Positions 1 to 64,000 of a stretch of 64,000 nucleotides of DNA are shown one piece after another (positions within the stretch are counted from its first letter, which is position 1; every line of letters begins with the position of its first letter). The notes beneath the pieces are model-generated. The model made no database searches, was not told where the DNA came from, and saw nothing but the letters and a program-made list of their open reading frames with translations. The stretch is from Desulfosoma sp. Lineage in GTDB: Bacteria; Desulfobacterota; Syntrophobacteria; Syntrophobacterales; DSM-9756. The position numbers and the translations under genes were made by a program. The stretch covers positions 78,569 to 142,568 of the forward strand of contig JBBFKW010000004.1 of the NCBI GenBank assembly GCA_037481835.1, read 5' to 3'.

Positions 1-1157
1 ATGGCGATGGTCTCCGCCCCCGGATAGTAGCTCGCATGGTGCCCCGGGTGCAGATAGACCTTCTCGCACGCGTACGGGTCATCCCACAGCCCCAGCGCCT
101 TCAGCGTCTTTTCGCTGGGTCCCGTCATGGCCAACACCTGGTCAAAAAGCCCCACGACGGCCGTCCCTTGGACCCCTCGAAAGCGCGCATCTCGGCCACA
201 AATGACGTCGGCGGCGATTCGGCCCTGTCGGTTCGCCGGCCCGGCCAGAGGCAGGAGGGTCTGGCGCCCCGTGACCACATGAACGACTTCCACAGCGTCT
301 CCCACCGCCCAAATGGACGGGTCGCTGGTCTGCATCCTGTCGTTGACGCGGATGCCTCCGAGCGGGCCCAAGGCGAGGCCGGCATCGCGGGCGAGTTGCA
401 CTTCCGGCCGCACCCCCACGGCCACGATGACCAGTTGGGCCCGGACGCTCTCCCCGGAACGCAGCCCCACCACCACGTCCTGCGCCCCCGCCTCCTGGAT
501 GCGTTTCACCTCGGCCCCCAACCGCACGTCGACCCCTTTTTCGCCAAGGACTTCCTGCAAAGGCCAAACCATTTCGGGATCGCAGAGGGGCATGAGCTGG
601 CGCTGCATTTCAATGAGGGTCACGTGCAGGCCGCGGCGCACCAGGTTTTCCGTCATCTCGATGCCGATATATCCCCCGCCGACCACCACTGCATTGCGGG
701 CTTTTCTCTCTTCGATCATGCTCCGGATGGCTCGACTGTCTGGAATGGTGCGCACAAAGAAAACACCCGGAAGATCCAGTCCTTCGATGGGGGGCCGCAC
801 CGGGGAAGCCCCCGGCGACAGGACCAAAGCGTCGTAGGATTCCTCATAGTCCCGGCTGGTTTGATGGTCCCGAACCAGGATCCGGCGACCATCCCGATCG
901 ATGCCCATGACTTCCGAATGCAGGCGCACTTCGATATTGAACCGCTGTCGAAACATCTCCGGTGTGGCCACAAGGAGATGCTCTTCCCTGCGAATCACAT
1001 CCCCCACGTAATAGGGCAGACCGCAATTGGCAAAGGAGACGAAAGGCCCCCTCTCGAAGATGATAATTTCAACGTGTTCGTCCAATCGGCGGGCCCGTGC
1101 CGCACAGGAGGCCCCGCCGGCCACCCCGCCGACGATGCACAAGCGCTTCCCTTTCAT
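1..1157 (-). CDS. CoA-disulfide reductase / NADH oxidase-family FAD-dependent oxidoreductase (3' end runs off the window)
   Basis: Not in the ORF track. Manual translation from ATG 1157: MKGKRLCIVGGVAGGASCAARARR...SFANCGLPYY; near the window edge ...HHASYYPGA. Contains the FAD-binding Gly motif and the SFxNC redox Cys; GGAGG RBS upstream. Confidence 0.88.
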   Translation of the reverse strand, partial: MKGKRLCIVGGVAGGASCAARARRLDEHVEIIIFERGPFVSFANCGLPYYVGDVIRREEHLLVATPEMFRQRFNIEVRLHSEVMGIDRDGRRILVRDHQTSRDYEESYDALVLSPGASPVRPPIEGLDLPGVFFVRTIPDSRAIRSMIEERKARNAVVVGGGYIGIEMTENLVRRGLHVTLIEMQRQLMPLCDPEMVWPLQEVLGEKGVDVRLGAEVKRIQEAGAQDVVVGLRSGESVRAQLVIVAVGVRPEVQLARDAGLALGPLGGIRVNDRMQTSDPSIWAVGDAVEVVHVVTGRQTLLPLAGPANRQGRIAADVICGRDARFRGVQGTAVVGLFDQVLAMTGPSEKTLKALGLWDDPYACEKVYLHPGHHASYYPGAETIA

Positions 1158-1267
1158 AGACCGTCATCCTCCGTGATTTGAAAACGAACGGTTGGCCTTG
1201 GCATTTCTCCCCAACAACACTACAATCCCTCGCCAAAGTGCGCAAAAGAAAAGGCCGGTTTCCCGAG

Positions 1268-3097
1268 ATGGGGCGGCGGGGGATGACGCCATTGCAGCGG
1301 CACCGAAAAAGACGGTTTTTGCCCACACTCCTGGCGATGTCGGCCTTTTTGTTTCTCTTTCTTCACCATGGTTCCCGTGCCGCCTTCGCCCAACCTGTCC
1401 GCTACGAGGTGCGTTTCGACGACACCGTGGATGGGCGCTGGCGTGGGCCGCTCAGGGCGCTTTCCGACACTGCGGCCCTGGCGGCGAACGGAGCGGTTTC
1501 CTTGGCGCAGCTCAAACGCCGCGCCGAAAAGGATCAAGACCTTTTCCGCACCTATCTGCGGTCTCGAGGGCACTACGCGGGCACGGTGTCCTATCGCATC
1601 GACGAAAAGGCCGATCCCGTCGCCGTGATCTTTACGGTGGATCCCGGCCCCCTTTATCTCCTGGAAGAAGCTGAAATCGAGACGCCGGGCGTGGAGCCGG
1701 ACATTTTTCAGAAACTCGCCGAGGCCGTCCAGACCCTCCTTCCCGAAGGTTCCGCAGCCCTCGCCGAGCGGATTGTGCAAACCGACAAAGAGATTCTGGA
1801 GCTCCTCAGTCAGAACGGGTACCCCTTGGCGCGCATCGAGCAACGAAGAGTCATCGTCAATCACGACACCCGACGTGTCCTGACCCGGTATGCCGTGGCC
1901 CCTGGCGCGAAAAGCTTTTTCGGACCTGTAAGAATTCAGGGGCTTGAATCCGTCCGCGAAGAATCGGTCCGTCCTCGCATCCCTTGGAAGGAAGGAGACG
2001 TTTTCGATTCCCGGATGCTACAAAAGGCCCAGAACAATCTCATCCAAACGGAGCTTTTTTCGGTGGTTCGATTGGCCCATGCGCCGTCGGCGGATCCTGA
2101 GGGACGCCTTCCTGTGGACATAACGGTTGTGGAGAGAAAGCCCCGGACCTTCAAAGGAGGCCTTTTCTACGCCACGGACGTGGGCCCCGAACTCAATGTG
2201 TCCTGGGAAAACAGAAACCTTTCCGGGGGAAGGGCCAAGGTGGGGGCGGATTCTTGGCTTTCTTCCGAAAAAAAGATTTTGAAAGGCATTTATCTGTGGC
2301 GGGATTTCCTTCGCACGGACCAGTTCATCCAGGTGGACGGCAGATTGGCCGAAGAGGACTGGGACGCTTACTGGTCGCGCAATGTGGGCGCCGCAGTTGC
2401 CGTCAACCGGCAAATCAGCCCCTCCGTCAGAGCCGGGCTGGGATCCGGCTTTCGCCTTTCCAGTGTGGAACAGCGATCGGATCGGGAAACGTATGGTCTG
2501 GTCTTTCTCCCAGCCGTGTTCCATGCGGACACCACCGATAACCCTCTGGACCCGATGAAAGGGTTTCGCCTTAAGGTGCAAACCGCACCCTATTGGGATT
2601 TTACGGATACCTCCCTTTTTTTCTGGAAGAGTTCAACGGCCTTGAGCGCGTATTATGATTGGGCGGGTGACGGCCGATTCATCCTTGCCGGAATCCTGGG
2701 CGGCGGATCCATCGCCGGTGCGGCCTGGGAAGCGGTGCCGGCGGATGAGCGTTTTTACGTGGGGGGTGGCGGCAGCGTCCGCGGCTACGATTATCAAAGT
2801 CTCGGGCCTCGAAAGGAGGGCACGCCCCTGGGCGGCCGGTCCTACTTGTCCTGGAACGGCGAGCTGCGCTGGCGGTTTCGGGAACGCTTCGGCGTTGTGG
2901 GGTTTTTGGACGGGGGCACGGCCTACGAAGCCACCTTCCCCGATTTCAAACGCAGTTTTCGATGGGGCACAGGGTTGGGATTCCGCTACTATTCGCCGCT
3001 GGGCCCCTTCCGGATCGACGTGGCTTTCCCCTTAAACCGCCGAGCGGGCATTGACGATCCCTTTCAAATCTATGTAAGTTTGGGGCAAGCCTTTTAA
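1268..3097 (+). CDS. tamA: TamA/BamA-family Omp85 outer-membrane protein
   Basis: Signal peptide, POTRA-like region, RFYVGGGGSVRGY motif, C-terminal YVSLGQAF; upstream of tamB. Start uncertain (1268 or 1283). Confidence 0.88.
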   Translation: MGRRGMTPLQRHRKRRFLPTLLAMSAFLFLFLHHGSRAAFAQPVRYEVRFDDTVDGRWRGPLRALSDTAALAANGAVSLAQLKRRAEKDQDLFRTYLRSRGHYAGTVSYRIDEKADPVAVIFTVDPGPLYLLEEAEIETPGVEPDIFQKLAEAVQTLLPEGSAALAERIVQTDKEILELLSQNGYPLARIEQRRVIVNHDTRRVLTRYAVAPGAKSFFGPVRIQGLESVREESVRPRIPWKEGDVFDSRMLQKAQNNLIQTELFSVVRLAHAPSADPEGRLPVDITVVERKPRTFKGGLFYATDVGPELNVSWENRNLSGGRAKVGADSWLSSEKKILKGIYLWRDFLRTDQFIQVDGRLAEEDWDAYWSRNVGAAVAVNRQISPSVRAGLGSGFRLSSVEQRSDRETYGLVFLPAVFHADTTDNPLDPMKGFRLKVQTAPYWDFTDTSLFFWKSSTALSAYYDWAGDGRFILAGILGGGSIAGAAWEAVPADERFYVGGGGSVRGYDYQSLGPRKEGTPLGGRSYLSWNGELRWRFRERFGVVGFLDGGTAYEATFPDFKRSFRWGTGLGFRYYSPLGPFRIDVAFPLNRRAGIDDPFQIYVSLGQAF

Positions 3098-3121
3098 AAC
3101 CCTCTTCGGCTGGAGGCAAGG

Positions 3122-3661
3122 ATGCGCAAGCGAACGACGCTTTTCTTCTTGGCCTGGGCCTTGACCCTGTGTGCCCCCGCCGCGTGGGCCGCGGAAAAAC
3201 TGGAATTCGGGATCGGGGTGCGCTCGGGCTTTTCAGCCGTCAAGAAACAGGAGACGTTCCATATCCATGAGTTGATCGCCTACCACACGCTGCCGTGGGA
3301 TTGGCAATGGAACGGCGGCTGGGTTCTGGACACCTTTTGGGAAATCCATTTCGGGCTTTTGAGCGCGGCGGGCGAGGACCGCGTCTTGTTGTCCACAGGT
3401 CCCATGGTCACTCTGCAAACCCCTTGGAAATGGCTGTCCTTTATGGCCGCCGTGAGGCCGGCGTTTTTGGAAGATCACCTTTTCGGCAAGGAAAACCTCG
3501 GCGGTGAGATCCAATTTACGGAAGAAATCGGCCTCAACGTGGCCCTCAGCCGATACATTTCCATAGGGTATCGATTCCAGCACCTCTCCAACGCCAATCT
3601 TTACCAAAACAACCCCGGGCTGGACTTCCACGTCTTGGAAGTGCGGTGCCTCCTCCCCTGA
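3122..3661 (+). CDS. pagL: PagL-family acyloxyacyl hydrolase (lipid A 3-O-deacylase)
   Basis: Signal peptide; C-terminal YRFQHLSNANLYQNNPGLD matches the PagL H-x-S-N...NPG catalytic motif; 179 aa beta-barrel size. Confidence 0.8.
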   Translation: MRKRTTLFFLAWALTLCAPAAWAAEKLEFGIGVRSGFSAVKKQETFHIHELIAYHTLPWDWQWNGGWVLDTFWEIHFGLLSAAGEDRVLLSTGPMVTLQTPWKWLSFMAAVRPAFLEDHLFGKENLGGEIQFTEEIGLNVALSRYISIGYRFQHLSNANLYQNNPGLDFHVLEVRCLLP

Positions 3662-3689
3662 TCGTGCGTGCGCACGGGTTTGAAAGACA

Positions 3690-6600
3690 ATGAAGCGGGC
3701 CCTTCGCGCGATGGCGGCTCTCGGCGGCGTTATCATCCTGATTGCCGCCGCGGCGTTCGGGGCCGCCCAGAGTCCCGCGGCCAAGCGGTTTTTCGCACGG
3801 GAATTGTCCAAGAGGCTTTCAGGCCCTGATCGAACGGTTGTCATCGGCACTCTAAGCGGGTGGATTCCCTTTGAACTGGGCGTGAGCGATCTGGAAATCC
3901 TCGATGCGCACGGACCGTGGCTCACCGTGCGCGACGTTTTCGTGCAGTGGCGCCCCACGGCCCTTCTTCGAGGGCGCATCCAAGGGGACCTCGTCACCGC
4001 CCGCGACGTTCATCTCGCCCGCCTTCCGTCTGCCGGCCGGGACCGCGAAGCTGTTGCCGATGAGAGCCCGGAGCAGGCCTTGCCCAACCTTCCCATGCCC
4101 ATCGTCTTGGAGCGATTCCTCCTGCACCAGGTGGTTGTGGACGCTCCGGTGACAGGGGTGCCTTTAACGGCCGCCCTTGAAGGTTCCATTGCCTTTCGGG
4201 AAAAGGATCGGGCCCAGGACGCCGTAATCAAAATGGTGGCACGCCATGCCCAGCGCGAAACGCTTCTCACCGCCCAGGCGACCTTGGCCCCGGAACAACC
4301 CCGTCTGCAAGTCCGGCTCACCCTTTCCGAACAAGAAAACGGATGGCTGGCGTCTCGCCTCGCCTTGAAAAATTTCGGAACCCTCCAAGGAAAACTCCAT
4401 GCCCGCCTGGATACCTCCCAGGACCCTTCGGGCACTCTGTGGATTGACGAACTGGAGTTCAAAGGTCGGGATGCGATAATGACGGCTCAGGGAGGCTTTC
4501 ATCCGAAAAGCCGGTCCTTGAAGCCCACTTCCTACCGGCTGGCAATCGACGACCTGAGCCTGCTCGGCGTGCTGACGAACGTCCCGCTGCGGGGCAAGGG
4601 AACCGCGGAAGGCACGGTGGAAGGTTCCTCAGCCGGCCTGCAAGGGGTCCTCGACCTTCGGGCGGATCAAGTGGAAACCCCATCCTGGAAGCTGCCCCAT
4701 GCGGAATCGCGCCTGAAATGGGCTCTGAAGCCGAACTCATCTTCCCCTTACCCCGAGGCCTCCGTCGATCTTCATGGGACGACTTCTTTTGTCCCCCTCA
4801 CAGGGAGCTCCCCACCCGCCCTGGAGGATCTCTCTCTGGAATTGACCGCCGCCCTTTCCGCCAGCGGAGGCCTGGACATCCAAAGGCTTCGGGTTTCTTC
4901 GCCCCATTTGGGTGAAACGGCCATGAACGGGCGCCTGCACCTTCGACGGCGCACAGCGGAAGGCCGAATCGCGCTCGATCTTTTTGATCTCTTCCCGCTG
5001 TCCACTCTCACCCCCAGGCCCCTGAAAGGAGATCTTCGCGGCGACGCCGCTTTTTCCGGCTCCTGGGACAACATGACCGTTCAGTCGACCCTCCACGGCA
5101 CAAGTTTCGCCTTCGGCCAAGCCCAGTGGACGGACTGGTCTCTGGACGTGCACACCTCAGGGCTGCCCCAAAACCCCACAGGGCGGATCACGTCCCGAGC
5201 CGTCTACAACGGCGGTCCCTGGCAGCTCGCTTTGAATTTCGCCAAAGAGGGTCCCTGGGTGCACGTGCAAAATCTATCTTTTCGATGCCAAGACGCCTCC
5301 GTGGAAGGATCACTGCGAGCCCACCTGGAAACCGCCTTGGCCGCTGGGTCCCTTCGCGTGTCTGTACCCAGGTTGGAAATCCTCTCCCCCTTTGTCCACA
5401 AAGACATCCGAGGTTCTCTCAAGGGCGCCCTGGAGCTTGAAGGTGAGGACGTCCAACAACAGCTCCGGGGGAACTTTACCGTCCGATCGGCGGCCTTCGA
5501 CGGCATTGGGATCGATCAGCTCCATCTCTTGGCGGAGTTGGAGGCCCTATCCCCGTCACCCCGCGGCACGGTGACGCTTGAGGTACGCAACCTGCAAAAA
5601 CCGCCGTGGACCGTGAGCGCCGGACAGGCGACAGCGAAGGGAGGCCCGGACGGGTTGACCTTTTCGTCGCGCGTCGAAGGAATGCTCAAACATCCCTTTT
5701 CCCTGAACGCTGCCGGGACAGCCCGTCTCGATACCGACAAGAAGGAACTGACCCTCACGGCCCTTTCCGGGACAAGCGGCCCGGCCCTCGTGGCCTTGGA
5801 AGGCCCTGCGCACCTTGAGCTCCATGAACGGGGCCTGGAAACATCCCTTATCCGAGTGCGCGTGGGGGAGGGTCGGGTTGACGGCCGCATTCAGTGGGTG
5901 GGGGAAAATCCCATGGCTTCGCTTGAAGTCCAAGAATTTCCCCTGGATCTTGTGCACCACTTCGGCGGGCCCGCCATGGAAGGACACCTCAACGCCAAAG
6001 GGATGCTGCGCCGGGTCCGGGGATCCCCGCAGGCGGAATTGAGCATTAGAGTCGGCGCCCTGCGAAGTCCCGCATGGTCGGCCGGGGAAGCCCTGTCCCT
6101 GAACGGTACGGCACGGGCCGATGGCGAAACGCTTCGTGTGGGCATGGAAGTGGACGGTTTGGGGCCCCAGCCGACCGTTGCGAACCTTTCCGTTCCCATC
6201 CGATTTCGAACCGATCCCTTGGATCTCGCCGTACTGCGAGAAAAACCCATGACGGGGGGAGCTTCCCTCGCCGTCTCGTTGGAGCGCGTGGGAACGCTTC
6301 TTGACGTGCAGCCCCACAAGATTCAAGGCCTGCTTGCGGGCCGGCTCGCCTTTTCCGGAACGTTCGACCGCCCGCTCCTCGACGGCGACCTCCGGCTGGA
6401 CAAGGGCCGCTACGAGCACGAAGACCTTGGAATTCTGCTTCAAGACATTTCGGCCGTTATGGACGGCAACGGCGAAATTTTGAACCTTCGGCAGTTCAAG
6501 GCGTCGGACGGCAAGAAAGGAACGATTCAAGGCATGGGAGAAATCCGCCTGGATCCCGGGGCTCGTTTTCCGTACCAGGCCACCTTGACCTTGGACGACC

Positions 6601-7550
6601 TTTCCCCTCTCCATCGGGATGACATCTCGGGAAACCTTAACGGAACACTCTCCCTCAGTGGCAGGGCCGAAGAGACGTCCATCAAGGGCTCCCTGAGGGT
6701 GCGCCCTCTTCGCCTCCGGCTTCCCGAACGTCTTCCCCCGGACGTGGTGAAATTAGACGTGGAAGAAATCGGCCAAGGGGCTCCGCCGGCCGGCCGCACA
6801 AGTCCCGGCGCGGCTCCGCGCGTCCCTCACCGGGTCCTTTTGGATATCGCCGTGGATTTTCCGGCCATGACCACCCTTTCGGGCTGGGGCTTGGAATCGG
6901 AATGGAAGGGGGCGCTCACGATTTCCGGCGAAGCCCCGAAACCTGTGGTGACGGGCGGCCTGCAGCTCCTTCGGGGACATCTGCTTTTTCTCAACAAGCG
7001 CTTTCGCCTCGCCCAGGGCGAGGTCTCCTTTTACGGGGACGTTCCACCCGACCCCGTCGTGAACGTCCTCGGGGAAACGGAACTTCGGGACATGACGGCT
7101 CAGGTGCGCCTCTCCGGTCGTGCCTCCAAACTCCAGCTGACCGTAGGATCCCGGCCCGAGCGACCCCAGGATGAGGTCCTGGCCCAGACCCTTTTCGGTC
7201 GGAGCGCCACCACCCTCAGCCCCTTCCAGGCTCTCCGGCTGGCTTCCGTCCTTCAGGCCCTTGCTTCGGGATCGGGCGGGGGTTCGACCTTCGACGTTTT
7301 GGGCAAAACCCGTGACCTTTTGGGCTTGGAACAACTGGAATTCCTTGGAACAGGTGTCGGCGAAGGTCTTCAGGTGGGCCTCGGCAAATACCTGGGCGAA
7401 AACGTTCGGGTCGACGTCAACCAGCGGCTCGAACAAGGCGATGTGTCTCTAAGGATCGAGGTGGAAGTCACCCCAAATATCACCCTGGAAACGCAGGCCG
7501 GCACCCAATCGCGCACCGGCGCCGGAGTTTTTTGGAAATACGACTACTGA
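3690..7550 (+). CDS. tamB: Translocation/assembly module TamB
   Basis: 1286 aa, N-terminal anchor, beta-rich body, C-terminal GKYL...GVFWKYDY typical of TamB. Confidence 0.88.
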   Translation: MKRALRAMAALGGVIILIAAAAFGAAQSPAAKRFFARELSKRLSGPDRTVVIGTLSGWIPFELGVSDLEILDAHGPWLTVRDVFVQWRPTALLRGRIQGDLVTARDVHLARLPSAGRDREAVADESPEQALPNLPMPIVLERFLLHQVVVDAPVTGVPLTAALEGSIAFREKDRAQDAVIKMVARHAQRETLLTAQATLAPEQPRLQVRLTLSEQENGWLASRLALKNFGTLQGKLHARLDTSQDPSGTLWIDELEFKGRDAIMTAQGGFHPKSRSLKPTSYRLAIDDLSLLGVLTNVPLRGKGTAEGTVEGSSAGLQGVLDLRADQVETPSWKLPHAESRLKWALKPNSSSPYPEASVDLHGTTSFVPLTGSSPPALEDLSLELTAALSASGGLDIQRLRVSSPHLGETAMNGRLHLRRRTAEGRIALDLFDLFPLSTLTPRPLKGDLRGDAAFSGSWDNMTVQSTLHGTSFAFGQAQWTDWSLDVHTSGLPQNPTGRITSRAVYNGGPWQLALNFAKEGPWVHVQNLSFRCQDASVEGSLRAHLETALAAGSLRVSVPRLEILSPFVHKDIRGSLKGALELEGEDVQQQLRGNFTVRSAAFDGIGIDQLHLLAELEALSPSPRGTVTLEVRNLQKPPWTVSAGQATAKGGPDGLTFSSRVEGMLKHPFSLNAAGTARLDTDKKELTLTALSGTSGPALVALEGPAHLELHERGLETSLIRVRVGEGRVDGRIQWVGENPMASLEVQEFPLDLVHHFGGPAMEGHLNAKGMLRRVRGSPQAELSIRVGALRSPAWSAGEALSLNGTARADGETLRVGMEVDGLGPQPTVANLSVPIRFRTDPLDLAVLREKPMTGGASLAVSLERVGTLLDVQPHKIQGLLAGRLAFSGTFDRPLLDGDLRLDKGRYEHEDLGILLQDISAVMDGNGEILNLRQFKASDGKKGTIQGMGEIRLDPGARFPYQATLTLDDLSPLHRDDISGNLNGTLSLSGRAEETSIKGSLRVRPLRLRLPERLPPDVVKLDVEEIGQGAPPAGRTSPGAAPRVPHRVLLDIAVDFPAMTTLSGWGLESEWKGALTISGEAPKPVVTGGLQLLRGHLLFLNKRFRLAQGEVSFYGDVPPDPVVNVLGETELRDMTAQVRLSGRASKLQLTVGSRPERPQDEVLAQTLFGRSATTLSPFQALRLASVLQALASGSGGGSTFDVLGKTRDLLGLEQLEFLGTGVGEGLQVGLGKYLGENVRVDVNQRLEQGDVSLRIEVEVTPNITLETQAGTQSRTGAGVFWKYDY

Positions 7551-7551
7551 T

Positions 7552-7734
7552 TCAACGCCCGTCGCGGCCTTTGCGTTCAGCCCAGGGTTTGCCGCAATGC
7601 GGGCAAGGGCGGTCTTCGGCCCATCCTTCAGGAAGCACGGCGCCACAGGCGCGGCAGCTCTCCCGTCTCTTGGGCTTCGACGGTTTCTTTCCGGGCCGTA
7701 AAAGCATCATCAGGCTTGCCAATAATCCGCCCAT
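7552..7734 (-). CDS. Small putative zinc-ribbon protein (60 aa)
   Basis: CRAC...CPHCG; exactly fills the gap between the antiporter stop (7738) and the tamB stop (7550). Confidence 0.5.
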   Translation of the reverse strand: MGGLLASLMMLLRPGKKPSKPKRRESCRACGAVLPEGWAEDRPCPHCGKPWAERKGRDGR

Positions 7735-7737
7735 CCA

Positions 7738-9744
7738 TCACCCTTTCGCCACGGAAGTGGGGGACGTGAGAAGGGGGTGGAGCTTCGTGAGGTCCTGCGT
7801 CCGCCCCAAGAGAATGACAACGTCCCCGGGCTTCAGGAGCATGTCCGGACCCGGATTGGGGCTCCATCCGTCTTCGCGCCGCACGGCCAAAACGGTCACC
7901 CCCCAGTTTTTCCTAAGGCCCAGCTCACCGATGTTTTTTCCCGCCAGGAGCGAACCCGGCGTCACACGCGTGGAACGCACCTCCATATCGGGGAGATCGC
8001 TCAGGATGTCGCACCACTGGATTGCCGGCAGCTGCCCCCCTTCCACCGACTGATACCCGTCGATCCGCACACGGGCGATGAGGGCCTCGATTTCTTCCCG
8101 GGGCACCAAATACTTGGTCAAGACCCGTGCGAAAATTTCGATGGATGTCTCCAATTCTTCCGGAATGACCTCGTTGGCACCCAGGGCCGTGAGCTTCTTG
8201 ACTTCGGACAAGAACCGGGTGCGCACGATGAGATACACCGCCGGGGCGGCGGCCCTCACAGCGGCCGTGATCCGCCGCACCATGGCGGGATCGGCCAAGG
8301 ACACGCACACGACCTTGGCGTCTTTGACGGACACATGTTCCAGAAGGGTCCCTTCCGAAGCATCGCCGAAGACGATGGGTTCCCCCTTTTTCTTTTCCTG
8401 CCGGACCGTCGCCGGGTTCATTTCCACAACGGCGTAAGGGATGCCGGCGGATTTGGCCGCTCGAGCGAGATTCCGCCCCACAGGACCGTAGCCCACGATG
8501 ACCAGATGGTTGGACAACGGCGGCAGGGTCTGGTCCTCTTTTTTCAACGACGGTGAGGAAAATCCCAAAAGAATCTTTTGAGGCAGAGGCCATCGGGAGG
8601 CTCCTTCGGCTGCTCGAGGGGCCACCGCGATGAGAAACGGGGTCATCATCATCGTCAAGGTGGACACGGCAAGGAAGAGGGGGACGTGATCCCCCACAAG
8701 GATTCCGTGGCCGATGCACACTGTGCACAAGACAAAGGAAAATTCCCCCACCTGAGCCAGGATCAGCCCGGTGTGCACCGCCATGCGCAGCGGGTAGCCC
8801 AGCGCGAGGACGACCAGGAGGCAGACGACGGCTTTGAGCCCAACGGCGAGGACGGAGAGCGACAGGACGGTCGCCAAGTGATGGACGACGAAGGAAAGGT
8901 TCAAGGTCATGCCCACGGAGACGAAAAACAAGCTGGTAAAGAGGTCTTTAAAGGGAAGCATTTGCGCCAGGGTCTGGTGGCTGTATTCGGACTCGGAAAG
9001 AACCAGGCCCGCAAGAAAAGCGCCCAACGACAAGGACAGCCCGGCGAACGACGTGATCCAGGCCACCCCGAAACAGAAAACCACCGCCGTCAGGAGAAAC
9101 ACCTCCCGACTGCGCGTCGCCGCCACGATGTGGAGCACCCGGGGAAGGACGTAGCGCTGGGTCAAGAAGACGACGAGGAAAATCCCCGCGGACTTAAGGG
9201 CGAGAATGCCCACGGCGCGGGAGAGGCTCTCGCCTGAGCCGCCCAACAGCGGGATGAGGAGCATCATAGGAACGACGGCCACGTCCTGGAACAAGAGGAT
9301 GCCAAGGCACATTTGCCCGTGAGGGCTTTCCAGTTCCATGCGGTCCTGAAGGGTCTTCAGTACGATGGCCGTGCTGCTCAACGCCACCATGAAGCCCATG
9401 GGCACGGCGAAGGATGCCCCGCGGAAAGCGAAGGTGGTAAGAGCCCACACGGCCGCCGTGGTGATGAGGACCTGCAAGCCGCCGCCGAGCATAACGATCC
9501 GCCGGATCCGGATAAGTTCTGAAAGGGAGAATTCCAACCCGATGGAAAAAAGAAGGAGCACCACTCCCAGTTCGGCGAGAAAGGAGACGTCCTCGGACGT
9601 CTTGACCAACCCCAACCCATGCGGGCCCGCAAGACACCCGGTGATGAGGAACCCAACGACGGGGGGAATTTTGACCCTATGGCATACCAGGATGACCCCG
9701 ACGGCCAAGGTCAAAACGATGAGCAGGTCAGCCAGCGTGTGCAT
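7738..9744 (-). CDS. CPA2 (KefC-like) cation:proton antiporter with TrkA-N and TrkA-C domains
   Basis: About 12 TM segments, LSSTAIV and GILLFQD motifs, VIVGYGPVG KTN domain; start taken at MHTLADLL. Confidence 0.9.
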   Translation of the reverse strand: MHTLADLLIVLTLAVGVILVCHRVKIPPVVGFLITGCLAGPHGLGLVKTSEDVSFLAELGVVLLLFSIGLEFSLSELIRIRRIVMLGGGLQVLITTAAVWALTTFAFRGASFAVPMGFMVALSSTAIVLKTLQDRMELESPHGQMCLGILLFQDVAVVPMMLLIPLLGGSGESLSRAVGILALKSAGIFLVVFLTQRYVLPRVLHIVAATRSREVFLLTAVVFCFGVAWITSFAGLSLSLGAFLAGLVLSESEYSHQTLAQMLPFKDLFTSLFFVSVGMTLNLSFVVHHLATVLSLSVLAVGLKAVVCLLVVLALGYPLRMAVHTGLILAQVGEFSFVLCTVCIGHGILVGDHVPLFLAVSTLTMMMTPFLIAVAPRAAEGASRWPLPQKILLGFSSPSLKKEDQTLPPLSNHLVIVGYGPVGRNLARAAKSAGIPYAVVEMNPATVRQEKKKGEPIVFGDASEGTLLEHVSVKDAKVVCVSLADPAMVRRITAAVRAAAPAVYLIVRTRFLSEVKKLTALGANEVIPEELETSIEIFARVLTKYLVPREEIEALIARVRIDGYQSVEGGQLPAIQWCDILSDLPDMEVRSTRVTPGSLLAGKNIGELGLRKNWGVTVLAVRREDGWSPNPGPDMLLKPGDVVILLGRTQDLTKLHPLLTSPTSVAKG

Positions 9745-9917
9745 GTTCTTCCTTGGATGTTCGTCTCGACGCGCACGTCTTGAACGACGTGCTCGCCTAT
9801 GACACCAGGATCGGCTGGGCGCGTCAACAAAAATGGGCTCGCTCCTTCCCTTCCACCCCACCCCGTCCCATAGACGCGTGTCCCTGGAAACCCGTGTTCC
9901 AATAAATCCCCAAATCC

Positions 9918-9950
9918 GCAGGTTGGGGTGAGCGCAGCGACCCCCAACAC
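9918..9950 (+). repeat. GTAG-type REP-like palindrome (GCAG variant)
   Basis: GCAGGTTGGGGTGAGCGCAGCGACCCCCAACAC; near-identical to the copies at 39697, 39838 and 47507. Confidence 0.75.
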
Positions 9951-10114
9951 ACTCCCCGAACGCCCCAGTCACCGCAGCGGGCCCCCGAAGCACGAAGCGC
10001 CAACCTGCAAGCGCCTCCGCCTCGACTTTCCCATGCACATGGGGTAAAGAGATCCTCAGCGTCCGAAGGAAGATCCGACGGGAACCGACCGTTTTCGGAA
10101 AGGATGTTCGGCCT

Positions 10115-11788
10115 ATGGAATGCACCATCGTCATTGCGGGCAGCGCCGGAGAAGGCATCCAAACCATCGGGGATGTTTTGGCCGATACCCTGGCCGCTCA
10201 AGGGTATGGGGTCTTCACGTGGCAGGAATACGAGTCGCGCATACGAGGCGGCCAAAATTCCTACACCATTCGGGTGAGCGAATCGCCCGTGAACGCCCCG
10301 ACCATGGAAGCCGACATTTTCCTGTTTCTTAATTCGGAGTCCTTGGAAAAATATCGCCCTCGCATCAAGCCGCACGCCATTCTTCTCGGCGAAACACCGG
10401 CCGGGGAAGACTCCCTTGTCGTTCCTTTTAAAGAGATGGCCCGATCCGTGCTCGGCCGATCCATCTATGCCAACACCATCGCCATGGGGGCCTTGACCGC
10501 GGTGCTCGGTGTAGAACAGGAAACCCTGGAAAGGGTCCTGGCCGAAGAGTTCGCCGCCAAAGGCGATGAGGTGGTCCGCGCCAATCACAAGGCCGCCGCT
10601 CTGGGTTTCGACCATGCCCATCGAGCCTGCCGGGACCGATGCCCATGGGCGTTTCCCAAGACGGAGAAGACCTATTACCTCATTTCGGGAAACGAAGCGC
10701 TGGCTCTGGGTGCCTTTCATGGGGGATGCCGATTCATCGCCGCCTATCCCATGACGCCGTCCACAGGCATCATCACGTTTTTGGCCAAGCACTGGGAAGA
10801 GACGGGCGTTTTTTGCGAACAGGCCGAAGACGAAATCGCCGCCGTCAACATGGCCTTGGGAGCTTCCTTTGCAGGGGCTCGTGCCATGACGGCCACATCC
10901 GGCGGCGGCTTCGCCCTCATGGTGGAAGCCATCAGCCTGTCGGGCATGACCGAAGTGCCTGTGGTCATCGTTCTGGCTCAGAGGCCCGGTCCCGCCACCG
11001 GACTTCCCACTCGGACCGCCCAAGGCGACTTGCTTTTTGCCGTCCATGCAGGGCATGGAGAGTTTCCCAAGGCGGTGCTGGCCGCCTCCGACGCCCAGGA
11101 CGCCTTCCATACCATGTGCCGCGCCTTTCACCTCGCGGACCAATTTCAAATCCCCGTCATCGTCCTGAGCGATCAGCTGCTCGCCGATTCCCGTTTCAGC
11201 GTGGAGAACTTCCACCTGGAATCGGCCGTGCGGCACTCTTTCGCCCCAGATCCTAATGATTTCCAGGAGTATAAACGGTACGCCTTCACCGAAACGGGGG
11301 TGTCGCCCCGCCTTTACCCCGGCCGGGGGCCCCACCTGGTCACCGCCGACAGCGACGAACACGACGAATGGGGACACATCACCGAGGACCTGGCCGTGAC
11401 GGCGCCTTCCATGCACGCGAAGCGGCTCAGAAAGCAGGTCTTCCTCCAACAAGAGATGCGTGCGCCCTTCTCATACCGGACGGAAGACGCCGAGGACATT
11501 TTCTGCACGTGGGGGTCCACCAAAGGAGCGGCCCTGGAGGCCGTGGACGCCCTGCGTCGAGAAGGGGCCCGGGTCGGGCTCATGCACTGGTCGGAACTGT
11601 GGCCGCCGCCTTCGGCATCCTTTCCCCGTAAGGCTCGGCTCTGGACGGTGGAAAACAACGGGACGGGCCAGTGGGCTTCCTTGATGGCCCTGGGCTACGG
11701 TCGGGGTGCGGAAAAACGCATCCTGCGAAGCGACGGCCTCCCCCTTACGGCAGACGACATTCGGAGGGCCTATCATGAGCTCGGTTGA
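10115..11788 (+). CDS. korA: 2-oxoacid:ferredoxin oxidoreductase alpha subunit (gamma-alpha fusion)
   Basis: IAGSAGEG, ESRIRGG, AYPMTP, QAEDEIAA, RPGPATGLPT motifs. Substrate not determinable. Confidence 0.9.
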   Translation: MECTIVIAGSAGEGIQTIGDVLADTLAAQGYGVFTWQEYESRIRGGQNSYTIRVSESPVNAPTMEADIFLFLNSESLEKYRPRIKPHAILLGETPAGEDSLVVPFKEMARSVLGRSIYANTIAMGALTAVLGVEQETLERVLAEEFAAKGDEVVRANHKAAALGFDHAHRACRDRCPWAFPKTEKTYYLISGNEALALGAFHGGCRFIAAYPMTPSTGIITFLAKHWEETGVFCEQAEDEIAAVNMALGASFAGARAMTATSGGGFALMVEAISLSGMTEVPVVIVLAQRPGPATGLPTRTAQGDLLFAVHAGHGEFPKAVLAASDAQDAFHTMCRAFHLADQFQIPVIVLSDQLLADSRFSVENFHLESAVRHSFAPDPNDFQEYKRYAFTETGVSPRLYPGRGPHLVTADSDEHDEWGHITEDLAVTAPSMHAKRLRKQVFLQQEMRAPFSYRTEDAEDIFCTWGSTKGAALEAVDALRREGARVGLMHWSELWPPPSASFPRKARLWTVENNGTGQWASLMALGYGRGAEKRILRSDGLPLTADDIRRAYHELG

Positions 11789-12650
11789 TCTTTTCCAAAA
11801 CGATGTGCCCATCCAATGGTGTCCCGGCTGCCCCAACTTCGGGATTCTCACGGCCGTCAAAAAGGCTTTGGCCGGCCTCGGCCTGAAACCCCAAGACGTG
11901 TGCCTCGTTTCCGGTATCGGCCAAGCGGCCAAACTTCCCCACTACCTCCGGTGTCACTACTTCAACGGCCTGCACGGCCGCGCCATCCCCGTGGCCACGG
12001 GCATCCACGCCGCCAATCCGCACCTGACGACCCTGGTGACGACCGGGGAAGGGGACTGCTACGGGGAAGGCGGCAACCATCTGCTCCACGCCTTCCGCCG
12101 AAATCCCCACATCACCCTCATCATCCACAACAACGAGATTTACGCCCTGACCAAGGGGCAAGGCTCCCCGACCACACCCGCGGGGGAAATCCGAAGCCTC
12201 CACCTTCAGGGCGTGGAAGCCTCCCCCATCAACATGCTCGCCGTGGCCGTGGCCCACGGGTGCCCCTATGTGGCCAGAGGCTTCGCCCTCGATCCCGAGG
12301 CCTTGAGCGGCCTCATCATGGAAGCCGTCCGATGGCCGGGCTTGGCCCTCATCGAAGTCATCCAACCGTGCATCACCTGGGGCCGGCATCCCCTGGACTG
12401 GTACCGTGAAAGGGTTCGCCAGATTCCTGGAACCCACGACCCCACGGACCAGAAAGCCGCCCTTTCCCTTCTCCTCGAGGACGAAAACCGATTCATGGTC
12501 GGCTGCTTTTACAAAAACGACACCCGAACGCCCTTCGGCGCCCGTTTTCGACAGCGCTTCGGCGATAGACCTCTGGCAGGAGAAGACTTTCCGGACATGG
12601 AGCGCACCCTGGAGATTCTGCGCACTTTTCGACCGACCCCACGCACATAA
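11775..12650 (+). CDS. korB: 2-oxoacid:ferredoxin oxidoreductase beta subunit (TPP-binding)
   Basis: WCPGC, SGIG, HGRA, GEGD...HNNEIYALTKGQ; overlaps the end of the alpha gene. Confidence 0.9.
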   Translation: MSSVDLFQNDVPIQWCPGCPNFGILTAVKKALAGLGLKPQDVCLVSGIGQAAKLPHYLRCHYFNGLHGRAIPVATGIHAANPHLTTLVTTGEGDCYGEGGNHLLHAFRRNPHITLIIHNNEIYALTKGQGSPTTPAGEIRSLHLQGVEASPINMLAVAVAHGCPYVARGFALDPEALSGLIMEAVRWPGLALIEVIQPCITWGRHPLDWYRERVRQIPGTHDPTDQKAALSLLLEDENRFMVGCFYKNDTRTPFGARFRQRFGDRPLAGEDFPDMERTLEILRTFRPTPRT

Positions 12651-12733
12651 TCTCTTCCGATGCCGGTCAAGATCATGTATAAAAATTCACGTGAGCGGCC
12701 ATTATCATCAACTTCAAGGACAAAGGAGTGGGT

Positions 12734-13138
12734 ATGCGACGGTTTCTTTGTATCTTCGTGGCTCTGGGTCTCATGGTTTCCTTCGGCTGCGCCAAGAAAG
12801 AACCTCAAGACGCCGCCAAGGCCTACGTGGATCAGCAGATCGCCAAACACAAAGGCTTTCAGCTGGACACCTCCAAGCTGAAATACCAGGTCGTGGAACA
12901 GACGGCCGATGCGGCCAAGGTGTCCGTCACGGGAACCATTGAAGTCAAATCGGTGATCCCGTTGGTCAAGAAGGGCAACGAATGGGTCCTTGCGGAAAAG
13001 GCGGAACCGGCCAAGGAAAAGGCGAGTGTGCCGCCCCCGGCCATGAAGGCCGCCAAGGCTCCGGCTGAAGCAAAACCCGCCCCTGCGGCCCACAAGGTTG
13101 AGGCGAAGCCCGAGGCGAAAGCGGAAAAAGCCCACTAA
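12734..13138 (+). CDS. Lipoprotein with Ala/Lys/Pro/Glu-rich tail
   Basis: AAGGAG RBS; MRRFLCIFVALGLMVSFG-C lipobox-like signal. Confidence 0.8.
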   Translation: MRRFLCIFVALGLMVSFGCAKKEPQDAAKAYVDQQIAKHKGFQLDTSKLKYQVVEQTADAAKVSVTGTIEVKSVIPLVKKGNEWVLAEKAEPAKEKASVPPPAMKAAKAPAEAKPAPAAHKVEAKPEAKAEKAH

Positions 13139-13146
13139 AATTGGAG

Positions 13147-13180
13147 TGCCGGGGAACGCCCCTGGTGGCGCCCCGGCACC
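13147..13180 (+). terminator. Stem-loop between convergent genes
   Basis: GTGCCGGGG...CCCCGGCAC just after the lipoprotein stop; weak U-tract. Confidence 0.4.
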
Positions 13181-13313
13181 GCCGTTGCTTTGCGTGATGA
13201 ACGCCCTTTTCCCCGGCGGGAGCGGGCATGAGCGCCGCGCTTGGCGTGTGCCAGGAATGCATGCACCACCCCTCGGCGCATGGCCCCCTCTTCCAAAAAA
13301 CCCGCCGGCGGAA

Positions 13314-13829
13314 TCAGCTGTGCCTCGCACCCCTGCGTCTGGCCCGTTCCTCCTGCAGTCTCCGGCGGGTCTGTTCCAACCGTGCCTTCACCTTACCGCG
13401 GTACCGCCCCACTGCCCATAAAGCCGCCCAGTATCCCGCAAAAGCCAGAGGCAGCCCCAGAACGATCCCGCCAAGGGTTACCGAGGCCAGAACGTGCGGT
13501 GTTTTGTGAAGAGCCCCCGAAATGATGCCCTGGGTTTCCACCGCTTGAGCCGTCCCGCCCGGCCACCCCATTTTCAGCAGGCGCGCCCCCACCCAGTAGT
13601 TCAGGGCGTAGATTCCGGGAGCCGTCATGGGATTGGTGATCCACACTCCCGCTGCGGCACTCCATTTGTTCCATCCGAGCAGCGCCGCGCAAAAGGCGGC
13701 GATGACCATCTGAAAACCCATGGTCGGGGACATACCGATGAAGAGCCCGAGGGCGAAGCCGAGGGCGATTTCCTGAGGATTGCCCCGAAGGCGGATGAAC
13801 CGTTCGTAAAAGCGCCGCATTCTCTTCAT
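13314..13829 (-). CDS. DUF2062-like membrane protein
   Basis: PQEIALGFALGLFIG and WITNPMT motifs; start uncertain. Confidence 0.75.
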   Translation of the reverse strand: MKRMRRFYERFIRLRGNPQEIALGFALGLFIGMSPTMGFQMVIAAFCAALLGWNKWSAAAGVWITNPMTAPGIYALNYWVGARLLKMGWPGGTAQAVETQGIISGALHKTPHVLASVTLGGIVLGLPLAFAGYWAALWAVGRYRGKVKARLEQTRRRLQEERARRRGARHS

Positions 13830-13927
13830 GCGTTCCCATTTTCTGAAGATCACGGCCCCTGGCGGTTTTCGAAAACCCCGCCGTTTTCGCAATCCCCCTC
13901 AAAGCGGGGAGGCTCGTCTCAGGAGGC

Positions 13928-16456
13928 TCAGTTTTTTTCCGACGCGGTGGGCATGGTCCGCACATGCACATCCAGCTGGGGAAAGGCGATCTCGATCCCT
14001 CTTTCCTGGAACAGTCGGTGGATTTCAAACCGGATATCGGTTTCCACCTGAAGGCACACCGGCACCGTGGTCCACAGGCGCAGCCGGAACATCAAGGCAC
14101 TGTCCCCGAAATCCACGAAGAGCACGCTGGGCTCCGGTTGCTTATACACCAAAGGATGGGCTTCGGCGATCTCCAAAAGGGTGCGGCGCACAAGGTCCAC
14201 ATCCGAACCGTAAGCCACCCCCACGTTGATGTTCCGACGGATCCTTAGATCTTTGAAACTCCAGTTCAGAACCCGACCGCTGATGAATTCGGAGTTGGGA
14301 ATGATCAAGGACGCGTTGTCCACGGTTTGCACGATGGTCGATCGCACGGTGATCCGGCGCACTTCGCCCCACGTGCCGTCGATTTCGATGGAATCCCCCA
14401 CCTGGATGGGCCTTTCAAAAAGTAGGATCAAGCCGCTGATGAAGTTGTTGAAGATGTTTTGGAGCCCGAAGCCCAGGCCTACGCCCAGGGCGCCGAAGGC
14501 GACCGTGAGGGAAGTGCCGCTGAACCCCAGGGCATTGAGCGCAACAAGAATGCCCATGAACCACAAAACATAGCCGGCGATGGAGACGACCGATTCCTGC
14601 AGGCCCCTTTCCAGCCCGCTGTGTCGCAAAAGGCGGTTTTTCACCAGACGCTTCAGCCATCTAGTGCCCACATGGGTCACGGCCACGATGACGGAGGCGT
14701 AAATGAGGCCCAGGACACGAAAATTGAGTCCGCCGAGGGGCAAAGGCGTGTTGAGCAAGTGGAAGAAGGCGACGATGAGCGCCTGCTTGGCGCCCCAGGC
14801 CAAGAGGAGCCCGAGGATTCCGGCGAAAAACCACACCCCCCATAGGGTTTTCACCGTGAGCCAGCGGAAGGAACTCCTGGTTTCTTCTTCGCCCTCCGGA
14901 GCGAAAGTGGCCGCCGTGTGCACGGACATGTCCCATTCCACAAGGCTTCTGAAAAAGAGAAACAACCACAGCGCCACCACCAGGGTTCGGGCCCACCCCA
15001 CATACCAAAAAGTCGCCAAGAGCCCGTAGCCGGCCAGTTCCAGGAGCAGTCCCGCCAGAGCGATCCCGTATCCCAAGACCATGAAAAGGTTCAGAATCCA
15101 GGGTTTGCCTTCCATCCACGAAGGGGGCGTCTCCGAAGCCTTTCGCCTCAGTTCCCGCCAGAACGCCACGCTCCAGGCCAGAAACGCCGTCTCCAGCGCC
15201 AATCGGTAGAGCAACAGTAAAGCGCTGGTCCGCCCCAGGCTTTCCTGAAGCACCACGTAGGCGAGGAGCAGCCATCGGCCGGCCGAAACCATGAGACGGA
15301 CCCGCCGGGCCGCAAAAGCAAAGCGTTCGGGCCGAAAGGTTTCCTTGAAGGCGCGCAGGAAATGGATGACCCAAGAAGTAAGCAGCCACACGACGAGGAC
15401 CTGGCACAGGCCCCTCAAGAAAACGGAGGTGTCGTAAAGGTCTCGAGCCAGGGTATAGCCGAAGACGAAAAGGGTCGCCCCCGCCAAGGGCAGGGAGTGA
15501 GTGAGCAGGCTCAGGGTGAGAAAATACCAAGGCTTCACCGAGCGATTGCAGCGATCGAGGAGCGCCTCGCTCAGGCGCCGAAACCGAAAGAACAGCCATT
15601 CCAGAATGGCGAAAACGAGGATCGAGGTGACGAGAAGCACCCCGCCGGCTTTCCAGAGCGCCCTGCCGAGTTCCGCCCACACCTTGGGCTGAAGACCCTG
15701 GCTGATGAGCAGGGCCGCGTTGTCCAGGTCGCGCCGCACTTCCGTCGGGTCCAAAACGGCCAAGGGGTTTCGACTCCGACGGAACAGGTCTTCCCGCTTG
15801 CGTTCGGCGATGCGCTTGCTGAGGCGATCCAGCAGGGCTGTCCCTTCATCGCGCACCGCGCTCCAGTCCTCGATGAGTTTCTGGTAGATGTCCTGGAACT
15901 CTCCCAGCCGTTTTTCTTTCTGCTTGAAGAGCTCGTTGGCTTCCTTGAGCTGTCCGGCCAAGGTGCGGATGATGGGAAGATCGTCCCGGCGCGTCTTCAA
16001 CGTCTCCATCCGGGTCTGGTTGGCGGCCCGCTGCTCCGCCAGAGCACCCAGCTTTGCGGCGATCTCCGTATGCTTGTCCTGAAACTCCTTCACCCGGGCG
16101 GCTGCGCCGTCTACCGTCTGCTTGAGCGATCCCAGGGCCTTGTCCAGATCTTCCAAGGCGGGGGAGGAGAGGGACATGAGGTTGCCGACGGCGGAAAGCT
16201 GGAGCCGCGCCGCATTGAGTTCCCCCGCCCAGGGGGTTTGCCACCGCTTGAGTTCCTCGAGGCTCTTCCCCAGCTGTTCCAGGTCCTGCTTTTCCGCCTG
16301 AATGGCCTTTTCCAAGGACGAAGACAATTCGGCGTACTGATCCTGGCCGTCGGTTCCCAAAACCTCGGAAGTTTGCGCCGACACGAAGCACGGCGCGACA
16401 AGAAACCCCAGGTAAACGACGACCAGGAGGCTCACTGTTCTCGGCTTGAAAAACAT
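13928..16456 (-). CDS. Large mechanosensitive channel (MscS/MscK-like) with periplasmic coiled coil
   Basis: GVGLGFGLQNIFNNFISGLILLFERPIQVGD; AAGGAG RBS before MFFKPR. Confidence 0.92.
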   Translation of the reverse strand: MFFKPRTVSLLVVVYLGFLVAPCFVSAQTSEVLGTDGQDQYAELSSSLEKAIQAEKQDLEQLGKSLEELKRWQTPWAGELNAARLQLSAVGNLMSLSSPALEDLDKALGSLKQTVDGAAARVKEFQDKHTEIAAKLGALAEQRAANQTRMETLKTRRDDLPIIRTLAGQLKEANELFKQKEKRLGEFQDIYQKLIEDWSAVRDEGTALLDRLSKRIAERKREDLFRRSRNPLAVLDPTEVRRDLDNAALLISQGLQPKVWAELGRALWKAGGVLLVTSILVFAILEWLFFRFRRLSEALLDRCNRSVKPWYFLTLSLLTHSLPLAGATLFVFGYTLARDLYDTSVFLRGLCQVLVVWLLTSWVIHFLRAFKETFRPERFAFAARRVRLMVSAGRWLLLAYVVLQESLGRTSALLLLYRLALETAFLAWSVAFWRELRRKASETPPSWMEGKPWILNLFMVLGYGIALAGLLLELAGYGLLATFWYVGWARTLVVALWLFLFFRSLVEWDMSVHTAATFAPEGEEETRSSFRWLTVKTLWGVWFFAGILGLLLAWGAKQALIVAFFHLLNTPLPLGGLNFRVLGLIYASVIVAVTHVGTRWLKRLVKNRLLRHSGLERGLQESVVSIAGYVLWFMGILVALNALGFSGTSLTVAFGALGVGLGFGLQNIFNNFISGLILLFERPIQVGDSIEIDGTWGEVRRITVRSTIVQTVDNASLIIPNSEFISGRVLNWSFKDLRIRRNINVGVAYGSDVDLVRRTLLEIAEAHPLVYKQPEPSVLFVDFGDSALMFRLRLWTTVPVCLQVETDIRFEIHRLFQERGIEIAFPQLDVHVRTMPTASEKN

Positions 16457-16528
16457 GGCTCTCCTTTCTCGGTCCCCCCGGCTTTGCCGGTCCGAGCCCC
16501 GCACGGGCTCGGATTTGTCAAACGGGCC

Positions 16529-17254
16529 TCAGCCAATGTGCGCCTTCTTTCGAACCCTGAGGTTCAACGCTTCCACGAAAACGGAAAAACCCATGGCGAA
16601 GTAAATGTAGCCTCGGTCGATGTGCTTGCCGAACCCTTCGGCCACCAGCATCACCCCGATGAGCAGGAGAAAGCTCAAAGCGAGCATCTTCAACGTGGGA
16701 TGCTTGTCAATGAAGGCGCTGACCATGCCGGCGAAAAGCATCATGGCCCCGACGGCCAAAATGATGGCCGCTATCATGATCGCGATGTGCCGGGCCATCC
16801 CCACGGCAGTAATGATGGAATCCAGGGAAAAGACGAGATCCAATAAAAAAATTTGAAACACCACTGAAAGGAAGTCGGCTGGGGCTTTGAGCCTTTTTTC
16901 CTGGGGCGTCGCCGGCCCTTCCAACTTGTTGTGAATTTCGTGGGTCGCCTTGCCGATGAGAAACAATCCCCCGAGAAGAAGAATGAGGTCCCGTCCCGAC
17001 ATGGGGTGGGACAAGAGGTGAAACAGCGGGGAGGTGAGCCGCATCATAAAAGTGAGGGTCAGAAGCAGACCGATTCGCAGGAACATGGCGCCGAAAAGGC
17101 CGAGTCTTCGGGCCGTCTCCTGCCTTTCCCGGGGCAGGCGTCCGGTGACGATGGCGATGAAGACGATGTTGTCAATGCCCAGGACAAGCTCCATGGCCGT
17201 CAGGGTGACCAGAGCCGCCGCATTTTCCAGGGTAAAGAGGTTTTCCAGCAACAT
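16529..17254 (-). CDS. TerC-family membrane protein
   Basis: ELVLGIDNIVFI and DLVFSLDSIITAVG motifs. Confidence 0.92.
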   Translation of the reverse strand: MLLENLFTLENAAALVTLTAMELVLGIDNIVFIAIVTGRLPRERQETARRLGLFGAMFLRIGLLLTLTFMMRLTSPLFHLLSHPMSGRDLILLLGGLFLIGKATHEIHNKLEGPATPQEKRLKAPADFLSVVFQIFLLDLVFSLDSIITAVGMARHIAIMIAAIILAVGAMMLFAGMVSAFIDKHPTLKMLALSFLLLIGVMLVAEGFGKHIDRGYIYFAMGFSVFVEALNLRVRKKAHIG

Positions 17255-17264
17255 TGCCGCCCTT

Positions 17265-18152
17265 TCAGTACACCTTGAGTGTGCCGTGGCGTTTGCCGAG
17301 GACCTCCAGCGTATCGTTGATGATGACGAAGGCGTGGGGGTCGATGCGAAAAATCGCCTCCTTGAGCTTGGGCAGCTCCGTCAGGGTCGTCACGGTGAGG
17401 ATCACGTCCCGATCTTCTCCCGAATAGCCCCCCGTGCCCTTGAGGAAGGTCACCCCGCGCCGGATTCCGTGAAGAATGAAATCCGCCGTTTCCTGCGCCT
17501 TCGAGGAAACGATCAAGACCATCTTTCGGCGGTTGAACCCCACCATGACGGCATCTACCACACGGCTGCTTGCGTACACGTAAACGATGGAATACAGGGC
17601 CTTCTCAAGGCCGAAGAAATAGCCGCCGATGCCGAGCACGAGGGCGTTTGCCGCCATGTAGGTGATGCCGACGCGAATCCCCCAGCGCGTGTTCAGATAG
17701 ACGGCCAAGATATCGAGCCCTCCGGCGGAGCCCAGGGACCGGAGCATGATACCGCCGCCCACGCCGCACCAGACCCCGGCAAGCACTGCGGCCAAAAGGG
17801 GATCGCTCACCGTGACCGACGGGACCTTGACCCAGGAGGCCGCCAGGGAAAAGAACACCATGCCGAACAGGGTGTATCCCATAAAACGCCGGCTTACGGA
17901 AACCCAGCCCAGGACCATGAGCGGGATGTTGCTCAAAAGATAAAAATGCCCCACATCCACGGAAGGGTAAAGGTAATGCAGGATGACAGCCACCCCGACA
18001 ACGCCGCCGCTCAGGAGCTTTTGCGGGATGAGCACGGCGTTCATGCCGAGCACATAGATGAGGCTTCCCAGAACAATCAAGGACACGTTGACGCCGAGGG
18101 ACTTCCAGTCCCACGCTGCCCGGAGGCGCCATCGCTGTTTCCGTAAATCCAT
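17265..18152 (-). CDS. YitT-family membrane protein
   Basis: SGGVVG, GSAGGLDI, RGVT..G.GGYSG, IDPHAFV motifs. Confidence 0.88.
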   Translation of the reverse strand: MDLRKQRWRLRAAWDWKSLGVNVSLIVLGSLIYVLGMNAVLIPQKLLSGGVVGVAVILHYLYPSVDVGHFYLLSNIPLMVLGWVSVSRRFMGYTLFGMVFFSLAASWVKVPSVTVSDPLLAAVLAGVWCGVGGGIMLRSLGSAGGLDILAVYLNTRWGIRVGITYMAANALVLGIGGYFFGLEKALYSIVYVYASSRVVDAVMVGFNRRKMVLIVSSKAQETADFILHGIRRGVTFLKGTGGYSGEDRDVILTVTTLTELPKLKEAIFRIDPHAFVIINDTLEVLGKRHGTLKVY

Positions 18153-18247
18153 ATCCGTCCCTTCCTTGGCCCTGGCGAGTCTGCCGGCTCGGTGCCGGAG
18201 CGTGCAGCCCGGCGGACACGGTGATCCCGCGCGGTCAGCTCGAGGGG

Positions 18248-19810
18248 CTATGAAGCCGCAGCCGCCACGGTTTTGCAATAGATCATTTTATGATCGTCCG
18301 GGGCGTAAAAATCGGGAAGGGAGGCGACCCGAACATAACCGGCATGAAGGTAAAATCGCCGCGTCGGCTCGTATAAGGGTCGAGAGGACGTTTCCACATA
18401 AACTTTTCGGCCTCCGGCGCGCCTTATGGCCTCTTCCGTGGCATGGAGCAGGACCTTTCCGACGCCTCGGCCTTGCCATGCCGGGTCCACCACGATCCAG
18501 TACAGGTCGAATCTCCCGGCCGTCCCTGAAATGGGCCCGTAACACGTATAGCCGACGACGCGGCCGTCGTGTTCCGCCACGATGAAATAATAGCCCGAGG
18601 CGGCCGCCCCCAGGGTGAGATTCTGCCGGGCCAGGTCCCGGGCGACGGCGATTTCTTCCGCATTGAAAAAACCCGTCTCGGCCGCGATCTGCTCGACGGC
18701 ATCCATATCCGACGGCTTCAGATGGGTTCTCAGGGCGAGACCCGGCAGTGGCATGGCGTTGAGGGAGAAGCTCGTTTCCTGTTCGGAAAGAAAGTGCGTT
18801 TCAGAAAGCTTTCGGTCTGACGGTCGCGCTGCCGCGGCATCTTCCACGAGTCGATACACCACTGCGTCCATGTCCAACCCGGCTTGGCGCGCCGCGGCCA
18901 TGAAGCCCGCATCGGGCGAAAGGCACGGGTTGGCATTGATTTCCAAAACCCACGGCCGGCCGTCTTCGTCCACACGAAAATCGATCCGCGCGTAGCCCCG
19001 TAGGCCGAAAAGGTCCCAGCATCGCCGCGCGAGCGCCGAAAGCCGCTCCGCAAGCGCTCCATCTTCCCGGGCCGCCAAAAAAGACCTCACCGTGTGCCTT
19101 TCGGCAAAGGAGCCCTCCGCCCACTTGGCCTCGTAGTCCACAATGCGGTGCCGCTCCGGCTCGAACCCCTCGAAGCGCATCTCCGCCACCGGCAGCACCT
19201 CCACCCCTCCGGGCCGAGCGAGCAGCGCCAGATTGAATTCGCGCCCGTCGATGAAGCGCTCCGCAAAAAACCCTGCCGGTCCGAACCGGTTCCTCGCCCG
19301 GCGGACGGCCCGGTCCCACGCCTCGGGATCGGCCATTGAAACCACCGCCTCCTGGTCGATCCCCACCGAGGCATCTTCCCACAAGGGCTTGACGATGAGG
19401 AGGGTATCCGGGGCCCACGGCGGAGGCGGCCCTTCCGGCTCAAACCACTCCGGCGTAGGCAGACCCCACGCGGTGAGCCACTTTTTGGTGAGCACTTTAT
19501 GGGATGTGCAAAAGACGGCTTCCGTGGGGCATCCCGTGTAAGGGATCCCCTCGACGTCCAAAAGAGCGGGAGCCGTATGGGCCAGCCGCCCGGACCCTTC
19601 CACTGTTTCCACGAGGTTGACGACCACGTCGGGGCCCACGTGACGAAGGGTTCGGCGCATGCCCCCAAGATCCGAATGGAAGGGAAGAAAGATGACATCC
19701 CAGCCGAGCCGCTCCAGAGCCTCACCGATGCATCGGGCCTGGAACAGGACGTCCTGTTCGTCGGGCGGCGCTTCGGGAGGGACGGCGGAATGGAGCACGA
19801 CGGCACGCAT
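18248..19810 (-). CDS. D-Ala-D-Ala-ligase-like ATP-grasp enzyme fused to a C-terminal GNAT acetyltransferase
   Basis: IVKP..EDASVGI, ERFIDGREF, YARIDFR, LEINANP; then DLYWIVVDPAWQGRGVG and FYLHAGY (GNAT). AAGGA RBS before ATG 19810. Confidence 0.88.
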   Translation of the reverse strand: MRAVVLHSAVPPEAPPDEQDVLFQARCIGEALERLGWDVIFLPFHSDLGGMRRTLRHVGPDVVVNLVETVEGSGRLAHTAPALLDVEGIPYTGCPTEAVFCTSHKVLTKKWLTAWGLPTPEWFEPEGPPPPWAPDTLLIVKPLWEDASVGIDQEAVVSMADPEAWDRAVRRARNRFGPAGFFAERFIDGREFNLALLARPGGVEVLPVAEMRFEGFEPERHRIVDYEAKWAEGSFAERHTVRSFLAAREDGALAERLSALARRCWDLFGLRGYARIDFRVDEDGRPWVLEINANPCLSPDAGFMAAARQAGLDMDAVVYRLVEDAAAARPSDRKLSETHFLSEQETSFSLNAMPLPGLALRTHLKPSDMDAVEQIAAETGFFNAEEIAVARDLARQNLTLGAAASGYYFIVAEHDGRVVGYTCYGPISGTAGRFDLYWIVVDPAWQGRGVGKVLLHATEEAIRRAGGRKVYVETSSRPLYEPTRRFYLHAGYVRVASLPDFYAPDDHKMIYCKTVAAAAS

Positions 19811-19831
19811 CAGCTTGTCCTTTCTCAATGC

Positions 19832-19939
19832 CCCCTCACCCTGCCCTCTCCCCCAAAGGGGGAGAGGGATGTTGCGCACCAGGCAAGCCTGCAACCTTAA
19901 TGACCCTCACCCTGCCCTCTCCCCCAAAGGGGGAGAGGG
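19832..19939 (+). repeat. Two direct copies of CCCTCACCCTGCCCTCTCCCCCAAAGGGGGAGAGGG palindromic element
   Basis: Copies start at 19833 and 19904 (71-bp period); the same element seeds the array at 43366-44121. Confidence 0.85.
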
Positions 19940-19955
19940 AAACATCCGGGCACAT

Positions 19956-19981
19956 GGTCTTCCGTTTCGATGGGAATGACG
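19956..19981 (-). repeat. Degenerate CGTC-type REP-like element
   Basis: Reverse complement reads CGTCATTCCCATCGAAACGGAAGACC; related to 47393. Confidence 0.45.
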
Positions 19982-20135
19982 GAAAAATCATGGACCTCCG
20001 CCTCTTCTCTTGATGGGTGTAGGGGGCAAAACAGGATCTGTCGGCCCCCCTTTATAAGGGGAGCGGCACATGCAGGTTCTCGCGTCTCCGCCTCTCGAGG
20101 GTGAGAACGGGAAATTCGCCTTCATTCATGGTTCT

Positions 20136-21113
20136 CTAAGGCGCACACCTTCTGATGGCTTCCTCCAGGATCGTTTCGATGAGCTCCTGGTAGGACATGC
20201 CCACGAGGGTGCACAAGATGGGCAGGTCGGAATGATGGGGATGGAGGCCGGCCAAGGGGTTGGCTTCGAGAAAATGGGGCCGGCCAAAGGCATCGGAACG
20301 CACATCGATACGGCCGGCATCGCGACATCCCAAGACCTTCCAGGCTTCCACGGCGATGCGCTCGGCTTGGCGCGCCTCCTCATCGTCGACCAGCCGATAA
20401 AGGACGCGCTCTTCGCACCATTCCTTGTTGGCGTAGGAATAGACCTCGGCATCGGCGTTGTCCCGAAGGATCACTTCCATCACCCCTACGGGTCGCGCAC
20501 GACGGCCGGTCCCCAAAATTCCCACGGTGAATTCACGCCCCGGCAGAAAGGTTTCCACCAAAACGGGCTGCCGAAACGCGGCCAGGAGCTCTGCGCAGAC
20601 CGCCGCCAGTTCTTGCGAAGTGTGCACTTTGGATGCCGGCGTGATGCCTTTGCCCGTCCCTTCCCGCACCGGCTTGGCGAAAACCGGCCACGGGAGGTCG
20701 AGCTTTTTCAGGTCCTCCCCATGGTCGATGAGGGCGAAGGCCGGCGTGGGCAGCCCGGCGTCGCGCACCATGCGTTTGGCCACCGATTTATCCAAGGTGA
20801 CGCACAAGCCCACGGGATCGGAAAACGTGTAGGGGATGCCGTATGCGTCCAGGAGCGCCGGGACCTGGGCTTCGCGGCCCGAGCCCCGAAGCCCTTCGGC
20901 GATGTTGAACACCAGGTCCCACCGGTGCCCCGAAATCAGCCGTTCCATGAGGTCCTGCAGCCGCCCGATGCGGTCGGTTTCATGCCCCAAGGCTCGGATG
21001 GCCTCTTCCAGGGCGTCCACCGTGTCTCCCCGGTCGAATTCGGCGGTCTCTTCTTCCGAATACCCCTCGGCGAGGTAGACCTCCCGAAGATCATAGGTCA
21101 GCCCGATTCTCAT
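20136..21113 (-). CDS. D-Ala-D-Ala-ligase-like ATP-grasp enzyme
   Basis: VFNIAEG, REAQVPA, FAKPVREGTGKGI, ETFLPGREFTVG, GRIDVR, FLEANP; lacks the canonical Ddl N-terminal GGxSxE motif. Confidence 0.88.
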   Translation of the reverse strand: MRIGLTYDLREVYLAEGYSEEETAEFDRGDTVDALEEAIRALGHETDRIGRLQDLMERLISGHRWDLVFNIAEGLRGSGREAQVPALLDAYGIPYTFSDPVGLCVTLDKSVAKRMVRDAGLPTPAFALIDHGEDLKKLDLPWPVFAKPVREGTGKGITPASKVHTSQELAAVCAELLAAFRQPVLVETFLPGREFTVGILGTGRRARPVGVMEVILRDNADAEVYSYANKEWCEERVLYRLVDDEEARQAERIAVEAWKVLGCRDAGRIDVRSDAFGRPHFLEANPLAGLHPHHSDLPILCTLVGMSYQELIETILEEAIRRCAP

Positions 21114-21124
21114 GGGCCCCTCCC

Positions 21125-22462
21125 CTAAAACGCCCCCCGCGCCACTCTGTGGGGTTCCGCGGGCGTCTCAAAAGCTTTGGGGTACCGAAAGAGGCGGTGT
21201 TCGTAGTTTCGAAGCACCAGGTCATCCCCATCCACACCTTGCACGTAGTCTGGAAGAAGCGGGATTTTGCCGCCGCCTCCCGGGGCGTCCACGACGTAGG
21301 AAGGAACCGCATAACCGGAGGTGTGCCCGCGCAGGCCGTCCATAATTTCCAGGCCGCGGCGGATAGTCGTGCGAAAATGGGCCGATCCGGAAATGGGATC
21401 GCATTGATAAAGGTAATACGGGCGCACACGAAGTCGCATGAGCCCTTGGAAGAGATCCTTCATGGTCTGGATATCGTCGTTGATGCCTTTAAGGAGCACC
21501 GTCTGGCTTCCCAAGGGGATGCCCGCATCGGCCAGCCGGGCGCACGCTTCGGCCGTCTCGGGGGTGAGCTCGTCCGGATGGGTGAAGTGGAGGCTCATCC
21601 ACAACGGATGAAAGCGGCGCAGGAGCCGGACCAAGTCCCGGGTGATGCGCTGGGGCAAAACCGCCGGCACCTTGGTGCCGATACGGATCACTTCCACATG
21701 GCGGATGGCTCTGAGCCGCTCCAAGAGCCAGCCCAGGGCGTCGTCGGCCAGCGTCAAGGGGTCGCCGCCGGAGATGAGCACATCGCGGACGGCGGGGGTT
21801 GCTTCGATGTAGCCCAGAGCCTTTTCCCACTGCCGGCGGCTTGGATGCCCGCCCGCCCCGTGCCGTCCCACGACACGCGACCGGGTGCAGTATCGGCAAT
21901 ACGTGGAACAAAAGCCTGTGACGAGAAACAGCACGCGGTCCGGGTAGCGGTGCACGAGGCCCGGCACCGGGGAATCCTTGTCTTCTCCCAAGGGATCGTC
22001 CGACTCTCCGGGGCTTCGCATCCATTCATCGGGAAGCGGCACCACGGATCGGCGCAACGGCTGCGAGGGATTGGTCTCGTCGAGCAAGCTCGCGTAATAG
22101 GGCGTAATGGCCGCGGGGAAGCGCGATGCCGTGTCGCGCAGGGCTTCCTTTTCCGCCTCCGTCAGACGGAGGATACGGCTTAGGCCGTGAAGCGATCGGA
22201 ACCGATGCTGCACCTGCCAATGCCAGTCGTTCCAAAGAGAGAGGCTGAGGTGGGGAAAATGCTTTTTCTTGAAGGCTTTTGAGAGGTTGCCCATGGGCAT
22301 GGCGGCGGACTTTCGGCCCGAAAGGCCCCGGGACCGCCGCGGGGAAGGTGATGACTCTTCGGGGTCTGAGCCCGGAGGTTCGCTTGGAGGCTCCTCCGTC
22401 TCCGAGGAGTCTTCGCACAGAGAAGATGCGTCCTGTCGCCATGTTCGATCGGTGTTTTCCAT
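21125..22462 (-). CDS. kamA: KamA-family radical SAM/PLP enzyme (lysine 2,3-aminomutase-like)
   Basis: HRYPDR, CSTYCRYC, SGGDPL, YLYQCD, VVDAPGGGGKIP. Confidence 0.9.
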   Translation of the reverse strand: MENTDRTWRQDASSLCEDSSETEEPPSEPPGSDPEESSPSPRRSRGLSGRKSAAMPMGNLSKAFKKKHFPHLSLSLWNDWHWQVQHRFRSLHGLSRILRLTEAEKEALRDTASRFPAAITPYYASLLDETNPSQPLRRSVVPLPDEWMRSPGESDDPLGEDKDSPVPGLVHRYPDRVLFLVTGFCSTYCRYCTRSRVVGRHGAGGHPSRRQWEKALGYIEATPAVRDVLISGGDPLTLADDALGWLLERLRAIRHVEVIRIGTKVPAVLPQRITRDLVRLLRRFHPLWMSLHFTHPDELTPETAEACARLADAGIPLGSQTVLLKGINDDIQTMKDLFQGLMRLRVRPYYLYQCDPISGSAHFRTTIRRGLEIMDGLRGHTSGYAVPSYVVDAPGGGGKIPLLPDYVQGVDGDDLVLRNYEHRLFRYPKAFETPAEPHRVARGAF

Positions 22463-22778
22463 ATCGACGCCCTTTCCTCGTCCTTATGGTGTTCCCATCC
22501 ACGACCACATCCAGAACCGTTCACACCGCGCTCGGCACGAGGCCGCCGAGGCCGGTCCCGTCGCCCCGAGGGGGCCTTGATCAGCCTAACCGGCACTGCC
22601 GCTCACACGCACGCACCATTTATCCGAAATCCATTTAAAGAAAAACTTTTTTTTATGACCGGTCCCATTCAATGGATAAGCCCCGGACGGGTCGAAACAT
22701 CCCAGCCCGGGGCGGAGCCCCGGGGAAGGGGGCCGGGGATGCGGGCGGACGGAGGAACACGAAGAATCCGTGGGGCGC

Positions 22779-25490
22779 TCAGTTGTGGGCTTCGGCCCAA
22801 TTTTTCCCCCACCCCATGTCCACCACCAAGGGCACACGCAAACGGAGCACCCCTTCCATCCGATCTTTGACCATCTGCCGCACCTCGTCCAGTTCGTCCT
22901 CCGGCACCTCGAAGACGAGCTCGTCGTGCACCTGCAACAACATGGCGGTCGTCAGGCCTCGAAATCGAATCTCCCGGTCAATATCGATCATGGCCTTCTT
23001 AATGACGTCCGCCGCCGTCCCTTGGATGGTCGTGTTGACGGCAAGCCGCTCTCCTTGCTGGCGCACCGTGCGGTTTCGGCTTTGCAGTTCGGGAATGAAT
23101 CGGCGCCGTCCCAAGAGGGTTTCCGCATACCCCCGCTTTTGCGCCTCTGCGACCACCTGCTCGATCCAGCGCTTTACCCCCTGATACTTTTCAAAATACC
23201 GCTCGATGGCCGCCTTGGCGCTGGTCTGGTTGATCTTGAGCTGCTTCGCCAGGCCGTACGGGCCCATGCCGTAAATGATCCCGAAATTGATGGTCTTGGC
23301 ATGGCGGCGCATTTCCGCCGTGACTTCATGGGGCGCCACACCGAACATTTCGGCGGCCGTGCGCCGGTGGATGTCGTCCCCCGCCATGAAGGCGGCCAAG
23401 AGCCGCTCATCGCCGCTGTAGTGGGCAAAGATGCGCAGTTCGATCTGGGAATAATCGGCGGCGAGAAGGACATGGCCCTCATCGGCGATGAACGCTTCGC
23501 GGATGCGGCGGCCTTCCTCGCCTCGCACGGGAATGTTTTGCAGGTTGGGCTCGGAGCTGCTCAGCCGGCCCGTGGCCGTGACGGTTTGGTTGTAACTGGT
23601 GTGGATGCGCCCTGTTTCAGGGTGGACCAAGAGGGGGAGCGCATCCACATAGGTGTTTTTCAGCTTGGCCAGGCTGCGGTAAGCCACGATGTGCTCGGCG
23701 ATGGGATGGTGTGCCGCCAGCTCTTCCAGGACGCTCATGTCCGTCGAAGGCCCCGTCTTGGTCTTTTTAATCACCGGAAGCTGCAACTTGCCGAAGAGGA
23801 CGTCCCTGAGCTGGACGGGCGATTGAATATTAAATGGAGCGCCGGCGATCTCGTAGATGGTCCGCTCTTCTTTGCGCAGCCCTTCTTCAAAAGCTTCCGA
23901 AAGTTCCTTGAGTTTGGCCGTATCCACCCGGACCCCTCGCAGTTCCATACGCGCCAGAACATCGATGAGGGGCCTTTCCAGGGTGTCCATGAGGGTCGTC
24001 AGGCCTGCCTCTTCGAGCTTCCTCCGGAGAATCGGAACGAGCCGAAAGGTACTTTCCGCATCGCTGCAGGCATAGGCGGCGGCGTCGGCGATGGGCACCC
24101 GGGAAAAGGGCACTTCCTTGGCTCCGGATCCGGCCACGTCCCGATAGGCCGCCTTGGGTTCCCCCAGATGCTCGGCCACGATGCGTTCGAGCCGGTGAGA
24201 GGGGTTCCCCGGATCCAGGAGGTAACTCGCCACCATGGTGTCGAAGTCGATCCCGTTGAGTTCCACGCCGTGCCGCTTCAGGACGACCCATTCGTACTTG
24301 ATGTTTTGTCCGACCTTTTTGGGGGTGTCCCCTTCCAGCACGGGCCTGAGCCCCTCCAAAACCCGGGACATAGCCAGTTGCGCTTCACGCTCGGGCCCCT
24401 CGTGGCCCACGGGAATGTAGGCCGCCTCATGCTCCCGCCAACTCAGCGCCACCCCCACGATTCGGGCGCGCATGGCATCCTGGGAGGTGGTTTCCAAATC
24501 GATGGAAAGAACGGGCGCCTGTCGGACTTCTTCCAGGATGTCCCGGAAGGCGGCCTCGGAGAGCACGATGCGGTCGCGTCGTTTCGGCGCATCCCTTTCG
24601 GGGGCGGCCTCCGCCGATGGCGCCTCCCGGGACAGGTCAGCCAGAAAGCGACGCAATCCCAAACGTTCGTAGAGCTCGGCGAGAGCCTCCGTATGGGGGG
24701 ATCCCCTGCGGCACTGAAGCACGTCCAGGTTCACGGGGGCATCGTCCCGCAGGCTCACCAGTTTCCTGGAAAGTACGGCCGCATCCTTTCCCGCTTCCAC
24801 CTTTTTGCGCACCGCCGCGCTGGGAATCTCGTCCAGCCGCCTGAAAAGCTCGTCCAGGGTTTCAAAGCGACGCAAAAGTTCTTCGGCGGTCTTTTCCCCT
24901 ACGCCGGCGATCCCCGGCACATTGTCGGAACTGTCTCCCATGAGCGCCAGGAGATCCCGCACCTGGTCCGGCCGAACCCCGAGGCGTCGGACGACTTCTT
25001 CGGCGGTGAACCATTTATCCTTTTGGGGATCCCACTGGAGCACCCAAGGCTCTTGCACCAGCTGGTGGAGGTCCTTGTCCCCGGAGACAATGACCACGGG
25101 GATTCCCGCTTCCTTAGCCCGCCGAGCCAGGGTGGCGATGACGTCGTCCGCCTCGTAGCCGGGCACTTCCAGGGACGGAATCCCCAGGAGGTCCACCATC
25201 TGTTTGATGATGGGCACCTGCACCACCAGGTCTTCCGGCATGCGGTCCCGCGTGGCCTTGTATTCCGGGTAGGCGGCGTGGCGAAAGGTGGGACCGGGCG
25301 GGTCGTAGACGACGCACAAGAGTTCCGGCTGCTTGTCTTTGAGCACTTTGTGGAGCATCTGGTGGAAGCCGAAGACGGCTTGAGTGGGAGTGCCGTCGGG
25401 TGCCGTGAGACGCCGGCCCATGGCGTAAAAGGCCCGATACATGTAGGAACTGGCATCGATGAGGTAAAGGATCGGCTTTTTCTCCGTCAT
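22779..25490 (-). CDS. polA: DNA polymerase I
   Basis: 5'-3' exonuclease (EADD, SGDKD), DLETT, TGRLSS, DYSQIELR, KTINFGIIYG, QVHDEL. Confidence 0.98.
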   Translation of the reverse strand: MTEKKPILYLIDASSYMYRAFYAMGRRLTAPDGTPTQAVFGFHQMLHKVLKDKQPELLCVVYDPPGPTFRHAAYPEYKATRDRMPEDLVVQVPIIKQMVDLLGIPSLEVPGYEADDVIATLARRAKEAGIPVVIVSGDKDLHQLVQEPWVLQWDPQKDKWFTAEEVVRRLGVRPDQVRDLLALMGDSSDNVPGIAGVGEKTAEELLRRFETLDELFRRLDEIPSAAVRKKVEAGKDAAVLSRKLVSLRDDAPVNLDVLQCRRGSPHTEALAELYERLGLRRFLADLSREAPSAEAAPERDAPKRRDRIVLSEAAFRDILEEVRQAPVLSIDLETTSQDAMRARIVGVALSWREHEAAYIPVGHEGPEREAQLAMSRVLEGLRPVLEGDTPKKVGQNIKYEWVVLKRHGVELNGIDFDTMVASYLLDPGNPSHRLERIVAEHLGEPKAAYRDVAGSGAKEVPFSRVPIADAAAYACSDAESTFRLVPILRRKLEEAGLTTLMDTLERPLIDVLARMELRGVRVDTAKLKELSEAFEEGLRKEERTIYEIAGAPFNIQSPVQLRDVLFGKLQLPVIKKTKTGPSTDMSVLEELAAHHPIAEHIVAYRSLAKLKNTYVDALPLLVHPETGRIHTSYNQTVTATGRLSSSEPNLQNIPVRGEEGRRIREAFIADEGHVLLAADYSQIELRIFAHYSGDERLLAAFMAGDDIHRRTAAEMFGVAPHEVTAEMRRHAKTINFGIIYGMGPYGLAKQLKINQTSAKAAIERYFEKYQGVKRWIEQVVAEAQKRGYAETLLGRRRFIPELQSRNRTVRQQGERLAVNTTIQGTAADVIKKAMIDIDREIRFRGLTTAMLLQVHDELVFEVPEDELDEVRQMVKDRMEGVLRLRVPLVVDMGWGKNWAEAHN

Positions 25491-25547
25491 CTTTCCACAC
25501 TCCCGTGCGCATCCCCATGGAAAGAAAAGGGTGACGCCCGCAGCCCG

Positions 25548-26339
25548 TTACCCGTCCTCCTCGCCCTGAGGCCGCTTCCCCTTTTCACCTTTATGGCCCC
25601 CCGATCCCCCTTTTAACGGCGGAGGCAGATACTCCCAATTGATGTGGCTCATGGCGTGAAAGATATTCCCGCGGATCTTGCGGTTTTTTCGATACAACCC
25701 GAACAAGAAATCCCGGATTTCCGTCCGTGCGTTCCGACCCGCCGAAGGACACGGATTTTCCACCACGGGCAATCCCAGCCGCCGCGCCATGCGCTCCACC
25801 TTGTGGCTGTCCACCAGGGCCAGGGGCCGAATGACGATGAGGGAACCCCCGAAGAAGCTCTGGCGCGGCACGATTCCGGCCGTCTGCGCCCCATAGAGGA
25901 TGTTGATGAAAAAGGTTTCGATGAAATCATCCTGGTTGTGGGCGAAAGCCACCTTGGAACAGCCCAAAGCGCGGGCTTCCCGGAAAAGGGCCGCACGGCG
26001 CCTTCGCGCGCACAGAAAACACGGGTTTTCCCGGTTTTCAGGGCGATGAGCCTGCAGCCCGTAGTCCGTTGGAAGAATGCGATAGTCGAAACCTTCCCAC
26101 CGGAAAAACTCTTCCAGGGGCGCCGCGGTGCTCGGTTCAAACCCGAGATCCACATGAACGGCGACGAGTTCATAGCGGATGGGCACGTGGCGCAGCCTTT
26201 CCCGCAGGAGCCACAAGAGGAGCAGGCTGTCCTTGCCGCCGGAGACGGCCACGGCGATGCGGTCCCCGTCGTCGATCAAGCCGTAGTGGTGGACGGCTTT
26301 GCCCACCAATCGCCGCACTTCCTGGTCGATATAGGCCAC
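25548..26339 (-). CDS. ttcA: tRNA 2-thiocytidine biosynthesis TtcA-family PP-loop protein
   Basis: SGGKDS, CFLC, AHNQDD, IRPL, NPCP; GTG start 2 nt after the upstream stop. Only one Cys at the second site, so function is not certain. Confidence 0.78.
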   Translation of the reverse strand: MAYIDQEVRRLVGKAVHHYGLIDDGDRIAVAVSGGKDSLLLLWLLRERLRHVPIRYELVAVHVDLGFEPSTAAPLEEFFRWEGFDYRILPTDYGLQAHRPENRENPCFLCARRRRAALFREARALGCSKVAFAHNQDDFIETFFINILYGAQTAGIVPRQSFFGGSLIVIRPLALVDSHKVERMARRLGLPVVENPCPSAGRNARTEIRDFLFGLYRKNRKIRGNIFHAMSHINWEYLPPPLKGGSGGHKGEKGKRPQGEEDG

Positions 26340-26341
26340 GG

Positions 26342-27541
26342 TTACGCCGCCTGGTCCACCCCTTGACCCTGAATGTTGAGATATGCCGTGGCGTTTTTGA
26401 TGCCGCCCAACGTCAGGTCCTCCATGTGGAAAATGTCGCCGATTCGGCCGATGGTCGGGCTGTTCCACGGCCAGTGATCCCGAGGAATGGGGTTCAGCCA
26501 GACGCTCACGGGAAAGGCTTCCCGCAGTTCCCGGAGCCAGACGAAGCCGGGTTTGCGGATGGCCGTCGCCGGGTCGATGGACCCGTAGGACGCCATGAGT
26601 TCGGCCGGCGCCATGTTGGCGTCCCCGATAATGATGAGCCGCGTCTTTTTGCCGGACGCCAAGAGTTTTTCCCACGAGACGGGTTGGCGACGCTGCGGGT
26701 CGGCATAGACCGTGCCGTAGATGCAGTTGTGGAAGTAGTAGAACCGCACGTCGCGAAAACAGTCGCGGATCTTGTTGAAGACCGTTTTCACCAGGTCCAC
26801 GTAGGGGACCATGGAATAGCCGCCGTTGTCCACAAGGACAATGAGCTCCACCCGGTTGCGAAGTTCCCGTTGAAAGACCAGTTCGATTTCGCCGCCGTTT
26901 TTGGCCGTGCGGTAAATGGTCGTGTCCACGTCCAGTTCGTTTTCGGGCCCCACGGGGCGGAGGCTCTTGAGCGTGGAGAGAACCTGGCGCAGGTTTTCAC
27001 TCCTGAGGGGCGTCTCATCGCTGTACTGGATGTAGCGGCGGGCGCCGATGACCTTTTGGGCCGTCCCGTGCAGGCTTTCCCCGTAAACCCGGATACCGCC
27101 CCCATGGCGGCCGCTGTGGCCGAAGGGGGAGCGGCCGCCCGTGCCCACCCACGTGTTGCCGCCGTGATGTTCTCCGTCCTGGGCCATGACCGTGCGCCAG
27201 AACCGCTCCAAGAGTTCCTCATTGTCGAATTCGCGCAAGGCTTCCAGAGGAAGACGGCCGCTTTCCACTTGGCGGCGCAGCCATTCTTGGAAGGGCTTGC
27301 CCGTGAGCAGGGCTTCCCAGTCTTCGGGATCCACGGAGGGATCCCCGAGGAAAACGTGCCGAAACACCTGTTCGAAGGCGTCGTAATGTTCCACCTTCTT
27401 GACGAAGACCAATCGGGCGAAAAGAAACAGCCGGTCCAGGTCGGGGGCGATCCCGGCACGCAGCCCCCGGTAGAATTCCAGGATGTAGTGGACGCTCACC
27501 GGGATGCCCGCCCGCATGAGCCCGTAGATGAAATCGATCAT
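26342..27541 (-). CDS. VWA-domain (CoxE-like) partner of MoxR ATPase
   Basis: HHGGNTWVGTGGRSPFGH, DNGGYSM MIDAS-like, YYFHNC, GDANM, WLNP. Confidence 0.82.
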   Translation of the reverse strand: MIDFIYGLMRAGIPVSVHYILEFYRGLRAGIAPDLDRLFLFARLVFVKKVEHYDAFEQVFRHVFLGDPSVDPEDWEALLTGKPFQEWLRRQVESGRLPLEALREFDNEELLERFWRTVMAQDGEHHGGNTWVGTGGRSPFGHSGRHGGGIRVYGESLHGTAQKVIGARRYIQYSDETPLRSENLRQVLSTLKSLRPVGPENELDVDTTIYRTAKNGGEIELVFQRELRNRVELIVLVDNGGYSMVPYVDLVKTVFNKIRDCFRDVRFYYFHNCIYGTVYADPQRRQPVSWEKLLASGKKTRLIIIGDANMAPAELMASYGSIDPATAIRKPGFVWLRELREAFPVSVWLNPIPRDHWPWNSPTIGRIGDIFHMEDLTLGGIKNATAYLNIQGQGVDQAA

Positions 27542-27553
27542 GGCGCGGTCCTT

Positions 27554-28456
27554 TCAGAACCGGAGGGCTTTGCGAATCCCTTTGAATTTCAAGATGTCCT
27601 GGGTCCTCTTGAGGAGCGTCCCGATGTGGGCCACGTCCTTTCCCGCCCCGGGGCCGCGCACGCCGCCCGCCCTCATGGCCCCGATCCAGTCCAGGAGTTC
27701 GGCCGTGGCGGGCGGTTTTTCGAAACCTTCCTCCCGAAGCCGATAGAAGGTCTCCAAAGAGGCGTGCAGGAACGCCTCCGGGATGTCCGGGTAGTGAAGC
27801 CGCACGATTTTCACCATCTCCTCGGGACCGGGAAAGGGAATGTAATGGCAGAAACAGCGCCGCAGGAACGGGTCTGAAAGCTCCCGCTTGGCATTGCTCG
27901 TAATGATAATGATCGGCCGCTGTTTCGCCCGGATCTTGTGGTTGATTTCCCGGATGATGAAGGCCCCGTCTTCCAGGACATCCAGAAGATTGTCTTGGGT
28001 GTCTGAATCCGTCTTGTCGATTTCGTCCAGAAGGAGCACGCGGCGATCCTCGCACGTGAAGGCCCGGCCGATGGGCCCGAACCGGATGTAGTCCCAAATG
28101 TTGTTCACATCTCGGCCCGTGTCCCCTGAGCCGAACCGGGAGTCATTGAGCCGAAGGACCGTGTCGTAGACATAGCACAGTTCTTCGCCCTTGAAAGTGG
28201 ACTTGCACCGTGCCTCCTCCATGCGCAGGTTGAGGGCTCGGGCGATTTCGAAAGCGAGTTGGGTCTTGCCCGTGCCGGCTTCCCCGGTGAGAAGGAGGGG
28301 TTTTCCCATGGCGATGGCAATGTTGACGATTTCCCGAAGCTCCGAATTGAGATAGTAGCGGTCGGTTCCTTCAAACCGCATGGGGCTGGATTCGCAAACA
28401 TTCTGCACGACGAACCTCCTGTGAGGGGACGCTGCGGCTTTCGCATCCGTTGTCAT
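27554..28456 (-). CDS. MoxR-family AAA+ ATPase
   Basis: GEAGTGKT, LLLDEIDK, ITSN..REL.D.F.RRC; start uncertain (28456 or 28381). Confidence 0.88.
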   Translation of the reverse strand: MTTDAKAAASPHRRFVVQNVCESSPMRFEGTDRYYLNSELREIVNIAIAMGKPLLLTGEAGTGKTQLAFEIARALNLRMEEARCKSTFKGEELCYVYDTVLRLNDSRFGSGDTGRDVNNIWDYIRFGPIGRAFTCEDRRVLLLDEIDKTDSDTQDNLLDVLEDGAFIIREINHKIRAKQRPIIIITSNAKRELSDPFLRRCFCHYIPFPGPEEMVKIVRLHYPDIPEAFLHASLETFYRLREEGFEKPPATAELLDWIGAMRAGGVRGPGAGKDVAHIGTLLKRTQDILKFKGIRKALRF

Positions 28457-28729
28457 TTCCCGCCGATCGGCGGCATCATAGAGTATTTCGAAACGCTCTT
28501 GAAGCCTAGATGCGAGCATGTCTTCGGCGCGCCTTTTCTTAAAGCCGCCAGGGATTCGCGGCGAGGTTCATGGCCTGCGGCGCGGCCACAGAGGGCTTTC
28601 GGAGGCGCCCGCCCTGTGGTATGGATGGTTGAAAGAGAAACGGCGGAAACGGCAGAACGACACGCAGGGCCATCCCGAAACGCGCCGGAACGCTCTCATT
28701 CGGTGCGACCAAAGGAGGCAAAATCCGCG

Positions 28730-29944
28730 GTGAAACGCTCCTCCGTGGCTTCGTTCAATGTGTGGGCCGGGCGGCCGACGCCGTCTTTCGCCCTGAGTCT
28801 CTTTTTGGCCTGCACACTCACCTTCGGATTTTACACCGCATCCTACATGCGCATCCCCGTGGTGCCGCTCTACGCCAAAAGCCTGGGGGCGGGGACCGCC
28901 ACCGTGGGCTGGATCAATTCCGTTTTCTTTTTGACGGCCGGGTGCCTTTCCCTTCCTGTCGGGCTTCTCTCCGACCGCTGGGGGCGGAAACGCCTTGCCT
29001 TTTGGGGCGTCCTGGTGGTGAGCCTCACCTCCTTCGCCCTAGCCTGGGCTGAAACACCATTGCATCTCATGATCATTTATTTCTTCTTTGGAATCGGTCT
29101 TTCGGCTTACGGCCCCACCATGATGAGTTACGTGGCGGATATTTCGCCCCTCACCCACCTGGGCCGGTCCTACGGCTGGTACACCACGTCGCTCTATGTG
29201 GGCATGAGTGTGGGGCCGGCCATCGGGGCGTGGATCGCCGAGCGGTTCGGGTTCCAGGATGTGTTTGTGGCCTCGGGGGTGGTCACGGCCGGGCTGCTCC
29301 TCGTGCTCGCTTTGTTCCTGCCCCCGCCGCCCACATCGGGTGTCAAGGCGGGGGAAAAGCCGCCCCTTCGCCGCGCCGCCGCCGAGGTTCTTCGGTGCCG
29401 TCCCTTATGGGGTTGTTGGCTCGTCACCTTGGGGCTCTGTTTCGGTCTGGGGATGTTCGTCACCTTCATCCCGCTGCATGCCCGTCAGAGCTCCATCCCC
29501 ATCGCCTCCATCGGTCTCATTTTCATGGTGCAAGGCATTTCCAATGCGCTCTTTCGCATCCCTTTCGGCCATTGGAGCGATCGGACCTCGGACCGGCGGC
29601 GTCTGGTGGCCTTGGGCTCCTTGGGAACGGCAGGGGCCATGGCGGGATTCGGCGCATCGGGCGTGCTGTGGCATTTTCTTTTGTGTGCCGGGATCTTGGG
29701 AGCCAGCCTGGCTTTGGCCTTCACGTCCATCGGAGCTCTCATCGCCGTGGTGGCCGACCCGCGCCTTCGCGGGCTCGCCATGGGAGGCTACAACACGTCG
29801 ATTTACTTCGGCATCATGGCGGCTTCGGCGGCCATGGGAACCGTCATCGCTTCCAAAGGCTACTTTTTCGCCTTCGCCGCCGCGGGGGTGCTGACCGTCG
29901 CATGCCTCATCCTTTTCGCCGCCTTGATGAGGCCCCCTCGGTGA
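28730..29944 (+). CDS. MFS transporter
   Basis: GLLSDRWGRK motif A, about 12 TM segments; AAGGAGG before GTG 28730. Confidence 0.9.
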   Translation: MKRSSVASFNVWAGRPTPSFALSLFLACTLTFGFYTASYMRIPVVPLYAKSLGAGTATVGWINSVFFLTAGCLSLPVGLLSDRWGRKRLAFWGVLVVSLTSFALAWAETPLHLMIIYFFFGIGLSAYGPTMMSYVADISPLTHLGRSYGWYTTSLYVGMSVGPAIGAWIAERFGFQDVFVASGVVTAGLLLVLALFLPPPPTSGVKAGEKPPLRRAAAEVLRCRPLWGCWLVTLGLCFGLGMFVTFIPLHARQSSIPIASIGLIFMVQGISNALFRIPFGHWSDRTSDRRRLVALGSLGTAGAMAGFGASGVLWHFLLCAGILGASLALAFTSIGALIAVVADPRLRGLAMGGYNTSIYFGIMAASAAMGTVIASKGYFFAFAAAGVLTVACLILFAALMRPPR

Positions 29945-29990
29945 CGGACTTGCGAAGTCCCAAAGAGGGCGTTCCTTCGGAAAAAGGGGC

Positions 29991-30019
29991 TTGACACCCG
30001 AACGCCCCTGGGCTAGTAA
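29991..30019 (+). promoter_or_regulatory. Sigma70-type promoter of the tRNA pair
   Basis: TTGACA-N17-TAGTAA upstream of tRNA-Arg. Confidence 0.7.
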
Positions 30020-30045
30020 GAAGCCCCGTTCGTCGGTGCGACCAT

Positions 30046-30122
<77 letters not shown>

Positions 30123-30133
30123 GAAATGCACGT

Positions 30134-30209
30134 GGGCCGTTAGCTCAATGGGTAGAGCAGCTGACTCTTAATCAGGAGGTTCGGGGTTCGAGTCCCTGAC
30201 GGCCCACCA
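30134..30209 (+). tRNA. tRNA-Lys (anticodon CTT)
   Basis: GGGCCGT...ACGGCCC-ACCA; anticodon loop CT-CTT-AA. Confidence 0.95.
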
Positions 30210-30217
30210 GAAAAATC

Positions 30218-30255
30218 AAGGGGTTAGGTCAATCGGCCTAACCCCCTTTTGTTTT
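30218..30255 (+). terminator. Rho-independent terminator after the tRNAs, overlapping an IHF-consensus site
   Basis: AAGGGGTTAGG...CCTAACCCCCTTTTGTTTT. Confidence 0.7.
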
Positions 30256-30484
30256 CGTGTCTCCACTGTGTGTCCACGGGGAACCAAAAACAATCGTAGT
30301 GGAAACCCTACCCCCTTCCGGCTCACTGTCGGGACGCAGCGCCGGAGCTCTTCTTGAGCCTCGATAGGGAGGAATCGGAAATTCCAGGGCTTCCCCAGGA
30401 GGCGGCTTCGGGAACTTGGGCCTTGGTGAAAGGGCTCCTGCGTGTTATAAGGCGTTCAGCACGGCCTAGGCCATGGAGGGTTTG

Positions 30485-31159
30485 ATGGCAGGATCTTCTC
30501 TTCCCATTCCCGAATCGGAACTGCGGCAGTGGATCGCCGCAGCCGTGGGGGACCTTTTCCAGGAAAAGCTGGACCAGCTCTTTTCGGAAAAAGTGGCGGC
30601 CTTTGTGGCGGAAAACGAACGGCGCGCCCGGGAACTGTCCCTTATGGAGCGGGTCGTTCGCGTGGAAGAGGAGCTCAAAGCCCTCAGGGAAATCGAAGCG
30701 GCCCGCTTTGACGCCTCGGAGAAGCGTTTCGAGGCGTTGCAGCGGGAGATGATCGCGCGCTTCGAAGCCATGGACAAACGGTTTGAGGCCTCGGAAAAGC
30801 GCATCGAGGCGCTGCAGCGGGAGATGATCGCGCGGTTCGAAGCCATGGACAAACGTTTCGAGGCCGTGGAGAAACGCTTCGAAGCCTTGCAGCGGGAGAT
30901 GGCCGCGCGATTCGAGGCGGTGGATAAGCGATTTGAGGCCATGAACGAACGTTTTGTGGCCATGGACCAGCGTTTTGTCGCCATGGACCAGCGTTTCGTG
31001 GCCATGGACCAGCGTTTTGTCGCCATGGGCGAGCGTTTCGTCGCCATCGAAAGGCGCTTCGAAGCCATGGACAAGCGGTTTTCCGTCTTGCAGTGGACAA
31101 TCGGCATCGGCTTTTCCATCCTCGCCATCCTCATTGGTCTCATTCGGCTTCACCCTTGA
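30485..31159 (+). CDS. Membrane-anchored coiled-coil repeat protein (DUF1640/CCDC90-like architecture)
   Basis: Tandem RFEAMDK / RFVAMDQ heptads and a C-terminal TM helix; GGAGG before ATG 30485. Confidence 0.75.
   Translation: MAGSSLPIPESELRQWIAAAVGDLFQEKLDQLFSEKVAAFVAENERRARELSLMERVVRVEEELKALREIEAARFDASEKRFEALQREMIARFEAMDKRFEASEKRIEALQREMIARFEAMDKRFEAVEKRFEALQREMAARFEAVDKRFEAMNERFVAMDQRFVAMDQRFVAMDQRFVAMGERFVAIERRFEAMDKRFSVLQWTIGIGFSILAILIGLIRLHP
30700..31080 (+). repeat. Intragenic 21-bp-based tandem repeats
   Basis: GCCATGGACCAGCGTTTTGTC-type units in tandem, plus longer repeated ALQREMIARFEA blocks. Confidence 0.85.
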
Positions 31160-31519
31160 CCTTCCCCTGGGTCACCTGCCCGCCCGTTCCCACCATCCCG
31201 CAGATTCCGTCTTCTAAGGCCCATCGCGAACCTTTCGGCACCGGTGCCTGTCGCGGGGTTGCCGGCGCGGCGCTGCGGAAACGCAAGCCCGGCGCTCCGC
31301 AGACGTATTCTCGCCTACCGTGTCCCCCTGCCCGTGTCAGACGCATCCGAAGCCGCCCGCCGGTGGGGTCACGGCCCGTCGAGTGTCCCAGGGAAAGGGC
31401 GGGGCGGTTTGGAGTTTTAAGACGACGGCCGCCGTGGTAAAGAAACGGCTAACGAGAGGTCTTGCGGGATCGGATTGGACGCCCATCGGCACGCGGTGTT
31501 TCAGGCATGGGAGGATTTC

Positions 31520-33235
31520 ATGACGGAGAGTGCACTTTCGGCACACGGGGGCGAATTGGTCAACCTGGTCGTGGATGAATCGCGAGCCCGGGTGCTGCGC
31601 GAGCTGAGCCACGGCATTCCCAGCCTTTCGCTGAACGCACGGCAGCTGGCCGATTTGGAACTCATCCTCAACGGGGCCTTCTCTCCCTTGCGGGGCTTCA
31701 TGAAAAGCGCCGATTACGAATCGGTCCTGGACCGCATGGAGCTCCAAAACGGGACTCTCTGGCCCCTTCCCGTCTGCCTCGATGTGGCGGAAGCCGATGC
31801 CCGAACCCTGGATGCGGGCCAGTCCGTGGCGCTTCGCGACGCCGAAGGGTTCATGGTGGCCGTGCTCCACGTGGAAGACATCTGGCCCATCGACAAACTG
31901 CGGGAAGCCCACTGCATCTACGGAACCACCGACACGGCCCATCCCGGCGTGGATACCCTTTTCCATCACACCGGGACCCACTACGTGGGCGGCACGGTGG
32001 AAGGCCTCCAACTGCCGCTCCATTTCGCGTTCAAACGCCTTCGCCACACCCCGCACGAAATGCGAGCCCTTTTCAAAAAACTCGGCTGGCGCCGCATCGT
32101 GGGCTTCCAGACCCGCAATCCCATGCACCGCGCCCAGTTCGAAATGACCCTTCGGGCCATGGACCGGGCCAAGGCGAACCTTTTGCTCCATCCCGTGGCG
32201 CGCCGGACCACGCCGGCCGATATCGACTACTACACGCGCATCCGCTGCTACCAGGCGGTGAGCCGGTATTACCCGCCCAACATGATGCTCCTGAGCCTCC
32301 TTCCCCTGGCCATGCGGCTCGCCGGGCCTCGAGAGGCGCTCCTGCACGCCATCATTCGCAAGAACTACGGCTGCACCCATTTCATCGTCGGCCGGGATCA
32401 TGCCAGTCCGGCCCCGACCCCGGACGGCCGCCGGTTTTACGACCCGCAAGCGGCCGTGAAAACGGCCATGGCCCATGAAGATGCCTTGGGGATCGAAATC
32501 ATCCCCTTTGAAGAAATGGTCTATGTTTTTGAAGAAGACAGCTACATGCCCCTTCGCGAAGTGCCGCCGGGAAGCACGGTAAAATCCCTTTCCTTGGAAG
32601 AATTTCACCGAAGGCTCCGCGAAGGCAAACGCGTCCCCGAATGGTTCAGCTTTCCGGAAGTCATCGAGGAGCTCCAACGGGGGTACCCGCCGCGCCACAA
32701 ACAAGGCTTCACCATCTTCTGCACCGGCCTTTCCGGGGCGGGAAAGTCCACCATCGCCCGGATTCTCCACGCCCGCCTTCTGGAAATGGGCGGCCGGCCC
32801 GTCACCCTTCTGGACGGGGACGTGGTGCGCCGAAATCTTTCCAACGAACTGGGCTTTTCCAAGGAACACCGGGACATCAACGTGCGCCGTATCGGCTTTG
32901 TGGCGAGCGAAATCACCAAGAACCGGGGGATCGCCATCTGCGCCCCCATCGCCCCCTATGCGGCCACCCGCCGCCAGATCCGAAGCCTCATCGAAACTTA
33001 CGGCGGCTTCGTGGAAGTGTATGTGGCCACTCCCTTGGAAGTGTGCGAAAGCCGCGACCGCAAGGGACTCTACGCCAAGGCCCGGGCGGGCCTCATCAAG
33101 GGCTTTACGGGCATCGACGACCCTTACGAGCCGCCTCAGGCGCCGGAAGTCGTCATCGACACGACGGAACTCACCCCCGACGAAGCCGCCCAGGAAGTGT
33201 TGCTCTACCTGGAACGCGCCGGCTATATCAAATGA
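31520..33235 (+). CDS. sat: Bifunctional sulfate adenylyltransferase / adenylylsulfate kinase
   Basis: FQTRNPMHRA, NYGCTHFIVGRDHA, then TGLSGAGKST, LDGDVVR, FTGIDDPYE. Confidence 0.95.
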   Translation: MTESALSAHGGELVNLVVDESRARVLRELSHGIPSLSLNARQLADLELILNGAFSPLRGFMKSADYESVLDRMELQNGTLWPLPVCLDVAEADARTLDAGQSVALRDAEGFMVAVLHVEDIWPIDKLREAHCIYGTTDTAHPGVDTLFHHTGTHYVGGTVEGLQLPLHFAFKRLRHTPHEMRALFKKLGWRRIVGFQTRNPMHRAQFEMTLRAMDRAKANLLLHPVARRTTPADIDYYTRIRCYQAVSRYYPPNMMLLSLLPLAMRLAGPREALLHAIIRKNYGCTHFIVGRDHASPAPTPDGRRFYDPQAAVKTAMAHEDALGIEIIPFEEMVYVFEEDSYMPLREVPPGSTVKSLSLEEFHRRLREGKRVPEWFSFPEVIEELQRGYPPRHKQGFTIFCTGLSGAGKSTIARILHARLLEMGGRPVTLLDGDVVRRNLSNELGFSKEHRDINVRRIGFVASEITKNRGIAICAPIAPYAATRRQIRSLIETYGGFVEVYVATPLEVCESRDRKGLYAKARAGLIKGFTGIDDPYEPPQAPEVVIDTTELTPDEAAQEVLLYLERAGYIK

Positions 33236-33263
33236 CGGGCCCAAAGCCATAAGGAGGATCGCC

Positions 33264-33806
33264 ATGGAGGTTTTGATCCGACGGATGATTCGCGCAGCCA
33301 AGCTGGATGTGACCTTGTACGAGGAGGTGGAGGCGGATCCATCCACCATGGGCCAGGCCGTGGCCGTGGTCATCCTTTCCAGCGTGGCCGCAGGGATCGG
33401 CACCATGAGCGTCGGTGGGTTCCGGGGGCTTCTCGTCCTCACCGTCATGGCTCTGGCCAGCTGGTACGCGTGGGCCTACATCACTTACTTCATCGGCACA
33501 AAGTTCCTGGCCGAACCCCAAACTCGCTCCACCCCCGGAGAACTTTTGAGAACCCTGGGCTTTTCCAGCGCGCCGGGCGTGCTCCGCGTTCTCGGCGTCA
33601 TTCCTGGCCTGGGAGGTGTGGTGATCCTCATCGCCGGCGCGTGGATGCTCGTCGCCATGGTCATTGCCGTTAGACAAGCCTTGGATTACACGAGCACGGG
33701 CCGAGCCGTGGCTGTGTGCGCCATCGGCTGGATCATCCAAACGGTGCTCTTGGCCGTCGCCTTTTCCCTTTTCGGCCGGCCCGGCATGACGCCCCATCCC
33801 GGATAG
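33264..33806 (+). CDS. YIP1-like membrane protein
   Basis: AAGGAGG RBS; YEEVEAD, LLRTLGF, AVRQALD; 5-6 TM segments. Confidence 0.7.
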   Translation: MEVLIRRMIRAAKLDVTLYEEVEADPSTMGQAVAVVILSSVAAGIGTMSVGGFRGLLVLTVMALASWYAWAYITYFIGTKFLAEPQTRSTPGELLRTLGFSSAPGVLRVLGVIPGLGGVVILIAGAWMLVAMVIAVRQALDYTSTGRAVAVCAIGWIIQTVLLAVAFSLFGRPGMTPHPG

Positions 33807-33943
33807 GTCTTCCCCGGAGGCTTTGTTTTCGAAAAGTCAAACGCCCCCGGAGCCGGGGGCGGTGGGCGGCGGCAGGGACCGAGTTTCGGGATGCGCAGTG
33901 GAGAGGCCCCGAAGACGGCGCGCGCCTTCAGAGGAGCGGAACC

Positions 33944-34984
33944 GTGACCGGACGATCCCCCAGAGGACCGAGCGGCGCCGAACAACGCCTCACCTGGGCG
34001 CTCCTCGCCGTGTTGGCCATGACGGCCGCCGGTGTTTTCGCCGTCTCGTTCCACCCGGACCCATGGCTTACGGGAACCGTCGGGGCGGGACCGACCGCCG
34101 CGAACAGCCCTCAAGATCATGCCTCCAGGTCGGGCGAACCGGATGTGTCCAAGGCCTTGCCCCCGTCGCTCGTTACGGCGGGATCTGCGCAACGGTTCGA
34201 TGCTGACAGGCTCGCCGACAAAATCGACGGCAAGGCGGATCTCTACCTGGAGGCAGGATTTCGATCCTTGATCACCCAAAGGGTGTCTCTTGCGAAAGAC
34301 CCCGAACGGTGGGCCGAGTTCTTCGTCTTTTCCATGGAAAGTCCGGAAAGTGCCTTCGCCGTCTTCAGCCGACAGAGGCGCTCTTCGGCCGTGCGGCTGC
34401 CCGCTCCGCCTTTCGCCTATCGCGCCGCCAACGCCGTGTGCGCCACCGCCGGATCCTATTACGTGGAAGGGATCGGTTCCTCCGAAGACCCCCAACTCAT
34501 GGACGCCTTAACGGCAACCGTTGCAGCTCTTTTGGAACACCTCCCCCTTTCGCAAGACATTCTCCGGCATTTGGCCATGTTTCCCGAAGCCGCCGCGCCC
34601 TTCGACCGTGCCGTGCTCTACAAAGGAAGCGCCTTCGGTTACGACGGGTTCGAATACGCCTACGCCGTGCCCCTGACGGAAGACGGCGCCGCCTTGACGG
34701 CCTTCGTCGCCGTCGGCAAGAATTCCCAGGATGGCCGAAGGTCCGCCGAGGCGTTCATCCGGTCCCTGGAAGAAAACGGGGCCTCGCGCGTTTCGGGATC
34801 GGATCCGGAAACGGGGCCCGTGGTCCTGGATTTTTACGGCTTCACCGAAGTGGTTTTTTCCCACGGGCGCTACGCCGCCGGAGTGCACGAAGCCGACCGC
34901 AGGGACGCGGCCCAACGCTGGGCGGAAACCCTTCGCAATCGGCTGCGGGCCGTGGATGGCAGCGTCGGCGGTCCGCCGGGTTGA
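33944..34984 (+). CDS. Membrane-anchored periplasmic protein (DUF6599-like)
   Basis: N-terminal TM; LADKIDGKADLYLEAGF and M.SPESAF.VFS motifs; adjacent to DUF362. Family name recalled from motifs only. Confidence 0.6.
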   Translation: MTGRSPRGPSGAEQRLTWALLAVLAMTAAGVFAVSFHPDPWLTGTVGAGPTAANSPQDHASRSGEPDVSKALPPSLVTAGSAQRFDADRLADKIDGKADLYLEAGFRSLITQRVSLAKDPERWAEFFVFSMESPESAFAVFSRQRRSSAVRLPAPPFAYRAANAVCATAGSYYVEGIGSSEDPQLMDALTATVAALLEHLPLSQDILRHLAMFPEAAAPFDRAVLYKGSAFGYDGFEYAYAVPLTEDGAALTAFVAVGKNSQDGRRSAEAFIRSLEENGASRVSGSDPETGPVVLDFYGFTEVVFSHGRYAAGVHEADRRDAAQRWAETLRNRLRAVDGSVGGPPG

Positions 34985-35068
34985 AATCGGGCCGATCCGC
35001 TCCGAGAACCCGGCCTGCCGCCTCGCCGGGCGATTCAACCCAGGCCGCTCCTCAGGGACATTGGGCTT

Positions 35069-36070
35069 ATGGAAAAAAACGAACCGTCCTCTTCTGTCCA
35101 TAACGCGCGGCGCCGCTTCCTGATCCGCGGGGTGCGCTACGGCGTGGGTCTTGCGGCGCTCTGGGGGTTGGGTTTGAGCCTGGCCGATTGGGTCGGCCCT
35201 TCCGGCCTCGAGTTTCCCGGCGACGCCCGGGCCGGTCCCTTCGATTGGACCGTTTCGAGCGCGCCCAAGGCCGTCGCCGTCGTCACGGGGACGAGCCGCG
35301 CCGCGTGTTGTGCGGCGGGGATCGCCGCCCTGGGCGGCATGAAAACGTACGTCGCGCCGGGGGATCGCGTTTTCGTCAAGGTGAACGCCGCCTTCGCCAG
35401 CCCGCCGTCCCTCGGAGCCACCTCACACCCCGAACTGGTGGAAACCGTCGTTCGCCTGTGCATGGACGCGGGCGCCGCCGAAGTCGTCGTCTCCGACAAC
35501 CCCATCAACGACCCGGTGAGCTGCTTTCGCTTGACGGGCATCGCCGATGCGGTGCGCCGATCCGGCGCCCGGTTGTGGATTCCCGAAGAACACCGCTTCC
35601 GGCCGGTGACGCTCCCCGGCGGTCGCTATCTCCAGCACTGGCCGGCCTGGATGGATCCGTTCCTTCGGGCCGACAAGGTGATCAACGTGGCTCCGGTGAA
35701 ACACCATCATCGGGCGGGCGCTTCCATGATCTGCAAGAACTGGTACGGGCTTTTGGGAGGTCCCCGAAACCTCTTTCACCAGCACGTGCACGACGTCATC
35801 GGGGAACTGGCGGCCTTGTTTCGGCCGACCTTGGCGGTTCTGGACGGCGTGACGGCCATGGTGACCAACGGCCCGACGGGAGGATCCCTGGCGGACTTGA
35901 AGGATTCCCGGACACTCATCGTGAGCTCCGATCCCGTGGCGGCGGACGCTCTGGGCGCCCGCATTCTGAACCTGGACCCGGAAAAACTGCCGTACCTGGC
36001 GTTGGCGGAAAAGGCCGGAGCGGGCACGCTCGACGTCGGCCGCCTCACGGTGCATCGGCTGAACGCCTAG
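35069..36070 (+). CDS. DUF362-domain protein with twin-arginine-like N-terminus
   Basis: ARRRFL; GDRVFVKVN, TSHPELV, INVAPVKHH, KNWYG, DPVAAD. Confidence 0.82.
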   Translation: MEKNEPSSSVHNARRRFLIRGVRYGVGLAALWGLGLSLADWVGPSGLEFPGDARAGPFDWTVSSAPKAVAVVTGTSRAACCAAGIAALGGMKTYVAPGDRVFVKVNAAFASPPSLGATSHPELVETVVRLCMDAGAAEVVVSDNPINDPVSCFRLTGIADAVRRSGARLWIPEEHRFRPVTLPGGRYLQHWPAWMDPFLRADKVINVAPVKHHHRAGASMICKNWYGLLGGPRNLFHQHVHDVIGELAALFRPTLAVLDGVTAMVTNGPTGGSLADLKDSRTLIVSSDPVAADALGARILNLDPEKLPYLALAEKAGAGTLDVGRLTVHRLNA

Positions 36071-36178
36071 GCCGCCCATGGCACGGCGTCGGCTTGCTCG
36101 GGGAAAAACGGTGCGGGGCGAGCCCGCAGCGGGCGATCCTTTGGCGGGTTGGAAGCGAAAGCGGGTAAAAGGGCGATC

Positions 36179-38158
36179 ATGCGCATCCACCATGTGCGAC
36201 GGCTGAGTCAGGGCTTCTTTTTTGCGCTCTTTGTCTTGCTGTGCGCGGTTACGCGCGTGGGCGGCCGGTGGACCGAAATCCGCGGCTGGCCTGTCAACTG
36301 GTTCCTGCAACTGGATCCCCTGACGGGGCTGGGCACGGCCCTGGGGACGGGAACCCTCTTTGCGGGGCTGCTCTGGGGTGCAGCCACCCTTTCCCTCACG
36401 GTGATCATGGGCCGTTTTTTCTGCGGCTGGATCTGTCCCTTCGGGACGCTCCATCACGCCCTGGGCTGGGTGCGCTTCCGTAAGCGGCGTTTTTCCGAAA
36501 GACAGGCGGCCAACGCCTTCCATCGGGCCCAAAGCCTGAAATTCTATCTGCTTTTCGTTTTCCTCGGCATGGCTTCCGGCCCTCTTTGGACGATCCCGCG
36601 ATGGACGACCCCGGCCACTGCGCTAAAAACCTTCGGTCTTCTTGCGGCGACGACCTGGCTTGTAACGGCCTGGGCTTCCCGGCAGGGGCCTGCGCGGGAA
36701 AAGGGGGAGCATCGCCGGGAGGAGATCCTGACGGCGGCCGCGGTCTTCCTCCTGGGGGCGGCCTTGGGGCGGTTTCCGGCGGCCGTGGGATCCCTGCAGA
36801 CGGGCCTTTTGGATCCCATCCCCTTTGTGCAGCGATCGCTCAACCAGATCGTCTTTCCGGCTGTGGGTCTTTTCCAGCCGGAAGGTTTGGCGGGAAACCG
36901 CTGGACCCACGGCGCCTGGCTCCTGGGGGCGTTTTTCCTCGCCGCCGTGGGCCTGAACGCCCTAAGGCCCCGGTTTTACTGCCGGTACGTGTGTCCCGCC
37001 GGAGCCCTCATGCACCTTGTGGGGCGGCGCTCCTTGTACCGCATGGTGAGGATCCCTCAACGGTGCACGGATTGCAAACGGTGCGAAACGGTCTGTGATG
37101 CGGCATGCCGCCCGTCCACGGACCTTTTAACAGGAGAATGCACCCTGTGCGGAAACTGCCTGGTGGTGTGCCCCGAGAGGGCCGTCACCTACACGGCCGA
37201 AACCCGTTCCGCCGAAATTTCCCCGGCGCCCGAGCCGGCCGTGGATATTTCGCGCCGCCGGGCTTTGGCCGTCTTGGGGTCGGGGATCTTGGCCGTCCCC
37301 GGGGTTCGATTGGAAGGATTGACGGGACGGCGGTTTGCGCCGTCCGTGGTGCGGCCCCCGGGGGCTTTGCCCGAAACCGAATTCTTGCGCCGCTGCATCA
37401 AATGCGGCCAGTGCCTGCGCATCTGCCCCACCAATGTCCTCCAACCCGCCCTGTGGGAAGCCGGAATCGAAGGGCTGTGGACACCGGTCTTGGATTTTCG
37501 CGCGGGAACCAGCGGCTGCCAGTACCGGTGCGTCGCCTGCAGCCGCATCTGCCCCACGGCGGCCATCCGGCGGCTGACCCTGGAAGAAAAGCTCGGGACC
37601 GGAGAATTCGCCGCCCGGGGCCCGGTGCGCATCGGGGCCGCTTTCGTCGACCGAAGCCGGTGTCTTCCCTGGGCTTTTGGAAAACCGTGCATCGTCTGCG
37701 AAGAAAACTGCCCGGTGAGTCCCAAGGCCATCCAAACGGTGGAGGCCTTGGAAAAATGGCCGGGACCGCCCCTTCGGGTCACAGACCGTCAAGGGGACCG
37801 CTGGACGGTCGACGGGTTTCGACCGCCCCCCAACGCGCCCCCTTTGGAAAGTCTTTTTCTGGTGGAAAACCTCAGCGATCCCTCCCGGCACCGGCCCATC
37901 CGGGACTGGGGCGACGGGTGGATCGCCGTGGGATCAGGCGATGGAGGCCGGGGGGACGACACGGCCAAGCCCCCCGCAGGGGACGGGCCCGTCTTTTTGG
38001 CCGTTCGGCTCAAACGACCCGTGGTGGATCACACGCGGTGCGTGGGCTGCGGCATTTGCGAACACGAATGCCCCGTTCGAGGCCTCCCGGCCGTTCGGGT
38101 TTCCGCGGAAAACGAATCGCGCCACCCGGAACGGTCCTTGATCGTGGGAAAGGCCTAA
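36179..38158 (+). CDS. Membrane polyferredoxin (NapH/MauN-like plus NapG/MauM-like domains)
   Basis: GRFFCGWICPFG, FYCRYVCP, RPPGA, CIKCGQC..ICP, CIVCEENCP, CVGCGICEHECP. Confidence 0.88.
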   Translation: MRIHHVRRLSQGFFFALFVLLCAVTRVGGRWTEIRGWPVNWFLQLDPLTGLGTALGTGTLFAGLLWGAATLSLTVIMGRFFCGWICPFGTLHHALGWVRFRKRRFSERQAANAFHRAQSLKFYLLFVFLGMASGPLWTIPRWTTPATALKTFGLLAATTWLVTAWASRQGPAREKGEHRREEILTAAAVFLLGAALGRFPAAVGSLQTGLLDPIPFVQRSLNQIVFPAVGLFQPEGLAGNRWTHGAWLLGAFFLAAVGLNALRPRFYCRYVCPAGALMHLVGRRSLYRMVRIPQRCTDCKRCETVCDAACRPSTDLLTGECTLCGNCLVVCPERAVTYTAETRSAEISPAPEPAVDISRRRALAVLGSGILAVPGVRLEGLTGRRFAPSVVRPPGALPETEFLRRCIKCGQCLRICPTNVLQPALWEAGIEGLWTPVLDFRAGTSGCQYRCVACSRICPTAAIRRLTLEEKLGTGEFAARGPVRIGAAFVDRSRCLPWAFGKPCIVCEENCPVSPKAIQTVEALEKWPGPPLRVTDRQGDRWTVDGFRPPPNAPPLESLFLVENLSDPSRHRPIRDWGDGWIAVGSGDGGRGDDTAKPPAGDGPVFLAVRLKRPVVDHTRCVGCGICEHECPVRGLPAVRVSAENESRHPERSLIVGKA

Positions 38159-38324
38159 AGAGGCCGATCCCGGCGTTTTGCCGAGCCGCCTTCGCCGGCA
38201 AAGACACGGCTTCCTTTCGAAGGAGCGGCTTATCGACGACCCCTGGAAGAAATTTTTCAAGAAGCACGGAAAGAAGACTCTCAATAAGCCCGCCTTTGGG
38301 CGCGGCGCACACAGGAGGCCCACC

Positions 38325-39575
38325 ATGGACCGAAGAACGCAAAAAGACCCCGAAAATCCTTCCAAAGGCCTTTCTCGGCGCGGCTTTCTGAAAGCGGCAG
38401 GGATGGCGGGCATGGGCGGCGCCGCGGCCTCCCTCGGCCTCCATGCTTCGGCGATCGCCCAGGAAACCGGCGCCCCCCAAAAAGTGCCCACGCGCCCTTT
38501 CGGAGCGTCCAAGATCCCCGTCTCCATTCTTTCCCTCGGGGGCATGTTCGATACGGTAGCGAACCACATCCTGCTGCGCCAGGCGCTGCGCTGGGGCGTG
38601 ACCTATTGGGATACGGCCGACTGTTACGGCGGCGGCCGAAGCGAAGAAGGCATCGGGGCCTTTTTCGCCCGGTTTCCCGAAACCCGAAAAGAAATCTTTC
38701 TCGTGACCAAATCCGACGCCCGGGATCCGGCCGGCATGACGAAGCTTCTCCATCGGAGCCTGGATCGGATGAAGACCGACTGGATCGACCTCTACTTTCT
38801 CCACGGCGTGGATTCCATCGGGGAGTTGACCGACGACGTGCGCCGGTGGGCGGAACAGGCGAAAGCGTCGGGAAAAATCCGGCTCTTCGGGTTCAGCACC
38901 CACGCCAACATGGCCGCATGCCTGGAAGGAGCGGCCAAGCTCGGCTGGGTGGACGGGATCATGTTCACGTACAATTTTCGGCTCACCCACGATGCGGCCA
39001 TGAAACGGGCCATCGACCGGTGCGTTGCCGCAGGAATCGGCCTTACGGCCATGAAAACCCAAGGGGGAGGCCCCCTTCGCGCGGATGCTTCGGAAGGAGG
39101 GGCCCTTGCGGAAAAGCTTTTGGCCCGCGGTTTTACGGATAAGCAAGCCAAGCTCAAAGCCGTCTGGGAAGACACCCGGATCGCAAGCCTCTGTTCCCAG
39201 ATGCCCACCATGACCATTTTGATGAGCAACGTGGCGGCGGCCTTGGATAAGACGGCGCTGAGCCTGGAGGAAAGGGAACTGTTTCGCCGCTACGCGGAAG
39301 AAACCCGGGGGAGTTACTGCGCCGGGTGCGCCGAAATCTGCCACCGTGCCTCGGGAATCCCCATCGCCGACATGATGCGCGGGCTCATGTACGCCCGGGA
39401 CTACGGCGATCCGGAGGCCGCCCGGGCCGCTTTGGAGCCCCTCCTTCGAAGCGGCGTCTTCGATGCCCTGGACGACGGAAGAATCCGGGAGGCCGAAGCG
39501 CGCTGCCCCCGGGGGCTTCCCGTAGGGCGGCTGGTAGCCGACGCCGCCCGCTTGGCCCGTTCATTTCCGGCCTAG
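38325..39575 (+). CDS. Aldo/keto reductase with Tat signal and C-terminal Cys cluster
   Basis: SRRGFLK...AIA; WDTADCYG, SEEGIG, LVTK, IDLYFLH; CAGCAEIC...RCP. Confidence 0.85.
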   Translation: MDRRTQKDPENPSKGLSRRGFLKAAGMAGMGGAAASLGLHASAIAQETGAPQKVPTRPFGASKIPVSILSLGGMFDTVANHILLRQALRWGVTYWDTADCYGGGRSEEGIGAFFARFPETRKEIFLVTKSDARDPAGMTKLLHRSLDRMKTDWIDLYFLHGVDSIGELTDDVRRWAEQAKASGKIRLFGFSTHANMAACLEGAAKLGWVDGIMFTYNFRLTHDAAMKRAIDRCVAAGIGLTAMKTQGGGPLRADASEGGALAEKLLARGFTDKQAKLKAVWEDTRIASLCSQMPTMTILMSNVAAALDKTALSLEERELFRRYAEETRGSYCAGCAEICHRASGIPIADMMRGLMYARDYGDPEAARAALEPLLRSGVFDALDDGRIREAEARCPRGLPVGRLVADAARLARSFPA

Positions 39576-39696
39576 GCGCCCTCCTCGGGACGGCTCTCCA
39601 AGGCGCCCTTTCCCGGAACCCCGGGCCCCCGCCCTACACAAAGACCCATCGGCCAAGGGCTTTCGCCCCCATGCCGACACCGCCGATGTTGCTGAT

Positions 39697-39730
39697 GTAG
39701 GTTGGGGTGAGCGAAGCGAACCCCAACACC
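39697..39730 (+). repeat. GTAG-type REP-like palindrome
   Basis: GTAGGTTGGGGTGAGCGAAGCGAACCCCAACACC. Confidence 0.8.
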
Positions 39731-39837
39731 AAAACGTCCGCCGGGGTGCGATGGAGGTTTCCATAAACGTCGAACTCAGAGCGTGACAAGGCCGGCCTTT
39801 CGTGGTTCGTTTCCTCGCCGAACCGACATGGTGAAAT

Positions 39838-39871
39838 GTAGGTTGGGGTGAGCGCAGCGAACCCCAACACC
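39838..39871 (+). repeat. GTAG-type REP-like palindrome
   Basis: GTAGGTTGGGGTGAGCGCAGCGAACCCCAACACC. Confidence 0.8.
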
Positions 39872-40123
39872 ACCCCCAATACCACCAAAGAGCCCCTCTC
39901 CCCCCGAAGACGGCCCTTCCCCCACGGCTCTGGCCCCATGCCTGAAAGAATGCAAGGACCCTACACACTATGCAATGCCTTGCACACTTTTTGAGCTTTT
40001 TTTGCACACCTTCGCCAGCCCGGCCGCACGGCACGCAAGCCACCCAATCAAAACCGATTGCCAAGTCATCGCTTTTTCAGCGCTTTTTTGCGCCTTGGCG
40101 GCGCTCCCTCCGATTCTTCCACG

Positions 40124-40139
40124 TGGCATACGGCTTGCT
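40124..40139 (+). promoter_or_regulatory. Sigma54 (-24/-12) promoter
   Basis: TGGCATACGGCTTGCT with the GG and GC 12 nt apart, about 90 nt upstream of the PEP-CTERM gene. Confidence 0.75.
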
Positions 40140-40226
40140 CCAATTGGAGACACCAAGGTACGGGCGGCACGCGTTCTTCGGGGGCGGCCATGGCGGGATA
40201 TCCCTTGAGGTGAAGGAGCATTTGTT

Positions 40227-41132
40227 ATGAAACGACCCATTCTTCTTTCGGTTCTTGCGGCGGCGTTCATCCTTGCGGCGGTTCCTTTCCCCGCCCAGGC
40301 GACCCCAATCACGGTAGGGTTCGGGGACAATTCGAAATACTGGCCCGGGTGGGTAAGTCCTGACAACAACGACAACGGAGAGGATGTTATTGGAGAAGAC
40401 CGAGGTATACCACACATCACAGGTGGAACCGCCACAATTGAAGATAATAGTCATCTGAAAAGCATAGTTATCAACTTTGCCCAATGGGATTCTAATACTG
40501 TCCCAACCTATAATAAACTTGCACCCAGCGATCTTTTTCTCAGCGTGGATAACGATACTAACTGGGAATATGTTGTCTATTACGACTCCGCCGACAAAAG
40601 ACCGGTTACCGGGAATCCACCTCGTCCAACCACTCCAACTGTTCCAAACACCTGGAACTTGTACTCCTTTTCTGGAACAGGATTAGATCTGAATGACAAA
40701 TCGGGAGTCTACCTTGATTCGGGCAACGACCCCTTTTCTTCTGGAAGTTACTGGTATGGCTACAGAATACGCGACAACCATCCCATCGGGCTTATCGGGA
40801 CTCCTACGTCTGGTTTTTTAGGTAAAGTCGATGTTAACGGCTGGGGAACGACAAATTTAACCTTTAGTTTCGGGGATCTTTTAAAGCTAACTCCTGTTTC
40901 TTCAAATAATGAATCCGATTCTTACAAGCTGACCATCGGCTTTACGGTAAACTGCGCCAACGACGTCCTTTATGAAACTCTTGAATGGGAGGTCAAACGT
41001 TCAATCCCACCCCAGCAGCACGTTCCCGAACCGGCGTCCATGCTGCTCATGGGCACGGGCTTGGTGGGGCTTGCGGGTTACGTGAGGGCCCGCGGCCGAA
41101 ACAAACGGAAGGAATCGCCTGACAAGGCGTAA
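40227..41132 (+). CDS. PEP-CTERM sorting-domain surface protein
   Basis: Signal peptide ...AQA; C-terminal VPEPASMLLMGTGLVGLAG followed by a basic tail; AAGGAG RBS. Confidence 0.93.
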   Translation: MKRPILLSVLAAAFILAAVPFPAQATPITVGFGDNSKYWPGWVSPDNNDNGEDVIGEDRGIPHITGGTATIEDNSHLKSIVINFAQWDSNTVPTYNKLAPSDLFLSVDNDTNWEYVVYYDSADKRPVTGNPPRPTTPTVPNTWNLYSFSGTGLDLNDKSGVYLDSGNDPFSSGSYWYGYRIRDNHPIGLIGTPTSGFLGKVDVNGWGTTNLTFSFGDLLKLTPVSSNNESDSYKLTIGFTVNCANDVLYETLEWEVKRSIPPQQHVPEPASMLLMGTGLVGLAGYVRARGRNKRKESPDKA

Positions 41133-41156
41133 TCCTCTCAATGGCCACCTTGAGCC

Positions 41157-41200
41157 AACCCCGGCCGGCGGGAATCCCCCCGGCCGGGGTTTTGCTTTTC
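41157..41200 (+). terminator. Rho-independent terminator
   Basis: AACCCCGGCCGG...CCGGCCGGGGTTTTGCTTTT. Confidence 0.75.
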
Positions 41201-41275
41201 CGGAAAGCATCGATCCCGGCGGCGTGGGCGAACCGAAAGGTCGGCCCCGGAATTGCCGCACTGGGCGGGCGGCGG

Positions 41276-42862
41276 TCAGGCACCGAGGATGGGCCGGATG
41301 GGGACTTTGCCGGCCAGGAAGGCCTTGACGGCGCTGATGGGCACTTCCCTTCGGTGGAAGATGCCTGCGGCCAGGGCCGATTCCGCCCGCGTTCGCGTGA
41401 AGACTTCCAGGAAGTGTTCCGCGCAGCCGGCGCCGCTGGAAGCGATCACCGGAATGCTCACGGCGTCTTTGACGGCGTTGATGAGTTCCAGGTCGAATCC
41501 GGCGTTGGTGCCGTCCCGGTCGATGCAATTGAGAAGAATTTCCCCCGCGCCCAGCTCCTGGCACACCAGCGCCAGGGTCACGGCGTCCACGGGCCGGCCT
41601 TCCCGGCCTCCTTTGACGGTGCACTGGTACCAGCACCAGCGTTCGCCGTTCGGCCCGGGATAGGCGGTTTCCAGGACCCGGTGCGGCACGGCCTGGGGAC
41701 TCGGCACGTAGACCCTTCGCGGGTCGATGGAAATGACCACGGCCTGGCTGCCGTAAACCCGGGAAATCGTCTCGACGGCGCTGTGCCCGCTCTTCTTTCC
41801 CGTGCGGAGCACCTCTTCCACGATGCGCACGGCGTCGCTTCCGATGGAAATCTTGTCAGCCCCGGAACGGAAATATTCTGAAGCCACTTCCAGGGCGGTG
41901 TAAGCCGTCCCGTCTTGGTCCACGTAGTCCCGGATGCCGCCGCCGATGGTCAGGGGAACGAAGACGTTTTCCGACGTCCGGCGAAGCACTTCCAGCATGG
42001 GCAAGTCTTTCAAGGGAAAATCGCGAAAGCCCGTGATGTTGAGAAAGGTGATTTCATCGGCCCCTTCTTCGTAGTAGCGCCGGGCGAGCTCCACGGGCTT
42101 TCCCAGATTGCGCACCGTCCCCCTTTCCCGAACGTCGTAGCGGTCGCCCTTGGTCACCACAAGGTCGCCCTGATCGTTGGTGCGCACATCCAGGCAGGCG
42201 ATGATGCGCTTGGCCAGTTCCGTCTTGGAAGGCGTTCGAGGCGGCCGAACGGGCGGGGCATCCATGCCTTCGAGAAAATTCTTCAGGATCGCCAGCCCCG
42301 TGGGGCCGCTTTTTTCGGGGTGGAACTGGACCGCCGCCACCCGCCCCTTCTGGACGGCGCTCACGAATTCCAGACCGTAGTCCGTGGTCGTGAGCACCAC
42401 CGACGGATCTTCCGGGACCACGTGGAAGGAATGGACGAAGTAGACCTTTTCGTCGCCTTCCAGGCCTCCAAAGAGCGCCGACGGTTTCTGCGGCTTGATG
42501 CCGTTCCAGCCGATGTGCGGCACGGCCAGATCCACCCGAAACCGGCGGACCGTCCCTTCGAGGAACCCGATCCCGTCTTCGCCGGGAGCCTCCTCGCTTC
42601 CCTGGAAAAGGGCCTGCAGCCCCAGGCAGATACCCAGGAAAGGCCGGTCCGCCTCCAGATAGCGGCGAAGGGGTTCCACGAAGCCTCGACGGCGAAGGAC
42701 GCGCATCATTTCTCCGAACGCCCCCACGCCGGGGAAAATGAGCCTTTCCGCCGAAAGGATATCTTCCGGGCGGGTGACGAACCGCACCGTATAGCCGAGG
42801 CGCTGCACGGCATTGACGACGCTCCGCACGTTTCCGGCTCCGTAGTCGAGCACAGTCACCAT
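41276..42862 (-). CDS. hisF: Fused imidazole-glycerol-phosphate synthase HisH-HisF
   Basis: DYGAGN, GICLG, QFHPEKS (HisH); then RIIACLDV, NLGKPV, GADEITFL, GGGIR, IDRDGT (HisF), all in one 528-aa ORF. Confidence 0.93.
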   Translation of the reverse strand: MVTVLDYGAGNVRSVVNAVQRLGYTVRFVTRPEDILSAERLIFPGVGAFGEMMRVLRRRGFVEPLRRYLEADRPFLGICLGLQALFQGSEEAPGEDGIGFLEGTVRRFRVDLAVPHIGWNGIKPQKPSALFGGLEGDEKVYFVHSFHVVPEDPSVVLTTTDYGLEFVSAVQKGRVAAVQFHPEKSGPTGLAILKNFLEGMDAPPVRPPRTPSKTELAKRIIACLDVRTNDQGDLVVTKGDRYDVRERGTVRNLGKPVELARRYYEEGADEITFLNITGFRDFPLKDLPMLEVLRRTSENVFVPLTIGGGIRDYVDQDGTAYTALEVASEYFRSGADKISIGSDAVRIVEEVLRTGKKSGHSAVETISRVYGSQAVVISIDPRRVYVPSPQAVPHRVLETAYPGPNGERWCWYQCTVKGGREGRPVDAVTLALVCQELGAGEILLNCIDRDGTNAGFDLELINAVKDAVSIPVIASSGAGCAEHFLEVFTRTRAESALAAGIFHRREVPISAVKAFLAGKVPIRPILGA

Positions 42863-42878
42863 GAAGGGAAAGCCTCCT

Positions 42879-44426
42879 TTAGGGGTGGATCATCGGCATG
42901 AGCGCTTGAGGCCGGTCCGTGATGACGGCCGAAACGCCCCATGCCTTGAGCTGCTTCAGCCTTTCGGGATCATTGACCGTCCAGGCGATCAGGGGAATGC
43001 CCGCCGCCTGGCATCGGCGGACGAGGGCTTCGGATATTTTTCCGTCCGCGGGGTGCAGGGTATCGGCGTTCACGGCGCGGATCAAGGCCTCCGGATCGTC
43101 GATGGTTTCCTGCGTCAAGACGCCCGTGAGGATCCGCGGGTCCAGGCTCTTGAGTCGGCGAAGGACGTCGTGGTGAAAGGACGAGACGAGAACCCATGCG
43201 TGCATCTCGAGATCGGAGATGAGCCTTGCGGTTTCTCGGACGAGGCGGTCGTGGTGGTCGGGGTGCCCCTTGATCTCCACATTGACCGGCCAGTTCAGAG
43301 CCCGGGTGAATAATAGGGCCTCGCGCAGGGTGGGGATGCGGGCGGGGGGAGGGGGGGCGTTTTCACCCCTCACCCCGGCCCTCTCCCCTAAAGGGGAGAG
43401 GGGGGACGGGACGGATCTCTCCCCTAAAGGGGAGAGGGAGGACCGGATGGATGTCTCCCGGAAAGGGGAGAGGGAGGACGGGGGGCTTGTCTCCCCTGCA
43501 AGGGACAGGGAGCATTGGGGAAGTGTCTCCCTTAACAGGGACAAGGGGTAGTGGCACTGTGTCGTCCTTGCATGGGAAAGGGAGCGCCGGGGATGGGCAT
43601 CCCTCGGAGGGGCGGTAAATGCCAGGGCCTCGCGCAGGGTGGGGATGCGGGCGGGGGAAGGGGGGGCGTTTTCACCCCTCACCCCGGCCCTCTCCCCTGA
43701 AGGGGAGAGGGGGTCCTGGATGGATCTCTCCCCGAAAGGGGAGAGGGGGTCCTGGATGGTTCTCTCGCCTAATGGTGAGAGGGGGGACGGGATGGATGTC
43801 TCACCTAAAGGGGAGAGGGAGGACGGGGGGCTTGTCTCCCCTAAGGGGGAGAGGAAGAATTGGCGGAGTGTCTCGCCCAAAGGAGAGAGGGAACACTGGG
43901 GCAATGTGTCCCCTAAAGGCGAGAGGAAGAATTGGCGGAGTATCTCGCCTAAAAGGGTAAGGGAGAAGTGGGGGAGTGTCTCCCCTAAGGGGGGCAGGGA
44001 GCGCTGGGGGAGTTTCTCCCGTAAGGGAAAGAGGGAGGAGTGGCGGAGTGTCTCCCTTAGAGGGGAGGGGGCGCAGTGGGGCTGTGTCGGCCTTGCCTGG
44101 GAAAGGGAGCGCCGGGGATGGGCATCCCTCGGGGAGGCGAGGGGGCGGAGCGGCCGGATTTCTTCCCACAGGAAATCCCGAACGCGCCACGGCTTCCGAT
44201 CCGGATAGAGCTCGGCGGCGTCGGTCGTTCTTTCCAAGGTGTCGTCGTGGATCACCACGGGGATGTCGTCCTTGGAAAGCTGCACGTCCAGTTCCCAGAA
44301 ATGGGCCCCGGTCAAGTACCCCAGGGCGGCCGTTTCCAGAGTGTTTTCAGGGCCCAGGTCCCGGCCCCCCCTGTGCGCCCCCACCCAGAAAACCCCTCCG
44401 GCTCTAAGATCCGCCCATCGCTTCAT
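42879..44426 (-). CDS. Glycerophosphodiester phosphodiesterase-family protein carrying a large in-frame repeat insertion
   Basis: AHRGG, PENT, ELDV, HDDTLERTT, IPTLRE, NVEIK, SSF, WTVN, VITDRP; ATGA overlap with the upstream gene. Confidence 0.85.
   Translation of the reverse strand: MKRWADLRAGGVFWVGAHRGGRDLGPENTLETAALGYLTGAHFWELDVQLSKDDIPVVIHDDTLERTTDAAELYPDRKPWRVRDFLWEEIRPLRPLASPRDAHPRRSLSQARPTQPHCAPSPLRETLRHSSLFPLREKLPQRSLPPLGETLPHFSLTLLGEILRQFFLSPLGDTLPQCSLSPLGETLRQFFLSPLGETSPPSSLSPLGETSIPSPLSPLGERTIQDPLSPFGERSIQDPLSPSGERAGVRGENAPPSPARIPTLREALAFTAPPRDAHPRRSLSHARTTQCHYPLSLLRETLPQCSLSLAGETSPPSSLSPFRETSIRSSLSPLGERSVPSPLSPLGERAGVRGENAPPPPARIPTLREALLFTRALNWPVNVEIKGHPDHHDRLVRETARLISDLEMHAWVLVSSFHHDVLRRLKSLDPRILTGVLTQETIDDPEALIRAVNADTLHPADGKISEALVRRCQAAGIPLIAWTVNDPERLKQLKAWGVSAVITDRPQALMPMIHP
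43366..44121. repeat. Two tandem arrays (6 and 12 units) of 36-bp palindrome-plus-linker units
   Basis: Core about CTCTCCCCTAAAGGGGAGAG at 43381+36n (n=0-5) and 43690+36n (n=0-11). Confidence 0.92.
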
Positions 44427-45424
44427 GGGCCTCCTCTGTCCGGGTGCGGCTCCCGGAGCCGTTCCAGCAGGGCGCACACGCTGCAGCGGGTCCCGTAACA
44501 GGGTTCGCCGCACCGGTCGCACGTGCCGAAATCATCCACAACTTTCGGGGCCGACCTCGCATCCAGGTAGGCGAAAAGAAAGTCCCTCTTGGTTCCCGGC
44601 ATTTTGCCTTCCAGCATGTCCAGGGCTTCTTTGAACATGTGGCTTGTGGCGCCGCGGGACAGAGGGCAGGCTCCTTCCACGTAAGCAATCCCTTCCACCC
44701 GGCAGTAGGTGCGGATTTCGTCGGCCGAAACGCGATAGAGCGGCTTGATTTTTTCCGGGAGCTTCGGATGGACGGACGGCAGATAGGGAGATTGCTTTTC
44801 GATGTATTCCCGTCGGTTTCGCACGAGGTTTCCCAGAAGCCTTCCGGCTTCGTCGTCCAGGTTGTGGCCCGTGGCGATCACGCGCAGCCCCTCGCGGATG
44901 GTGAGGCGGTTCAGGAGGCGGCGCTTGATCATGCCGCACACGGAACAGATGGGACGCCGGATGCGCCGCCGAATCTCGGGGATGGAGAAGCCCAGCAGGT
45001 CCCGGAGGGAATAGCTCACCCACGGGAGGTTCCGTGCCTCGGCAAAGGCGGCGATGGCGTCCTGCGACGCATCGGAAAAGGCCGGGATGCCGAGATTCAG
45101 GTGGACACCCCGGGTGCGGTAGCCCAAATCCTGCAAAACGGCCCAGGCGGCCAGGGAATCCTTGCCGCCCGAGACGGCCACGAGGATGGGCTCATCGGCC
45201 CTGATGGGAAAATGTTTCATGGCCCGAAGAACCGCCCGGCGAAAGAAAAGAACAAAGCATTCTTCACAGAAATTGGCATGATGGCTGGGCAGGGCGATGA
45301 CGGCCCGCTTTCGGCATCGCGTGCACTTGGCCGTTTCGGGAAGAAGCCTATGTTCGTGGGGCAGCGTCCTGGGTCCTCGAAAAACGTTCCCCGGAGCCGT
45401 CCCTTCGGGTCGGTTGGCGTCCAT
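44423..45424 (-). CDS. ttuA: TtuA/Ncs6-like tRNA thiolation PP-loop protein
   Basis: N-terminal CTRC/CEEC, SGGKDS, CSVC, GHNLDDE, KPL, CP, and C-terminal CDRC/CSVC zinc fingers. Confidence 0.8.
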   Translation of the reverse strand: MDANRPEGTAPGNVFRGPRTLPHEHRLLPETAKCTRCRKRAVIALPSHHANFCEECFVLFFRRAVLRAMKHFPIRADEPILVAVSGGKDSLAAWAVLQDLGYRTRGVHLNLGIPAFSDASQDAIAAFAEARNLPWVSYSLRDLLGFSIPEIRRRIRRPICSVCGMIKRRLLNRLTIREGLRVIATGHNLDDEAGRLLGNLVRNRREYIEKQSPYLPSVHPKLPEKIKPLYRVSADEIRTYCRVEGIAYVEGACPLSRGATSHMFKEALDMLEGKMPGTKRDFLFAYLDARSAPKVVDDFGTCDRCGEPCYGTRCSVCALLERLREPHPDRGGP

Positions 45425-45434
45425 GGGCGGTTCT

Positions 45435-46349
45435 CTATTCAAAGGGTTCCGTTTCGATGACAAACGGTGCGGCATCGGTGGAAATATCGCAGGGTTCTTC
45501 CAGGACGCGGCGCATGTACCCCGGCAGGGTGCGGAACCGTTCCAGGAGCTGCGGCGTGTAGGCAAGGAGCCCCTCGATGCCGCGCTCGGCCCCCCGTCGG
45601 GCCAATTCCTTTTCGTCCACTTCCAGGACGTCGTCCATGGAACAAACGGAGAAGGCGAAATCCAGCATGTAGCCCACGATGTAAGCCGCATATTGGCGCC
45701 GATGGGGGAAAACGGCGTCCAGGGTCTTGGTGATGACGTTGTAGGCTTGGGGGAAAAAAAACGGCGAGTCGTTGTGCAGCCCAAGGATCCCTCCGCGGCG
45801 CAACCGGCGGGCGCACAGGGCGTAAAATTCCTTGGTGTAGACGTACTTGGACGGTTCCATGGGGTCGGTGAGGTCCAAGAGAATCACGTCGAAGGATTCG
45901 TCGGTTTCTTCCACGAATCGGCGGCCGTCGCCGATGACGAGCCGGACCCGGGGATCTTCGAACGCCGCCCCGCAGATGCTCCGAAGATGCGCCTTGGCGA
46001 TGTCCACCACTTCCGCGTCCAGTTCCACCATGGTGACGGCGCAAACGGACGGATGTTTCAGAACCTCTTCCAACGTGCCGCCGTCGCCGCCGCCGATGAT
46101 GAGAACGTTCTGCGGTTCGGGGTGCAGCATCATGGCCGGATGCACCAGGGATTCGTGGTAGAAGAATTCATCCTTTTCGGACGTCTGGAACCGGCGGTCC
46201 AGAAACAAGGTCACGCCGAAGTCGGCAATGTCCACGACTTCCACGAGCTGGTAGGGCGTCTTGCGGGTGTGGATCACGCGTTGGACGCGAAACCGGCGGC
46301 CCATGGTGGCGCTGAAGGGTTCGTAGAGCATGGCATCACGTTCGGTCAT
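45435..46349 (-). CDS. speE: Polyamine aminopropyltransferase (spermidine synthase family)
   Basis: DEFFYHESLVHP, IIGGGDGG, VELD, GDGR, DLTDP, YTKEFY. Confidence 0.92.
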   Translation of the reverse strand: MTERDAMLYEPFSATMGRRFRVQRVIHTRKTPYQLVEVVDIADFGVTLFLDRRFQTSEKDEFFYHESLVHPAMMLHPEPQNVLIIGGGDGGTLEEVLKHPSVCAVTMVELDAEVVDIAKAHLRSICGAAFEDPRVRLVIGDGRRFVEETDESFDVILLDLTDPMEPSKYVYTKEFYALCARRLRRGGILGLHNDSPFFFPQAYNVITKTLDAVFPHRRQYAAYIVGYMLDFAFSVCSMDDVLEVDEKELARRGAERGIEGLLAYTPQLLERFRTLPGYMRRVLEEPCDISTDAAPFVIETEPFE

Positions 46350-46469
46350 CGAAGGGGCCTCCTCGGTTGAAATTTTTCGAGCGGTTCACTATAGAGGAAT
46401 CGCTTGGAAATCTCAAACCGGATCGCGGGCACGCCCTTTTTGGCGCAAAGATCCTACGGAGTGGTTCCC

Positions 46470-47348
46470 ATGGATGGGATGCATTACGAAGGGATCATCA
46501 TCCGCCCGCCCAGTGAGGCGGACAGCATCCTTTTGCAGGTCACGGTGGGCTGTTCCCACAACAAGTGCACCTTTTGCGGCACCTACAAAGGGGTGCGGTT
46601 TCGGATCAAGGACCAGGACGTTATCGACCGAGACATCGCCTACGCCGCCCGGAACTTCCCGTTTTTTAGGCGGGTGTTCCTCACGGACGGCGACGCCTTG
46701 ATCCTCCCCCAGGCCCGTCTTGTGGAAATCCTGGATAAGATCCGCCGATCCATGCCGTGGATTCAGCGCGTGGGGCTGTACGGCAACGCCAAGAGCATCC
46801 TCCGGAAAACGCCCGAGGACCTGGAAGCGCTCAAGGACCTGGGCCTGGGCATTGTCTATCTCGGCGTGGAAAGCGGCGATCCCGAAACATTGAAAGCCAT
46901 CCGGAAAGGGGTTTCGAGAGAAAGACTGTTGGAAGCGGGCCGAAGGGTTCGAGACGCGGGGTTGAAGCTTTCCGTGACCGTCCTTCTGGGGATCGCCGGG
47001 CGAGACCGGTCCCTGGACCATGCGCACGCCACGGGATCGCTCCTCACGGCCATGGATCCCCATTACGTCGGCACCCTCACCCTCATGGTCCTTCCCAACA
47101 CCGAACTGGGAGAAAAGGTCCGCCGAGGCCAATTCCCCATCCTCACCCCCAGGGAGCTCCTTCGGGAACTGCGCCACATGCTCGCCCACACGCACATGAC
47201 CCGCGGGCTTTTTCTGTCCAACCACGCCTCCAACTATTTGCCCCTCAAGGTGAAGATGCCCGCGGACAAGGAAAAGGCCCTGGCCGTGATCGATGCGGCC
47301 CTGAACGACCAGGTGCCGCTCAAGCCCGAGTGGATGCGGGCGCTTTAG
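46470..47348 (+). CDS. Radical SAM protein, function unknown
   Basis: YEG..IRPPSEA, GCSHNKCTFC, GVESG, SNHASNY. Confidence 0.88.
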   Translation: MDGMHYEGIIIRPPSEADSILLQVTVGCSHNKCTFCGTYKGVRFRIKDQDVIDRDIAYAARNFPFFRRVFLTDGDALILPQARLVEILDKIRRSMPWIQRVGLYGNAKSILRKTPEDLEALKDLGLGIVYLGVESGDPETLKAIRKGVSRERLLEAGRRVRDAGLKLSVTVLLGIAGRDRSLDHAHATGSLLTAMDPHYVGTLTLMVLPNTELGEKVRRGQFPILTPRELLRELRHMLAHTHMTRGLFLSNHASNYLPLKVKMPADKEKALAVIDAALNDQVPLKPEWMRAL

Positions 47349-47392
47349 GACCGGGCCCGAGAATGCTTTATGCCGCTCTTCCCACGGGCTCC

Positions 47393-47485
47393 CGTCATCC
47401 CAGGGAAAGCGGGAGTCTCTAACGGGCTGTCAATCTGATATTCCCGCTCCCCTTTCAGGCCGGGGACGAGTTTCGCGGGGATGCC
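47393..47485. repeat. Decayed inverted pair of CGTC-type REP-like elements
   Basis: CGTCATCCCAGGGAAAGCGGGAGTC ... ATTCCCGCT[insert]TTTCGCGGGGATGCC. Confidence 0.45.
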
Positions 47486-47506
47486 CCATGGCCATGGAGC
47501 ACTTTT

Positions 47507-47538
47507 TGTTGGGGTTCGCTGCGCTCACCCCAACCTAC
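47507..47538 (-). repeat. GTAG-type REP-like palindrome
   Basis: Reverse complement reads GTAGGTTGGGGTGAGCGCAGCGAACCCCAACA. Confidence 0.8.
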
Positions 47539-47684
47539 ATCCGGACCCGGCGAGACAATGAGCCATGAAAGTCCGGACTTTTCACACTTTGAGCGCACCT
47601 TTGATCCAAACGTGGAAAATGACCTGTTCTCGGACACACGCCCGGTCCCGCGCCTCCCACAGGCGGAGGGCGCTCCGGCGGGGG

Positions 47685-48530
47685 TCAGGTCTGGCCCCAC
47701 TTGAGCTTGGTGCGAAGGATTTCGAAATAGTCGGTGCTCGTGGGCTTGATGAGCTTGAGGGTGTGGGGGGACATGGCGATGGAAATCCTGTCGTTGGGAG
47801 CCAGCCGATGGCCGACCTGGCCGTCGCAGGTCAGGGTGACGTCCTGAGCCTTGTCGTCCAGGTCGACGCGAATCACGGCGGTGGCCGGAAGGATGATGGG
47901 CCGGTTGGTCAGGGTGAAGGGGCAGATGGGGGTGAGGATCACGGCCAAGGCCGTGGGATAGACGATGGGCCCGCCGGCCGAGAGGTTGTAGGCCGTGGAT
48001 CCCGTAGGGGTGGCCACAATGAGGCCGTCGGCACGGTAGTGGGTGAGGTAACACCCGTCGATGTGGGTGTAGAGGTCCACGATGCGGGCGAGGGCCCCCT
48101 TGTTGATGACCACGTCGTTTAAGACCGTCTGGGAAAAGACCTCGCGACCCGCCCTTTCGATGACCACGCGAAGCCGCATGCGCTCTTCGATTTCGTAGGC
48201 ACCGGCCAGCACCTCTTCCAGGTCTTCGAAGCAGCGCTCCCGGCTGATTTCCGTAAGAAACCCCAAGCCCCCAAGGTTCACGCCCACGATGGGGATCTGG
48301 CGGTCTTCCAGCTGGCGGGCCACGCTGAGCAAGGTGCCGTCCCCGCCGAGAACGACGACCGCATCGGCATTCATGGCTGGAGGCGGCGGGGGACAGAAGG
48401 TGCCCGTGTCGTCCATGTTTTCGCGGGCCGAGGCGTCAAAGCCCTTGGATGTGAGCCAGCTCGTGAGCCTTTCGGCCAGCTGCGCCGCTTCGCTTCGCCC
48501 TCTTTTGTAAATGATGAGAATCCGCTGCAT
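47685..48530 (-). CDS. nadK: NAD(+) kinase
   Basis: LGGDGT, NLGGLGFL, LND, DGLIVATPTGSTAYNLSAGG. Confidence 0.95.
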   Translation of the reverse strand: MQRILIIYKRGRSEAAQLAERLTSWLTSKGFDASARENMDDTGTFCPPPPPAMNADAVVVLGGDGTLLSVARQLEDRQIPIVGVNLGGLGFLTEISRERCFEDLEEVLAGAYEIEERMRLRVVIERAGREVFSQTVLNDVVINKGALARIVDLYTHIDGCYLTHYRADGLIVATPTGSTAYNLSAGGPIVYPTALAVILTPICPFTLTNRPIILPATAVIRVDLDDKAQDVTLTCDGQVGHRLAPNDRISIAMSPHTLKLIKPTSTDYFEILRTKLKWGQT

Positions 48531-48665
48531 GAAATTCGAGCCTCGCTCCGTCCCCTACCAGGAGTCTTTTCCAATGAATAATGCGGAAAATCCATTGCCA
48601 AAGGCCTCGAGACAACGTATTGTAAATTTCCCGTCGGTGCAAATGCTTCTTGGGATAAACAACGC

Positions 48666-49634
48666 ATGAAAGCCTCTCTACGCGATCAAAGCTTCGGCCC
48701 GCAGCGCATCCTCGTGGTGGATGACGAGCGCAGTGTGCGGGAACTGGTGGCGGAAAGTTTGAGCTACATCGGCCACCAGGTCACCACTGCCGCCGACGGA
48801 AAGGACGCCGCGGAGAAGCTCAAAAACGGCGACTTCGACATCGTCGTCACCGACATGGACATGCCCCGCATGGACGGCATGGAACTCATCCAGCACATCC
48901 GGCAGCACCACCCCGACACGGACACCATCGCCATCACGGGCCACGCCACCAAGTACAAATACGTGGACGTCATCAACGCCGGTGCGGCGGATTTCATCAC
49001 CAAGCCGTTCGGACTGGACAAGCTTGAGGCCAAGATCCGCCGCCTGCTCCGGGAGCGGTATCTTCGCCGGGAGCTGGAGCAATTGGCCATTCGGGACCCC
49101 TTGACCGGCCTTTACAACCGGCGCCATTTCCGGAGCGTCCTCACTCAGGAAGCCGTCCGGTCCGTGCGTTACGGGCACCCGCTGTTTCTCCTGTTCATCG
49201 ACATCGACCAGTTCAAACAGTACAACGACCAGGAAGGACACCAGGCGGGCGACTCCTTGCTGATCGAATTGGGATCCATCCTGCAACAGTCCATCCGGGA
49301 ACATGTGGACACGGCCTTTCGCTACGGCGGCGACGAGTTTACCATCGTCTTGCCCCATCTCAACGCCGATCAGGTCCGCATGGTCGTCGAGCGCATCCAG
49401 AGGCGCTACGCCACCCTGGACGCGGCCCCCACAAGCCTGTCCATCGGCGCCGCTCAATTTCAGTATCGGGACGGCGATATGGAAAAAAGCATCGACGACC
49501 TCATCCAAAGGGCCGACAAGGCCCAGTACCGCGCCAAGAAAGAGCTGGGAGGAAACCGGCTCTGCCTGGACGGGGATTCCCAAAGCCCCGAGCCCGTGGT
49601 TGCCATGAAAGAGCCCTCTCAATCCGTGGGTTAA
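48666..49634 (+). CDS. Response-regulator receiver-GGDEF diguanylate cyclase
   Basis: VVDDE...TDMDMP...FITKPF; DPLTGLYNRR, RYGGDEF. Confidence 0.92.
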   Translation: MKASLRDQSFGPQRILVVDDERSVRELVAESLSYIGHQVTTAADGKDAAEKLKNGDFDIVVTDMDMPRMDGMELIQHIRQHHPDTDTIAITGHATKYKYVDVINAGAADFITKPFGLDKLEAKIRRLLRERYLRRELEQLAIRDPLTGLYNRRHFRSVLTQEAVRSVRYGHPLFLLFIDIDQFKQYNDQEGHQAGDSLLIELGSILQQSIREHVDTAFRYGGDEFTIVLPHLNADQVRMVVERIQRRYATLDAAPTSLSIGAAQFQYRDGDMEKSIDDLIQRADKAQYRAKKELGGNRLCLDGDSQSPEPVVAMKEPSQSVG

Positions 49635-49713
49635 GCGATTTCCTTCGAAACCCGCCCCTTCCCGGCTCCACCCGGTCACGCGGCGTCGTTTGCATAAGCC
49701 GCACAATTTTTTC

Positions 49714-49771
49714 TTGACATCGGGGATCCCGACCCTTATACAAAGCGCGCTTTTTTAAACTTTTCGTTTAA
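49714..49771 (+). promoter_or_regulatory. Sigma70 promoter and palindromic operator candidate
   Basis: TTGACA-N17-TATACA (49714-49742), then TTAAAC-N5-GTTTAA (49755-49771). Confidence 0.6.
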
Positions 49772-49783
49772 TATAGGTAAACC

Positions 49784-50335
49784 ATGGAGGACGGGCTCAA
49801 GATCGGGGGTAAGCTTCGGCGGCTCCGCATGGAAAACGGCCTGACCCAGGAAGAGCTGGCCAATCGGGCCTATTTGACCAAGGGATTCATCTCCCAGCTG
49901 GAACGGGACCTCACATCCCCGTCCATTGCGACGCTCAAGAGCATCCTGGACGTGCTGGGGGTGGATCTGGCCGAGTTTTTCCAGGACATGCCGCGCCCCA
50001 CGGTGGTGGGCCGCAAGAAATCGCGCGTGCTCAGTTCCGAGTCCTCGGAGCGGTGCGCCATTTACTTTCTGCTGCCCCGGGCCATGGGCCGGGTCATGGA
50101 TCCCGTGATCGTGAGGATGCAGAAAGGGGGGCGAACCGTGGAGCACACGCCTCATGAAGGCGAGGAGTTCGGCTTCGTCATCAAGGGGTCGGTCACTTTG
50201 TGGTTCGACAACAAACCCCATCGGCTGAGCGTGGGGGATTGTTTCTATTTCAAGAGCTCCACCCGGCACTGGGTGGAAAATTCCGGCCGGGGCGAGGCGC
50301 ACATCCTTTGGGTGGTGAGCCAATCCCGGTTTTGA
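49784..50335 (+). CDS. XRE-HTH plus cupin transcriptional regulator (PuuR-like)
   Basis: LTQEELA..LTKGFISQLERDLTSPS; HEGEEFGFV cupin; leads the speD-speB genes. Confidence 0.88.
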   Translation: MEDGLKIGGKLRRLRMENGLTQEELANRAYLTKGFISQLERDLTSPSIATLKSILDVLGVDLAEFFQDMPRPTVVGRKKSRVLSSESSERCAIYFLLPRAMGRVMDPVIVRMQKGGRTVEHTPHEGEEFGFVIKGSVTLWFDNKPHRLSVGDCFYFKSSTRHWVENSGRGEAHILWVVSQSRF

Positions 50336-50421
50336 GGCTCTGGAGCGCGGAGAAATGAAGGCCATGACCGGGGCTTCGGGCTTCCGGTTCGATCCATCGC
50401 GAGGGCGGGGAGGTGCACGAC

Positions 50422-50871
50422 ATGAACACGAAAAAACCGGAATTTGGCTTCGGGGTCCATCTCATGCTGGACGGGTACGGATGCGATCCCGAGCTTTTGC
50501 AGGACATCAACGGAATTTACAATTTCTTGGACGAGTATCCCCAAGAAATGGACATGACCAAGATCATGCCGCCCTATGTGTTTCGCTACAGCGGGGCCGT
50601 TCCTGAGGATTGGGGCATTTCCGGTTTCGTGCTCATTGCTGAAAGTCATATCAGCATCCACACCTTCCCCGAGAAGAGGTATCTCAGCTTGGACATGTTT
50701 TCGTGCAAGCCTTTTGATACCGACAAAGCGGTGGCCGCCGTCAAGGAACGTTTCCGCATCCAAAAATGCGAAATCAACGTCCTGGACCGAGGACAGGAAT
50801 TTCCCAATACCATTGAGGATTCCACGCACGTGGTGCGCATGGACCGGATGCTTCGCCAGCGAAGCCGCTGA
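50422..50871 (+). CDS. speD: Pyruvoyl-dependent S-adenosylmethionine decarboxylase-family proenzyme
   Basis: GISGFVLIAE-SHISIHTFPE self-cleavage motif; D.FSC. Confidence 0.88.
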   Translation: MNTKKPEFGFGVHLMLDGYGCDPELLQDINGIYNFLDEYPQEMDMTKIMPPYVFRYSGAVPEDWGISGFVLIAESHISIHTFPEKRYLSLDMFSCKPFDTDKAVAAVKERFRIQKCEINVLDRGQEFPNTIEDSTHVVRMDRMLRQRSR

Positions 50872-50880
50872 TCTTTATCT

Positions 50881-51798
50881 ATGAGCACGGAAAAACATGC
50901 TTTGGGGATCGAGGTGCTCCGTTACCTCGGTCCCTGTTCGTCTTTTTTGGGCCTGAGCGAATACGCCCGCCCTGTGGAAGAGGCGCGGGCCGTCCTCGTG
51001 GCGGCCCCCTACGACGGCACCACCACGTTCAAGGCCGGCACCCGCGAAGGCCCCCGGGCGATCCTGTGGGCCTCGCGCGAATTGGAATGCTACGAAGAAG
51101 ACACCGAAACGGAACCCTACCGACACGGCATCGCCACCTTGGGGGAGCTCAATGTCACGGCCGCCTCCCCTCAGGAGATGGTGGAAAGAGTCCGCCGGGT
51201 CGGGGAGGCTCTTTTCAAGGCCGGCAAAATCCCGGTGTTGCTCGGCGGCGAACACCTCTTGTCTTTGGGCATGATTCAAGCCGCGGCGGCGGCTTTTAAC
51301 CCCTTGACGGTCCTCCACCTGGATGCACACCCCGATCTTCGGGATTCCTACCAGGACACGGCCTACAGCAACGCCTGCGTCATGCACCATGTGCTGGACC
51401 TGGCGGATCTCGTGCAGGTGGGGCTTCGGTCCATGACCCGGCAAGAGCACCGGCTCATTCGAGAGCGAGGCATCCCGGCCTTTTTCGCCGAAGAGGTCGT
51501 GCGGGGCGGCGATGCGGTAGTCACTCGGATCGTGGAGGGCTTAGGGCCCAACGTGTACGTGAGCATCGACTTGGATGTTTTGGACCCTTCGGTCATGCCC
51601 GCCGTGGGGACGCCTGAGCCCGGAGGGTTGGGCTGGTACGACCTCTTGGCCCTCCTTCGCGCCGTCACGGTCCGATGCCGCGTGGTGGGCTTCGACGTCA
51701 TGGAATTGTGCCCCATCCCCGGCATGGTCGCCCCGGACTTCCTTGCGGCCCGATTGGTTCATAAGATTCTCGCCTATATTTTTCTAGACAAGAAATGA
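50881..51798 (+). CDS. speB: Agmatinase / ureohydrolase
   Basis: GGEH, DAHPD, SIDLDVLDP, GTPEPGG. Confidence 0.92.
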   Translation: MSTEKHALGIEVLRYLGPCSSFLGLSEYARPVEEARAVLVAAPYDGTTTFKAGTREGPRAILWASRELECYEEDTETEPYRHGIATLGELNVTAASPQEMVERVRRVGEALFKAGKIPVLLGGEHLLSLGMIQAAAAAFNPLTVLHLDAHPDLRDSYQDTAYSNACVMHHVLDLADLVQVGLRSMTRQEHRLIRERGIPAFFAEEVVRGGDAVVTRIVEGLGPNVYVSIDLDVLDPSVMPAVGTPEPGGLGWYDLLALLRAVTVRCRVVGFDVMELCPIPGMVAPDFLAARLVHKILAYIFLDKK

Positions 51799-51890
51799 AG
51801 GCGCTTGTTAGATTTTTGCAACTCCATGCCACATGCCGGTCGGGGCTCATCCGTGGCCACAGTCCGATGTTTTGAGGTTGAGGGAACGAT

Positions 51891-52760
51891 TTGGAAGAGG
51901 AATCTGCCAAAGGCTTGTCGCGCTGGCTGAAAAAGGCTCTGCGTCGCCTCTCGCGGATCGACAAACCCAAGGATCTTGAAAAAGAGATCCAGCAGCTCAT
52001 CGATGAGGGGGAAGAACGCGGGCTGATTTCCGAAGACGAAGGGGAAATGATCCAGGGGATCTTTTCCTTTCGGGACACGGTGGCCCGCGAGGTCATGGTG
52101 CCGAGAACCGACACGGTGGCCGCGCCGGACGAATCCTCCGTGGAATCCCTCATCGCCCTTATCGTGGAATCGGGCCATTCCCGAATCCCCATCTATCAGG
52201 ATTCCATCGACAACATCATCGGCATCTTGCACGCCAAGGACCTCTTGCAGCACTGGGGCAAGACCGACCTGGACCTGCGCACCATCCTCAGGCCTCCGTA
52301 TTTCATCCCCGAAAGCAAGAAAATCAGCGAAGTGCTCCGGGATCTTCGGCACCGCAAGTCCCACATGGCCATCGTCATCGACGAATACGGCGGCACGGCC
52401 GGTGTGCTCACCATGGAAGACATCATCGAAGAGATCATCGGCGACATCATGGATGAGTACGACGCCGAAGAAAACTGGCTGGTGGAACAGGAAGACGGTT
52501 CCATCCTCGTGGACGCCCGGCTGGATGTGGAGGAATTGGAGGATTACCTGGATATGGAATTTCCCGAGGGGAAGTTCGAATCCGTCGGCGGCTTCATCAT
52601 CAGCCGACTGGGCCGGGTGCCGGCCGTCCATGAAAAGGTTCTGTTCAAGAACCTGGAAATGATCGTGGAGGCCGCCGACAGCCGAAAGGTGGAAAAAGTC
52701 CGCATCCGCCGCCGCGAAGGTGCTCTCGACAACTCCGAAGCGTCGGAATCGTCCCACTGA
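51891..52760 (+). CDS. CorC/HlyC CBS-domain protein
   Basis: REVMVPR, GHSRIP, IDEYGG, EDIIEEIIGDI; TTG start; upstream of lnt. Confidence 0.9.
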   Translation: MEEESAKGLSRWLKKALRRLSRIDKPKDLEKEIQQLIDEGEERGLISEDEGEMIQGIFSFRDTVAREVMVPRTDTVAAPDESSVESLIALIVESGHSRIPIYQDSIDNIIGILHAKDLLQHWGKTDLDLRTILRPPYFIPESKKISEVLRDLRHRKSHMAIVIDEYGGTAGVLTMEDIIEEIIGDIMDEYDAEENWLVEQEDGSILVDARLDVEELEDYLDMEFPEGKFESVGGFIISRLGRVPAVHEKVLFKNLEMIVEAADSRKVEKVRIRRREGALDNSEASESSH

Positions 52761-52775
52761 GGGGGAGTCCGTCCT

Positions 52776-54338
52776 TTGATCGCCGTGCTCACTTCCCCCT
52801 GGACGGCCGCCGTGACAACGGGGCTGTTGCTCACCGCCGGCTTTCCTTTTTTCAACGTGTCGGGAGCAAGCTGGATCGCTCTCATCCCCCTTCTGGCCCG
52901 CATCGGGCACATGCCTCTGCGAACCGCTTTTCGTGCGGGTTTTGCCGCCGGGTTTGTCCACAACCTGACAGCCCTTTACTGGATCACCTACGTGGTCACC
53001 CATTACGGAGACCTGCCGTTGCCGGTCTCCGCCGCGGTGCTGTGCCTCTTGTGCGCCTACCTGGCCCTTTACCCGGCCGTCTTTTTCGCCGCGGCACGGC
53101 GCTGGAGGGCCTCGTCCGGACTTTGGCTCTGGGGACTTCCGTGCCTTTGGATCGCCTTGGAATGGGTCCGCGCCCACGCTCTCACGGGCTTTCCCTGGAC
53201 CAACGTGGGCTACACGCAGACCGCCGTGGAACCGCTGCTGCAGACGGCGGACATCGCCGGGGTCTACGGCGCCGGATGGCTCGTCATCCTCGGAAACACC
53301 CTCCTGGCGGGGCTCCTCATGCGGAAGGTCGGCTGGCGTTCGTGTGCGGCCGTCGCCCTGTGTTTTGCCCTCTTTTTCGGATACGGGGCATGGAGAGGCC
53401 AAAACCTCAGAAAAAGCGCCCCCCATGCGGCCCCCTCCCTGCGGGTCGCCCTCATCCAGGGCAATATCGATCAATCCGTCAAATGGGATCCCGCCTTTCA
53501 ACAAAGAACCCTGGAAATTTATCGGGACCTTTCGCAAGCGGCGATCCAGGACAATCCTCCGGATCTTCTCATCTGGCCTGAAACGGCGGCCCCTTTCTTC
53601 TACGGCTTGGAAGAGACCCCCACCCGAATGCTCCACGATATCGCCGCCTCCCTGAACGTGCCGACGGTTTTGGGCATCCCGTGGGTCGTTTCCGACGGCT
53701 CCGCGGTGCGTTTGCAAAACCGCGCCGTGCTTTTTCATCCCACGGAAGGGATCGTCGCCGCTTATGCCAAGCGCCACCTCGTTCCCTTCGGGGAATACGT
53801 GCCGCTGAAACGCCTGCTTTTTTTCGTGGAAAAGCTCGTCGCCGCCGCGGGGGATTTCGTCCCGGGGACAAGTCCGGCGGTTTTTGCTTTCAAGGACGCC
53901 CCCTTCGGGGTGCTCATCTGCTATGAGGCCATCTTCCCGGAACTGGCTCGAGACGCGGTGCGCCACGGAGCCCGTTTTCTCGTGAACCTCACCAACGACA
54001 GCTGGTTCGGGAGGACGGCCGCCCCCTTCCAGCACCTGGAAATCGCCCGCTGGCGTTCTGTGGAATGCCGCGTTCCGCTGGTGCGCTGCGCCAACACGGG
54101 GATCAGCGCCGCCTTCGACGCGGAAGGGAAAACTTTGGCGTCCCTTCCCCTCAATGTGGCCGGAACCGCTGCCGCCGACATCGTCCCCGGAAAAGACGCC
54201 CCCACCTTTTACGTGCGCTACGGGGATCTCTTCGCATGGATCTGCACCTTGACGGCGCTCCTCTGTGTCGTGTATGGGGAGCGGGCCCGAAGGGCACGGC
54301 GGTCCGTCCCGCGAAAAGGGAATCGCATCTCTCTGTGA
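52776..54338 (+). CDS. lnt: Apolipoprotein N-acyltransferase
   Basis: TGFPW, QGNI, WPE, K.HLVPFGEY, ICYE, TNDSWFG, NTGIS. Confidence 0.95.
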   Translation: MIAVLTSPWTAAVTTGLLLTAGFPFFNVSGASWIALIPLLARIGHMPLRTAFRAGFAAGFVHNLTALYWITYVVTHYGDLPLPVSAAVLCLLCAYLALYPAVFFAAARRWRASSGLWLWGLPCLWIALEWVRAHALTGFPWTNVGYTQTAVEPLLQTADIAGVYGAGWLVILGNTLLAGLLMRKVGWRSCAAVALCFALFFGYGAWRGQNLRKSAPHAAPSLRVALIQGNIDQSVKWDPAFQQRTLEIYRDLSQAAIQDNPPDLLIWPETAAPFFYGLEETPTRMLHDIAASLNVPTVLGIPWVVSDGSAVRLQNRAVLFHPTEGIVAAYAKRHLVPFGEYVPLKRLLFFVEKLVAAAGDFVPGTSPAVFAFKDAPFGVLICYEAIFPELARDAVRHGARFLVNLTNDSWFGRTAAPFQHLEIARWRSVECRVPLVRCANTGISAAFDAEGKTLASLPLNVAGTAAADIVPGKDAPTFYVRYGDLFAWICTLTALLCVVYGERARRARRSVPRKGNRISL

Positions 54339-54405
54339 GACGCCGCCGAAATCTGATATGAAAAAAGAAAATAACGCGCCCTCACCGGGCCGCAAGGAGG
54401 GACCC

Positions 54406-55564
54406 ATGATCATCGACACCACGGAAATCCGAAGCTCCATGAAGGAATTGCTGCAGAGGGTAGACACCTTGGGAGGCTATCTTTGACATCCCGGGCAAAC
54501 GCACCCGCCTTCAAGAATTGGATCGGCTCATGGCCCGGCAGGACTTCTGGGACGATCCGGAAAAATCCAAGGAGGTCCTCAAAGAACGGGCCCAGCTGTC
54601 GGAAATCGTCTCGGAATTCGACGCCCTGAAAACGGAACTGGAAGACAACGAGCTCCTTCTGGACCTGGCCGTTGAAGAAAACGACGGGGACGCCCTCCAG
54701 GAGGTTGCCCGCAAGGCCAAAGAGCTCCACAAGAAGATCAAAGCGCTGGAAGTGCGCCAGATGCTCGGCGGAGAAAACGACCGGCGCAACGCCATCGTGA
54801 GCATCAACGCGGGCGCCGGCGGCACGGAAGCTCAGGACTGGGCGGAGATGCTCCTGCGCATGTACCTGAGATGGTGCGAGCGGCGCGGTTTCCAGACCGA
54901 CGTGGTGGATCTCCTCGAGGGCGAAGAGGCGGGGATCAAGAGCGCCACCTTCACCGTTTCCGGCCCCTACGCCTACGGGCTGCTCAAGGGGGAATCCGGC
55001 GTCCATCGGCTGGTGCGCATTTCGCCTTTCGACGCCAGCGGGCGCCGCCACACCTCCTTCGCCGCCGTGTTCGTCTACCCCGAAGTGGACGATTCCATCG
55101 TCATCGACATCAAGCCCTCGGACCTCCACGTGGAAACCTATCGGTCCAGCGGCGCCGGCGGCCAGCACGTGAACAAGACGAGTTCGGCCGTGCGCATCAC
55201 CCACATCCCTACGGGGATCGTCGTCCAGTGCCAAAACGAAAGGTCCCAGCACCGCAATCGGGACATCGCCATGAAGGTCCTCAGGGCACGGCTCTACGAA
55301 AGGGAACTCCAGAAAAAGCAGGCGGAAATGCAGGAACTGCACGATAACCTGGACGACATCGCCTGGGGCAATCAGATCCGTTCCTACGTCCTTCAGCCCT
55401 ACCGCTTGGTCAAGGACCACAGGACCCAGGTGGAAAAAGGCAACGTGGACAGCGTCCTGGACGGCGAACTGGACGAGTTCATGGAAGCGTTCCTCTTCCA
55501 GCAGCTTCACGCCAAGTCCGGAACCTCCACCAGCGCCGCCGCCGGAGCCGCCCCCGCCAACTGA
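54406..55564 (+). CDS. prfB: Peptide chain release factor 2 (programmed +1 frameshift)
   Basis: Short ORF from ATG 54406 ends at GGGAGG-CTAT-CTT-TGA-C (about 54481-54487); the +1 frame carries SPF and GGQ motifs. Confidence 0.96.
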
Positions 55565-55599
55565 AAACTCCCATCCCCCGACGTGCCCTCACCGGCACG

Positions 55600-57627
55600 T
55601 CATACGATCTGCACGCGCAGCACGTCGTCCCGCGGGTTCAGGCGCTCGATTTTGAGGCGCACCATTTCCCCGGCTGTCACGGCCTGTTCCTGCGGCAGCG
55701 GCGCGTGGACTTCCATGAGGAAATCGGGCAGCAGCAGATAGGCGAATCTGGCATTCTTGTCCAGGACGATGGCATTGAGGCTTTGGATATCTTCCTGTTC
55801 CAGGTATCGGAGGATCCAGTAGCGGGTCCATTTGCGATGGACGAAGGCCACTTTGCCGAGCTGCACGCGGATGTGGGTGAGGATTTTTTCCAGCACGTCT
55901 TCCGCATAAGCGGGGCGGCCTTCGCTGAGGGCCGTCTTGATCTGGCGCTGGACCACCAAATCGGTGTAGCGGCGAATGGGGGAGGTCACCGTGGTGTAGG
56001 GGTTCATGCCCAGGCTGCAATGCGGTCCCGGCCGCGTCTCCAGTTCGGCCCGTGCGAATAGGCGTCGCTGCCGATAAATGTGGAAGATGGGATAGTCGCT
56101 TTGCACCTGATCCGTTTCCGGCCGGCATTCCGCCTGGCAGCGGTAGATGGCCGGCAGGTCCTTTTCCGCCAGGTAGGCGGCGGCGAGGCCGTTGGCGGCG
56201 ATCATCCATTCGGAGACGATGATCTGGCTGGGATTTTCCTTTTCGTAGCGCACGAGCTGGATCATGCCGTGGTCGTTGACGCTGATGTGGATTTCCGGAA
56301 GGGGCAGGAGCACCGCGCCCCGCTCCCGGCGCTGTTCCCTCAGGCGTTCGCTGAGGTGGAACAGGGCCTTGAACGTGGGGTCGGTTTCCACCAATCGGTC
56401 CACCTGCTCATAGGTCAGCCGTCTCGAGACGCGCACGACCCCCGGAAGGATTTTCCAGGCGTGGATCCACCCCGAAGCGTCCACTTCCATGACAAAGCTC
56501 AGGGTCGCCCTGTCTTTTTCCGGGCACAGACTGCAGGCTTCTTCCGAAAGAGACGGCGGGAGCATGGGGATGCGCCGATCCGGCAAGTAGATGGAGGTCA
56601 CCCGGGAGGCCGCCTCCCGATCAACGGGATCATCCATATCCACAAAGTGGGCGGCATCGGCGATGTGGACCCCCACCTCCCAACGATCCTCCCCCAAAGG
56701 CCGAAAGCTCAAGGCGTCGTCCAGGTCCCGGGTCGAGGCGCTGTCGATGGTGAAGGCTTCGTAGGAGCGGAAATCGGCGCGTTCTTCTCCGACCGTGATG
56801 CGCTGCAGCCGATCTTTCCCGGCCTCGGCCGCATGGAGGATCTCCGGGGCAAAATCCGTGGCCAGGCCCTGCTGGTGCAAATAAAGATTTTCGTTTTCCG
56901 ACCAGACCCCCAAGCGCACGAGAAACCGAAAGGCCGCGCCCTGTTGAGCGGGTATTCCGGAGCGGCCGAAGAGCTCTTTGACGAATGATGCACTTTCCGC
57001 ATCCTGGCCGAAGAGGCAGAATTCCTTGATTTTTTCGACAATGTCCTCATTGAAGATGTCGTAGCGGGCGCCGGGTTTCGCCTGCATGACACGACGCACC
57101 CACTGGGCACCTTCTTCCAGCAGGCGCTCCTTTCTGGCCTCCCGCTCCATGTCCTCACGGCGGCGTTCCACCTGCTCGGCCGTCCGAGCGGCGAACAATC
57201 CATCCTTGAATTGAAAGTACAAGCGGTCGGCGAGAAGGACGCGCTGCACGGCCGCCACGTGATCGTCGGTCACTACTGCGCCGGCGAAGACCAATTCGGC
57301 CAGATCCTGAGGGCTGTAGCCTTCGGGTTCGCCTTCCAGAACGGACCACAGTTCCGCCACGTCCACTTGAGCGGCCAGGGATTCGCGCTCGCCTCGGATT
57401 TTTTTGAGGGCCCGCACCAGGTCATCGCGGTTCTGCGCCGGGTTCAGCTTGGCTGGCGAGGCCGATACCACGCGGCGCATCACCAGGCTCATTTCCCGGT
57501 TGTTTTCCGTCAGCACGCTGAGTTTCTGGTCTTTGACGGCGAGACAGACGCCGAGGAGCAGTTCTTTGGCTTCGAAAAATTCCACCACCGTGCCGGGTGC
57601 CACCCCCGGCCATTCGGACTGGCTCAT
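55600..57627 (-). CDS. RNB-domain (RNase II/R family) exoribonuclease
   Basis: TIDSASTRDLDDALS, VHIAD, MLP, TSPIRRYTDL. Confidence 0.92.
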   Translation of the reverse strand: MSQSEWPGVAPGTVVEFFEAKELLLGVCLAVKDQKLSVLTENNREMSLVMRRVVSASPAKLNPAQNRDDLVRALKKIRGERESLAAQVDVAELWSVLEGEPEGYSPQDLAELVFAGAVVTDDHVAAVQRVLLADRLYFQFKDGLFAARTAEQVERRREDMEREARKERLLEEGAQWVRRVMQAKPGARYDIFNEDIVEKIKEFCLFGQDAESASFVKELFGRSGIPAQQGAAFRFLVRLGVWSENENLYLHQQGLATDFAPEILHAAEAGKDRLQRITVGEERADFRSYEAFTIDSASTRDLDDALSFRPLGEDRWEVGVHIADAAHFVDMDDPVDREAASRVTSIYLPDRRIPMLPPSLSEEACSLCPEKDRATLSFVMEVDASGWIHAWKILPGVVRVSRRLTYEQVDRLVETDPTFKALFHLSERLREQRRERGAVLLPLPEIHISVNDHGMIQLVRYEKENPSQIIVSEWMIAANGLAAAYLAEKDLPAIYRCQAECRPETDQVQSDYPIFHIYRQRRLFARAELETRPGPHCSLGMNPYTTVTSPIRRYTDLVVQRQIKTALSEGRPAYAEDVLEKILTHIRVQLGKVAFVHRKWTRYWILRYLEQEDIQSLNAIVLDKNARFAYLLLPDFLMEVHAPLPQEQAVTAGEMVRLKIERLNPRDDVLRVQIV

Positions 57628-59495
57628 GCCCCTTCCCCCAAACGACCGACCTGAGCCAGCCGATCCGTATACGAGCGAATACCCTGAGAAATGGCCCGCA
57701 CCAGTTCTTTCTGAAAAGCCGCGTCTCTCAGGAGCCGCTCTTCCTCTTCGTTGGAAATGAAACACGTCTCGATGAGGATGCTCGGCATCTGGGCGCCGAG
57801 CAGAACGTAAAAGGGCGCTTGCTTCACGCCCAGATCGCGCAGTTTGTGGCTGGATTCCAGGCGGCTCATGAGCCGTTGGTGCACCTCCCGGGCCAGGCGC
57901 GAGGATTCGTTGATCTTGGTGTTGCGCAACAACTCGTTCAAAATGGCCTCCAAGTCACTGATCTGCTTGGCAGAGGCGGCATTTTCCAAAGCGGCCACCC
58001 GCGCCGACTCTTTGTCCGTGGAAAAATTCAGAAAGTACGTTTCAACGCCGCCGAGACTCCGGTCCGTGTGGGCATTGGTGTGGATGGACAGGAAAAGGTC
58101 CGCCTTCTTGGTGTTGGCGATGGCCGTGCGTTCTTCCAGACTCACGGTCCGGTCCGAGTCTCGGGTGAGGATGACTTCGTAGCCGCCTTCCTTTTCCAAG
58201 ACTCTTTTCAACTGCTTGGCCAAGGCCAGGGTGACGTCCTTTTCGTAGAGCCCCCCGGGGCCGATGGCGCCTTTGTCCTTGCCGCCGTGACCGGGGTCGA
58301 TGACGATGCGCCGCACTGTAAGACCCAGCTGCTCCACCATGCTGGGCATGTCCTTCTTGATGACGGGCCGGGCCTGGGCCGGGGATGCAGGGGGCTGAGC
58401 CGGGGCCGCAGGGGCCGGCGGGGATTGAGAAACCGGAGGCGAGGCCGCCGATGCGGTGGCAGGCCGCCCCGCGCCAGGGGGCGCCTCCGTTTTCCTCTTG
58501 CCCTGCACATCAATCACAACGCGAAAAGGATCGGCCAGGGAAAAGACCCGAAAAGAATCCATGGACTGGAGATCCAGCACCACCCGGGTCTTGTCGTCGG
58601 CGGACGATTCCACGCGCACGTCTTGCAGCAATCCGTCCATGATGGAAATCATGGGCTTCAGTTTGGGCCGGACAGCGCAGCGCTCCAGATCCAGAGCGAT
58701 TCGTGTCGGTTTTTTTTCCTTCGGTTCCGCGGGCAACACGGAGCGGCTGTAGCGCACGGGGCCGTTTAAGTAGACGACCACGCGGGAGTATTCGTCGGCG
58801 GACCAGTGCTGGATCTTTTCCAAAACGGCTTGAGGCGTTTCCCGGGACGGCGCCCCAGCAGGCTCCCGGGTGTCCTTGGGTTTCTTGTCCCCGGCGGAGC
58901 GTTCTGGGGGAGGGGCGGCCTTTTCGTCTCCAGCCGTTGGCCTCTGCGCTCCCGAGGGGGCGGCGGACCGGGCGGCCAAAGCCTCGGCTTTTTGGCGAGC
59001 CCGCGCCGTGAGATCACCCTGGGGAAACAAGACGACGACTCGCGAAAATTCCAGGTACGCCTCGGCCGGGTCTTGAGCTTCCAGGAGGATTCCGGAAAGA
59101 AAGAGAGCATCATCGGCCAAGGGGCTCTGGGGGAAACGAACGGCCACCTGCTTGTAATAGCTCAAAGCCTTCTTGGCATCGTCCTCCGAATGGCGGGCAT
59201 CGTAGAGGTGATGATAGGATTGGGCGATCATGAAAAGGCACCGGTCCGCCAGCCGCTGTTGAGCGTCGTCCCGGAGAATCCCTTCGAATTTTTTGATGTT
59301 CTTTTGGAACAGCACCTGGTTTTCCGGAACATCCAGCCGCCCCAAGAGTCTTTGGTATTCGCGGCGCGCTTCGGCATAGCGGCCGTCCATGTCGCCCTGG
59401 GCGCCCATGACCGCCAAAGGGCACAGCACCCCCAACGCCACGGCCAAAGCCGGGACCCATCGCAGGAGTTGCGGCTTCCTCGGCGCTCCCTTCAT
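57624..59495 (-). CDS. N-acetylmuramoyl-L-alanine amidase (TPR-like + AMIN-like + amidase_3)
   Basis: IDPGHGGKD, EKDVTL, SIHTN, APFYVL, ILIE..FISN. Confidence 0.92.
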   Translation of the reverse strand: MKGAPRKPQLLRWVPALAVALGVLCPLAVMGAQGDMDGRYAEARREYQRLLGRLDVPENQVLFQKNIKKFEGILRDDAQQRLADRCLFMIAQSYHHLYDARHSEDDAKKALSYYKQVAVRFPQSPLADDALFLSGILLEAQDPAEAYLEFSRVVVLFPQGDLTARARQKAEALAARSAAPSGAQRPTAGDEKAAPPPERSAGDKKPKDTREPAGAPSRETPQAVLEKIQHWSADEYSRVVVYLNGPVRYSRSVLPAEPKEKKPTRIALDLERCAVRPKLKPMISIMDGLLQDVRVESSADDKTRVVLDLQSMDSFRVFSLADPFRVVIDVQGKRKTEAPPGAGRPATASAASPPVSQSPPAPAAPAQPPASPAQARPVIKKDMPSMVEQLGLTVRRIVIDPGHGGKDKGAIGPGGLYEKDVTLALAKQLKRVLEKEGGYEVILTRDSDRTVSLEERTAIANTKKADLFLSIHTNAHTDRSLGGVETYFLNFSTDKESARVAALENAASAKQISDLEAILNELLRNTKINESSRLAREVHQRLMSRLESSHKLRDLGVKQAPFYVLLGAQMPSILIETCFISNEEEERLLRDAAFQKELVRAISQGIRSYTDRLAQVGRLGEGA

Positions 59496-59575
59496 GGCAC
59501 TCCTCCCCCATCGACTCCCTCACAATGACACGAACCGCTGCGGCCGTGCAAGATGATCCGCCCTGTGACGCAGCC

Positions 59576-62284
59576 TCACGCTTCGGGGATCGGAACGGAA
59601 AGGCGCCCCGGCATGTCTTCGGTACCGGGGGTCTCTCCATGCTTGGGCGATCCCCCGGCAGGTCGCCTTTTAATCTGTTCCTGGAGGCCATAGAGGGTTT
59701 TCAAGGCCGCCAGGGGCGTCATGCGATCCAGGTCCAGAGCCATGATGGCGTCCCGCAGCCACTCCATGCTCGGCTGGAACAGACTCATCTGAAAACCCGC
59801 CTTGGATCGGCGCCGTGGGGCCGTGCGGACGGAATCCTTGGGCCTCTCAGGAGGCCTGTGGCTTCCCGCTTCCAGTTGGCTCAGGATGTCCTGCGCCCGA
59901 AGGATGACCTCTTGGGGAAGCCCGGCGAGCCGTGCCACGTGAATGCCGTAGCTCTTGTTCGTCCCGCCGGGAAGGAGCCGATGGAAAAAAACGATGTCCG
60001 TCTCGAATTCCTTGACGGCCACGTTGTAGTTCTTGACTCGAGGCAGCCTTTCCGCCAGCTCGGTGAGTTCATGGTAGTGGGTCGCAAACAGGGTTTTCAC
60101 GCCCACGCCGTCCAGGTCGTGGAGGTATTCCGCCACGGCCCAAGCCAGGCTCATGCCGTCAAAGGTGGAGGTCCCCCGGCCGATTTCATCCAGAATGATC
60201 AAGCTCTTGGGTGTGGCTTGATGGAGGATATTGGCCGTCTCCTGCATTTCCACCATGAACGTGGAACGGCCGCGGGCCAGGTCGTCGGACGCGCCCACTC
60301 GGGTGAAAATGCGGTCCACGATGCCGATTCGAGCTTCGGACGCGGGGATGTAGGCTCCCATCTGGGCCATGAGCACCAGGAGAGCCGTCTGGCGCAGGAT
60401 GGTGGACTTGCCCGCCATGTTGGGTCCCGTAATGATGAGAACCTGCTGGGACTCGCCGTCCAAGTGGACATCGTTGGGCACGAAGGCGCCGTCGGGCAAG
60501 AACCTTTCCACCACAGGGTGGCGGCCGTCCCGAATGTGGATGACCTCACCGTCGTCCACCACCGGCCGGCAATAGCCGTACCGGGTGGCGGTTTCCGCCA
60601 GGGCGGCGAAGACATCCAGGAGGGCGATCCTTCGCGCGGCCTCCAAAATCCTTTCGGACCGTTCCGCCACCCAGGCCCGAAGAGCCTCATAGAGCCGTTC
60701 TTCCAACTCCCGGCGCTTTTCATCCGCCTGGAGAACCTGTTCCTCGAAGGTCTTGAGTTCTTCGGTGATGAACCGTTCGGCGTTGACCAGGGTCTGTTTG
60801 CGCACGTAGTCGTCCGGAACCAAGGCCAAGTTGGCCTTGGACACTTCAATGAAGTACCCGAAGACTTTGTTGTAGCGCACCTTGAGGGATCCGATGCCCG
60901 TCCGTGCCCGTTCCCTCAGCTCATAGTCGGCCATCCAGCCCTTGGCGTCCAGAGCGAGACGCGTGTAGTGGTCCAGTTCGGCATCCACGCCGCGACGGAT
61001 CACCCCGCCTGCGCCCAGGGAGTGGGGCGGCTCGTCCACGAGCGTTTCGGCGATGCGCTGCGCCACATCTTCCAGGGAATCCCAACGGGCCGCCACTTCC
61101 GCAAGAAGATCACAGGCCGCCGCCTCGAGCAGGGCCCGCATTTCCGGCAAGATTTCCAAGGAGCGTCGAAGCGCCGCAAGATCCCGCGGGCCCGCCGTGC
61201 CCACACTCACCCGACCCACGATCCGCTCCACGTCGGCCATGTGTTTCAGCATGTCCCTCAGCTGAGAGCGCACCCCCCCCTGACGGATCATTTCGGCGAC
61301 GGCGTCCTGCCTTCTTATGATGGACGGAACATCCACCAAGGGATATCGGACCCATTTCTGGAGGAGCCGCGCTCCCATGGGGGTCACCGTCTCATCGAGG
61401 ACGTGCAGCAGGGAACCTTTTCGGCTCGAGGTCGCTGCGGCCGTGAGCACTTCCAGGTTTTTCACCGTCGCCTCGTCCAGCGCCATGAAATCCCGGGAAC
61501 TGTAAGGGGTGATCTTGCGCAGGTGGGCGCAGGCGTCCATGTGGTTGGCCCGCAGATATTCCAGGATGGCCCCGGCGGCGCGAATGAGCAGAGGGTTTTC
61601 GCCGATCCCGAAACTTTCCAGGGAATAGACCCGGAAATGCTCCAGCAGCCTTTCGCGGCACCGTGCCGCATCGAACGCGGCCTCATCCAGAACCGTGACC
61701 GCCACGGGATTGGCCGAGGAAAACTCCGAAAGCCACGAGACGTGTTCGTCGTCCGAAACCAGGATTTCCTTGGGGCTTACCCGGGCCAGCTCGCGCAGCA
61801 CCCCATCCCGCGAGTCCACGTCAACGACCTGAAAATCCCCCGTGGACACATCCACGTAGGCCAGACCGTACCGGTCCCCTTTATGGGCGACGGCGGCGAG
61901 ATAATTGGGATCCTTGGCCGACAGGTTTTGGCTTTCCACAACCAGACCCGGCGTGATGACCCGGGTCACTTGCCGTTTCACCAAACCCCGTGCCTTCTTG
62001 GGATCCTCCACCTGATCGCACACGGCCACCTTGTATCCCGCCCCCACAAGGCGTGCGATGTACCCTTCGGCCGCGTGGTAAGGCACGCCGCACATGGGCA
62101 CGGGCTCCTCGGCGTTCTTGTCCCGGGAGGTCAGGGCGATATCCAGGATGCGGGAGGCCGTGACGGCATCCTCGAAAAAGAGCTCGTAAAAATCCCCCAT
62201 GCGGTAAAGAAGCAAGGCCTCGGGATGCTGGGCCTTGATGTCCAAATACTGCTGCATCATGGGGGTGATTTTGTTCATGGCCAT
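59576..62284 (-). CDS. mutS: DNA mismatch repair protein MutS
   Basis: [46 protein letters not shown]. Confidence 0.98.
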
Positions 62285-62305
62285 AGAAACTCTAAGGCAC
62301 GCTCT

Positions 62306-62686
62306 TTAGGCGGGAGTGTCGGAAGCCTGGTGCTCCGGCGCCGTTTCCCGGGGCGGACCTTCCACGGCCTGGGGCTCCGGCATGCCGGCTTCTTCGGCGG
62401 CCTTGGCTCTCTCCCCCAGAAGCCGCTCTTTTTCGAGGCGTTCCGCTTGGAGAGCCTTTCGCGTGTGGTAGAAAGGTCGAAACATCAAGGCCAGGCCGAT
62501 GACGAGGCCCACGAACCCGGAGAGGAAAATCACTGTGGAGACCTTCAGGGACCAGCGCACATCTTCCCGGATGAACAGATACAGGCTGAAATCCAGATCC
62601 CTCTGAAAGGTCGCCATGTTCTGCCGCACGAAAAGCACGATCACAGCCAGGAGCAAAAGGGTGGTAAACAGCCTAAAGAGCTTCAT
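62306..62686 (-). CDS. LapA-like (lipopolysaccharide assembly) small membrane protein
   Basis: TM-F.RQN-loop-TM-basic coiled tail architecture. Confidence 0.6.
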   Translation of the reverse strand: MKLFRLFTTLLLLAVIVLFVRQNMATFQRDLDFSLYLFIREDVRWSLKVSTVIFLSGFVGLVIGLALMFRPFYHTRKALQAERLEKERLLGERAKAAEEAGMPEPQAVEGPPRETAPEHQASDTPA

Positions 62687-63173
62687 GCGCCTTCTCCTTT
62701 TCAAAATGCGGTCGCAACTTGTCGTATGTTTGCCTCAGGTGCTCGGGAATGCTCCGCACATCGGCAAAAACCGTCATGAAATTGGTGTCCCCTTCCCATC
62801 GGGGCACCACGTGGAAATGCAGATGGCTTTCCACGCCGGCCCCCGCCGCCGCACCCAGATTGAGCCCCACGTTGAATCCATCCGGCCTCATAATGCGGCG
62901 AAGGATCTTCACGCAGTCCTGCACCTTTTTCATGAGGTCGGTCATTTCCTCATCCGTGAGGTCTTCCAGGCCGGCCACGTGGCGCCACGGGGCCACGAGC
63001 AGGTGGCCGTTGTTGTAGGGGTATTTGTTCATCATGACCATGGTGCGTCGGCCGCGATAGAGAATGAGCCGCTCTTCGTCACTCAGCCCGTCGCCTTCCG
63101 GGCAGAAAATGCAGTAGGGTTCCCGTTTGCCCAAGATGTATTCCATCCGCCAAGGCGCCCAGAGATTCCGCAT
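62673..63173 (-). CDS. HIT-family nucleotide hydrolase
   Basis: LWAPWR, CIFC, NKYPYNNGH, HLHFHVVPRW. Confidence 0.92.
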   Translation of the reverse strand: MRNLWAPWRMEYILGKREPYCIFCPEGDGLSDEERLILYRGRRTMVMMNKYPYNNGHLLVAPWRHVAGLEDLTDEEMTDLMKKVQDCVKILRRIMRPDGFNVGLNLGAAAGAGVESHLHFHVVPRWEGDTNFMTVFADVRSIPEHLRQTYDKLRPHFEKEKAHEAL

Positions 63174-63183
63174 GATCCCACTC

Positions 63184-63660
63184 CTAAAGCCTCACGATTT
63201 CCGCATCCAGCGACCTTCCCACATGGAGCACCGCCAGGGTCCGCCCCGAAGAGCCTCGGCCTGAAAAAGCCGAACCCGGATTGACCAGGAGCCTCCCATC
63301 GACCCTTTCCACAAGCGGCCGATGAGTATGCCCGAAAAGAACGGCATCGGCCGTATTGAATTCCCGAAGGAGGTGCGTCCTGACATCGTCGCCGTAGCCC
63401 CAGCCGTGGGTCAAGCCGATCCGGAAAGCCCCCACCCGGATGATTTTCTTCGTGGGCAGTCGAAGACGCACCCCCATGTCGTCCATGTTGCCGCACACCC
63501 CTTCCAAACGGTACTGCTCGAAATAATCCAACACACACGCCGCCGTCCAGTCTCCCAAGTGCACGACCATATCCGCCGGGTCGCAATAGAGGCTGCACAA
63601 GGTCTGCAGGTCCTGCGTGACGGTTGCGAGATGGGTGTCGGAGAGCACCACGATTTTCAT
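63184..63660 (-). CDS. YfcE-like metallophosphoesterase
   Basis: SDTH, HLGD, GNMD, THG, GHTH, NPGS. Confidence 0.92.
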   Translation of the reverse strand: MKIVVLSDTHLATVTQDLQTLCSLYCDPADMVVHLGDWTAACVLDYFEQYRLEGVCGNMDDMGVRLRLPTKKIIRVGAFRIGLTHGWGYGDDVRTHLLREFNTADAVLFGHTHRPLVERVDGRLLVNPGSAFSGRGSSGRTLAVLHVGRSLDAEIVRL

Positions 63661-63756
63661 GATCAGCCGCCGCTCGATTCAAAAAATGCTTTGAATACCA
63701 ATGGTTAGTTGAGCATATAGCAGCCGGGCCCGGGAAACACAAGGGCTTTTTGTGCT

Positions 63757-64000
63757 TCACGGCACGGTCAGCTCGATTCTCCCCCATGCGGCCAGGCGAT
63801 CCCCAAAGACCGCCAGGGCGCCGAGAACGCCGGGCACAGATTGCGCCCAGGCCAAGGCCGGCTCCAAATCTTCTTCCCGCCCGATGCGGTTGCCGAAAGC
63901 CGTGGCGCAGGCATCGGCCAAGGCCGCGTCCTTGGAAAGAATGGTGGCCGCATCGGCCCGTCCGAAGCTCAGGGAATGGCCGAGGGTGCCCGAGGAGGTG
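63757..64000 (-). CDS. UPF0280/ApbE-like protein, C-terminal part (5' end outside the window)
   Basis: Manual translation: TSSGTLGHSLSFGRADAATILSKDAALADACATAFGN...WGRIELTVP*. Confidence 0.8.
   Translation of the reverse strand, partial: TSSGTLGHSLSFGRADAATILSKDAALADACATAFGNRIGREEDLEPALAWAQSVPGVLGALAVFGDRLAAWGRIELTVP

Follow-up and report, generated by a model that had tools for sequence, protein, structure and literature searches.

What might a cell make with a lysine 2,3-aminomutase-like enzyme, two ATP-grasp ligases resembling D-Ala-D-Ala ligase (Ddl) and a GNAT acetyltransferase encoded side by side? In the window, the 64-kb stretch of DNA analysed here, these functions are carried by three genes (18248-22462): kamA (21125..22462), the ligase gene AG1 (20136..21113) and a fusion gene, AG2-GNAT (18248-19813). 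As the original prediction had it, they are co-oriented, all on the minus strand, and an 11-nt gap (21114-21124) separates the kamA stop from the AG1 start. A purine-rich stretch immediately precedes the kamA ATG at 22462. Between AG1 and AG2-GNAT lies a 322-bp spacer (19814..20135, not assigned to a strand) in which direct reading revealed two copies of a 34-nt palindromic, REP-like repeat (19833-19866 and 19904-19937, minus strand); 14 copies occur genome-wide when up to four mismatches are allowed. A 548-aa open reading frame from TTG 19894 was rejected for AG2-GNAT as overlong, its database twin having 520 aa; the start is placed at ATG 19813, which gives a protein of 521 aa in agreement with that twin. 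According to Pfam and NCBIfam searches of the window's reading frames, polA is the upstream neighbour, and YitT/DUF2179, TerC and an MscK-like channel follow downstream; no mur or fts gene was found among the neighbouring frames, which bears out another of the predicted features. Only the mechanosensitive channel gene, three genes downstream in this window, connects the cassette with heat or osmotic stress, and it does not recur at other cassette loci in a 31-locus survey. In a literature search neither a description of these genes as a set nor a characterised product came to light, as had been anticipated.

The neighbourhood survey that had been proposed as a check reveals genes that are conserved together and even fused. 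Across 301 genomes of the same phylum, AG1 is present in 103, KamA in 175 and AG2-GNAT in 100. Linkage was counted, by comparing the tables by hand, for the 59 AG1 places whose identity reaches 47% or more: in 50 of them KamA shares the contig at a distance of no more than about 3 kb, and in 54 AG2 lies within about 1.5 kb. AG1 stands away from KamA in the remaining 9 genomes, six of which belong to one family, where AG1-AG2 is accompanied by an M20 peptidase and an MFS transporter. The gene set also appears in records from Elusimicrobia, Marinimicrobia, Syntrophaceae and Planctomyces, and AG1 in 23 of 201 genomes of the Planctomycetota; such conservation across phyla places the arrangement far outside what chance would give. 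Fusions join KamA to AG1 (P0137), CxxCxxCC to AG1 (P0135), AG1 to AG2 (P0121) and, among the matches listed, AG2 to GNAT in the window protein and at least 120 relatives. A two-gene variant lacking AG1 (L009, G078) is newly observed here. No further gene family recurs around the cassette at the 31 loci.

The first gene encodes a 445-aa member of the KamA family of radical-SAM/PLP aminomutases (Pfam Radical_SAM and LAM_C; 357.1 bits against a cut-off of 199.2 for the KamA subfamily model TIGR00238), predicted to be a lysine 2,3-aminomutase. It aligns with the solved lysine 2,3-aminomutase 2a5h at E 2e-129, and the motifs CxxxCxxC, HRYPDR, YQCD and VVDAPGGGGK, the last three of which had been named as lysine aminomutase motifs, are identical between the two. 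All 10 cassette-linked KamAs compared, and all 63 close homologues, carry C185/C189/C192, R176, D355, D392 and K399 without change. Judged by these residues and by homology, the window KamA would convert L-lysine to beta-lysine.

AG1 (325 aa) and AG2 (fusion residues 1-335; 18809..19813, minus strand) are Ddl-fold ATP-grasp ligases (PF07478) that share 29% identity, AG2 aligning with both Ddl and AG1. The prediction that neither has the canonical Ddl N-terminus holds at the level of sequence, Pfam detecting in AG1 only the C-terminal Ddl domain, but not in structure: the AF2 model of AG1 (pLDDT 96.8) superposes on Ddl along its full length, and its best fold matches are Ddl enzymes (TM about 0.8, Z 31, identity 24-28%). 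Both AG1 and AG2 retain the residues that are K101, K105, K143, E179, K219, R259, D261, E275 and N277 in the Ddl of this genome, and R275, D277, E290 and N292 of AG2 do not vary across 25 fusion proteins. These conserved catalytic residues support the view that both enzymes are catalytically intact, and presumably active, amide ligases. A complex prediction hints that the two may pair as a heterodimer, with a score of 0.33 against 0.00 for the best control, at least 40% of contacts shared between runs and a partner pLDDT of at least 84. Of 157 solved complexes, 116 attain the mark applied, as do 2 of 215 mismatched pairs; at scores of 0.60 or below, only 18 of the 157 do so, together with both passing mismatches. 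Since Ddl homodimers have been solved, the pass may stem from likeness to them.

The remainder of the fusion (residues ~358-516; 18266..18742, minus strand) is a GNAT acetyltransferase domain matching Pfam Acetyltransf_1, _7 and _10, in which the acetyl-CoA-type motif QGRGVGK is conserved. It was rejected as AblB, scoring 9.8 bits against the TIGR03827 cut-off of 205.1, and a search with that model found no AblB genome-wide. In other genomes, proteins of ~753 aa combine an orthologous GNAT with a Hist_deacetyl domain, a recurrent partner newly observed here, of which no orthologue was found in the window's genome. At three loci from metagenome-assembled genomes, AG2 occurs with this deacetylase-GNAT, and no KamA lies closer than 8 kb; the ligases can thus function with no aminomutase next to them.

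Taken together, the cassette is probably, though by no means securely, a self-contained biosynthetic unit for a cytoplasmic N-acetylated beta-lysine amide, that is, a pseudo-di- or tripeptide. KamA would first rearrange L-lysine to beta-lysine by radical-SAM/PLP chemistry. AG1 and AG2, probably working as a pair, would then form one amide bond each through an acyl-phosphate, as Ddl does but on other substrates, and the GNAT fused to AG2 would cap a free amine with an acetyl group from acetyl-CoA. The chain of fusions from KamA-AG1 through AG1-AG2 to AG2-GNAT suggests this order of action. Where the same GNAT is fused to a histone-deacetylase-type amidohydrolase, the latter would serve to strip off the acetyl group or to recycle it. 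The lysine-type residues, the intact non-Ddl ligases and the acetyl-CoA motif thus lend support to the original idea that beta-lysine is ligated once or twice and acetylated. Of the four product classes then envisaged, the cytoplasmic small molecule is favoured, and the absence of any other recurrent gene family at the 31 loci was counted on its side.

An unlikely reading, but the one that survives best among the rivals, is modification of a protein or peptide: beta-lysine or some other residue would be added by the ligases to a protein side chain or terminus, in the manner of EpmA/EpmB (EF-P) or RimK (ribosomal protein S6), and protein lysines would be the targets of the GNAT and deacetylase. 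The fold is shared by ATP-grasp enzymes with protein or peptide substrates (LysX/ArgX with LysW, Z 25.3; RimK, Z 23.0; PsnB, Z 18.3), and a GNAT with an HDAC-type deacetylase, here fused in other genomes, is a typical protein-acetylation pair, as in AcuA/AcuC. A conserved short motif in KamA also fits. The N-terminal extension (~residues 1-57; 22292..22462, minus strand) is predicted to be disordered (pLDDT 33-45 for residues 1-50) and carries two tandem Glu-Pro-Pro motifs (residues 24-31; 22370-22393, minus strand). Across 63 sequences P25 and P26 never vary and E24 hardly does; the motif is present in 108 of 111 homologues with an extension of at least 45 aa, compared with 8% of shuffled N-termini, and in 23 of 25 cassette-linked KamA frames having the core anchor. 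This invariant motif in the disordered tail of cassette-type KamAs, a new observation, could be a handle or a substrate. However, no candidate target gene recurs beside the cassette at the 31 loci, the nearest relatives of the ligases in fold and sequence are the small-molecule Ddl enzymes, and the genome has, apart from the cassette, both an EpmA-like gene (318 bits summed, cut-off 286.9) and another, short KamA paralogue that could provide for EF-P, which weakens an EF-P-type modification in particular.

Slightly less probable still is that the aminomutase acts on another diamino acid or on bound lysine rather than on free L-lysine, in which case the product would not be a beta-lysine derivative. 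The best equivalog model for the window KamA, TIGR03820 (AblA), gives 480.7 against a curated lysine 2,3-aminomutase cut-off of 525.4, and all 10 cassette KamAs tested (433-522 bits) likewise miss it; they therefore form a clade distinct from the proven lysine 2,3-aminomutases, and one with its own N-terminal extension. Nevertheless, TIGR03820 is the top-scoring model for all ten, and with the window KamA included, 11 of 11 proteins fit the lysine model better than those for glutamate or arginine aminomutases. The carboxylate-binding Arg and the two acidic residues that grip the lysine epsilon-ammonium in 2a5h are also invariant in cassette KamAs.

Polymer synthesis, in which the two ligases would build oligo- or poly-(beta-lysine) or a cyanophycin-like nitrogen store with the GNAT capping the chain, appears quite improbable. 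The paired paralogous ATP-dependent ligases are indeed reminiscent of cyanophycin synthetase with its pair of ligase sites, a weak sequence match to that enzyme exists (E 3e-4), and no exporter is conserved at the 31 loci; yet the ligases carry no primer-binding or extra domain, and the variant lacking AG1 suits stepwise addition better. Least credible of all is a cell-wall function, with AG1 and AG2 as variant D-Ala-D-X ligases or adding a residue to peptidoglycan precursors: although Ddl is their closest family and the closest solved chain to the GNAT, 2r7h (E 1.2e-34), bears the depositors' name 'putative D-alanine N-acetyltransferase', both ligases miss the NF002378 cut-off of 243 (AG1 151.7, AG2 100.7), as their predicted distinctness from Ddl would have it, while a true ddl elsewhere in the genome scores 358.9, the alignment shows family-specific changes at positions that line the D-Ala sites of Ddl, and the linkage is to KamA rather than to wall genes.

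For the favoured acetylated beta-lysine amide, the likeliest role, and the weakest step of the proposal, may be that of a stress protectant or compatible solute, N-epsilon-acetyl-beta-lysine and N-acetylglutaminylglutamine amide being the analogues. The AblA/AblB system of methanogens and some bacteria likewise encodes a KamA-type lysine 2,3-aminomutase with a GNAT and yields a cytoplasmic acetylated beta-lysine derivative, as proposed for the cassette. The analogy drawn originally is only partial, since the cassette inserts two ATP-grasp ligases between aminomutase and GNAT, the latter lies outside the AblB family, and KamA stays below the AblA cut-off.

Ddl and Van ligases resemble AG1 in their full-length fold, and both ligases in the ATP/Mg and acyl-phosphate residues, but differ in sequence, substrate positions and genomic context. 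EpmB/EpmA also couple a KamA-family beta-lysine maker to ATP-dependent attachment to a lysine amine; however, EpmA is a lysyl-tRNA-synthetase paralogue, not an ATP-grasp enzyme, and the window KamA reaches 254.5 against the EpmB cut-off of 369.3. In the pyrrolysine pathway, as far as the excerpted text of PMC8225853 describes it, radical-SAM rearrangement of lysine by PylB is followed by an ATP-grasp ligase, PylC, that couples the rearranged product to a second amine in an ATP-dependent step. PylC (4ffl) shares the AG1 fold (Z 18.4, rmsd 3.2, 246 aligned), and its model TIGR03909 matches neither AG1 nor AG2, even at E 10; the cassette differs in having a GNAT and no PylD, and a mutase of the KamA type (PLP, amino shift) rather than the PylB type.

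The NAGGN system (Ngg and AsnO), likened here by description only, uses glutamine as building block, has no aminomutase and replaces the second ligase with an amidotransferase. Its operon includes a peptidase gene, comparable to the deacetylase or M20 peptidase near the cassette in some genomes. In the portions of PMC8070244 that bear on it, Ngg nevertheless offers a precedent: a single polypeptide uniting an N-acetyltransferase with an ATP-dependent, peptide-bond-forming ligase, which makes the osmolyte precursor N-acetylglutaminylglutamine, an N-acetylated dipeptide, without ribosome or NRPS.

The cassette lies on the minus strand of the window, where polA (22779–25490) comes first, followed by kamA, encoding a predicted lysine 2,3-aminomutase (21125–22462; 445 aa), the gene of the ATP-grasp ligase AG1 (20136–21113; 325 aa) and, past a spacer of 322 bp, AG2-GNAT (18248–19813; 521 aa), in which a second ATP-grasp domain is joined to an acetyltransferase. 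These coordinates bear out the original observation that AG1 is co-oriented with kamA and lies 11 bp downstream of it, its gene beginning 11 nt past the kamA stop. The third open reading frame (ORF) had been described as a fusion of a ligase and a GNAT, which holds, whereas its extent had to be corrected. In the ORF list it reaches TTG 19894, and the added part crosses two 34-nt palindromic repeats; since the extension overlaps these repeats and the protein's twin in the database is 520 residues long, the start was set at ATG 19813. The G+C-rich palindrome is found twice in the AG1/AG2 spacer on the minus strand (19833–19866 and 19904–19937) and in 14 copies with up to four mismatches across the genome, many of them paired. 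It looks like a REP-type intergenic element that lengthens the AG2-GNAT ORF call.

Downstream of AG2-GNAT, also on the minus strand, follow the genes of a YitT/DUF2179 membrane protein, a TerC protein and, as the third gene past the cassette, an MscK-like mechanosensitive channel (13928–16504; 858 aa), which in its N-terminal region weakly resembles coiled-coil proteins (SMC, EzrA). With polA, YitT, TerC and the MscK-like gene as neighbors, the cassette has no mur/fts genes nearby, as had been noted. Neighbor clustering of 31 loci showed no recurrence of the MscK-like/YitT/TerC neighborhood in other loci; because it gave no further partner, the osmotic hint from the MscK-like gene is local to the window. 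Regulatory and defense signals were likewise sought around the genes. A simple scan found no σ70-like promoter, terminator-like sites did not exceed the level of shuffled sequence, no σ54-like site was seen upstream of kamA, and none of the three cassette proteins matched a PADLOC defense model. The Rfam scan of the window returned no family at threshold; a sub-threshold match to the viral stem-loop family RF04305 inside the YitT gene (17820–17867, minus strand; 26.4 bits against a gathering score of 38, E 0.014) we take to be chance. The DNA of the window recurs in hot-spring and sediment metagenomes, which carries no information on function.

KamA matches the Pfam families Radical_SAM and LAM_C and passes the subfamily model TIGR00238 (357.1 against a cut-off of 199.2). 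Among the equivalog models, it scores highest on lysine 2,3-aminomutase (TIGR03820), where its 480.7 bits narrowly miss the cut-off of 525.4. The models for glutamate (417.8) and arginine (387.1) aminomutase give lower scores, as does EpmB, whose cut-off is missed as well (254.5 bits against 369.3). Alignment with the solved Clostridium enzyme 2a5h extends across residues 69–429 (E 2e-129), and the two proteins agree fully in the cluster cysteines and in HRYPDR, YQCD and VVDAPGGGGK. The radical-SAM CxxxCxxC corresponds to C185, C189 and C192, aligned with 2a5h and invariant in 63 of 63 close homologues. Like these cysteines, R176 (HRYPDR), D355 (YQCD), D392 (VVDA) and K399 of the PLP-lysine motif GGGGK are invariant both in these 63 sequences and in all ten cassette-linked KamAs from other genomes. 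From the literature on 2a5h, we take R176 to bind the carboxylate, D355 and D392 to hold the lysine ε-ammonium group, and the GGGGK lysine to be the PLP lysine. The predicted assignment of KamA as a lysine 2,3-aminomutase, originally made from CxxxCxxC, GGGGK, HRYPDR, YQCD and VVDA, is supported by motifs that all align identically in 2a5h. Ten of ten further cassette KamAs also score highest on TIGR03820 (433–522 bits), every one under its cut-off, and from these scores and residues we read the cassette KamAs as a putative distinct clade of lysine 2,3-aminomutase.

The genome of the window encodes a second, short KamA paralogue (357 aa; G000:C1:177495–178568, locus L002), which clears the KamA subfamily model alone and belongs to no equivalog, as well as an EpmA/GenX-like gene (G000:C10:110996–111862, loci L038/L039; 318 bits summed against 286.9, in two pieces of one frame). 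The two may form a pair for the β-lysylation of EF-P. They are not adjacent to each other, and no obvious efp gene adjoins them in 14 kb read by eye. The modification of EF-P is probably served by this separate EpmA-like gene and the short paralogue.

Both ligases match, in Pfam, the C-terminal domain of D-alanine–D-alanine ligase (Ddl) only. On the Ddl model NF002378, AG1 scores 151.7 and AG2 100.7, both under the cut-off of 243, while the true Ddl of the genome sits on another contig and scores 358.9. The predicted model of AG1 is confident (pLDDT 96.8) and superposes on Ddl enzymes over the full length (Foldseek TM about 0.8 at 24–28% identity; VIA-align Z 31.2, rmsd 2.5, 296 aligned). Ranked after Ddl in this comparison are LysX/ArgX (Z 25.3), RimK (Z 23.0), L-amino-acid ligases (about 21–22) and PylC (Z 18.4), and the ESM Atlas holds only generic clusters named as D-alanine–D-alanine ligase family. 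In an alignment of the genome's own Ddl with AG1 and AG2 orthologues, nine positions for ATP, Mg and the acyl phosphate are invariant, and R275, D277, E290 and N292 of AG2 are kept in all of 25 AG2-GNAT proteins. The same alignment reveals the loss of the Gly-rich N-terminal loop of Ddl, the replacement of the His of HG..GEDG by Glu in both ligases, and the replacement of the Tyr after the conserved Lys by Glu in AG1 and Trp in AG2. These changed positions presumably line the two D-alanine sites. Between them, AG1 and AG2 share about 29% identity. Judged by these residues, both are predicted active amide ligases with substrates other than D-alanine.

An alternative suggested by the Ddl fold is a role in the cell wall. 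It is unlikely, because both ligases fail the Ddl cut-off, the genome has its own Ddl and the Ddl substrate positions are changed. In addition, the linkage of the cassette across genomes is to kamA rather than to mur/fts cell-wall genes. The earlier remark that neither ligase has the canonical Ddl N-terminus holds in sequence only, as the AG1 model spans the whole Ddl fold.

The C-terminal 160 residues of AG2-GNAT match three GNAT families and keep the acetyl-CoA-type motif Q-G-R-G-x-G-K. The nearest solved chain is 2r7h (E 1.2e-34), a structural-genomics entry whose title, "putative D-alanine N-acetyltransferase", is a name only. An analogy to AblA/AblB, the Nε-acetyl-β-lysine pathway, had been drawn from the presence of KamA and a GNAT. 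Both are indeed there, but the GNAT is not of the AblB family: it scores 9.8 bits on TIGR03827, against a cut-off of 205.1, and the search of the window's whole genome found no AblB, the best score being 20.1 bits. At least four sampled genomes and three metagenome-assembled genome (MAG) loci encode a protein of about 753 aa that has an orthologue of the GNAT (46–47% identical) at its C-terminus. The middle of this protein is a histone-deacetylase-family domain, so that acetyltransferase and deacetylase lie on one chain adjoining the ligases (L013:7282–9543, L014:1970–4228, L015:6138–8399 and L003:9495–11228). An Elusimicrobia homologue of 581 aa (L006:1410–3155) has no C-terminal GNAT and gives a weak GNAT match at its N-terminus (E 6e-7), a feature seen only in this homologue. 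The genome of the window has no orthologue of the deacetylase partner and holds only general family members with 34–39% identity over part of the domain. Three MAG records (L003, L004 and L010, about 8001–11230 in each) carry AG2 followed by deacetylase-GNAT, with no KamA or AG1 within 8 kb; in L003, the pair adjoins an ABC transporter with a PBP_like_2 binding protein. This arrangement may represent a related pathway with a different amino building block.

One set of 301 genomes from the window's phylum, Desulfobacterota, was searched for the three proteins. AG1 was found in 103 of them, about one third (E up to 1e-40), KamA in 175 (E up to 1e-60) and AG2-GNAT in 100 (E up to 1e-30). Linkage was then counted by hand for 59 AG1 places of at least 47% identity, excluding one partial second hit and 44 rows at 43% or less, many of which are linked too. 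A KamA match lies on the same contig at about 3 kb or less for 50 of the 59 places, and AG2 within about 1.5 kb for 54. Of the nine places without an adjacent KamA, three are fragmented assemblies and six are one family with the order σ54 activator, AG1, AG2, M20 peptidase and MFS transporter (L018). Among the lower-identity rows, one family reads KamA, AG1, AG2-GNAT (L016) and another AG1, three regulator genes, KamA, AG2 (L017). A two-gene variant has KamA and AG2-GNAT without AG1 (L009 and genome G078). Clustering of all ORFs from 31 loci produced no other recurrent partner, except σ54 activators in six loci. Local add-ons comprise the M20 peptidase and MFS transporter behind the σ54 activator in L018 (G012:C67), a GCS2-family carboxylate-amine ligase after a fused AG1-AG2 in L022 (G045:C9), and an arginase-family gene immediately upstream of kamA in L019 (G002:C2).

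A scan of species-representative genomes yielded ten loci. Five have KamA beside the ligases (Elusimicrobia, Marinimicrobia, Syntrophaceae, Thermodesulfobacteriota and Planctomyces), three from MAGs have AG2 and a GNAT protein with no KamA within 8 kb, and the remaining two are a 3.9-kb contig carrying nothing of the set but AG1 and AG2, and a 32-residue match. The neighborhood survey called for originally finds the gene set kept together and present beyond the phylum. Among 201 sampled Planctomycetota genomes, 23 (about one tenth) contain AG1 with up to 64% identity. The closest of these (G385:C649:6040–7011) is 64% identical to the AG1 of the window, equal to the best match beyond the window's own order within its phylum, which hints, at the level of sequence, at lateral transfer of the cassette between phyla. 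A profile-free search of 1.84 billion representatives with AG1 returned 13,918 proteins at an E limit of 0.001, of which 856 remain at 1e-30.

Natural fusions connect the activities further. Among the best 150 AG1 representatives, 37 in a count from the table reach 560 aa or more and match in at least two stretches, and 7 of 18 scanned representatives of odd length carry two Ddl C-domains. In P0121, AG1 is genuinely fused to AG2, the latter half sharing 43% identity with the AG2 of the window; P0140 is a different double ligase. P0137 (746 aa) joins KamA to AG1, P0135 joins a CxxCxxCC (PF03692) domain to AG1, and P0243 carries leucine-rich repeats; in the Planctomyces locus, the PF03692 protein has a gene of its own, placed between kamA and AG1. 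The AG2-GNAT architecture is common to all of at least 120 relatives among the matches listed, and AG2 and GNAT are adjoining separate genes in other genomes. Complex prediction of AG1 with AG2 (residues 1–335) gave a score of 0.33 against 0.00 for the best control, with runs sharing at least 40% of contacts and a partner pLDDT of at least 84. Of 157 solved complexes, 116 attain the mark for such predictions, as do 2 of 215 mismatched pairs. Only 18 of the 157 attain it with a score of 0.60 or less, a range that also contains both passing mismatches. The model lends weak support to a pairing of the ligases, and the predicted contact may reflect their likeness, since Ddl homodimers are solved. 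The natural fusions are better evidence for this pairing.

The KamAs of the cassette type carry 50–100 extra N-terminal residues that are absent from the clostridial enzyme. In the window, residues 1–50 are predicted to be disordered (pLDDT 33–45). A purine-rich stretch precedes ATG 22462 and agrees with this codon as the kamA start; one gene caller picked Met55. P25 and P26 never vary across 63 sequences, and E24 hardly does. The motif [E/K/R]-P-P-[S/G/D/A/N/C] occurs in 108 of 111 close homologues with a tail of at least 45 residues, compared with 8% of shuffled tails, and the three misses are near variants. The KamA of the window has two tandem Glu-Pro-Pro copies (residues 24–31). Of 25 KamA frames that bear the core anchor in the surveyed loci, 23 contain a looser pattern, which is missing from the two most divergent cassette types. 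In the single KamA-AG1 fusion observed (n = 1), the tail is short and lacks the motif. The conserved tail motif is a new detail; it may serve the ligases as a docking site or act as a proline pause that EF-P senses. A tail acting as a LysW-like amino-group carrier was rejected by argument from KamA chemistry, because PLP in this enzyme requires a free α-amine, and both residues that accommodate a free ε-amine are retained.

Most likely, the pieces of the cassette fit an assembly line from KamA over AG1/AG2 to GNAT and, in some loci, a deacetylase. KamA would convert lysine to β-lysine, AG1 and AG2 would form one or two amide bonds, and the GNAT would cap a free amine with an acetyl group, which the deacetylase, where present, would remove or recycle. 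This scheme retains the original idea of a β-amino acid ligated once or twice and acetylated. As to the physiological role of the product, a solute, a protectant or a store is a guess. A far-reaching version, which we regard as improbable, would have the four activities physically coupled in one assembly, held by the Glu-Pro-Pro of the KamA tail (dispensable in the KamA-AG1 fusion). It would channel β-lysine into an unknown N-acetyl-β-lysyl peptide that would be a major cytoplasmic solute or protectant in many phyla and whose acetyl group the histone-deacetylase-type partner would turn over. A still bolder form would make the Pro-Pro motif of the tail a translational pause dependent on EF-P, by which the supply of β-lysine would follow the state of the β-lysylated elongation factor.

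Should the product be a defined β-lysine amide, a widespread bacterial metabolite would be absent from current metabolic maps, and the well-studied Ddl fold would gain two new substrate specificities. Public annotation names the parts only as "KamA family", "D-alanine–D-alanine ligase family" and "GNAT family", and caution is advised against annotating AG1 and AG2 as cell-wall or vancomycin-resistance-like ligases. Full-text literature searches, one of which covered the best 20 of 54 matches, listed no paper on a gene set of aminomutase, ATP-grasp and GNAT.

Three known systems come closest in logic. AblA/AblB resembles the cassette in its logic of an aminomutase followed by an acetyltransferase. 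In the pathway to N-acetylglutaminylglutamine amide (NAGGN), a single protein, Ngg, both acetylates and makes the peptide bond of an osmolyte precursor (PMC8070244); its likeness to the cassette is one of architecture and logic only. PylB and PylC are a radical-SAM lysine mutase and the ATP-dependent ligase that follows it (PMC8225853). AG1 and AG2 were considered as PylC-type enzymes and rejected, as neither is among the 12 matches of the genome to TIGR03909 at E up to 10, and the fold likeness of PylC to AG1 is only general (Z 18.4). Since the AblB and PylC models do not recognize the cassette proteins, membership in AblA/AblB and PylB/PylC is denied. The cassette belongs to none of the three systems, with Ngg/NAGGN compared by logic only.

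Follow-up and report, generated by a model that had tools for sequence, protein, structure and literature searches.

The window, a stretch of 64,000 nucleotides of Desulfosoma sp. DNA, contains a gene of the glycerophosphodiester phosphodiesterase (GDPD) family in which two blocks of 36-bp hairpin units, each headed by a complete BoxC/PIT/TM_ECO intrastrand triplex motif (TM), run in frame through the middle of the encoded enzyme. We consider it likely that this feature is explained by a solo TM lying on the sense strand in the GDPD loop, by one-sided copying beside it, by duplication, and by a filter that acts on the reading frame only. What is new here is the genomic setting of the TM, with one-sided arrays and in-frame copies, and not the motif itself.

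The GDPD gene and its lineage-specific insert

The gene occupies positions 42879-44426 on the minus strand, with an ATG at 44426 and the stop codon at 42879-42881, and was assigned from the list of open reading frames (ORFs) and from Pfam. The 515-aa ORF matches the GDPD profile (PF03009) with an E-value of 2.3e-40, split over two stretches, and in an alignment of 10 sequences the catalytic-type residues H18, R19, E45, D47, H60, D61, E384, K386, and W482 are invariant. The profile match, the conserved His/Arg/Glu/Asp/Lys residues, and barrel halves modelled with pLDDT values above 90 place the protein in the GDPD family. The N-terminal half of the TIM barrel (residues 1-104, positions 44115-44426, minus strand; AF2 pLDDT of about 80-96 for residues 1-100) ends past HDDTLERTT, at the onset of the variable GDPD-insertion region, and is 51-68% identical to same-genus orthologues. 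The C-terminal half (residues 355-515, 42882-43364, minus strand; pLDDT 90-97) starts with ARIPTLREAL and is 51-56% identical to the same-genus orthologues.

Between the two halves lies a lineage-specific insert (residues 105-354, 43365-44114, minus strand), which is made up of hairpin units and TM elements together with a duplicated stretch of gene flank. AlphaFold pLDDT values below 50 at residues 105-154 and 172-354 predict that most of it is disordered. The first-pass annotation had placed the array between the HDxTLxRTT and IPTLxE motifs and stated that it roughly doubles the enzyme, and both points hold, as the 515 aa compare with a length of about 280-320 aa in the orthologues (taking the first upstream in-frame ATG as the start, where found). 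The GDPD insertion loop that holds the array is a naturally length-variable site. The comparison with orthologues that had been proposed was carried out, and the GDPD orthologues of two same-genus genomes (G001 and G002) lack the insert, with a related strain differing by one whole unit (see below). The roughly 90-aa insert that a further same-genus genome (G003) has at the corresponding site was considered as a relic array and rejected (best blastn E-value 0.35, no tandem period); it is probably unrelated to the array, or the relation is undetectable.

Architecture of the arrays

Direct reading of the sequence gives 6 + 12 units that keep strictly to a 36-bp register, with zero indels, which bears out the 18 units of the first-pass annotation, and TRF likewise returns a period of 36 with 3.6 copies (82% matches, 0% indels) and 10.6 copies (72% matches, 1% indels). 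Block A comprises six units (43366-43581) plus a decayed seventh reaching 43617, and block B comprises 12 units (43675-44106) plus a decayed thirteenth reaching 44142. Both open with one 36-bp element, consisting of a C-rich head, CCCTCTCCCC, a loop, and GGGGAGAGG, and the first units A1 and B1 are identical at 35 of 36 positions. The head of block A (TM-A, 43366-43402, on the minus strand, which is the gene's sense strand) is a complete BoxC/TM_ECO motif that matches the published pattern exactly, laid out as C-arm, loop TTTA, G-arm 1, CCG, and G-arm 2, with a second loop of type B. The head of block B (TM-B, 43675-43711, minus strand) is a second complete triplex motif and is 35/36 identical to the A1 unit.

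All further units lie on one side of these heads. Units 2-6 of block A and its decayed seventh unit (43582-43617) follow on the C-arm (outer) side of TM-A (43402-43617, minus strand), and units 2-12 of block B with the decayed thirteenth (44107-44142) follow on the C-arm side of TM-B (43711-44142, minus strand). A 36-bp unit combines the C-arm and loop with the initial 8-9 nt of G-arm 1 and some 15 nt of flank; in block A, this amounts to the hairpin and a linker of 15-16 nt. The units decay away from the intact head, as had been noted, since with distance the mismatches to the hairpin consensus rise (block A: 0, 0, 2, 3, 5; block B: 0, 0, 2, 2, 1, 3, 3, 3, 4, 3) and the hairpin MFE weakens from roughly -24 kcal/mol to values between -5 and -10 kcal/mol. 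Translation in the gene frame yields 12-aa repeats, e.g. LSPLGERSVPSP and LSPLGETLPQCS. The repeat peptide is of low complexity and rich in Pro, Ser, Leu, and Gly.

A CRISPR array was ruled out, as the units directly adjoin one another with no spacers, and their linkers are homologous; the true CRISPR arrays of the genome sit elsewhere and have different repeats.

Identity of the head element

Both heads match, exactly and on the minus strand, the TM_ECO pattern 5'-CCCTCNCCC N3-6 GGGNGAGGG N3 GGGNGAGGG-3', which is given in the text of Holder et al. 2015 (PMC4666352). Judged by this match, the "REP-like" head of the first-pass annotation is the already published BoxC/PIT/TM_ECO intrastrand triplex motif and not a new or undescribed REP, while its description as a palindromic element amplified locally and with polarity stands. 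Intrastrand triplex formation is an in vitro result for the E. coli motif according to the same text (Holder 2015, PMC4666352); triplex folding in the GDPD gene is predicted from the pattern match, and the energies computed here are those of the hairpin only. One-sided tandem arrays of hairpin-only units go unmentioned in the main text of that study (PMC4666352), whose supplementary tables may list intragenic or tandem cases in other species, and Holder 2015 was the only relevant title found in a literature search on tandem arrays of BoxC or the intrastrand triplex motif.

A REP/RAYT (REPIN) system was also considered and rejected, with the sole Y1_Tnp match being weak (27.9 bits, C8:140941-141240) and the closest TM there located at C8:76245. 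An Rfam search of positions 42800-44600 returned nothing at the gathering score (best match whalefall-1, 25.9 bits vs. a cut-off of 37), and the other matches in this interval were chance microRNA-like hairpins.

Segmental duplication, unit gain, and strain variation

The two blocks are copies that derive from a tandem 309-bp duplication of the array together with gene flank, followed by whole-unit gains. In pairwise alignment, copy 1 spans 309 bp (43315-43623, boundaries +/-10 bp) and contains gene flank encoding ..PARIPTLREAL.., TM-A, block A, and a distal end shared by both copies. Copy 2 spans about 525 bp (43624-44148, equal to 309 + 6 x 36) and carries a second, internal PARIPTLREAL-coding stretch. 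Flank and head are nearly identical between the copies, and the distal 72 bp are identical at 61 of 72 positions. The units are co-linear between the blocks (A1=B1, A2~B4, A4~B5, A5~B9, A6~B12, A7~B13), with additional units at three interior places in block B. A-B unit identity drops from 35/36 near the head to 28-31/36 distally, a gradient that one duplication date does not explain, so that gene conversion near the head would be an alternative source of the "polarity".

Four sequencing runs from three studies (X1-X4) were examined as contigs, and the contigs of all four tile the GDPD array. In X1, pieces that overlap and are 100% identical account for nearly all of 43100-44400, identical pieces are likewise present in X2 (second study), and X3 and X4 (third study) yield variant pieces. 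The related strain shows substitutions and one whole extra unit, placed third, and 34 of the 39 differences listed in two related populations fall within the array and the adjoining duplicated flank (43346-43968). Together, the interior gains in block B and the strain variant at the third unit exclude strict terminal addition. The growth at one end that the first-pass annotation had envisaged is therefore not upheld in view of the 309-bp duplication, the three interior gain sites, and the extra third unit, and the growth of the array is polar in trend but not strictly terminal. The strain data also bear on a possible assembly artefact, in which the array would consist of mis-assembled repeats. 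Short-read contigs do break within the array in all four runs, but the units are mutually distinct, with pairwise identities of 18-33/36, and the array recurs in overlapping identical pieces in X1, identically in X2, and as variants in X3 and X4, which makes an artefact extremely improbable.

Reading frame, peptide, and selection

Across positions 43366-44142 (777 bp), the gene frame contains 0 stops, in line with the first-pass annotation, which had proposed a new protein repeat under selection for frame. Absence of stops alone is weak evidence, since P(0 stops) is 0.18 in a neutral simulation and no more than 1-2 stops occur in three other frames across the array. Selection on frame is plausible because the array has 0 indels in about 650 bp of slippage-prone repeats at a unit divergence of about 22%, whereas intergenic arrays of the TM family have 1%-13% indels and stops in nearly all frames. 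In 13 other TM/array intervals of at least 250 bp, 2 of 78 frames are open.

The peptide is a different matter. Codon-position entropy of the units is 0.75/0.95/0.75, with no third-position excess, and the codon differences among units comprise 24 synonymous vs. 73 non-synonymous changes. The frame part of the earlier proposal is thus plausible, but these values and the low pLDDT speak against selection on the peptide: selection would act on the reading frame only, and the encoded 12-aa repeats probably form an unconstrained disordered loop and not a new functional domain. An adaptive role, with the repeats serving as a selected domain or linker (e.g. in localisation or regulation) and their copy number being tuned, would agree with a frame that is open over 777 bp without an indel and with the presence of the array in several populations. 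We nevertheless regard it as quite unlikely given the entropy and codon differences, the pLDDT below 50, the same-genus orthologues without the insert, the concentration of population differences in array and flank, and the non-coding arrays that the TM makes all over the genome.

The position of the insert in the middle of the barrel sequence might suggest a decaying pseudogene, killed by the insertion and with the open frame as a leftover. This is very unlikely, as all catalytic-type residues are kept, both barrel halves reach pLDDT values above 90, the repeats remain free of indels at a divergence at which sister arrays have accumulated them, and searching the genome with this GDPD query gave no second GDPD match. 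As to frameshifted copies in relatives, which the first-pass annotation had named as a sign of such decay, the strain variants seen are substitutions and whole units only. A contingency (phase-variable) locus, as had also been suggested, was rejected: all observed variants are whole units, and with a unit of 36 bp, or 12 codons (3 x 12 bp), a frameshift on/off switch is impossible.

Triplex motifs and arrays across the genome

A genome-wide search for the element, another of the earlier proposals, identified 49 exact TM matches and 59 loose sites in this genome, compared with 0 matches for a reversed-pattern control; BoxC/TM is accordingly multi-copy here, with near-identical copies beyond chance in one genome. 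The pattern was found in none of three same-genus genomes and in only 3 of 40 relatives. Contig C6 alone holds 30 of the 59 sites.

Hairpin arrays accompany many of these motifs, with at least four units at 23 and at least three units at 29 of the 59 sites. They are nearly always one-sided: of the hairpin units, 202 are found on the C-arm (outer) side of the TM and 28 on the opposite side, and most of the latter belong to neighbouring TMs. With the TM included, mismatches increase with distance in 21 of the 23 arrays, and with the TM left out they do so in 18 of 23; the four arrays negative for polarity run into a second TM. Linker and period are array-specific across the genome, with periods ranging from 28 to 90 bp, and where an array is well preserved, its first unit has in common with the TM just 3-9 nt of G-arm 1 in addition to the C-arm and the loop. 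One-sided copying has yielded about two dozen arrays at other TMs, which differ from one another in linker and period, and the array at each TM probably originated locally. Arrays are rare at TMs elsewhere (at least two extra units at 2 of 80 sites in other genomes). No association was seen between TM strand and whether local GC skew is positive or negative (Fisher p = 1; on contigs this test is weak), which leaves a replication-strand effect unsupported.

Further copies are found in reading frames. ComEC carries a TM-derived in-frame insert of about 440 aa that same-genus orthologues lack, and a UDG reading frame also contains in-frame TM copies. Long ORFs over TMs at C1:41986, C5:134140, C9:67068, C10:26510-26986, and C6:116046-116373 have no Pfam match and were hence not counted as in-frame, and an array at C6:90214, upstream of a CCP_MauG domain, may lie outside the real gene.

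DUF559 cassettes and a possible mechanism

The genome also has two DUF559 ORFs (C6:78090-78416 and C6:78873-79199, E-value 1.5e-39 each), each bracketed by inverted TMs, with TM(+) on the left, TM(-) on the right, and the third arms pointing inward. The cassette region (C6:77973-79253) has arrays on both outer sides. With two TM-DUF559-TM cassettes, a candidate nuclease is present in the genome; the GDPD copy is a solo TM without an adjoining DUF559 gene. Comparison of the 41 ORFs in the TM-dense region of C6 (72-130 kb) with Pfam found no transposase or mobility gene, as 18 ORFs had no Pfam match and the rest were housekeeping and Tad-pilus genes. A full-text search combining DUF559 with palindromic, repeat, or mobile gave no DUF559-BoxC link in titles and abstracts.

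In the mechanism we propose, DNA synthesis entering the TM from outside would stall within G-arm 1, caused either by the hairpin or triplex or by a nick from the DUF559 nuclease encoded between TMs elsewhere in the genome. The nascent end would then re-pair a few tens of bases back, so that new units would adjoin the TM while older units would be pushed outward and decay, and ordinary slipped-strand mispairing would afterwards add or remove interior units. Within a gene, survivors would be limited to 3n-periodic, stop-free, and indel-free versions, because the enzyme would still be needed.

The part played by the nuclease is the more tentative element of this scheme. DUF559 (Vsr-like PD-(D/E)XK) may cut or nick at a fixed place in G-arm 1 of the TM, with repeated cut-and-repair and out-of-register re-annealing building the one-sided arrays, including that of the GDPD gene. 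Such a role, which we regard as possible but doubtful, would be consistent with the two intact, equally scoring DUF559 ORFs between inverted TMs and their outer arrays, the accumulation of TM sites on C6, unit junctions 3-9 nt into G-arm 1, the rarity of arrays at the TMs of other genomes, and a TM located 166 bp from the DUF559 gene ycjD in E. coli K-12. However, among seven related genomes with DUF559 genes that were examined with the pattern used here, TMs were found on both sides in two, on one side in one, and on neither in four; one genome (G021) has six DUF559 copies and no exact TM match, and the GDPD copy has no DUF559 gene nearby. It is similarly speculative that a selfish cassette encoding the DUF559 nuclease has TM/BoxC elements as its ends and that, in this lineage, these elements drive an undescribed directional repeat expansion, in which a structure- or nick-triggered template switch in G-arm 1 would add a "hairpin plus flank" unit beside the element. 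If true, this would lead to one-sided arrays genome-wide and, in genes, to long new in-frame disordered segments, such as those in GDPD (about 250 aa) and ComEC (about 440 aa).

BoxC/triplex motifs have been on record for some thirty years, to our knowledge with neither a mechanism nor a function assigned to them. In the text of the sole systematic BoxC study, the link to "instability" is statistical only (PMC4666352). One-sided copying beside a solo TM gives BoxC instability a visible, directional outcome, and the genome represents a natural experiment: with about two dozen same-side arrays, junctions in one arm, and a motif-bracketed candidate nuclease, the mechanism is testable. It further suggests that working enzymes can acquire hundreds of disordered residues from a selfish DNA repeat, with selection policing the frame only, and that TM arrays are one route to new low-complexity protein segments.

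Comparison with known repeat systems

Like the BoxC/TM_ECO elements described in the text of Holder et al. (PMC4666352), the TMs found here are multi-copy, patchy among close relatives, tied to local instability, and without an associated transposase. According to that text, the elements are always intergenic in E. coli MG1655 (PMC4666352), whereas the GDPD copies lie in frame within a gene. It describes them from proteobacterial genomes (PMC4666352), whereas the present copies come from a Desulfosoma-like genome, and the motif head also occurs in sequence records of Planctomycetota, Verrucomicrobia, Acidobacteriota, Nitrospirota, Chloroflexota, and Omnitrophota.

The arrays share with REP/BIME and REPIN-RAYT systems the short GC-rich palindromes, which are multi-copy and sometimes clustered, but TM units are in direct and not alternating orientation, linkers differ from array to array, and no RAYT gene has flanking TMs. 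REP or BIME clusters and REPIN-RAYT systems were reportedly treated by Bertels and Rainey in 2011. The array also resembles an in-frame minisatellite (VNTR) in its 3n period, strain differences by whole units, and low-complexity peptide. In contrast to such loci, the array owes its origin and polarity to a specific interspersed element, lacks peptide constraint, and resides in a cytoplasmic-type enzyme and not in a surface protein.

A further parallel is offered by the Rickettsia palindromic elements (RPEs), which Ogata and colleagues are said to have reported in 2000 in frame within protein genes. RPEs are single insertions of about 100-150 bp and are not known to form locally growing arrays, and their sequence family is unrelated to the TM. 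Still, both are selfish palindromes that are tolerated in frame in surface loops of conserved proteins and are missing from orthologues, and with its conserved host gene, tolerant loop, and insert-free orthologues, the GDPD array belongs to the class of RPE-like in-frame selfish insertions.

An in-frame array in a phosphodiesterase gene

Direct reading of window positions 42600-44900, followed by slicing in 36-bp steps and Tandem Repeats Finder analysis, confirmed the 6 + 12 units of 36-bp period described in the first-pass annotation. Block A starts at 43366 with six clear units and a decayed seventh, and block B at 43675 with twelve clear units and a decayed thirteenth, both in exact 36-bp register (period 36, 82% matches and 0% indels for block A; period 36, 72% matches and 1% indels for block B). 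Both blocks begin with a common 36-bp head element (35/36 identical) in the order C-rich head, CCCTCTCCCC, loop, GGGGAGAGG. The progressive decay away from an intact head, also described there, is borne out by the mismatches to the hairpin consensus, which run outward as 0,0,2,3,5 in block A and 0,0,2,2,1,3,3,3,4,3 in block B, and by the hairpin folding energy, which weakens with distance from approximately -24 to between -5 and -10 kcal/mol. As proposed, the units encode in-frame 12-aa repeats (e.g. LSPLGERSVPSP, LSPLGETLPQCS) between the HDxTLxRTT and IPTLxE motifs, and the gene frame contains no stops over 43366-44142.

The host gene (42879..44426, minus strand) is a 515-aa ORF of the GDPD family with two stretches matching PF03009 (E 2.3e-40), and the insert lies between HDDTLERTT and IPTLREAL. 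The gene was found in 29 of the 40 relatives searched (30/41 genomes counting the Desulfosoma sp. genome, G000). Alignment with close relatives revealed orthologues without the insert in the same-genus genomes G001 and G002 and an unrelated stretch of ~90 aa at the insert site in the third, G003, and in more distant family members no more than a short linker spans this site. We take this site to be the position of the variable 'GDPD-insertion' sub-domain of the family. The insert is thus lineage-specific and located at a tolerant site. Among named relatives, an uncultured Desulfosoma sp. MAG is the best match to the C-terminal half (58% identity). In a 10-sequence alignment, the catalytic-type residues H18, R19, E45, D47, H60, D61, E384, K386, and W482 are invariant, and the AlphaFold2 model built on it has a pLDDT of ~90 over most of the two barrel halves (residues 11-100 and 361-510) and of <50 for residues 105-154 and 172-354. 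Overall, the gene seems functional. The downstream gene (41276-42862, minus strand) encodes a 528-aa ORF whose translation resembles a fused HisH-HisF imidazole glycerol phosphate synthase.

The repeat is the BoxC/TM element

The first-pass annotation called the repeat 'REP-like', but it is the known BoxC/TM element: both heads exactly match the TM_ECO pattern (earlier BoxC, PIT), CCCTCNCCC-N3-6-GGGNGAGGG-N3-GGGNGAGGG (Holder et al. 2015, PMC4666352), on the sense (minus) strand of the gene, with the type B loop CCG. This triplex motif (TM) consists of a C-arm, a loop, G-arm 1, three bases, and G-arm 2, the third arm. The published text reports 3610 copies in 262 proteobacterial genomes, with very unequal counts among close relatives, no link to mobile elements, a triplex that is stable in vitro with no in vivo evidence, and raised flank variability, with replication slippage discussed as a source (PMC4666352). 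In a one-genome-per-species scan, at least 125 stretches contained the head motif; among the matches listed, the architecture was uniformly asymmetric, as in TM, and record titles included Alpha-, Beta-, and Gammaproteobacteria and Myxococcota as well as Planctomycetota, Verrucomicrobia, Acidobacteriota, Nitrospirota, Chloroflexota, and Omnitrophota.

One-sided arrays and DUF559 cassettes

G000 contains 49 exact TM matches (0 for a reversed-pattern control), the three same-genus genomes contain none, and only 3/40 relatives have 1-3 copies. A looser pattern yielded 59 sites in G000. Extra hairpin units occur on the C-arm side at 44 of them, with at least three at 29 and at least four at 23. 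Summed over all sites, the C-arm side has 202 units and the third-arm side 28, most of the latter belonging to a neighbouring TM. Linker and period (28 to 90 bp) are array-specific, indicating that the units are of local origin and did not arise by re-insertion. Mismatches increase away from the TM in 21/23 arrays, and in 18/23 with the TM itself excluded (4 negative, 1 flat); the arrays with a negative trend end in a second TM at the far side. Where arrays are well preserved, the sequence common to the TM and the first unit covers the complete C-arm and the loop but ends 3-9 nt into G-arm 1 (after 9 nt in GDPD block A). Such TM-anchored arrays are rare outside G000: at 80 head sites with enough flank in other genomes, 59 had no extra unit, 14 had one, and 2 had two or more. 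The clearest outside array among these 80 sites is on a Dokdonella sp. MAG contig (L137; 3 extra units, periods ~43-47 bp). Elsewhere in the window, at 19834-19939 (contig C4:98402-98507, minus strand), two more complete TMs lie in direct orientation 71 bp apart.

Two tandem TM(+)-DUF559-TM(-) cassettes occupy C6:77973-79253 (stretch L232, 1384-2664), with hairpin arrays on both outer sides. Their DUF559 ORFs (C6:78090-78416 and C6:78873-79199; each E 1.5e-39, without internal stops) lie in open frames of 132 aa, each bracketed by TM(+) on the left and TM(-) on the right. Because the third arms point inward, the array-bearing C-arm side of any TM corresponds to the outer end of the cassette, which is a candidate autonomous form of the repeat. 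The surroundings of small DUF559 ORFs were examined for TMs in seven genomes: the ORF is flanked on both sides in two (G000 and the relative G021) and on one side in one (the relative G006), and the pattern used found no flanking TM in the other four. In E. coli K-12, TM number 9 in Table 1 of Holder et al. is 166 bp from the DUF559 gene ycjD. The suggested search beside nuclease and transposase genes thus yielded a TM-bracketed candidate nuclease but no transposase: no RAYT-type transposase is associated with TM in G000, and Pfam identified no transposase among 41 ORFs in the TM-dense 58 kb of C6 (18/41 without a match). This 216-kb contig carries 30 of the 59 TM-like sites, in clusters (78-125 kb and 166-167 kb) around the DUF559 cassettes, which may reflect local spread.

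Other in-frame inserts

A genome-wide search for the element in other coding sequences, also suggested, recovered in-frame TM copies in two genes. The ComEC gene (C6:165230-169270; L221, 1231-5271) has an in-frame insert of ~440 aa, within or just before the N-terminal DUF4131 region, composed of TM pairs plus 30-bp and 24-bp units, every length being divisible by three (Tandem Repeats Finder). It is absent in three same-genus orthologues: in the 901-aa orthologue frames, the stretches aligned to query residues 2-134 and ~578-602 to 1330 are at most ~80 bp apart. A family-4-type UDG gene on C22 (UDG superfamily) contains three in-frame 90-bp TM copies (C22:23597-23812; L225, 1098-1313), 94% alike, in the N-terminal linker that joins an N-terminal helix to the catalytic domain. 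In G003, the UDG matches on either side abut; UDG of G002 and of the relative G010 aligns through the TM region, so the linker varies in any case. The period is 3n in every in-frame array, and intergenic arrays show no such preference (periods include 29, 31, 35, 43, and 44 bp; Tandem Repeats Finder).

G000 also harbors other repeats. A second, unrelated palindromic family (core GTTGGGGTGAGCG..CCCCAAC) forms short tandem arrays at C8:171001, C10:84156, C12:14695 and 67572, C13:102193, C14:47298, and C18:49147. Two CRISPR-like arrays (C12:27380-33575 and C20:414-10596; 36-37-nt repeats, period ~72 bp) are unrelated to the TM arrays. At window positions ~30707-31082 (C4:109275-109650), tandem repeats of 21, 42, and 75 bp appear to be in frame, and repeats with 21/42/84-bp periods, mostly of other units, occur on C6, C9, C15, C19, and other contigs; these probably encode coiled-coil repeat proteins.

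Constraint on frame and peptide

The first-pass annotation envisaged a new protein repeat under selection for frame. The other five frames over 43366-44142 contain 1, 2, 2, 12, and 13 stops, but neutral simulation from the unit consensus gave 1.66 stops on average and P(0) = 0.18, so the stop-free frame alone proves little. The absence of indels, at 22% mean divergence, is the stronger signal: sister arrays of similar divergence (68-79% matches) have 1-13% indels, with at least 2% in 11/14. In 13 other TM/array intervals of at least 250 bp, all six frames contain stops in 11 and a single frame is open in 2. Selection for frame is thus supported by the lack of indels, but codon-position entropy (0.75/0.95/0.75) and codon differences from the consensus (24 synonymous vs. 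73 non-synonymous) give no sign of peptide-level constraint in the GDPD units.

Duplication, interior growth, and strain variation

Aligning 43290-43640 with 43599-44170 revealed a tandem segmental duplication, with copies at ~43315-43623 (309 bp) and ~43624-44148 (~525 bp = 309 + 6 x 36). The duplicated segment contains gene flank, and PARIPTLREAL is therefore encoded twice, once within the insert. Units of the two blocks are co-linear (A1 = B1, 35/36 identical; A2 ~ B4, 33/36; A4 ~ B5, 31/36; A5 ~ B9, 28/36; A6 ~ B12, 30/36; A7 ~ B13, 31/36), and the higher A-B identity near the head is compatible with gene conversion there. Three interior positions of block B carry additional units (B2-B3, B6-B8, and B10-B11). 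Amplification at one end, as originally proposed, agrees with the decay polarity and the one-sided arrays, but these interior gains indicate that growth was not purely terminal.

The array is real. Contigs from four public runs (three studies) were aligned to 43100-44400: run X1 provides overlapping, 100%-identical pieces over nearly all of this interval, and X2 identical pieces at 43468-43602 and 43823-44127; the best-matching run is possibly the source sample. Runs X3 and X4, both from the third study, represent a related strain, and 34 of their 39 listed differences fall within 43346-43968, i.e. the array and the adjoining duplicated flank. No small indels are listed in contigs of any of the four runs. 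One X3 contig diverges after 43479, repeating an A3-like unit, a whole-unit gain at the third unit.

A possible mechanism and comparison with known TM elements

The one-sided arrays, junctions in G-arm 1, array-specific linkers, and newest-looking units beside the TM fit a model of aborted synthesis. Synthesis entering the TM from its outer side would abort a few bases into G-arm 1, owing to either the hairpin/triplex or a DUF559 nick, and the nascent end might re-pair 28-90 nt back, thereby re-copying flank and hairpin. Subsequent gains and losses of interior units, and of larger segments such as the one duplicated over 309 bp, could be due to ordinary slippage and unequal exchange. In a gene that is needed, only products with 3n periods and free of stops and indels would survive. 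TM strand is unrelated to the local GC-skew sign (Fisher p = 1), so a tie between the process and leading- or lagging-strand synthesis is unsupported.

Compared with the published text of Holder et al. (2015), whose supplementary tables could list tandem or intragenic cases, the genome-wide, TM-anchored one-sided arrays and the very long disordered segments that they add in frame to GDPD and ComEC are new, as is the occurrence of arrays alongside intact TM-DUF559-TM cassettes in a genome with TM-free congeners. Whereas that text describes the element as intergenic in every case in E. coli MG1655 (PMC4666352), in G000 it also resides in frame within genes.
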